A stretch of 64,000 nt of DNA from the NCBI GenBank assembly GCA_009914755.4, contig CP068257.2, positions 15,808,001 through 15,872,000 of the forward strand, in the 5' to 3' direction. Shown piece by piece: positions 1 to 64,000 of this stretch (position 1 is the stretch's first letter; the number at the start of each line of letters is the position of its first letter). Under the pieces are notes generated by a model. It worked only from the letters and a program-made list of their open reading frames with translations, was not told the DNA's origin and ran no database searches. Source of the DNA: the human T2T-CHM13v2.0 reference genome, Homo sapiens. A program made the translations under genes and the position numbers.

Positions 1-626
1 AAGTAATATAATTTTGTGACTCATACTTTCGGAATATTTTGTCTTAGCTTCCTGATTTTTATACACACATATACAAAGAAATCTCCATTTTTCTTTTCTT
101 TATTCTTCTTTTATTTATTTATTTACGTATTTTTGAAGATGGGGTCTCACTGTGTTGCCCAGACTGGGTGTGGCTGGAATGGTGTGAGACTTAGAAATTA
201 CTGTAGATGTTGTTCATCCAAGTTGTCATAATGAAAATTGTGAGACATTCAAATCACTCTTTTTTATGTTATGAACCATGTGCTTCACAAACCCAGATCT
301 CAAAGCTGTGTAGTAATCCTACTGTAGATTCAATCTAAATGTCAGCCTATGCAAATACAGACTATTTGATATAGAAATATTCCCACCCAAATATTACTTC
401 CCAATAATTGTAATAGTAAGCCCATACAAAAATAAAGCATCAAAGACTTTTTAGCTGCCTAGCTACCATCCACTCTCTTTTCTATAGGTTTTCAAAAGTC
501 TAATGGTTCCAACTTCTAATGGACTCAGCATTCGTCAGGGAAACTAGCTCCCAATACTCCTTGACCCTTGCACCGTAATTCATAATGCTTCCATTTTTTT
601 GCTAAAAGAATCATCAATGGCTCTTG

Positions 627-628
<2 letters not shown>

Positions 629-662
<34 letters not shown>
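629..662. repeat. poly(T) homopolymer (~34 nt)
   Basis: Read directly. Not attached to a recognisable SINE body. Confidence 0.9.
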
Positions 663-664
<2 letters not shown>

Positions 665-830
665 ACATATCCATCCACAAATGTCCCTCTTCCATTCTCC
701 CCACGGGTACAGTGATATCTAATAATGAGTTACAAATTTTTTTTGTTTCCTCTTTAATAAATTTAGTACTGGTGTGGCTCTGAATAATTACTAAACAGCC
801 AATTTTACGTCTTTAAAGTATGTGTATCCA

Positions 831-1225
<395 letters not shown>

Positions 1226-1769
1226 TTAGCTGTTATTTTTACTGTTTTCCCCTATATTCTTTTATATGTTTAGTGTCTTACAGGAAGAGGTTAAAAAGTG
1301 CAGGGGTGGGGGCAATAGGGGACAGGGAGAATATAATAAAGGATTAAGTAATTAAATAGAAGATAGGAAAGGGTGCTCCAAAAGCAAGTGTCCGTTCCAG
1401 AACTTGCTTCCTAGTAAAGCAAGGTCCTCAGGCCATCTTCTCTGAACCTTGATTCCACTGTATTTTCAGTGTGCGAACAGTGATTTAAATCAGTCCATTT
1501 TAGCTGTCAAACTCATACCGTTTGAGAAGATTCATAACCCCAGAGAGAGCGCTTACGAAGGAGGGATTAACATGGCAAACACATGCGCAAACTCCAGATG
1601 GCTGAGCTGAGACATGTTTGGGGGAAAGTCTCTCTCCTGACTGTGGAGGAAATGCTATATGGGAGGAAAACTAGTGTCTTTTGTGATAAAGGATGGTCAG
1701 TTAGTCACTGGGTCACAAAGCCTGTTCTACAAATCATTCAACTTAAGAAGCATTTGGGACCCCTCGAAA

Positions 1770-1862
1770 GTTTTTTTGTTTGTTTTTGAGACGAAGTTTC
1801 TCTCACTGTTGCTGTGGCTGGAATACAACGGTGCAGTCTCGGCTTACCGCAACCTCCCGCGC
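1770..1862 (-). mobile_element. Truncated Alu/FLAM-like fragment abutting the tRNA 3' flank
   Basis: A poly-T then tttgagacgaagtttctctcactgttgctgtggctggaatacaacggtgcagtctcggcttaccgcaacctcc, matching the reverse-complement Alu right end. It ends at the tRNA trailer. Confidence 0.6.
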
Positions 1863-1869
1863 ACGGTCC

Positions 1870-1873
1870 AAAA
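1870..1873 (-). terminator. Pol III T4 terminator for the tRNA-Gly gene
   Basis: A TTTT run on the minus strand 14 nt after the tRNA 3' end. Confidence 0.6.
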
Positions 1874-1886
1874 CACATTTTCGTGC

Positions 1887-1957
1887 TGCATGGGCCGGGA
1901 ATCGAACCCGGGCCTCCCGCGTGGCAGGCGAGAATTCTACCACTGAACCACCCATGC
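1887..1957 (-). tRNA. tRNA-Gly (anticodon GCC), 71 nt. Minus-strand sequence GCATGGGTGGTTCAGTGGTAGAATTCTCGCCTGCCACGCGGGAGGCCCGGGTTCGATTCCCGGCCCATGCA
   Basis: The reverse complement of 1887-1957 is identical to the canonical human tRNA-Gly-GCC sequence as I remember it. A-box TGGTTCAGTGG and B-box GGTTCGATTCC are present (B box on the + strand as ggaatcgaacc at 1898-1908). The anticodon is at 1923-1925 (ggc on +). A TTTT Pol III terminator lies ~14 nt downstream on the minus strand (aaaa at 1870-1873 on +). Confidence 0.9.
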
Positions 1958-2071
1958 ACCGATAGAAGAGTTGGGGAAAAGCAGTAACATGATTGGAACG
2001 CGACTGGAAGGTGTTCTTTGTTGCAAGAGACTAGATAATGGAGAAGGAAGATGATAATATTTTGGTCACTT

Positions 2072-2381
2072 GGCTGGGCATGGTGGCTCATGCCTGTAAT
2101 CTCAGCACTTTGGGAGGCCGAGTGGGGAGGATTGCTTGAGCCCAGGAGTTCGAGACCAGCCTGGGCAACACAGGGAGACTCTTGTCTCTAAAAAAAAAAA
2201 CTAAAAAAAAAGAAAATGAGCCGGGCATGGTGGCACGTGCCTGTAGTCCCAGCTACTCAGGAGCCTGAGGAGGGAGGATTGCTTGAGCCTGGGAGGTCAA
2301 GGCTGCAGCGAGCTGTGGTCATGCCACTTGCAATCCAGCCTAGGTGACAGAGTGAGACACTGCCTCAACAGCAACAAAAAA
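2072..2381 (+). mobile_element. Alu SINE (older, AluJ/S-like); TSD ttggtcacttg
   Basis: The Alu consensus ggctgggcatggtggctcatgcctgtaat ... ends in an A-rich tail. The direct repeat ttggtcacttg is at 2062-2072 and 2382-2392. Confidence 0.85.
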
Positions 2382-2982
2382 GTTGGTCACTTGAAGTATT
2401 GCTACTTATTGATTCATGATACAATTAAATGTTGCCTCTCCAGATTGTTTGGGGGAATTGGGGGGTTTTTTGAGAATAAAGTGCTCCAGATAGCCGTGTG
2501 AGTGCCTCTTGAATAAACACCAGTTTTTTTAAAAATTGAATTCATTTATATAAAAATATAAATTGCATTAAATGCTATTTATATTAAATGCTTTCCTGCC
2601 ATCTTAAGCAGAATGCGCTGAATAATACCTTACTGAGGACTCAGCACCGTGACAGCCATTGCTGATTATTGCAGTGAACTGTGATTCAGTGATGTGGGAC
2701 ACACCGTCAAGGAAGTGAGTGCAATGAGAGCTCCACATACACAAAGTTCAGAAAAAAAACAAAGCACAGGAGGCTGTTTGCTTTCTAACTACTCGTTTCA
2801 CCCCTGGACTCTGGTGTACTCTCCAGCATGCCCCACTTCAGGAAGGATATTGGCAAAGTGGAGTATTCTAGCTAAGAAAAGAAGCTAGGATGGTAAGCGC
2901 TATTGAAACAAGGTTCAGCCAGCAAAATGTCTGAAAGCGTTAGAGAAGCTTAACTTAGAGAAAACTTATATATAAATATTTA

Positions 2983-3309
<327 letters not shown>

Positions 3310-3331
3310 TCATTACAGAAAAGCAGATTTT

Positions 3332-3630
3332 GGGCCGGACGCAGTCGCTCACGCCTGTAATCCCAACACTTTGGGAGGCCGAGGCTGGCGGATCACCTGA
3401 GGTTGGGAGTTCGAGACCACCCTGACCAACATGGAGAAACCCCGTCTCTACTAAAAACACAAAATTAGTCGGGTATGGTGGCACATGCCTGTAATCCCAG
3501 CTACTCGGGAGGCTGAGGCAGGAGAATCGCTTGAACCCAGGAGGCGGAGGTTGCGGTGAGCCGGAGATCGCGCCATTGCACTCCAGCCTGGGCAACAAGA
3601 ACGAAACTCCGTCTCAAAAAAAAAAAGAAA
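3332..3630 (+). mobile_element. Alu SINE (AluS-like); TSD gaaaagc(a/g)gattttg
   Basis: Full Alu consensus. Flanking direct repeats are at ~3317-3331 and ~3617-3632. Confidence 0.9.
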
Positions 3631-4061
3631 AGCGGATTTTGATTCAATATGAAAGAAACTCCTCTTTATAATTCATTTTGATTCATAATTTATGTGCAAG
3701 ATCTTACTTGGTTTCGCAGGTAATGGAATAATGAGCGAACAAAAGTCCCAAACTCAAAAAAGACATTAACCTAGGGTAGCTGGAATGGAGAGTGCACGAG
3801 GCGAGGAGCAATGAGAGTTGGAGAAGCAAATGGGACTAGATCATGGAGGGCCTGGAAAGGTAGGATTGTTTTAAACAAGTAACTGGAAGTGATAAATCAT
3901 TTTAAAATATTTTTAACTCACATTTTAATTACAAAGCTAATTATTATAAAAGTAAAATAAGTTTATTAAAATTTTAAATATATCAAAATATATTATGTAA
4001 AAGTGAAAGTTCACCCTAACCCCAATTTACAGAGGTACCTGTGAGTCGTTTAGCCCGTGTC

Positions 4062-4345
<284 letters not shown>

Positions 4346-4628
4346 TTTTTTGTTTTTTGGTTTTTTTTTTTTGAGATGGAGTCTCACTCTGTCACCCAGG
4401 CTGGAGTGCAGTGGCACAATCTCGGCTCACAGCAACCTCAGCCTCCGGGGTTCAAGTAGCTGGGATTACAGGCACGTGCCACCATGCCAGGATAATTTTT
4501 GTATTTTTAGTAGAGACAGGGTTTCGCCATGTTGGCCGGGGTGGTCTCGAACTCCTGACCTCAAGTGATTCACCAGCCTCCACCTCCCAAAGTGCTGGGA
4601 TTACAGGTGTGAGCCACCACACCCGGCC
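4346..4628 (-). mobile_element. Alu SINE with internal ~25-bp deletion, tandem to the previous Alu
   Basis: A T-rich tail then gagatggagtctcactctgtcacccaggctggagtgcagtggc ... gagccaccacacccggcc. Confidence 0.9.
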
Positions 4629-5664
4629 CCTGGCCTGTGCCTTTACTTGACCTTTTTGTTGCTATGTGTTCCACATCTATAAAATGAGGATCATAATAGT
4701 ACCTACCCAATAGAGGCAACATGAGAATTAAATTAATTACCGCCAACTCCATAAAGGCAGGGATTTTGTTTGATTTAGGGGTTTTCAACCTCTGTACTAC
4801 TGATATTTTAGGCTGAATAATTTCCGGTAGTGGAAAGAGGGGCTGGTGTCCTGCACACTGTGGGTTGTGTAGCAGCATCTCTGGCTTCTACCCACTTCTA
4901 CCTGCAACAAAAACTATTTATAGACATGGCCAAATGTCCTCTGGGGGGCAAAATCACCCAGGTTGAAAACCACTGGTCTAATTTACTGCTGAGAGCCTGT
5001 CACCCAGCACAGCATGCAATAAATATTTGTTGAATTGAATGAATGAAGTGAATGCATATAGGAAGCCCTCAGTAAGTGTTACCTATTTTTATTATACTAT
5101 TTTCCAACTATATAAATTTCTACATAAGTGGGATCCAATTATGTGTACTTCAAGGCAAATTGCATTTTTTCTCTAACAATCTACCTTGGTCATACTTTTA
5201 CATCACCACCACCATTTTATACAGTTGTATCTCGATTGCTTTCTATGGCGTGAAAGTAGTTTTATAATTCATTTATTCAATTCATTATTGATGTGCATAT
5301 AGGCTAATTTCAATTTGTTGTTATAAATAATGCTACAAAGAACATTTTTCATTATGAATTTTTATTTACTGTCACATCCGGGGCTATGCAATGTATCATG
5401 TCCTAATTTGGAAAGGGATTTTGTATTAGGCAGGTTTCTCCAGAGAAACAGAATCAATAGGATGTATATACACACAAGGAAACTTGTTTATAAAGAAATT
5501 GTCTTACACAATTATGGGGGTTGGCAAGTCCAAAATCTGCAGGGTAGACCAGCTGGCTGAAGACCCAGGAAAGAGTTGATGCTGCAGTTCAAGTCCGAAG
5601 GTCATCTGCTACAGATTCCCTTTCGCGGCAGGTAGCTCAGTCTTTCATTCTATTCAAGCCATCA

Positions 5665-6006
<342 letters not shown>

Positions 6007-6021
6007 TTAAATAAAATAAAA

Positions 6022-6186
6022 TACAAACACAGAAATTAGCCAGTTGTAGTGGCACGCTCCTGTAATCCCATGTACTCAGGAGGCTGAGGCAAGAGAATTG
6101 CTTGAACTCAGGAGGTGGGGGTTGCAGTGAGACGAGATCTGCCACTGCACTCCAGCTTGGGCGACAAAGCAAGAATCTGTCTCAGA
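6022..6186 (+). mobile_element. Alu right-monomer fragment
   Basis: From aaattagccagttgtagtggcacgctcctgtaatcccatgtactcaggaggctgagg to gcgacaaagcaagaatctgtctc. Confidence 0.75.
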
Positions 6187-6224
6187 GGGTGGAGGTGGGG
6201 GGTGGGGAAAGAACTACCTGGGAC

Positions 6225-6538
6225 TGCATACTTTATAAAGAAAATAGGTTTAATTGACTTACAGTTCTGCATGGCTGCGGAGATCTCAGGAAACTTTCAA
6301 TCATGGTAGAAGGTGAAGGAGAAGCAAGCACCTTCCTCATGAGGTGGCAGGAGAGACAGAGGATGAGAAATGCTACACTTTTAAACGATCAGATCTCATG
6401 AGAACTCACTATCACAAGAACAGCATGGGGGAAACCACCCCCATGATCCAATCACCTCCCACCAGGTCCCACCCTCAACATGTGGGGATTACAGTTAGAG
6501 ATGAGATTTGAGTGGGGACACAAAGCCAAACCATATCA
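6225..6538 (-). mobile_element. Solo MaLR LTR (THE1/MST-type), 3' part missing
   Basis: Reverse complement of the MaLR LTR: ...ggtttaattgacttacagttctgcatggctg...gatcagatctcatgagaactcactatcacaagaacagcatggggg...gagatttgagtggggacacaaagccaaaccatatca. Confidence 0.7.
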
Positions 6539-6698
6539 TCCTGTCTTAAAAATGAAAAAAGTAATGGTAACCTGTCTTATTCAAAGTCCACCAACTTGAA
6601 TGTCAATTTCATCCAAAAACACGCTCTCAGAAACATCCAGAATAATGTTTGATCATATATCTGGGTACTACGACCCAGCCAAGTTAAAGAAAATAAAA

Positions 6699-6999
6699 TT
6701 AGCCCAGTGCAGTAGCTCACGCCTGTAATCCCAGCATTTTGGGAGGCTGAGGCGGGTAGATTGCTTGAGCCCAGGAGTTCAAGACCAGCTTGGACAACAT
6801 GGAGAAACTCCGTTTCTACAAAGAGATAAAAAATTAGCAGGGCATGGTGGCGCACACCTGTAGTCCCTGCTATTAAGGAGGCTGAGATGGAAGGATTGCT
6901 TGAGCCTGGGAGATTGAGGCTACAGGGTGCTGTGATTGTGCTACTGCACTCCAGCCTGGATGATTGAGTGAGAGCCTGTCTCAAAAAAAAAAAAAAAAA
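6699..6999 (+). mobile_element. Alu SINE
   Basis: From agcccagtgcagtagctcacgcctgtaatcccagcattttgggaggc to ctgtctcaaaaaaaaaaaaaaaaa. Confidence 0.85.
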
Positions 7000-8758
7000 T
7001 CCATTCCAAATCAGGAGTGCTGGTAAAAAAAAAAAAGAAAAAAGAAAATTTATCACACATAAAATTAATCATCACAGATTCCTTGCCAACACATCAGCAG
7101 AACTGTCTGACCACCCAAAAAGAGAACTGTTGATGTGAATTGTATGCTAACCAGGGGCCTGGACTGGACAACCTCTCTATGCACGTGGGGTTCTGAGTCT
7201 GGAAAGAGATGCCATCTGAGAATGGTGACATATGTCTTTCTCTTTCTTCCTAACCGTGGCTACAGACTAGTCTATTTTTGTGGTTTATCTGCCTACTGTT
7301 TAGAATTATTCTGTTTTCTTGGGGCTGTCAGGCACTCAACTGACACTTCTTGATGCTATTGCTGTGTCTGCCTTGAGCAGCTAATGATGGATGTGAAAAC
7401 CCTTTTATAATTGTTCATTCCAAAGGAAATGTGCAGCCACATGCTCCTGTGGTCTCCTGTGGGCTAAATAAACCCTGATAACCAAGCTTATTATCATTAT
7501 GTCTAAAATTAAAGTAAACAAATAATGAGTGAGGGCTTGAGTGGTTTATTGTGGTTGAAAAGTACTGACTGACTTAACGCATGAATCTTATAACACCTAT
7601 TTATATGGGTAAAGATTTGGAGGGTTATTCTAGTTTCCCATCTGGGTTCCAGATATGTGAGATTGCTGGGTGGGAGAATGTTATAGATTGTAGGTTTGTT
7701 GTCTTAAGGCAGGTAGCTGTCATTTCTGCCTAAATTATCTGTAAGGCAAGAAACCAAATATATAAATTAATACCATAAATAAGCAAACAAATAATTCTCT
7801 AATCTCAATCAATACTTCCCTACTTGTGAACTGAAGAATTAATACAGTCTCTTTGTTTGCTGCTTGGCATGAGTTTCCTTTACCTTTAAAATTAGGTTTG
7901 TGTTCATGAAACAAGGTTAGAAATTTAGGGAAGGGAAGAAATCTACTATTTAAAAATATATGACTATTTATTTTTAGCTACCACTTTTTAGCACCTAGGT
8001 ATTAAAATACATAATAATTAGGAGCTAAGTGTATCCCATAATCTGTCATCATTCGCTCACTTCAAGAGGCCCATCATTAACCTTTCCATTAATTCTACGT
8101 CTTTTAGATCTTCCTAAATCAACACCTACTCTAAATGATTCCTCAAATTAAACCCTAGTTTTGCATCTGCACTTTCTCCGTTCTAGCCTGAAAAGCCTAC
8201 AATCTTTTCTGTCTAGTCCCCATTTCTGCCTCACTCCAGAATCTGGCTTGAAGCCCTGGACTTTCTCGAACTCGATTGCTGGCAAGCAAGTCCTCCATCA
8301 AACAGATCCCTCACATGTCTGTGCATTAAAAATAGCTAATATGACTCACTGGCACTTCTTACTTACTCAAACTAAAGGACAGCATCTGTGCTTCAGGGAT
8401 AGGAGAGTGAAGAGAGCAGAATGTGAAGAGGGAAACTACCAACATTCAAAAATCATTTTCTGGACTTGACATTGATGTTAGCTTTGTCCCTGGTATTTCT
8501 ATCAGGAAACATATCTGCAAGTGATTGTATGTAGAATTATTCTTTCTTAGCTGATCTATCTGGGGAGGCACATTTTCAAGGATGTCTGCTATGGTGAATA
8601 TAGCATTGCCATGCTTATTCATGGGTCCCACTGTTTAGACTAATATTATAATAAAGGTCCTAGTTTCAAAAATGCCTTTTGTCAAACTTTTGTCTGCCTT
8701 TGTGTCCAAAGATGAACCTTTTAATTCATTCATTCCTTCAATCAAGAAATCATTATTG

Positions 8759-9030
8759 GCTGGGCATGGTGACTCATGCTTGTAATCCCAGCACTTTGGG
8801 AGGCCAAGGGGGAAGATTGCTCAAGCGTAGGAGTTTGAGACCAGCCTGGGCAACACAGGGAGACTCTGTCTCTACAAATTGAAAAAAAAAAAAAAAAAAA
8901 AAAAACTTATGCTGAGGTAGGAGGATCACTTGGGCCCGGAATGTCAAGGCTACAGTAAGCCATGATCGTGTCACTGTACTCCAGCCTAGGTGACAGAGCA
9001 AGATCCTATCTCAAAAATAAAAAAAAGAAA
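8759..9030 (+). mobile_element. Alu SINE with expanded middle A-run and partial right-arm deletion
   Basis: Starts ggctgggcatggtgactcatgcttgtaatcccagcactttgggagg and ends gacagagcaagatcctatctcaaaaataaaaaaaag. Confidence 0.8.
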
Positions 9031-9172
9031 GTATTATTGAATGCCTTCTAGGGCTGCCATGTTCTCCAACTTGTAAGGGCACCATTCTCAGTATAGTCTC
9101 TGGAGTTGAGCTCTAGCGGGGGCATTCCCTTCCGGGGTATATTGACTGAGGGACATACAATGGTATGTATGA

Positions 9173-9567
<395 letters not shown>

Positions 9568-9944
9568 AGATTACTGCTCATTTGTTACTCATTCATACCT
9601 ACTGGTTATTCATTAAAAATAGCCCAGGTTTATGTTTTTATTGGCCTTGTCTAGTGGCTTCCTCCATGTCCGGAGACTCTCTCTGTCCCTGATATGAAAG
9701 CACACTTAGTAATCAAACATAAGCACGGTACAGGCAGAGATTCGAAACCAACTATGAACCAGGAAATACAAATAATGACTTTCATATAAGGTTTCTGTCT
9801 TGTAAATGTTGATAATGCTTATCAGCTAAAGGAATAAAGTCCAGCCCTGCACCCAACACAGCTGACAACATGATCTTTGTAATCCACAAAATGTCAAGTA
9901 TAATTACCCTGACCGTTCCTTCACTTAAAAAAAAAAATCAAACT

Positions 9945-10251
<307 letters not shown>

Positions 10252-11073
10252 CTATGACAAGAGAAAATTTGTGTTTCTTTAACAGAACCCAGCCAGGAAG
10301 GTCATAAAATCTAGTCATGACAGGTTCTCCTCTCAGTAGAAAAACTTTTTTTCCTAATAGTAACTGACCTTTCTCATAATTTTTTTCACCCCGTCAAACA
10401 TTTCGAAGACTTAACGCAACTACTTTTGTTAGTTGGATGGAAAACACCTTGTGATTCAGGTAGAAATAATTCTTCAAGCAGAGGAATTTATATAACTGTG
10501 CCTTTTACTATCCATTAAGCAGTTTTTTTATGTTGGCCTACTTGTAATGTGTATCAATGTCAGTTTAAAAGAGGAAACAACATTCAGCCTTTTCACTGGT
10601 TTATAATAAGAAATCACTATTTCAAATGACCTTCCCTGAATACCACTCTCTACTGAGTGCTGGAAGGAGCGTGGACAAAGATGAGTAAGACACTGCCCAC
10701 GCTCTCTGTATGCATGCAATCTGGTGCCTGCGATGACATCTACTCAAAGAACTCAGTCAACTGGCAAGCTAACAAGGTCTATAGCCATGGGTGAAACAGA
10801 CTGCCTTGAGAATATGGGAAGATTAATTCCAACTGGGGGATTTGCTAGGGTGTGTAGTGACCACGTGGGGATGTCAGAGGAATGGGAAAACAAGAAGATT
10901 AAGGGATGAAAAGAGACTTGAAACATTTAAGAATGGAAGTCTGGTTGAGGAATTCAGACTTAACCATGTAAGTCCTGGGACTGGAAATAACAATGCTCAG
11001 ACGTGTGTTTCCTTAGCAAGATTTTATGTGTTCTTCATTTCATACAATGAACAACATAAAATATATTATTTAA

Positions 11074-11615
<542 letters not shown>

Positions 11616-12092
11616 TAATTGAAATTACACATATATATGTAATTAATATATAATAATATAAACATATATATTTTTAGAACTGAGGGCCTAGTATGTATTA
11701 AGCAGTGTGAGAGATAGAAAAGTATAACAGATCAGCTCACTGCTAATCAGGGAGTTTACCGTCTATCTAAATTCTATCCATCCTTTGAGAGAGCTTTTCC
11801 AGACCAGAAGCCCAGCCTGTGAAATTTGAGGGTAAAATATTCCAGAGTGAGGAACAGTCTGTGCTAAGCCCTCGAATGCAAGGAACGCAGTGGAATGCAA
11901 GGATGCACGGGGAGCATCCCAGAGCCCCTCTTCAGAATGAGATTTGGCTAAGGGCTTTGTTGCAAGTGCTCCAATCCTATGTCCTTCACTCCTCGATAAA
12001 CTTTCTACCTGCAAGTTCTCATCTCAGACTCCCTGAGAAACTGGACATAAAATAGTAAAATATATAGTGATGATTTTATAACATCAGCAACA

Positions 12093-12385
12093 GGCCGGGC
12101 GTGGTGGCTTATGCCTTTAATCCCAGCACTTTGGGAGGCCAAAGTGGGTGGATCACGAGGTCAGGAGCTCAAGACCAGCCTGACCAACATGGTGAAACTT
12201 CGTCTCTACTAAAAATACAAAAATTAGCCAGGCGTGGTGGCGCACACTGTAATCCCAGCTACTCAGGAGGCTGAGGCAGGAGAGTCGCGTTGAACCTGGG
12301 AGGCGGAGGTTGCAGTGAGCTGAGATCGCGCCACTGCCCTCCAGCCTGTGCAACAGAGCGAGACTCCGTCTGAAAAAAAAAAAAA
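12093..12385 (+). mobile_element. Alu SINE; TSD atcagcaaca
   Basis: From aggccgggcgtggtggcttatgcc to ccgtctgaaaaaaaaaaaaa, with the repeat flanking both ends. Confidence 0.9.
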
Positions 12386-12442
12386 TCAGCAACAAAAAAA
12401 GTAACGATAATCTAAAACAGTAGGATATATAGCAATAAAAGA

Positions 12443-13116
<674 letters not shown>

Positions 13117-13299
13117 TGGAATTTATTCTTTATCCTATGAAACAGTTGTTTCCAAAGTGAAGTGGCTAAAAGGATGGTAAGGGGTATAGGAAGAAATTAT
13201 TTATTAATTATTCATAGTTTTATTAATGTCTTTTTTCTGTTTTGTAATATAGATAACATATTGGTAAAAATAACACATCTAAATAATTTGAATATATAT

Positions 13300-13356
13300 G
13301 TGTGTATAATAATGTGTGTATATATATATATACACACATATACATACACACATATA
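13300..13356. repeat. (TA)n/(CA)n compound microsatellite
   Basis: tgtgtgtatatatatatatacacacatatacatacacacatatac. Confidence 0.8.
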
Positions 13357-13380
13357 CTTTGGTATGTGCTCTAATTTTTT

Positions 13381-13696
13381 CTTCTTTTTGTTGTTGAGGC
13401 AGGGCCTCACTCTGTTATCCAGGCTGGAGTGCGGTGACTCACTAAAGCTGAGGCTTTAGTGGTAGGACTAAACCAGGAAGTTGAGACTTCCTGGGCTCAG
13501 GCAGTCCTACCATGTCAGCATCCCAAGTAGCTGGGACCACAGGCACAGGCTACCATGCCTGGCTAATTTTTAAAATGTTTGTAGAGACAGGGTCTCACTG
13601 TGTTGCCCAGGCTAGACTCAAACTCCTAGGCTCAAGCAATCTTCCTGTCTTGGCCTCTTGAAGTGCTGACATCATACCGGTGGGAGCCGCCGCACC
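13381..13696 (-). mobile_element. Alu SINE (old, AluJ-like) with internal palindromic insertion
   Basis: From gaggcagggcctcactctgttatccaggctggagtgcggtg to gtgggagccgccgcacc. Highly diverged. Confidence 0.75.
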
Positions 13697-13820
13697 TCTA
13701 ATTTTCTTTCTTTTTTTTTTTAACCAATAGATGTATGCAATTAAAATTTAAGACCATACTGTAAACAATGGGAGAGTCATTGAGGTCTTATTTGCAGAGG
13801 AGGATATACTCAGCATATAA

Positions 13821-14342
<522 letters not shown>

Positions 14343-15363
14343 ATTAGAGTTATAATCAAGTTTGATATGAATTGGCCAATGAAATAGTATAATTTAATAT
14401 TAAATGTTAATTAATTAAAACTATTAAATGTTCTCAAAAGTTACAGAAGAATAAAAACTAAATATTTAAGAAGTTCTTTTACCTTAAGTATTGAAAATAA
14501 ATGGTTTTTCTCTTCACGGGTTGTTTTTATTTCCTTATAAAGCCTAGCTGTCATGTGATCCTCCTGACTCTGCGGAAGTAAGTCAGAGAAATAAAGACTA
14601 ACTCACTCATTAAGAGACCTTTTACATAAAACACTTTCTTATCTGTTAGAATTTGAGCTTTCTCAGACTCTCAGCTTGTTTTCCCAAGTTTACACAATAA
14701 TAAAATACACACAGTGACCTTCTTACTCTTCTTTTGCCAGCGGATTATTTAATACTGATTAGCTTTGAAATGCAAATAGCCCTATCAAATAGCAAGCTAC
14801 TTGCCTTCAACCGGACTAAGGCTGCATTAGAGTGAAAGTCAAAACTGTTTTATGCAAAGAAAAAAAATAGTCTGTCAAAGGCCCCTAGGTCTTCAATTTT
14901 TTCAGGATTATATTCAGGATATGAAATTCTTTGTACTGACTAACGGATTACCTTTTCTTCTAAATTCTTTTGTTTCCAAACTCCCAATCCTATGTTGACT
15001 TACAATTAACCCTTTGCTGACCATTAGTTGAACTTTCAAACCAAACATAACGCTTTCAGCATTTGTATTTATATCACAACATGACAAATACTAGTAAGAG
15101 AGGGAATTTTTACAGAAAAAGCTTATCTAGCCTCTTACATGAGGACCACTATTTGTTTTTCTTAAACAGAGAGTAACAACTTCAGGGCTGCAAAATACCT
15201 TTGAGATTACCTAATTCACCCTCTTCATTTTACAGATATGCACCCAAGGTCTGGTACGCTTTTACTAGGTCAGTGTTTGGGCTGAAGAAAACAGGGTTGG
15301 GTTGCTGAATAGTAAATTCCTGGTGGAATGGAAACTGAGCTGACATTGGCAGATGGGTATTAA

Positions 15364-16107
<744 letters not shown>

Positions 16108-16190
16108 TGACAGCACCTACCAAGGGACTGGGGACTGCCCAGCACTGGCTGGTCCCAGGTGATCCGGTCAAACTGGGCATTCCTCTGTAA

Positions 16191-16637
<447 letters not shown>

Positions 16638-16845
16638 TTAGAAAATCAAACAGTTGCCAGGGGCTGGAAGAAGGGAGGCACGAGGAGTTATTGTTTAATG
16701 GGTGTGGAATTTCAGTTTGAGAGGATAAAATAAGTTCTGAGGATAGATGGTGGTGATGGTTGCATAACAATGTAAATATACTTAATGCCACTTGCCACTG
16801 AACTGTAGATTTTAAAATGGTTAAAATGGTATATGGTAGATTTTA

Positions 16846-16870
16846 TGTGTGTGTGTGTGTGTGTGTGTGT
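16846..16870. repeat. (TG)n microsatellite
   Basis: tgtgtgtgtgtgtgtgtgtgtgtg. Confidence 0.9.
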
Positions 16871-16871
16871 T

Positions 16872-17088
<217 letters not shown>

Positions 17089-17135
17089 TTTGTTATGTAT
17101 ATATTACCACAACAAAAATATATCTGCTATTAGTT

Positions 17136-17485
<350 letters not shown>

Positions 17486-17494
17486 TGCTGTTAG

Positions 17495-17830
<336 letters not shown>

Positions 17831-17856
17831 CATCTCGTCTTTTAAATAAGTATCTC

Positions 17857-18163
<307 letters not shown>

Positions 18164-18338
18164 TCATGTAGTTTTTTAAATACCAAAATATTCAAGAAGT
18201 CTAGGTTTTGAGAAAATCATTGCCAGACTGAAAATTACCTGATAGTAAAATCTCTGAGTAAATTTAAATTTTAAAAATTTTGTCAGAAGCAATTGGTACT
18301 CAAAGAACACAAAGATTTGTAAATTTCAGGGAAGCTAA

Positions 18339-18732
<394 letters not shown>

Positions 18733-37514: not shown

Positions 37515-38052
37515 ATATTATTATTATTAAGTTCCGGGGTACATGTGCAGGTTTGTTACATAGGTAAATGTGTTCCACGGTGGTTTGCTGCACCTAACAA
37601 CCCACCACCTAGGTATTAAGCCCAGGATGCATTAGCTCTTTTCCCTAATGTTCTCCCCCAAAACTCACCCTCCCTTGACACGCCCCAGTGTGTGTAGTTC
37701 CCCTCCCTGTATCCATGTGTTCTCATTGTTCAGCTCCCACTTACAAGTGAGAACATGCAGTGTTTGGTTTTCTGTTCCTGTGTTAATTTGCTGAGGAGGA
37801 GGCTTCCAGCTTCACCCACATCCCTGCAAAGGACATGATCTCGTTCCTTTTTATGGCTGCATAGTATTCCATGATGCATATGTACCACATTTTCTTTATC
37901 CAATCTATCATTGATGGACATTTGGGTTGGTTCCAAGTCTTTGCTATTGTGAATAGTGCTGCAATGAATATATGCATGCATGTATCTTTATAATTGAATG
38001 ATTTGTATTCCTTTGGGTATATACCCAGTAATGGGATTGCTGGGTCAAATAC
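37515..38052 (-). mobile_element. LINE-1 3'-end fragment (L1P-type), 5'-truncated, interrupted at its 5' side by an Alu
   Basis: Reverse complement of the L1 3' end: ttaagttccggggtacatgtgcaggtttgttacataggtaaatgtgttccacggtggtttgctgcacc...cccacttacaagtgagaacatgcagtgtttggttttctgttcc...ggctgcatagtattccatg...tttgggtatatacccagtaatgggattgctgggtcaaat. The minus-strand ORF 37783..38091 translates an ORF2 C-terminal remnant. Confidence 0.85.
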
Positions 38053-38055
38053 TAA

Positions 38056-38352
38056 TTTTTTTTTTTTTTTTTTTGAGATGGAGTCTCGCATTGTGGCCTA
38101 GGCTGGAGTGTCATGTGCGATATTGGCTCACTGCAACCTCCACCTCCTGGGTTCAAGCAATTCTCCTGCCTCAGACTCCTGAGTAGCTGAGATTACAGGT
38201 GCCCACCACCACGTCGGGCTAATTTTTTATATTTTTAGTACTGATGGGGTTTCACTATGTTGGCCAGGATGGTCTCGAACTCCTGACCTTGTGATCCGTC
38301 CACCTCAGCCTCCCAAAGTGCTGGGATTACAGGCATGAGCCACCATGCCTGG
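38056..38352 (-). mobile_element. Alu SINE inserted into the L1 fragment
   Basis: A poly-T then gagatggagtctcgcattgtggcctaggctggagtg ... catgagccaccatgcctggc. A possible TSD is actaattttt. Confidence 0.85.
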
Positions 38353-39673
38353 CTAATTTTTAAATGAAAACAGGATCTTAGTCTGCACTTACATGAGTTT
38401 ACCTTACTTGGCCTCCCTCTAATCCCAGCTCTGAGACATTCTGGTTATTACATGAGCAGATAATTTCTATACATTTTATTTTTACTTAAGTTAATTTTAG
38501 CTGAATTTCTGTCATTTGAAATTGAGAAAACCCTGCGTAAAGGATCAATTCCCAATGCTACTGTAAGCATTACATGATTTCATACATGTGTAGTTCTTAG
38601 GAAAGGCTTGGTGCATGTATAAATGCAGATTATTATGGCTATTGTTACTGCAATTTCATTTCACCGCCTCTACCATCCTAAAATACTCCAAACTCCTACA
38701 AAAATTTATTGCAGATATGCAAAATTGTAAAAGCAGCCCTGTTTGCGCAGATCCCGTGGGACAACCCCATGTGTTGTGCTGTGTATCCCCTATGCGTGGG
38801 TACTGAGGTTAAGCTTCCAATGGGCTGCTCCTGGCCAGGGACCAAGTGTGGCAGGGAAACAAAGGCAGACCCATTTTTCACCTGGTGATTCTGGCTTGAG
38901 GATTCCGCATCAACCTGGACAAAACTTTCTTAGAACTGCACTGCAGTCTCAGACATCCTACTCACTCTTCCTTCCTGCCCTCTCTCCATCCCAGGGATGA
39001 GATCAGCATTGCATCTGAAGCTCTCTCAACCCTCCTTTTTTCTGCTCAATTTTCCTTCACAAGTGTTTTCTCCAAGAAATTTCTCACACTTCAAATCCTG
39101 TCTTGACATCAGTTTCTAGAAAGACCAGAACTAACATTTGTTGATAATCTCTCTTTCTATTCCGGTGTGTACATTTCTTTCTAAATAACTCAGAACTATC
39201 AAACTTGGTACACACACACAAGCACACACGCTCATGTTCCTAACCAAAGGCTAAAACTCCTCGGCCATCAGGTCGGCCTTAGGGACTTGGTGGTGGTACT
39301 TAGGGGAAGTCAGGCTGTGGTTAAAACAGACTTACCAGGAACCACAAGCACTGGCAGATTATCAAGAAGCTGAATCACGGACCGTTACAAGAAGCTGAAT
39401 CATGGATAGTTATTCCTCCTAATTCTTGTGTGGGTGTTTTTTTTTGTTTTGTTTTGTTTTTGTTTTTTACTGTAATTTAATCAGTCAAGAAATAGAAAAA
39501 AATTCAAGTATTTTCTAGCTTAATTTTCTGAAATACCTAGATGCCTCGAACCCTCAAATTAGAACTTCTAGTACATAAGCCATAGCTCCGATCTCCCACT
39601 GCTCACCTCTGGTGACGCAGGCACCACATGGGAACAACGTAGGCCAAACACTTTGCCACCACTTATTTTCCTT

Positions 39674-39721
39674 TAAGAGAGTGAGGAATTCTCCTTCAAG
39701 AGAGTGAGAAATTCTCCTTCA
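39674..39721 (+). repeat. 24-bp tandem duplication aagagagtgag(g/a)aattctccttca x2
   Basis: Read directly. Confidence 0.7.
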
Positions 39722-40292
39722 CTTACTAACCACTAATTGGTCTCTGACAGGATTAGCAGGTCCTCTTGAGAAACAAAAACACAGAATTCTTGTATCTTCA
39801 AAGGTTGTTTTATGATATCTCCCTTAACCAGCACCTGATTTAAAAAAGGTTTTATCTATGCAGTTGAACCAGACTCCTGCCTGTCTAGCCCATGAGGGTA
39901 TACCAGAACCCAGGGACCTAGTACCATAATCCCCACCAGTGGGTCATTAGGTGTTAAGATACAGCCAAGCCACAAACAATGTCCAGTGATTCCCAAGCCA
40001 CCACACAGAGAACATCTGCATGCTGCAACAGGCAAGGCGTACGCCAGCCCAGAAATCTTACCAGTAAACCAAAAAGCCTCCTGCTTTACCTGGGCAGGTA
40101 CAGTGGACTGTATTTACTGGTTTTATGATGCTGCCTTTGTTCCAAGGTCATGATGACATCATAGCACTTGCAGGTATTGTTTCCCAATAATGGTTCATTT
40201 TACTAGGTACTGGGAATCTTCCTCCCATGGCCATCCATACTACTATGCTACAAACTGATAACTGTTTTTGCTTCTAGAGAAAGTCTAGGTGA

Positions 40293-40505
<213 letters not shown>

Positions 40506-40884
40506 TAATTGCATCACCCACTCAAAAAAGAAATAAACTAAAATAACATAGAAGTTGTGCTATTCCCACAGAAATTTTAGATGGCCTTACCAGTATCAAA
40601 GCAGGGTTCACAATTTACACAATGATGAAAGATACTATTCTTCAGTCTCTAGGGCTTTCTCCGGCATAAAACTTTTCCAGTGATATTTTAGTTTTCTACC
40701 ACCTGCCACGTGAACACCTGGGTCTCTCTCCTTCACACCTCTGAGGCCTGCTAAAAACGTCATCCATTCTTCCATCAAAAACAGTGTTTCAATATAACCA
40801 TGGAGTCTATCATTTGGATCTCATGATACCTTCTGTCCAGGGTTGATAATTCCTGGCTGGCCCCAAACACCCTGTACTCACCTT

Positions 40885-41306
40885 CTGTATTAGCCTGTTT
40901 TTGCATTGCTATAAAGAAATACCTGAGGCTGGGTAATTTATAAAGAAAGCTGGTTTATTCTGGCTTATGGCTCTGCAGGCTATTCAGGAAGCATGATGCC
41001 AGCATCTATTTCAGGTGAGGGTCCCAGGAAGCTTACAATTATGGCCAAAGGTGAAGGCAGAGGTGGCACATCACATGGTGAGAGAGGGAGAAAGAGAGAG
41101 AGGAGGAACCAGGCTCCTTTAAACAACCAGCTCTCGCTTGAACTGAGTGAGAACTCACTTATTACCAAGGGAAGGGCATTAATCCATTCATGAGGGATCT
41201 TCCCCAACGATCCAATCACCTCCCACTAGGCCCCACCTTCAACACGGGCGATTACATCTCAACATGAACATGAGATTTGGAGGAGACAGACATCCAAACC
41301 ATATCA
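40885..41306 (-). mobile_element. Solo MaLR LTR (THE1/MST-type), complete ~422 bp
   Basis: Starts ctgtattagcctgtttttgcattgctataaagaaatacctgaggctgggtaatttataaag and ends gagatttggaggagacagacatccaaaccatatca, matching the reverse complement of MaLR LTR termini (tgatatgg...actaatacag). Confidence 0.8.
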
Positions 41307-41440
41307 ACTTCTAATATGCTAAGACAAAGTACAATTTTTCCATAGATCAGCATAAATCCTCAAAGACACAGACTCTTTGCCACTTCAGGTGGAAATCCCA
41401 GTAAATTGAATACAAAGTCATGTACACATATGCATTTATA

Positions 41441-41760
41441 GGCTGGGTGCAGTGGCTCATGGCTGTAATCCTAGCACATTGTGGGGCTGAGGTGGGCAGA
41501 TCACTTGGGCCCAGGAGTTTGAGACCAGCCTAGGAAACAGGGCAAAACCTAATTTCTACAAAAAATACAAAAATTAGTTGGGTGTGGAGGCACATGCCTA
41601 TAGTCCCGGCTACTCAGGAGGCTGAAGTGGGAGGATCGCCTGAGACCGGGAGGTCAAGGCTGCAGTGAGCCAAAATCATGCCACTGCACTCCAGCCCGGG
41701 GAACAGAGTGAGACTCTGTCTCAAGAGAACAAAACAAGACAACAACAATAGCAAAAACAA
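41441..41760 (+). mobile_element. Alu SINE (AluJ/S)
   Basis: From ggctgggtgcagtggctcatggctgtaatcctagcacattgtgggg to gagtgagactctgtctcaagagaacaaaacaag. Confidence 0.85.
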
Positions 41761-44700
41761 CATATATGCACTTATTTTTCTTAGTGAGAAGATTCTTTAT
41801 CATTTTTTCCCAATCAATGACTGCCTAAGGATCTTTAACTTTAATCAAATTCTCCAAGTGATTGATAGCCACCAAAAAAATTTAACCATATAGCAGATGC
41901 CATGTAGCAGTGCCTGGTCCATAACCATTCTGCATTCACTGTTCCCATTTTTCCTACGGGCAAGCACCAATGACTGACTGCCTGAGGACTTTCTTTAGCT
42001 GCAGGAGTGTGCTAGACCCCTAAGAGACAGATGGTGAAAATTTGGGAGTTCATACCTCCAGGAAAAGCCTTCAACCATTGACAGATGAAAGTTGGTGAAT
42101 AAACACCCCAGCTCCTCACCCCTCCGATGGGACAACTCCAAGACCTACTCTATATAATCTTTCAGGATCTCCCATTAGGATTGACCCAATATCCACAAGG
42201 TCAACCTGCCACCAACATACCCTCTCTTGGCTTTTTTCCATGGTTGTTTTACTTCCCTATTTCCCTACTCGTGCTTGAGATCACCTTCTACTCTGCACCC
42301 AAATCTGTACCTTAGGGTCAGCTTCTGGGGAAAAGTTCTCAGCCCAAGTTAAATGACTATCCTATTGGTTCTCTTACAGATTATCCATTCTGGCTATCAA
42401 CTGGTTCATCTGTACTTCAATCAATACTAAATTCACAATGTCTGCTGAGTCAGACCAGTTTTATATCCATCTTTGGAAATCTACCTGTATTTCACTGATC
42501 CCTTCTTTAATGGTAAATCAGACCCTACTTTGTATTTAAACTCACTATACTGTACACCAAACTAGAGGTAGCTTATAAAGAAAATACATTACTCTTCCTA
42601 ACATTTTAGGTTTTTGTGCCCAGCATACCTTCTTAAAAAAAATTTCTGGAGCTCTTTGAGGCCTTGGGGAAAAAATAAAATGAATGAAAAAGGAGCTGAC
42701 CTGGGATATCATGGAGGCTAAATATTTCACTAATTCTGTTTTGTTGAAGATTACAGTCTGATTTGGTTTATTTGTTTTTTGTTTTGGTTTGAGAGCTTTC
42801 CTTCTTTCTCCCTTTATTTGGCACTCATCCTTCTTAAGAGACTATTTGAGTTTTAGTAGCTGGACTCTGGGAACCGCAGGCATGTTGTTTGGCAGATGGA
42901 TTTTTGCAGTTCTACAGACCAAACCTAATTATCCATTTTGAGTTGTCATCTGAGTTTCTGTTTGAGTTGCCAATGTTTGTCCATTGGATTTTTCTCCTGT
43001 CCATTAAGCAATTTTCTCGCATGATAGAGCATCTACACAAAAAGAATTTCAGGAAACCAGCAGCCATGTGTTGAGACCCATAGGGGAGCTGCTGAGATTA
43101 TTCACACAAAGTCCATTTCTCTCCTTAAGCAAGGAAGCAGGAAATATATAATACTAGAATAAGGAACTCAGAAAAGATGTGGCCTAACACATCTACAAGA
43201 CACAGTCTGGAAAATTCCTATCATGTTAACAGTCCAACATATGCGCTGAATGCATTTCTACTTGGTCAAGCCAGAGAATATTTAATCTCCATCTGAATAA
43301 CATAAAAATGAAAATGCTATAAATTGCAACTACCTAAATATTTTTTGAATCAATACATATCAAATATGTTTAAGTGTTCTTTTCTCATTTTTCTTAAGTT
43401 TCTACAAAGGATCAACTGTCACCCGCACCCAGCATCTCCTGCCATATCTGAAGTTTGGGTGACTCACTGACCCAACAGAAATCAGTCTCCCTTTAGTGAT
43501 ACCCCCTATATTCCTTTCTTTTCTTCATTGCTTAGCAATAGCACTGCCAGGGAAATGGAAACAAACAAAAAAGGAGAAAATCAACCCCCGTTTATTTTTA
43601 TGTACAATAAAGTTTTCATGAAAGTGAAATCATAATGCCTAATGGTGACAAGAATGCTTTTTAGTAATGAGAGACTTTGTAAACCTTTCAAGTGCTTTAA
43701 AAAACGATATATAATATTTGTACCTATTTTGGGGGTACTTGTGATATTTTGATACATGTATACTATGTGAAATCAAATTAGGGTAATTGGGGGTATCCAT
43801 CACCTCAAATATATATCTTCTCTTTGTGTGGGGAACATAATAATTCTTCTAGCTATTTTGAAATGTACAATAAATTATGGTTAACTATAATTTCCCTATT
43901 CTACTATTGGATACTACAACTTATTCCATCTAACTGTACCTGTCAAGTGTTTTTGAATAAGAAACATTTAACTGACTTTTTTTTAAAGAGATGGGGTCTT
44001 GCTGTGTTGCGCGGGATGAATTTGAACTGAACTCCCTAGTAGCTGGGACTAAAGGCACATACTTTTGAGTTTGGCTTAACTGACTTTGAAAGCTATAAAA
44101 GTAGGGATAGGTAAGATCAGCTGAACAACATGTCCATTTGCATAATAGCAGAGTTCCTCCTTTATCAGAAATGTGCAAGTTTCCTTGTCCTTTAGAGTTT
44201 GAGTTGTGAGTTGAGATAATATGTTTTTGCTACCAGCAATCGTAAATTAAATCAACATACCTACAAATGGCTGTCCTAACAGGGAGTCATCTAGTATCCA
44301 AAGAACCACCATTCCCTGCCCACTCCTATTGCTCCTGGATACCCACGCCACTTCACCTTCCTTCTCTTCTTCATTACTGATTAGTAGAATGTGTGGCTGC
44401 TATCTTCCCAAACTCAATAATAAGGTCACCAAAGCTGCCAGGGATCTGTGGTTCCCAGGCATCCTATTCTTGCTGAATTACCACTCCTGCTACTCACTCC
44501 TTCAACCCTAATCAGGGTCCTTCACTCCAACTTTCCACTCCATTACTATCAGCCTCTGCCTAAGCTAGATACTTATCCTTTCCTGAAACATCTGCCAATT
44601 CTCTCTCTCACTTTGTAACATGAAAATGTAACCCTGTCTCCCTAAAACTACAAGCAGTATTAGTTCAACATCAAAGAATCTGCACTTTGCCCTTAAACCA

Positions 44701-44770
44701 TCTATGCTCCTTTGTTAGGAAGGAGAATAAGGTTTGACTCCTAATTCTGTGTCTGAGCAAGAAAAGGTGC

Positions 44771-45568
44771 TTTTTTTTTATTTCATATTTTCTTTTATTT
44801 ATTATTATTATACTTTAAGTTTTAGGGTACATGTGCACAATGTCCAGGTTAGTTACATATGTATACATGTGCCATGCTGGTGCGCTGCACCCACTAACTC
44901 ATCATCTTGCATTACGTATATCTCCCAATGCCATCCCTCCCCACTCCCCCCACCGCACAACAGTCCCCAGAGTGTGATGTTCCCCTTCCTGTGTCCATGT
45001 GTTCTCATTGTTCAATTCCCACCTATGAGTGAGAATATGTGGTGTTTGGTTTTTTGTTCTTGTGATAGTTTGCTGAGAATGATGATTTCCAATTTCATCC
45101 ATGTCCCTACAAAGGACATGAACTCATCATTTTTTATGGCTGCATAGTATTCCATGGTTTATATGTGCCACATTTTCTTAATCCAGTCTATCATTGTTGG
45201 ACATTTGGGTTGGTTCCAAGTCTTTGCTATTGTGAATAATGCCGCAATAAACATACGTGTGCATGTGTCTTTATAGCAGCATGATTTATAATCCTTTGGG
45301 TATATACCTGGTAATGGGATGGCTGGGTCAAATGGTATTTCTAGTTCTAGATCCCTGAGGAATCGCCACACTGACTTCCACAATGGTTGAACTAGTTTAC
45401 AGTCCCACCAACAGTGTAAAAGTGTTCCTATTTCTCCACATCCTCTCCAGCACCTGTTGTTTCCTGATTTTTTAATGATTGCCATTCTAACTGGTGTGAG
45501 ATGGTATCTCATTGTGGTTTTGATTTGCATTTCTCTGATGGCCAGTGATGGTGAGCATTTTTTCATGA
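44771..45568 (-). mobile_element. LINE-1 3'-end fragment (~800 bp, L1PA-like), 5'-truncated; probable TSD gaaa(g)gtgc / gaaagatgc
   Basis: Reverse complement of the L1 3' end: a poly-T then tattatactttaagttttagggtacatgtgcacaatgtccaggttagttacatatgtatacatgtgccatgctggtgcgctgcaccc...ctatgagtgagaatatgtggtgtttgg...ctgggtcaaatggtatttctagttctagatccctgaggaatcgccacactgacttccacaatgg. The minus ORF 45159..45662 (167 aa) is ORF2 C-terminal sequence (...[12 protein letters not shown]...). Confidence 0.9.
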
Positions 45569-46857
45569 AAGATGCTTTACTGGAGTACTGACTTGGCCTG
45601 GTGAATACAAGTCCTCCTAGAAACATTCTTATAAATATTTCACCACGCTCTGTCAAGAACACTGTAGGCTAAATGGGTGTTTGGAGGCTTCCTTGGTAAA
45701 TTAACTACATTCATTTACAGCATAGCTGCTATGAGAAGATGCATTTAGTTTTACTTCCAATATGAAAAACAAACAAATTCCTCAAAGGAGTACAATCTAG
45801 GTTCCAAAATCTAGATCTCCAGCCAGGTCGGCTCTCTTTCTGGCATCTTCACTTGGATGTCCCTCGGGCATTGAAAACCTAACATTTGTATTCCACTAAA
45901 CCTGCTTGTCCACTAACCCTATTCAATTAGCAGCACCTTTTTACATTGATTGCCAAATCTAGAAACCTGAAACAGCTTTGTTTCTTGTTCCTCACTGCCT
46001 ATATCCAGCTGGGCTCAAATTTTGCTAGTCATCCCTCCAAAAATCTCCTAAGCCTCTCAGATTGCTGTAACAACTTGAGTTCAGACCCCACCAGTTTTTA
46101 CTGTGACTTTAAAAACAATTTCTTCAATAATTTCCCTTTTGTTTTTTCTGCCCTCTTCAGATCCATCCTTGGCACTGCCTCTAGAGTTTTCTTTCCAAAA
46201 CACAGACAGGATTATGATAGGCCCCTGTTTAAATGGAAAGAAAAAAAAAAGCAAACTTAGATTGTTCTCTCTGCTAAATCAAAAAGCCTGACTTCAGAAG
46301 AAGAGGGATTCTTGCCCATTCTGTCAAATTTGAGCACCTGGGCAGTACAACAAGGATTTTGCTGGCAGCAATTCTCCAGGAGTCTCAGATGTGAGCCCCT
46401 CAATAAGGCCAGAGAATAGACAGCTCTAATGCATTCAGTCTTCTCTCTCTTCAGGTGCCCTAGAAAAATCTTCAGTGAGGACCCCCTCACCCAGAGCAAA
46501 AAAGATGCATGGAGAGGAGTCTGCCTCTTGGATTCAAGTGGGAACAGTTGCTACAGAAATAATCCCCTGGCTTTCCTGTCTAATCTCAGATTTCCAATAA
46601 CCAGAGTTAAATTTTGTATTAATTGTGGTAGATCCCCTTAATCCCAGTTTTTCTGAGCTCTCCCCCTTTCACTACCTTCCTAATTTGTCTCTTATCTTAC
46701 TCAAGTTTTAATGACTATATTTTAAGTTGTTAAGGCATTCTATAAATTTTCTGTTCAAGCAGATTTTAGAATAATTAGAATGCCAATCATTTTCTCCCTA
46801 ATTATAATCCCAAGTTGAAGTTGCAGAATTTGGGTGCAAATTTTGAAAGAACACTCA

Positions 46858-47308
<451 letters not shown>

Positions 47309-47702
47309 CTAAAATCTAAATGCATTCAGTCAACAAATATGTTTGAGCCTATATTTAGTACTAAACTAGATGCTGGAGCTACAACAGTAAGGAAAAACCG
47401 ACATGCACCCTGCCCTCACAGAGCCTACAGTTGGGTGAGTGGGATAGGCATGAATCAAACAATCAAACAAATAACACATTCAAGTTTGACACTGCAATTG
47501 TAGAAAGTGCTCTGAAGGGGAGGTGACCGGTGCTTTGAGAAATATAATGCAAATTATTATTATTTTTATTTTTTCAAATGAAAGGTCTCACATATTTATT
47601 ACTGAACCCAGCCAACCAGCGCATTCACAATAGATTCAGAGAGGAAAAAAATATATTCCCAATAAAACATGACCAACTGTCCAGATAGTGGTGACATTTT
47701 CA

Positions 47703-47849
<147 letters not shown>

Positions 47850-49089
47850 CTACTGTGGAATGGGATAATTTTGCTTTTGTTTCATTGCCAGGAATTAATC
47901 CTGAAAGCGTGAGAAAACATGGCGAAAAGTGGAGTCAAGCACACACCACAATGGCAAAGAAAGGAAGAGACAGCTGTAATACAAATTAAATCAAATGTAA
48001 TCAGAGGGGTCCCTTAGGAAAGGATACTTGTTCTGAAATAGTAAGGATGACTAGGAGATACCCGCTTGAGAAGGTCAAGTATTCCAGGCAAAGGGAACAG
48101 CATCTGCAAAGGAAACAGCCACAGCAGGGACGGGGACATTGAGATGAACTTAGAGAGGCAGGTAAATGCAAACCCTTCAGTTAAGTATTATCTTTATCAT
48201 AAATGCAACTGAAGTCCTTGAATCAATCCCTTCATGAGGAGGAAATGAGGGTGCCACTGGTTTCATTCTAATCAAAGGAAGGGGGACTTATTCTGAATTC
48301 CATCTCTGATTCCCAAAATATCTGGCTAGTGCTTTAATGTTTCCATGACTCTAGTTTCCTTACTTATAACAAGTTTACCTCAATGCTTGTCACCTCCAGT
48401 TTTATAAAGGTATTTTAAGGAACAATGAGTCATAATTGCTGAGTTCTTTGAACTCCTTGGATGAAAGATGTTATACTGCCTATAAACATAAAGCATTGTT
48501 ATTATCTATCAGAAAAAAAGCTGTCCCCAGCCAAAAAGAAACCAGCAAAATACAAAGTATATGAGGCGCCACACACTTCTGTAATATTTAAATTTATAAT
48601 CTGGGTATAAATTAAATGGGTTTGACATTGAGTTAAGCCCAGCATCTTTGATCTATACTGCCCACAGCACTATGCAAACATTGAGTCATCTAATCTGAAA
48701 ATGCTCTGGGGGTGTGTATGTCACAAACACCAGACATTATCATTCTTTCTTTGAATTTTTTTCCTAAAGCACACCACCAAAGCTAGTGTAAAATCTCAGA
48801 AAATGAACACAAATTAGTCGTTATTCTGCTAGTCTTCTTTCTTTTCATTCAAACGCCCAATCAAAAGCATCTCTACACCAAAATACAAACATGATCACAA
48901 AGATAAGGAAAAGCTTAAATAAAACAAGCAAAAGATTTTTATTCCTGGGTAAACATCTTATCTTTTTCTTATTTTTAGTACAGGGCAGGTTTGCTACTTT
49001 GTGAACTGTTTTGGCCTAAGAAGGAAAGTAGAGAAAAAGGACTAGAGATGAGGATACTATAAGAATGGGAACTTTGGCAAAAGAAGTGA

Positions 49090-49437
<348 letters not shown>

Positions 49438-49836
49438 TAGTTCACTCTTTTCTTTCCTTTCACTAATATAGCTTACAGTAGAGATGGAGGGAGGGTGAGA
49501 CACTTAAAACCCAGGGCCAACTTATCCAGGGCCTGTGAAAATGTTTTAATTTCTTTTAAAATCAGAAGAAATAATGATATGATCCAGCCTGAATTAAATT
49601 TGTCTTTATACCAACACTGTTGTAAAAACAATTATTATTATTTTTAATGGTGGCAGGGGTTCACAAAGATGAAAGTACTTAAGGCCCCTGAAAGTCACAA
49701 TGTGGCCCTGGAAATGCCCTATCTTAGATATTTTGAGGAAAACTTGCTGAGGACATCCTTGACTATTTATTTATTCTACCTGGACACTAGAGAATTCCAC
49801 AAAAGCAATTGAATACAATATTTGAGAAGTAATTCA

Positions 49837-50211
<375 letters not shown>

Positions 50212-50312
50212 TTAACTTCTCCATACAGCTTATGTACACGGCATGGGGTATATTCCCCTATTTACAAGGCTATTGAAGAGAGTCATGAACCTCATCTAAG
50301 AATTGGTAATTA

Positions 50313-50710
<398 letters not shown>

Positions 50711-50872
50711 CTACAAGCCCTTCCTCATGCTAGTGTCTGATCCGAATTTACATTAACAATATAATCTATAACGTAGCACCAAGAGGGTATTTTAAACATT
50801 TTCCTGGAATAGGAGTGTCCCTAGGATCCTGTCAGAAGCTAATACAAATCCCCTCTCAAGAAAAACACTTAA

Positions 50873-51172
<300 letters not shown>

Positions 51173-51308
51173 TACTTAAAACCCTCAAACAATTCACACA
51201 GATAAAGCTCCATAAACATGAGTTTATAACAAAAAATCATCATAAAACACATGAAATAAGCCTAACATAAGCAAAAATGTACAAAAACAGCAGACAATAA
51301 AATGAGAG

Positions 51309-52105
<797 letters not shown>

Positions 52106-52541
52106 TCAGATCATGCAATTATTGCACACATAATATATAAGTATATTTAACATGTTTAAAGAAATGATAACTGGAAGTATGAGTAGGAATAAGCAACCAA
52201 GCAGATATATATTTTTAAAGCTTAAATATTATGAATAAAAATACACAACTTAAATAAAAACTCTTAAGGATAATTGAAAGTAGATTCAACACAACTGAAG
52301 AGCAAAGTTGTTAATAGGTAGATAAAACTGAAAAAAATCACCCAGAATTCAGCTCAGAATATCAAATACATGGAAAATATGAGACAATAAGATATAAAGG
52401 ATAGGATGAGAAGGTATAACACTTATCTAAGTGGCACCCCAGAGGATGACAATAGAGAGATATGGGAAAAGCAACATTGAATAAGAATTTAAATATTGAG
52501 ATTTTTCCAGAATTGAGGGATAACACAGATAGGTATTTTTA

Positions 52542-53039
<498 letters not shown>

Positions 53040-53373
53040 CTATTGAGGACTAAACTCTGATTTTTTTTTTTATCTTTCCCAAATTCTTATCTAAGGGGTC
53101 TGGGGAGTCATGGCCTAGAAATCATAAATTCTCATCAGATGGGTTTTATTTAACCCTATATATAGTGACTTACTTTCCAACCTGACTCTGGCATAACATT
53201 CAGAGACAAGGAAGAAAATCAAAATATTTTACCCCAAAACATGTTTCTTTGCCGTATCTTGAAAGCTGTCCTTTGTGGGGGAAAATTTGCATCTGTAAGG
53301 AATTTCTATTAACATAGCTAGTTCTTCTTCCTCTAGGACCTCCCAATCCTAAAGAGATTAACTGGCTGGGAGC

Positions 53374-53977
<604 letters not shown>

Positions 53978-54099
53978 TAAAGATCTGGATAGGAAGCATT
54001 TGTTATCTATTGTCTCTAAGGGCACCCACTATAAGACTTCAAAAGAACCTTGGTCTCCACAATCTCTTATCTTAACCTGAACATTTCCTTTCTGTGATC

Positions 54100-54420
54100 T
54101 CGCGTCTTTAGATAAACTCAACCAATTGTCAACCAGGAAATGTTTAAATTTTCCTAGAGCCTGGAACCCCGCCCGACTTTGAGTTGCCCCGCCTTTCTGT
54201 ACCAAATTAATGTATTTCTTACATGTATTTGATTGATGTCTCATGCCTCCCTAAAATGCATAAAACCAAGCTGTGCCCCGCCCACCTTCGGCATGTGTTC
54301 TCAGGACCTCCTGAGGGCCATGTCATGGGCCATGGTCACTCATATTTTGCTCAGAATAAATATCTTCAAATATTTTACAGAGTTTGACTATTACTGTCAA
54401 CTATTAAAAAACAAGTCAAT
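54100..54420 (+). mobile_element. LTR-like fragment (possible ERV solo-LTR remnant; family uncertain)
   Basis: Segment ...tgtaccaaattaatgtatttcttacatgtatttgattgatgtctcatgcctccctaaaatgcataaaaccaagctgtgccccgcccaccttcggcatgtgttctcaggacctcctgagggccatgtcatgggccatggtcactcatattttgctcagaataaatatc has U3/R-like organisation ending in an AATAAA signal and resembles ERV LTR consensus patterns from memory. Confidence 0.35.
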
Positions 54421-54966
54421 GTATAACTTAGAAGGTGGACAGGACAGAAACATTGGATTACACTATAAATTAGGAAAGGGATATGATAGGAGTTAAAACA
54501 GTCTAAGATCTATGATTATTCAGGAAAATAATAAAAATGTTCATTTTCTTTAGACTTTTAAATTTAAATATCCATGGGGGCATTTCATCCCAACTGAGGG
54601 CAGACTTCCGAAAAATAATGAAGAATTAAACACATGCATTTACCGTGATTCTTCCTGAAACCCTTATTAAAACCACATTAATAGAATTTAAAAGGTTTTT
54701 AAAAAAAAAAAAAAAAAAAGCCTGAAGGCAGAAAGACAAAGATAACAGGGTAGAAGACAATATCAACATTTTGGGAACTGGAAGGCAGATAGATGAGAGA
54801 TACTGACTGAACACATTCCAGACAGCTGAATTCTAAACCAGCAGTAGTCAAAGTGAACCTTCCAAGAATTTCAGGATTTTGATGGTATCAGGATATTTGA
54901 GAGTGAAGCGAAGGTGGGGCTAAAAACAGGGAGATTGGCTTAAGTTAGTTTAAAAAGAAGTTAAGC

Positions 54967-55312
<346 letters not shown>

Positions 55313-55346
55313 TTAACCCATAAAGCCAATGTTCCTGGTAATGTAA

Positions 55347-55662
<316 letters not shown>

Positions 55663-55749
55663 GAAATCTTCATTTCTTAAGAACAGCATTATCATTTTTC
55701 AGAAAACAGAAAAATTAGCAGCAGTTTCACATATAATAGAAAGTTTCTT

Positions 55750-56046
55750 GGCCTGGCGCAGTGACTCACGCCTGTAATCCTAGCACTTTGGGAGGCTGAG
55801 GCAGGCAAATCACCTGAGGTCAGGGGTTTGAGACCAGTCTAGCCAACATGACGAAACCCCCATCTCTGCTAGAAATACAAAAATAGCCGGGTGTGGTGGT
55901 GCATGCCTGTAATCCCAGCTACACGTGAGGCTGAGGCAGAATTGCTTGAACCCGGGAGGCGAAGTTGCAGTGAGCCGAGATCATGCCACTGCACTCCAGC
56001 CTGGGTGACAGATGGAGACTCCGTCACAAAAAAAAAAAAAAAAAAA
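55750..56046 (+). mobile_element. Alu SINE with internal deletion; TSD aga(a/g)agtttctt
   Basis: From ggcctggcgcagtgactcacgcctgtaatcctagcactttgggaggc to gagactccgtcacaaaaaaaaaaaaaaaaaaaa. Confidence 0.85.
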
Positions 56047-56734
56047 GAGAGTTTCTTAATTCACATGTCTTCATATTCCAAGCTGAGAAGAGATGAAAAT
56101 CCTTTAATTCTTAAGTATAAATTAACCTTTGAATATGATTGTAGGATTTTAATAATCTATGGGTGTGTTCATAGATCTATTAGTGCTGAGACATTTTTGT
56201 AAGGATGGATGCTTTATTAACCACAGTTATTTGTGTATCTGTAATTATAGCCTTGATGGAGCAAGGATCATCACCTTTAAGCTGGTTTAGAGGCTATATA
56301 ATGTGGAGTGCTTGGTGCATTACTAAGACAGGGCAATTCACTTAATGGCTGTGCACTATTTCTTAGCTTGGTTTGAAGACAAAAAAGAATAATTTATATG
56401 TTCCAGAATAAATGAGATTATCTTATTATAGCTTCCAGAAGACATAATTTCCAAGCTGACAACAGCCACAAATGCATTTTAAGGTGTCTTTAATATATTT
56501 CACATAACTGCATAATTTTAGCTACTGTTTATGAAATAATTTAGTCACAAACCAAAGTCTAAAAATGACTTCATGTAACTTTTTAAAGAACAATACTTCC
56601 CCAAATAAGATCGACTGCTTCTTTCAAGATTATTTAAATCTTAGAATGGTACATTTTAAAAAAATCTGTGTTCAGTAATCTAAAGCAGCAGAAAAAAATT
56701 GATGTAAAACTTACGTTTTAAAAAACGCATTCTG

Positions 56735-57028
56735 GGCTGGGCACAGTGGCTCACGGCTGTAATCCCAGCACTTTGGGAGGCCAAGGTGGGCGATCACCTG
56801 AGGTCAGGAGATCTAGACCATCCTGGCTAACATGATGAAACCCTGTCTCTACTAAAAATACAAAAATTAGCCGGGTGTGGTGGAGTGCACCTGTAGTCCC
56901 TGCTACTCAGGAGGCTGAGGCAGGAGAATCGCTTGAATCCAGGAGGCCAAGGTTGCAGTGGGCGAGATCACGCCACTGCACTCCAGCCTGGGCGACAGAG
57001 CGAGATCCTGTCCCCCTCTCCCAAAAAA
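56735..57028 (+). mobile_element. Alu SINE; TSD gca(c)attctg
   Basis: From ggctgggcacagtggctcacggctgtaatcccagcactttgggaggcc to gcgagatcctgtccccctctcccaaaaaag. Confidence 0.85.
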
Positions 57029-57329
57029 GCACATTCTGAAAAGATATATTTAAGGTGCAATGATTTGTTGTTGCACAGATACTTAAATTTTATTAACATA
57101 TTGCCATAGAAAATAAGCATTCAATTCAACTTGAGAAATACTTGAGAACCTAGTATGTGCTTTCAGAAGTGACGAAGACAAAAAAAAAATGTGCTTTTTC
57201 AGCCTTCTAGAAGTATTTAGAACAAGAAAAGTGATTAATAGGTATGCAAATGCCTAACACAGAAGGAGGCAAAAGCTAAGAATTAGAAGAAAAAGTACCA
57301 GGAAAGGGATTAAGATAAAAATCCTTTTG

Positions 57330-57530
57330 GGTAGTTGTTGTTCCTCTTCCTCCTCCTCCTCCTTCCTCCTCCCTTCGTCCTCCCGGTCCTCCTCCCTCCT
57401 CCTCCTAAATCCTTTCGGGTAATTCCTCCCCCCCCCCTCCTCCTCCTAAATCCTTTTGGGTAATTCTTCCTCCTCCTCCTCCTCCTTTTCTTCTTCTTTC
57501 TGCTTCCTTCTCCTTCTTGGATCAAGGCTC
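57330..57530. repeat. (CCT)n / (CCTCCT)n simple repeat containing a ~40-bp tandem duplication (ctcctcctaaatccttt(c/t)gggtaattc)
   Basis: Read directly. The minus-strand ORF 57310..57537 is just its poly-R/G translation. Confidence 0.85.
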
Positions 57531-57649
57531 TCTGCAACCTCTGCCTCCTGGGCTCACTTTATTAGCTCCACTTACTGAGATCCTGCTTACCGGGTTCCTG
57601 CACATAGTAAGTGGAAGATAACAAAACTAATATTGGATAATATTTGTCC

Positions 57650-57816
57650 TCCTACCTCAGCCTCCGGAGTAGCTGGGACTACAGGCACTGCGCGCCATCA
57701 CATCCGGCTCATTTTTTATTTTTAGTAGATATGGGGGGTCTTGCCATGTTGCCCAGGCTGGTCTCGAACGCCTGGGCTCAGGCGATCGTCCACCTCTGCC
57801 TCCCAACATGCTGGGA
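57650..57816 (-). mobile_element. Alu fragment (Alu positions ~25-190), fused head-to-head to the next Alu
   Basis: cctcagcctccggagtagctgggactacaggc...ttttagtagatatggggggtcttgccatgttgcccaggctggtctcgaacgcctgggctcaggcgatcgtccacctctgcctcccaacatgctggga. Confidence 0.8.
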
Positions 57817-58012
57817 GTTCGAGACCAGCCTGGCCCATATGGTGAAACCCCGTCTCTACTAAAAATACAAAAATTAGCCGGGCGTGGTGGCGCGCGCCTG
57901 TAGTCCCAGGTACTCGGGAAGCTGAAGCAGAAGAATCGCTTGAACCTTGGAGGCGGAGGTTGCAGTGAGCCGAGATGGGGTCACTGAACTCCAGCCTGGG
58001 CGACAGAGCGAG
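57817..58012 (+). mobile_element. Alu fragment (Alu position ~60 to the end of the right arm, no A-tail)
   Basis: From gttcgagaccagcctggcccatatggtgaaaccccgtctctactaaaaatacaaaaattagccgggcgtggtggcgcgcgcctgtagtcccaggtactcgggaagctgaag to ctgggcgacagagcgag. Confidence 0.8.
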
Positions 58013-58399
58013 TATAGAAAAGTTCTCGTAGAACACTGTTAAACAGATGAACAACTTCAATACTTGCTCTTCTCTGCTTGATTTCATTTAGTGTGGTGAG
58101 TAAAAATTTAAATTCCAAATATTATTTACACGCAATTATATCCAGTAGAATTCCTGTTTGCTCAAATGGGAAGTCCCTAGCCGTTACTCATGTTGTCTTA
58201 CGTCTGTATTGAACTCTTATTAGTTTGTAAAAGCTTTGGCAGAACTTTACAATCAGATGGTATGATTTTGCAAAGCCACTTCCTCTTACTACCACTGGTC
58301 ATCTGTCATTTATTGGGCTGCCGTAAAGCAGGATTCCCCTTAAATCAAATTAAATTGGAATCACTTGAGTAAGGCTCAGGTACTAGTATATATATACTA

Positions 58400-58420
58400 G
58401 ATAGATAGATAGATAGATAT
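58400..58420. repeat. (TAGA)n microsatellite
   Basis: tagatagatagatagatagatat. Confidence 0.85.
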
Positions 58421-58715
58421 ATTTTTTTTTTTTTGAGACGGAGTCTCGCTGTGTCGCCCAGGCTGGAGTGCAGTGGCGCAATCTCGGCTCACTGCAAGCT
58501 CCCCCTCCCGGGGTTCACGCCATTCTCCTGCCTCAGCCTCCCGAGTCGCTGGGACTACAGGCGCCTGCAACCACGCCTGGCTAATTTTTTGTATTTTTAG
58601 TAGAGACAGGGTTTCACCGTGTTAGCCAGGATGGTCTCGATCTCCTGACCTCATGATCCGCCCGCCTGGGCCCCCAAAGTGCTGGGATTACAGGCGTGAG
58701 TCACCGCGCCCAGCC
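58421..58715 (-). mobile_element. Alu SINE (AluY, young)
   Basis: Near-consensus: a poly-T then gagacggagtctcgctgtgtcgcccaggctggagtgcagtggcgcaatctcggctcactgcaagctccccctcccggggttcacgccattctcc ... gtgagtcaccgcgcccagcc. Confidence 0.9.
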
Positions 58716-58887
58716 AGGCACTAGTATTTTTAAAACATTCTCCAAGTAATTTTCATGTGCAGCCAGAATTGCAACTCACCAGGCTAAACTGCAGTTGCGC
58801 AATTCTGGTCTTCTTGATACCTGATTTCTTTGCCCCTTCTCTTTTCTGGTTCAATGCATAATAAGAATTTTCCAATATTAGTTTTAT

Positions 58888-59024
58888 TAGCTTCCACTTA
58901 CTGAATTCTGCTTACGGGGGTTCCTGCTTAGTCTAGATAGTAAGCAGGAACTTACAAACTATGTAAGCTTATAGACTACATAAGCAGGAACCCTGTAAGC
59001 AAGAACTCAGTAAGTGGAAGCTAA
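58888..59024. repeat. 137-bp near-palindrome with perfect 17-bp terminal inverted repeats (ttagcttccacttactg / cagtaagtggaagctaa) and ~40-bp imperfect arms
   Basis: The left arm ttagcttccacttactgaattctgcttacgggggttcctgctta and the right arm taagcaggaaccctgtaagcaagaactcagtaagtggaagctaa are reverse complements with about 5 mismatches. Confidence 0.7.
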
Positions 59025-59032
59025 TTAAAACT

Positions 59033-59170
59033 ACGTGCCAGGCAGGGTGCCAAGCATTTTTTGTGCATTATCTCATTTAACTTTCATAGCAACCCCGAAG
59101 TAGGTGCCATTTCTATGAAACCTGCCCAGTTACTGCCCCACTCCGCGGAATAAGCTCTTACCCACCGCTC
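59033..59170 (-). mobile_element. MIR SINE remnant
   Basis: gtgccaggcagggtgccaagcattttttgtgcattatctcatttaactttcatagcaaccccgaagtaggtgccatttctatgaaacc matches the reverse complement of the MIR 3' region (gtgccaggcactgtgctaagcgctttacatgtattaactcatttaatcctcacaacaaccctatgaggtaggtactatt...). Confidence 0.45.
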
Positions 59171-59559
59171 CTCTTCTTCAATTCATTTCTGTTATGGAAC
59201 TGTCGCGGCACTACAAAGTCTCTATGTAGTTATAAATAAACGTTATCTGGAAGAGCAGCCGACAACAACTTTCAAGATCTCCAATTCCCCGACCCCACAC
59301 TCCAACTGACGCCTTCAACCACAACTACTGAGCCCCACTTTCAAAGCTCACTCACTAATATTGGATAATAGTTGTCTGCCTACCTCAGCCTCCGGAGTAG
59401 CTGGGACTATAGCGTCTTACTAGCCAGCTTCAGGGCTAGAATAGCCTTTCTGTGCAAGTGGAAAAAACCTCAGGTATTTCCCAAATCGGTAGCTGCAGAG
59501 GGGCTCTATCCCTACCAGAGATGGAGAAAAGCCCTCTCGCGCTTTTTATGTCAGCCAGA

Positions 59560-60700
59560 GCGGCTCGTTAAGAGAGCGAAGGCCAGGGGCTGCACAGGTC
59601 GCATCCCGTGAGCATGAGGTCAGAGAACCTGCCCCTGGGGCAAACCGCGAGGGGTGGGACGGGTGGGTGCAGGCGGGGCGGAGGGTAGGAGCCGCCCTAG
59701 TGGCGGCCCCTGGGAGTGTCCCGTGCCTCGCCTTAAAGGAGGGCGCCAACGCAATTTCAGTATGTGGGAGACGGGCTGCCCCACCCCCGCGCGCAAAACC
59801 CTGGTTTAGCTTAAGGGATGGAGGCGGGGACCCCTGCGCAGGCTTGCGGCGTGGGAGGCGGCCGCCCGCGACCTACGACGCCGCGCGCCGGGAGGCTGAG
59901 AGTTCGGCGCCGGGAGGGTCCCGGGGACAGAAGAGCGCCTCGCCCGGTTGCCAAGGCAACCCCACGCGGCTGGAGAAGCCGGCGCTCGCAGCCCGGCCCG
60001 GGCCGCTGCCGGAAGTGACGCGAGTTCACCTGCCGAGCGGGGGCTGGGAGGAGGGGCGGAGGGTGCAGAGGTGCCGCCGCCGCCGCGAGCCAGTCGGGAG
60101 CGCGCGAGGCGCGGGGAGCCTGGGACCAGGAGCGAGAGCCGCCTACCTGCAGCCGCCGCCCACGGCACGGCAGCCACCATGGCGCTCCTGCTGTGCTTCG
60201 TGCTCCTGTGCGGAGTAGTGGGTGAGTAGGGGCCATGGGGTCCTCAGCACCCGCCCAGCCCGGGGGCGCTCGCTGCGCGCGGCCACCCAGGAACAATGGG
60301 GCGTGGGGGAGGGGGCGGGCGCGATTTGGGGGCGCTGCTGCAGGGGCGGCGGGGCGGGCAGAATTGCACAGGGGCGCTTTTGCTGGGCCGGGCGCTCCTG
60401 GAGCCGTCCCGTAGGGAGCCGCGCAGGGCGCGCGGAGTGCCCGGGGACGGAGCCCTCGGCGGGGGGTGGAGGCGGAGGGGCTCGGGCGCGGCGTGTCGGG
60501 TGCGCCTCGCAGCTCTCCCATAGCATTCTCTGCCCCGGTGCGGGCTTGCCTTTCTTTGCTCTCGCCGTCTCCCTTGTCAGCCTTCGTGTCGGTTCTCTCC
60601 AGCGTTACCCGATTTCAAAAACCTTGGGCGGCGAGTTTTCAGGTGTCGAGTCGCCCAGGCGGGGAGGCTGAATTGCAAACGCCATTATTCAATGGACATG
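59560..60700 (+). promoter_or_regulatory. CXADR: CpG island / TATA-less promoter spanning 5' flank, 5'UTR, exon 1 and start of intron 1 of CXADR. Contains GC boxes (GGGGCGG at ~59675-59681 and ~60053-60059), an ETS-type CCGGAAGTG motif at ~60009-60017 and an adjacent TGACG half-CRE.
   Basis: Very high G+C and CpG density, unlike the rest of the window. Sp1-type GC boxes and the ETS core are read directly. No TATA box upstream of the ATG. Confidence 0.7.
60179..60221 (+). CDS. CXADR: Coding part of first exon of the coxsackievirus and adenovirus receptor gene: ATG in Kozak context gccaccATGG, encodes MALLLCFVLLCGVV plus the first nt (G) of the next codon, then splice donor GTGAGT at 60222; phase-1 intron follows
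   Basis: Peptide MALLLCFVLLCGVV matches the remembered N-terminus of human CXADR (MALLLCFVLLCGVVDFARS...). It sits in a CpG island with strong Kozak and consensus GT donor. The reading frame closes with a stop 6 nt into the intron, as expected for an exon end. Confidence 0.8.
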
Positions 60701-61636
60701 GAGCTGCCCGGTGCCTCGGATCGGCCAGGCTACCTCTAGGAAAGAGGCGCTGAGCGAACGCCAGCCTGGACGGTGTTAGTCTCCTGGAAGCAGCTCGCCC
60801 AGGCAGGAGCTGCTAACCAGACGCGCATTGTGAAGGAGACCGTGGAAAATCAAAAGTGGGTTCCTGCAAAAATGTAGCATTGGTTTCTGCAGTCCTTGGG
60901 CGAAGTGCAAAGGAGAATTCAGTGACCTCGTTTTTGAGTTTGTAATGAGTCGTTCATTTTGGAGATAAGACGGGCTGAGTTGTACAGGGTAATTGCTAGA
61001 GGATTTGCCAAGTGCGTTTGTCGACTGCTCCTTTCTCTGGGAGGGGAAAAAAGGCATGTGAAAAATGCGTGGACCATTAGGAGGCGTAATCATTTTGACA
61101 CTTTAAAAAACGGATTTTCCATGTCGGTGTTTTAACCAACTGATCTTGTTTGTCAAACTAAGCACTTGCTGCGTTTTATAACCAAATAATTCATTTTTAA
61201 AAATCCGTAGGTGGGATCCTAGGAGGCGCACTTAGTATAGCCTCTGGAAGGGTAATTTTTTGTTGTTAGGTGCTCTGAAGCAGGATCTAGTGGCCCTTTC
61301 TGTTGGGATGGCTCTCTGCTTCCTGTTGAAATGTTAATTCCATTGTTGGATGCCACAGCTGTGAGCATTACTCATGGGATCAACATTCTATTAGCAAGTC
61401 TAATCTTCGATCTGAGCCTATAGCACTACCTCCACCTTTTTGATATATATCATTTAGACTTGGCGGGCTGAAATGTCCAAAGTAAGCCTTCCGGAGAAGA
61501 TGAAGGGTCATAGAACCAGTTTACAGGTACATTCCCACCTTTCTTTCTTTTTTTTCTTTTTTTTGTCTAGGCCGAACCTGAAGATGAAGTTGAGAACACA
61601 GTGTGTTCTCTGGGAAAAAAAAAAAAATAGTTTTAG

Positions 61637-62008
<372 letters not shown>

Positions 62009-62202
62009 TAATTGGATTTAATTTTTTTTTTTTGGAATGCCTCACTTTGATAGGCACAATTCTAAGAAATAATATTTTGATGCAGAGAGTCATTGTGCTC
62101 ATAAGGTATACACGGGTACAGTGAACATCTACTCGAAGGGCCAGTGTCTCAGCTAAACAAGGCAACTATCTTTATTCCAGTTTTTCAGTTTAAGAAACAG
62201 CT

Positions 62203-62510
62203 GAGGCCAGGCACGGTGCTTGTAATCCCAGCAATTTGGGAGGTTGAGACGGGAGGGTCATTTGAGTGTAGGAGTTTGAGACCAGCCTGGGCAACATGGC
62301 GAGACCGCATTTCTACAAAAAATACAACAAAATAAAACCCAAAAAGAACTAGCTAGGTGCAGTGATGCTTGTCATAGTCCCAGCTACGCGGGAGGCTGAG
62401 ATGGGAGGATTGCCGGAGCCTGGGAGGTCTAAGCTCATGAGGTCTAAGATCATGACGCTGCTCTCGAGCCTGGGCGACAGAGTGAGACTCTGTCTCAAAA
62501 AAAAAAAGAA
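62203..62510 (+). mobile_element. Alu SINE (AluJ-like, old)
   Basis: From gaggccaggcacggtgcttgtaatcccagcaatttgggaggttgagacggg to gagtgagactctgtctcaaaaaaaaaaag. Confidence 0.8.
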
Positions 62511-62578
62511 GACATACTAATTGATGAATGGCTTTATTTCTTCAGATATTTCTGACCATTTAGAAATGCATTGGTATG

Positions 62579-62892
<314 letters not shown>

Positions 62893-63074
62893 TCAAGTTC
62901 ACTGTTAACATGATTGACTCCTACTTTAGCAAAACAAGGGAAAGACTCATTCAGATTATACCGTCAGTGATAGATATTCCTCCAGCTCTGAAACAGTTTT
63001 GTGGTATACTCTGGCTGCAGATGGGACTCCTTTCGATGCATTTTTATTGGCTGCCTACTAGTGAGTCATACTAC

Positions 63075-63125
63075 TAGTAATCAGTAGTAGCAGCAGTAGT
63101 AAGCAGTGGCAGTAGCAGTAGTAGT
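63075..63125. repeat. (AGT/AGC)n trinucleotide low-complexity tract
   Basis: agtagtagcagcagtagtaagcagtggcagtagcagtagtagt. Confidence 0.8.
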
Positions 63126-64000
63126 AAAATTAAACCCTTGATCAGTTATGAAATGCCAGATACTGTTCTAAGGGCTTTACATACCTATATATTCAATCCA
63201 CCAAGCAACCCGAGAGGGTATTTATTATACTTATCCCTGTTGTACAAATAGAGAAACAGAGGCACAGAGTCGTTATATAATTAACTTGTGAAGATCACAG
63301 ATTTGCTCTTGAATCTGTGTTCTCATCACACTATGCTCTTCTGTCCCTACAGCAGCCACTTTCTCTTACTACCACTGGTCATCTGTCATTTATTAAGAAC
63401 CTACTGTTGGTTTGACTGTGTGTCAAATACTGAAGGCTTTTATTATTAGCTCTTTAATGTCATAGTCTTAATTGAATACTTTGAGGCATTGTGAGGACAC
63501 TAGTTTCTCCAGTGCTTGGGTTGACATTGTAAACTAATGTGGCCTAGGGACCTGCAGCGTCAGCATTACTTAGGGATCTTGTTAAAGTTTGGGGTGGTGT
63601 TCTTCAATTGCCAACATGAATGGAACTAAAAAAGTCTGGTCTCCCAACCTCTTGTTAGCTATTTGATGGTGGCCAAGCCTCACTGTGTGTCTGTTGCCTT
63701 ACGTGTCAAGAATGGGGATCCTGGAGCAGGTAATGGGGGTTGAAGGTGGAAGGGTTGGGTAGATGTTGGTCAAGGGATACAAAATTAAATCCATTATCCA
63801 ACATGGTGACTATAGTTAATAACAATGTATTATATTTTTGAAAATTGCTATGAGTGGATTTTAAGTTCTCACCACAAAAAGTATGTGAGGTAATGCATAT
63901 GTTAATTCCCTGGATTTAACCATTTCACAAGGCACACATATTTCAAAATAATGTGTTATATGTAGATAAACATACACAATTTTTGTCAATGAAAAATAGA

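What the first reader, a model, noticed from the sequence alone, without database searches (positions are those of the whole stretch)
1770..1957. Isolated canonical tRNA-Gly(GCC) gene in a repeat-dense region ~58 kb upstream of a protein-coding promoter
The minus strand of 1887-1957 is an intact 71-nt tRNA-Gly-GCC with consensus A and B boxes and a T4 terminator, so it is very likely an active Pol III gene and not a tRNA-derived SINE. An Alu/FLAM fragment (1770-1862) sits immediately downstream of the terminator, so the tRNA trailer and terminator context were remodelled by retrotransposition. Active tRNA genes often act as chromatin boundaries, and one sitting between a gene-poor repeat field and the CXADR promoter is worth a look.
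Basis: partly seen in the sequence, partly recalled or inferred. Interest (0 to 1): 0.55.

Follow-up and report, generated by a model that had tools for sequence, protein, structure and literature searches.

The report
Known human tRNA-Gly-GCC gene, chr21
The feature is a real, intact and published-as-active glycine tRNA gene (human tRNA-Gly-GCC-1-5 on chromosome 21, 58 kb upstream of CXADR) followed by an old Alu scrap, so it is an ordinary, already catalogued gene and not a discovery.

Summary
The minus strand of 1887-1957 is a perfect 71-nt tRNA-Gly(GCC): Rfam tRNA scores 66.6 bits against a threshold of 29. All 21 cloverleaf pairs are standard. The A box, B box, discriminator A and a T4 run 14-17 nt downstream are all present.

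The window is human chr21 upstream of CXADR; the exon-1 peptide starts at 60179. The gene is already catalogued as tRNA-Gly-GCC-1-5 (older name chr21.tRNA2-GlyGCC), GtRNAdb high-confidence, tRNAscan score 80.9. Published POLR3A (RPC1) ChIP-seq puts strong peaks on it and classes it 'housekeeping', meaning Pol III-bound in iPSC, neural progenitors, neurons and cardiomyocytes.

- **Alu piece.** The piece at about 1771-1857 (same strand, 76-79% identity) is the 3' end of the right Alu monomer plus its A-tail. It is not a FLAM (free left Alu monomer).
- **Terminator.** The leader ATCGGT, the trailer GCACG and TTTTGG at +14..+19 are shared with paralogous copies in the chr1q23.3 tRNA array. The terminator is therefore ancestral and was not remodelled by the Alu.

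The chromatin-boundary idea has no locus-specific support and cannot be tested here. Novelty: already known. Interest: low.

The parts
1887..1957 (-). tRNA-Gly(GCC) gene body, 71 nt, no intron, no encoded CCA. It is human tRNA-Gly-GCC-1-5 (chr21.tRNA2-GlyGCC).
   Evidence: ARAGORN. Rfam RF00005 at 66.6 bits, full length. 21/21 standard pairs. The hg19 and hg38 coordinates and the position-3 reference allele match the literature.
1940..1950 (-). A box (TGGTTCAGTGG, tRNA positions 8-18), the internal Pol III type 2 promoter element bound by TFIIIC.
   Evidence: Regex match to TRGYNNANNGG-type consensus. The function is inferred from established knowledge of type 2 promoters.
1898..1908 (-). B box (GGTTCGATTCC, tRNA positions 50-60), the high-affinity TFIIIC site.
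   Evidence: Exact match to GGTTCGANNCC.
1923..1925 (-). Anticodon GCC (tRNA positions 33-35 of the 71-nt gene, canonical 34-36).
1958..1963 (-). 5' leader ATCGGT, identical in the paralogous chr1q23.3 copies and in a second locus type (L013/L019); L016 has ACCGGT. Probably contains or abuts the transcription start.
   Evidence: The 100% identity block with L028/L006 spans 1963..1882; flank listing. The start-site role is inferred.
1870..1886 (-). 3' trailer GCACGAAAATGTG followed by the T4 terminator (TTTT at 1873-1870, +14..+17). GCACG and the position of TTTTGG are shared with paralogs.
1771..1857 (-). 5'-truncated Alu remnant: the last ~68-82 nt of the right monomer plus an A-rich tail (1771-~1790). 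It lies in the same orientation as the tRNA, is 76-79% identical to the window's Alus, and has no recognisable target-site duplication.
   Evidence: Alignment A1, local alignment and TSD search, BLAST.

Best explanation
Window 1887-1957 (minus strand) is the annotated human nuclear gene tRNA-Gly-GCC-1-5 (hg38 chr21:17,454,789-17,454,859, minus strand). It is a standard Pol III type 2 gene.

Inferred mechanism, from established knowledge:
1. TFIIIC binds the internal A and B boxes.
2. TFIIIB (BRF1) is placed upstream.
3. Pol III starts a few nucleotides upstream, in or near the conserved ATCGGT leader.
4. Pol III terminates mainly at the T4 run 14-17 nt past the 3' end.
5. RNase P and RNase Z trim the precursor, CCA is added, and GlyRS charges the tRNA to read GGC/GGU codons.

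Shown: the sequence is intact and identical to the other copies of this isodecoder, and published ChIP-seq finds Pol III on this locus in four cell types.

The Alu remnant downstream is an old, 5'-truncated right-arm insertion that landed beyond the ancestral terminator. It is most likely a passenger.
For: - **Intactness.**
- **Genomic placement.** The CXADR exon-1 peptide starts at 60179.
- **Identity with the catalogued gene.** PMC6779403 Table 1 lists tRNA-Gly-GCC-1-5 as GtRNAdb high-confidence, with a variant chr21:18827175 T/C at tRNA position 3. The window has + strand T at 1955, which is position 3. The older name chr21.tRNA2.GlyGCC appears in PMC4581457.
- **Activity.** The PMC10791582 supplements give coordinates chr21:17454788-17454859 (-), score 80.9, RPC1 peak scores 6687 and 3886 in two iPSC replicates, 1/1/1/1 in the table of peak calls, and class 'Housekeeping'. 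The paper defines that class as Pol III occupancy in all cell populations, after filtering out genes with ambiguous read assignment.
- **Selection on the body only.** Against 28 metagenome-derived loci carrying the same 71-mer, identity stops at -6 and +5, apart from the positional TTTTGG.
Against: No evidence found points against it.

Caveats:
- I could not run tRNAscan-SE myself; the score of 80.9 is taken from a paper's supplement.
- Mature Gly-GCC-1 tRNA cannot be assigned to this copy rather than the chr1 array copies, because the sequences are identical. Locus-specific evidence is therefore ChIP occupancy, not RNA.
- The MFE fold of the naked sequence is not a cloverleaf. This is common for tRNAs and is outweighed by the covariance-model score.
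Confidence: 0.97

Rival explanations
1. The tDNA works as a chromatin boundary or enhancer blocker. TFIIIC and Pol III bound at the tRNA gene would separate the Alu-rich, gene-poor proximal region from the CXADR regulatory domain. This would come in addition to making tRNA.
For: General literature only. tRNA genes are enriched at topological-domain borders and can act as insulators in some contexts (PMC5607496 background). A tDNA cassette gave barrier activity on a human artificial chromosome (PMC3771377). This locus is constitutively Pol III-bound, which is a precondition.
Against: No locus-specific data were found in any search. The tested insulator cassettes used two or more tRNA genes per flank, and this is the only tRNA gene in 64 kb. 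It sits 58 kb from the promoter. No CTCF core motif was found in the window. In PMC5607496 the tDNA contacts examined are bridged by CTCF sites.
Confidence: 0.08
2. The tRNA and the sense-oriented Alu remnant form one functional read-through transcription unit. Leaky termination at T4 would give a tRNA-trailer-Alu RNA with its own role, for example as a source of a small RNA.
For: T4 is the minimal terminator, and the next T>=4 on the coding strand is only at +217 (window 1670-1667). Any read-through would therefore transcribe the whole Alu piece in sense. Orioli et al. report that human Pol III termination is leaky even at canonical terminators (PMC3141230).
Against: TTTTGG at the same offset is conserved in paralogs that have no Alu downstream, so the unit ends there by design. 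The Alu piece is 21-24% diverged, has no recognisable TSD and carries only generic Alu sequence. No Rfam family other than tRNA reaches its gathering score in the tRNA-Alu interval.
Confidence: 0.05
3. It is a tRNA pseudogene, a tRNA-derived SINE or a retro-copy that merely looks intact.
For: It is isolated in an Alu-rich stretch, and a retroelement piece lies next to it.
Against: It has 0 mismatches to the functional isodecoder. It has a full-length covariance-model match with no broken pair. Upstream leader and trailer homology with paralogs shows it was copied as DNA with flanks: a retro-copy of mature tRNA would lack the leader and trailer and would carry CCA. Pol III occupancy is published. 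The A-tail belongs to the Alu piece, not to the tRNA.
Confidence: 0.01

Closest known systems
Human tRNA-Gly-GCC-1-5 (GtRNAdb; older name chr21.tRNA2-GlyGCC)
   Same: It is this gene. The chromosome, strand, 71-nt length, anticodon, coordinates relative to CXADR and the position-3 reference allele all agree.
   Different: Nothing differs.
tRNA-Gly-GCC copies in the chr1q23.3 7.3-kb tRNA VNTR (Darrow & Chadwick 2014, PMC4041453)
   Same: The 71-nt body is identical, as are the 6-nt leader ATCGGT and the 5-nt trailer GCACG, and TTTTGG sits at +14..+19. The L028 unit carries Glu-CTC, Gly-TCC, Asp-GTC, Leu-CAG and Gly-GCC at a 7,355-bp period, matching the published unit.
   Different: Those copies are clustered, GC-rich, CTCF-bound and copy-number variable (9-43 units per allele). 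The chr21 copy is single, lies in AT- and Alu-rich DNA, and shares no other flank homology. It is therefore the copy of this isodecoder that is uniquely mappable by its flanks.
Alu right monomer / 5'-truncated Alu insertions (versus FLAM)
   Same: The piece has 76-79% identity to the last ~82 nt of the window's full Alus, including the right-arm-specific block and an A-rich tail.
   Different: It is not a free left monomer. It has no left arm, no internal A/B box region of the Alu, and no detectable target-site duplication.
tDNA insulators (Raab et al. 2012, cited from my own knowledge; HAC test in PMC3771377)
   Same: It is an active TFIIIC/Pol III-bound tRNA gene lying between a gene-poor region and a Pol II promoter.
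   Different: It is a single gene, not a cluster, and lies 58 kb from the promoter. No functional or 3D-genome evidence exists for this locus.

Membership tests
Eukaryotic cytosolic tRNA gene (Pol III type 2) | Cloverleaf-compatible sequence scoring above the tRNA covariance-model threshold | tested here: met
   RF00005 at 66.6 bits against 29, model positions 1-71/71. 21/21 standard pairs. ARAGORN call.
Eukaryotic cytosolic tRNA gene (Pol III type 2) | Internal A box and B box at canonical positions | tested here: met
   TGGTTCAGTGG at positions 8-18 and GGTTCGATTCC at positions 50-60.
Eukaryotic cytosolic tRNA gene (Pol III type 2) | Oligo-T terminator (T>=4) shortly downstream on the coding strand; no encoded CCA | tested here: met
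   TTTT at +14..+17. The trailer starts GCACG, not CCA.
Eukaryotic cytosolic tRNA gene (Pol III type 2) | Pol III / TFIIIB occupancy in vivo | not testable with these tools
   Not computable here. Published RPC1 ChIP-seq peaks at chr21:17454788-17454859 and class 'Housekeeping' (PMC10791582 supplements; definition).
tRNA-Gly-GCC isodecoder 1 (functional Gly acceptor) | Anticodon GCC, discriminator A73, and sequence identical to the expressed isodecoder | tested here: met
   Anticodon and 3'-terminal A. Exact 71-nt identity with the chr1q23.3-array copies recovered from metagenome contigs. That A73 and C35/C36 are GlyRS identity elements is from my own knowledge.
FLAM (free left Alu monomer) | Homology to the left Alu monomer, which lacks the right-arm-specific insert | tested here: not met
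   The fragment aligns across the block that the left monomer (Alu2073_left) lacks. It maps to positions 213-294 of a 294-nt Alu.
Alu retrotransposon insertion (5'-truncated) | Alu 3' end with an A-rich tail | tested here: met
   79% identity over 1856-1771, ending in AAAAACAAACAAAAAAA.
Alu retrotransposon insertion (5'-truncated) | Flanking target-site duplication | tested here: not met
   The best flank-to-flank local match is 5 nt, which is chance level. This is expected for an element diverged by more than 20%, so it is weak evidence either way.
tDNA chromatin insulator / domain boundary | Enhancer-blocking or barrier activity, or a contact-domain border at the site | not testable with these tools
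   No locus-specific report was found. There is no CTCF core motif in the window.

The most novel reading that the evidence does not exclude
The lone, constitutively Pol III-bound tRNA-Gly-GCC-1-5 gene has a second, non-translational role. Either it acts as a TFIIIC-dependent boundary that shields the CXADR domain from the Alu-rich gene desert, or it yields read-through tRNA-Alu transcripts through its minimal T4 terminator.
Probability: 0.08. Interest if true: 0.4.

Novelty: already known. Interest (0 to 1): 0.08.

Why it matters
It matters little as a discovery. The gene is in GtRNAdb and HGNC-style catalogues, and its Pol III occupancy has been measured.

Three modest points follow from it:
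- It is a copy of the Gly-GCC-1 isodecoder that lies outside the copy-number-variable chr1q23.3 array. It can therefore be followed by unique flanks in ChIP-seq or pre-tRNA data.
- A rare A3G allele at this locus creates a G3:U70 pair, the alanine identity element. It could mis-charge a glycine tRNA (PMC6779403).
- It lies on chromosome 21, so its dose rises in trisomy 21.

None of these points is new.

Tried and rejected
- **Pseudogene or SINE origin.** Rejected on exact identity to the functional isodecoder, shared leader and trailer, and the absence of CCA.
- **Terminator created by the Alu.** MAFFT extended the Alu homology into TGGACC next to the T-run. However, the paralogs carry TTTTGG at the same offset without any Alu, and the scored local alignment starts only at +31.
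- **Target-site duplication search.** The best match between the Alu's flanks was 5 nt.
- **Orthologue search.** A metagenome scan with the 71-mer was meant to recover orthologues of the chr21 locus. None of the 28 loci shares flanks with the window. 25 of them are the chr1q23.3 unit, and three (L013, L019, L016) are other loci of unknown source.
- **CTCF core motif.** 0 hits in the window, with 0.03 expected, so the search is uninformative rather than negative.
- **Other Rfam hits near the locus.** These are mir-1268, mir-3135, Metazoa_SRP, mascRNA and Plastid-ycf2. All near-locus matches are below their gathering scores; the SRP and miRNA matches lie on the window's Alus, and the mascRNA and Plastid-ycf2 matches overlap the tRNA itself.
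- **Supplements not available.** The supplements of Orioli 2011 and Thornlow 2020 are not held as text, and those of two other papers held nothing on this gene.
- **MFE folding.** Folding the bare 71-mer gives a non-cloverleaf structure with z=-2.0. I disregard this in favour of the covariance model.

Full report
**What is in the sequence**

Reading 1500-2300 and its reverse complement shows the 71-mer GCATGGGTGGTTCAGTGGTAGAATTCTCGCCTGCCACGCGGGAGGCCCGGGTTCGATTCCCGGCCCATGCA on the minus strand of 1887-1957.

- ARAGORN reports a single tRNA in the whole 64-kb window: tRNA-Gly(GCC), minus strand, 1885-1958.
- The Rfam tRNA model matches 1957->1887 over its full length at 66.6 bits (gathering score 29, E=2.6e-12), with no non-canonical pair flagged.
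- Projecting the model's structure onto the sequence gives 21/21 standard pairs.
- The A box TGGTTCAGTGG is at positions 8-18 and the B box GGTTCGATTCC at positions 50-60. The anticodon GCC is at 33-35, the 3'-terminal discriminator is A, and no CCA is encoded.
- The 71-mer is unique in the window even with three mismatches allowed, with none expected by chance.
- On the coding strand the trailer reads GCACGAAAATGTGTTTTGG, so a T4 run lies at +14..+17 (window 1873-1870). The next T>=4 lies at +217.
- The thermodynamic fold of the naked RNA is not a cloverleaf. This is usual for unmodified tRNA sequences and does not weigh against the covariance-model result.

**Where the window comes from**

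The CXADR exon-1 peptide MALLLCFVLLCGVV is encoded from 60179 on the + strand and stops at a splice-donor-like GT. It sits inside a CpG island: GC 0.69-0.77 and CpG o/e 0.85-0.88 at 59.5-60.5 kb. The tRNA is therefore 58.2 kb upstream of the CXADR start codon on human chromosome 21. Alu sequence covers 32% of the window. Rfam's SRP model picks up many Alus.

**It is an already named gene**

PMC6779403 (Table 1) lists tRNA-Gly-GCC-1-5 as a GtRNAdb high-confidence gene with a variant chr21:18827175 T/C (hg19) at tRNA position 3. In the window, position 3 is 1955, where the + strand base is T, so register and strand fit.

The supplements of PMC10791582 give hg38 chr21:17454788-17454859, minus strand, 71 nt, tRNAscan score 80.9. 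The older name chr21.tRNA2.GlyGCC is used in PMC4581457.

By simple offset, window position 1 corresponds to about hg38 chr21:17,452,903. That places the CXADR ATG near 17,513,081. This is my inference and was not checked against a genome browser.

**Is it active?**

In PMC10791582 the locus has RPC1 (POLR3A) peaks with scores 6687 and 3886 in two iPSC replicates. It is scored 1/1/1/1 in the table of peak calls and is classed 'Housekeeping'.

[quoted passage not shown] That count was taken after removing genes with 25% or more ambiguously assigned reads. RPC1 and BRF1 peak sets overlapped almost completely.

Gly-GCC-1-5 is the only Gly-GCC-1 copy in the per-gene table excerpts I saw. This fits the filtering of the other copies, which lie in a tandem array. 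The occupancy evidence is therefore specific to this locus. Small-RNA papers also quote 5' fragments under this gene's name. Those reads cannot be assigned to one copy, because the sequences are identical.

**Paralogs, flanks and the terminator**

A scan of metagenome contigs with the exact 71-mer returned 28 loci.

- 25 of them share one flank type. L028 holds two copies 7,355 bp apart, and each unit also carries Glu-CTC, Gly-TCC, Asp-GTC and Leu-CAG.
- This matches the 7.3-kb chr1q23.3 tRNA VNTR described in PMC4041453: five tRNA genes per unit and 9-43 units per allele. These contigs are probably human DNA contaminating the metagenomes.
- Against these loci the window is 100% identical over 82 nt only, at 1963..1882. 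That block is ATCGGT, the tRNA and GCACG. BLAST finds no other flank similarity.
- TTTTGG sits at +14..+19 in the window and in the chr1 unit, and at +15..+20 in the other two locus types, L013/L019 and L016.

Two conclusions follow:
1. The body is held invariant while the flanks are unrelated, which is the pattern expected for a functional tRNA gene.
2. The short leader, the start of the trailer and the terminator are ancestral to the duplication. The Alu did not create or remodel the terminator.

**The Alu piece**

Aligned with Alus of the same window, the reverse complement of 1765-1870 matches the 3' part of right monomers. The match includes the block GGAGGTTGCAGTGAGCCGAGAT..., which the left monomer lacks.

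A scored local alignment covers 1856-1771 at 79% identity and ends in the A-rich tail. BLAST maps 1774-1857 (minus) to positions 213-294 of a 294-nt Alu at 76% identity.

The piece is therefore an old, 5'-truncated right-arm remnant lying in the same orientation as the tRNA, and it is not a FLAM. No target-site duplication is recognisable, as expected at this divergence.

If the T4 signal leaks, Pol III would run through the Alu piece in sense, because the next T>=4 is at +217. Leaky termination is documented in general by PMC3141230. Nothing indicates that this matters here.

**The boundary idea**

The literature supports a general link. tRNA genes are enriched at domain borders and sometimes act as insulators (PMC5607496). 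A cassette of two tRNA genes per flank protected a transgene on an artificial chromosome (PMC3771377). PMC4041453 proposes a boundary role for the chr1 array on the basis of CTCF binding.

I found nothing specific to the chr21 locus. It is a single tDNA 58 kb from the promoter, and the window has no match to a CTCF core motif, although only 0.03 matches were expected. The idea remains an untested speculation, and I give it about 8%.

**Verdict**

The main interpretation, an active Pol III tRNA gene, is right, and the literature has already established it. Two details are wrong: the FLAM label and the remodelled terminator. The chromatin-boundary suggestion is unsupported. The feature is the known gene tRNA-Gly-GCC-1-5. 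Novelty: already known. Interest: low.

Noticed in passing
window 1958-1963, 1882-1886 and 1868-1873 (minus strand); L001-L028: The paralogous Gly-GCC copies share short flank motifs even though the rest of the flanks are unrelated. These are a leader (C)ATCGGT (ACCGGT in L016), a trailer start GCACG (in the chr1q23.3-array copies only) and TTTTGG at +14/+15. This suggests either DNA-level duplication with minimal flanks or selection on the start site, leader and terminator.
   Followed up: partly
window 1955 (tRNA position 3): PMC6779403 reports a rare allele here (hg19 chr21:18827175 T/C, frequency 0.012) that turns A3:U70 into G3:U70. That pair is the major AlaRS identity element, so the variant is a potential Gly->Ala mistranslating tRNA. 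The window carries the reference T.
   Followed up: partly
L028 1-14780 (and 24 similar loci): Metagenome assemblies, including a human skin metagenome, contain contigs of the human chr1q23.3 7.3-kb tRNA VNTR, with Glu-CTC, Gly-TCC, Asp-GTC, Leu-CAG and Gly-GCC per 7,355-bp unit. This is host-DNA contamination. No contig of the single-copy chr21 locus was recovered.
   Followed up: partly
L013 1-2810, L019 1-2720, L016 1-2422: Three metagenome contigs carry the identical 71-nt Gly-GCC with different GC-rich flanks. L013 and L019 have Leu-CAG 1.1 kb away, against 1.6 kb in the human unit. They are probably from another vertebrate host; the source organism was not determined.
   Followed up: no
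window 59500-61000: A CpG island (GC up to 0.77, CpG o/e 0.85-0.88) contains the CXADR exon-1 start codon at 60179 (+).
   Followed up: partly
window 964-1015, 4090-4149, 4166-4217 and others: Sub-threshold Rfam matches to mir-1268, mir-3135, mir-1285 and mir-619, plus Metazoa_SRP matches (four of them above gathering score further along the window), all lie on Alu elements. They are Alu-derived look-alikes, not separate genes.
   Followed up: partly
window 1751-2000: CpG observed/expected is 0.98 in the 250 bp holding the tRNA and the Alu remnant, against 0.15-0.36 in the neighbouring bins. This is compatible with germline hypomethylation around an active tRNA gene, but much of the signal comes from the tRNA body itself.
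   Followed up: no
window 1-64000: Alu sequence covers about 32% of the window, with a low of 10% at 40-48 kb and highs of 43-45% at 24-32 kb and 48-56 kb.
   Followed up: no
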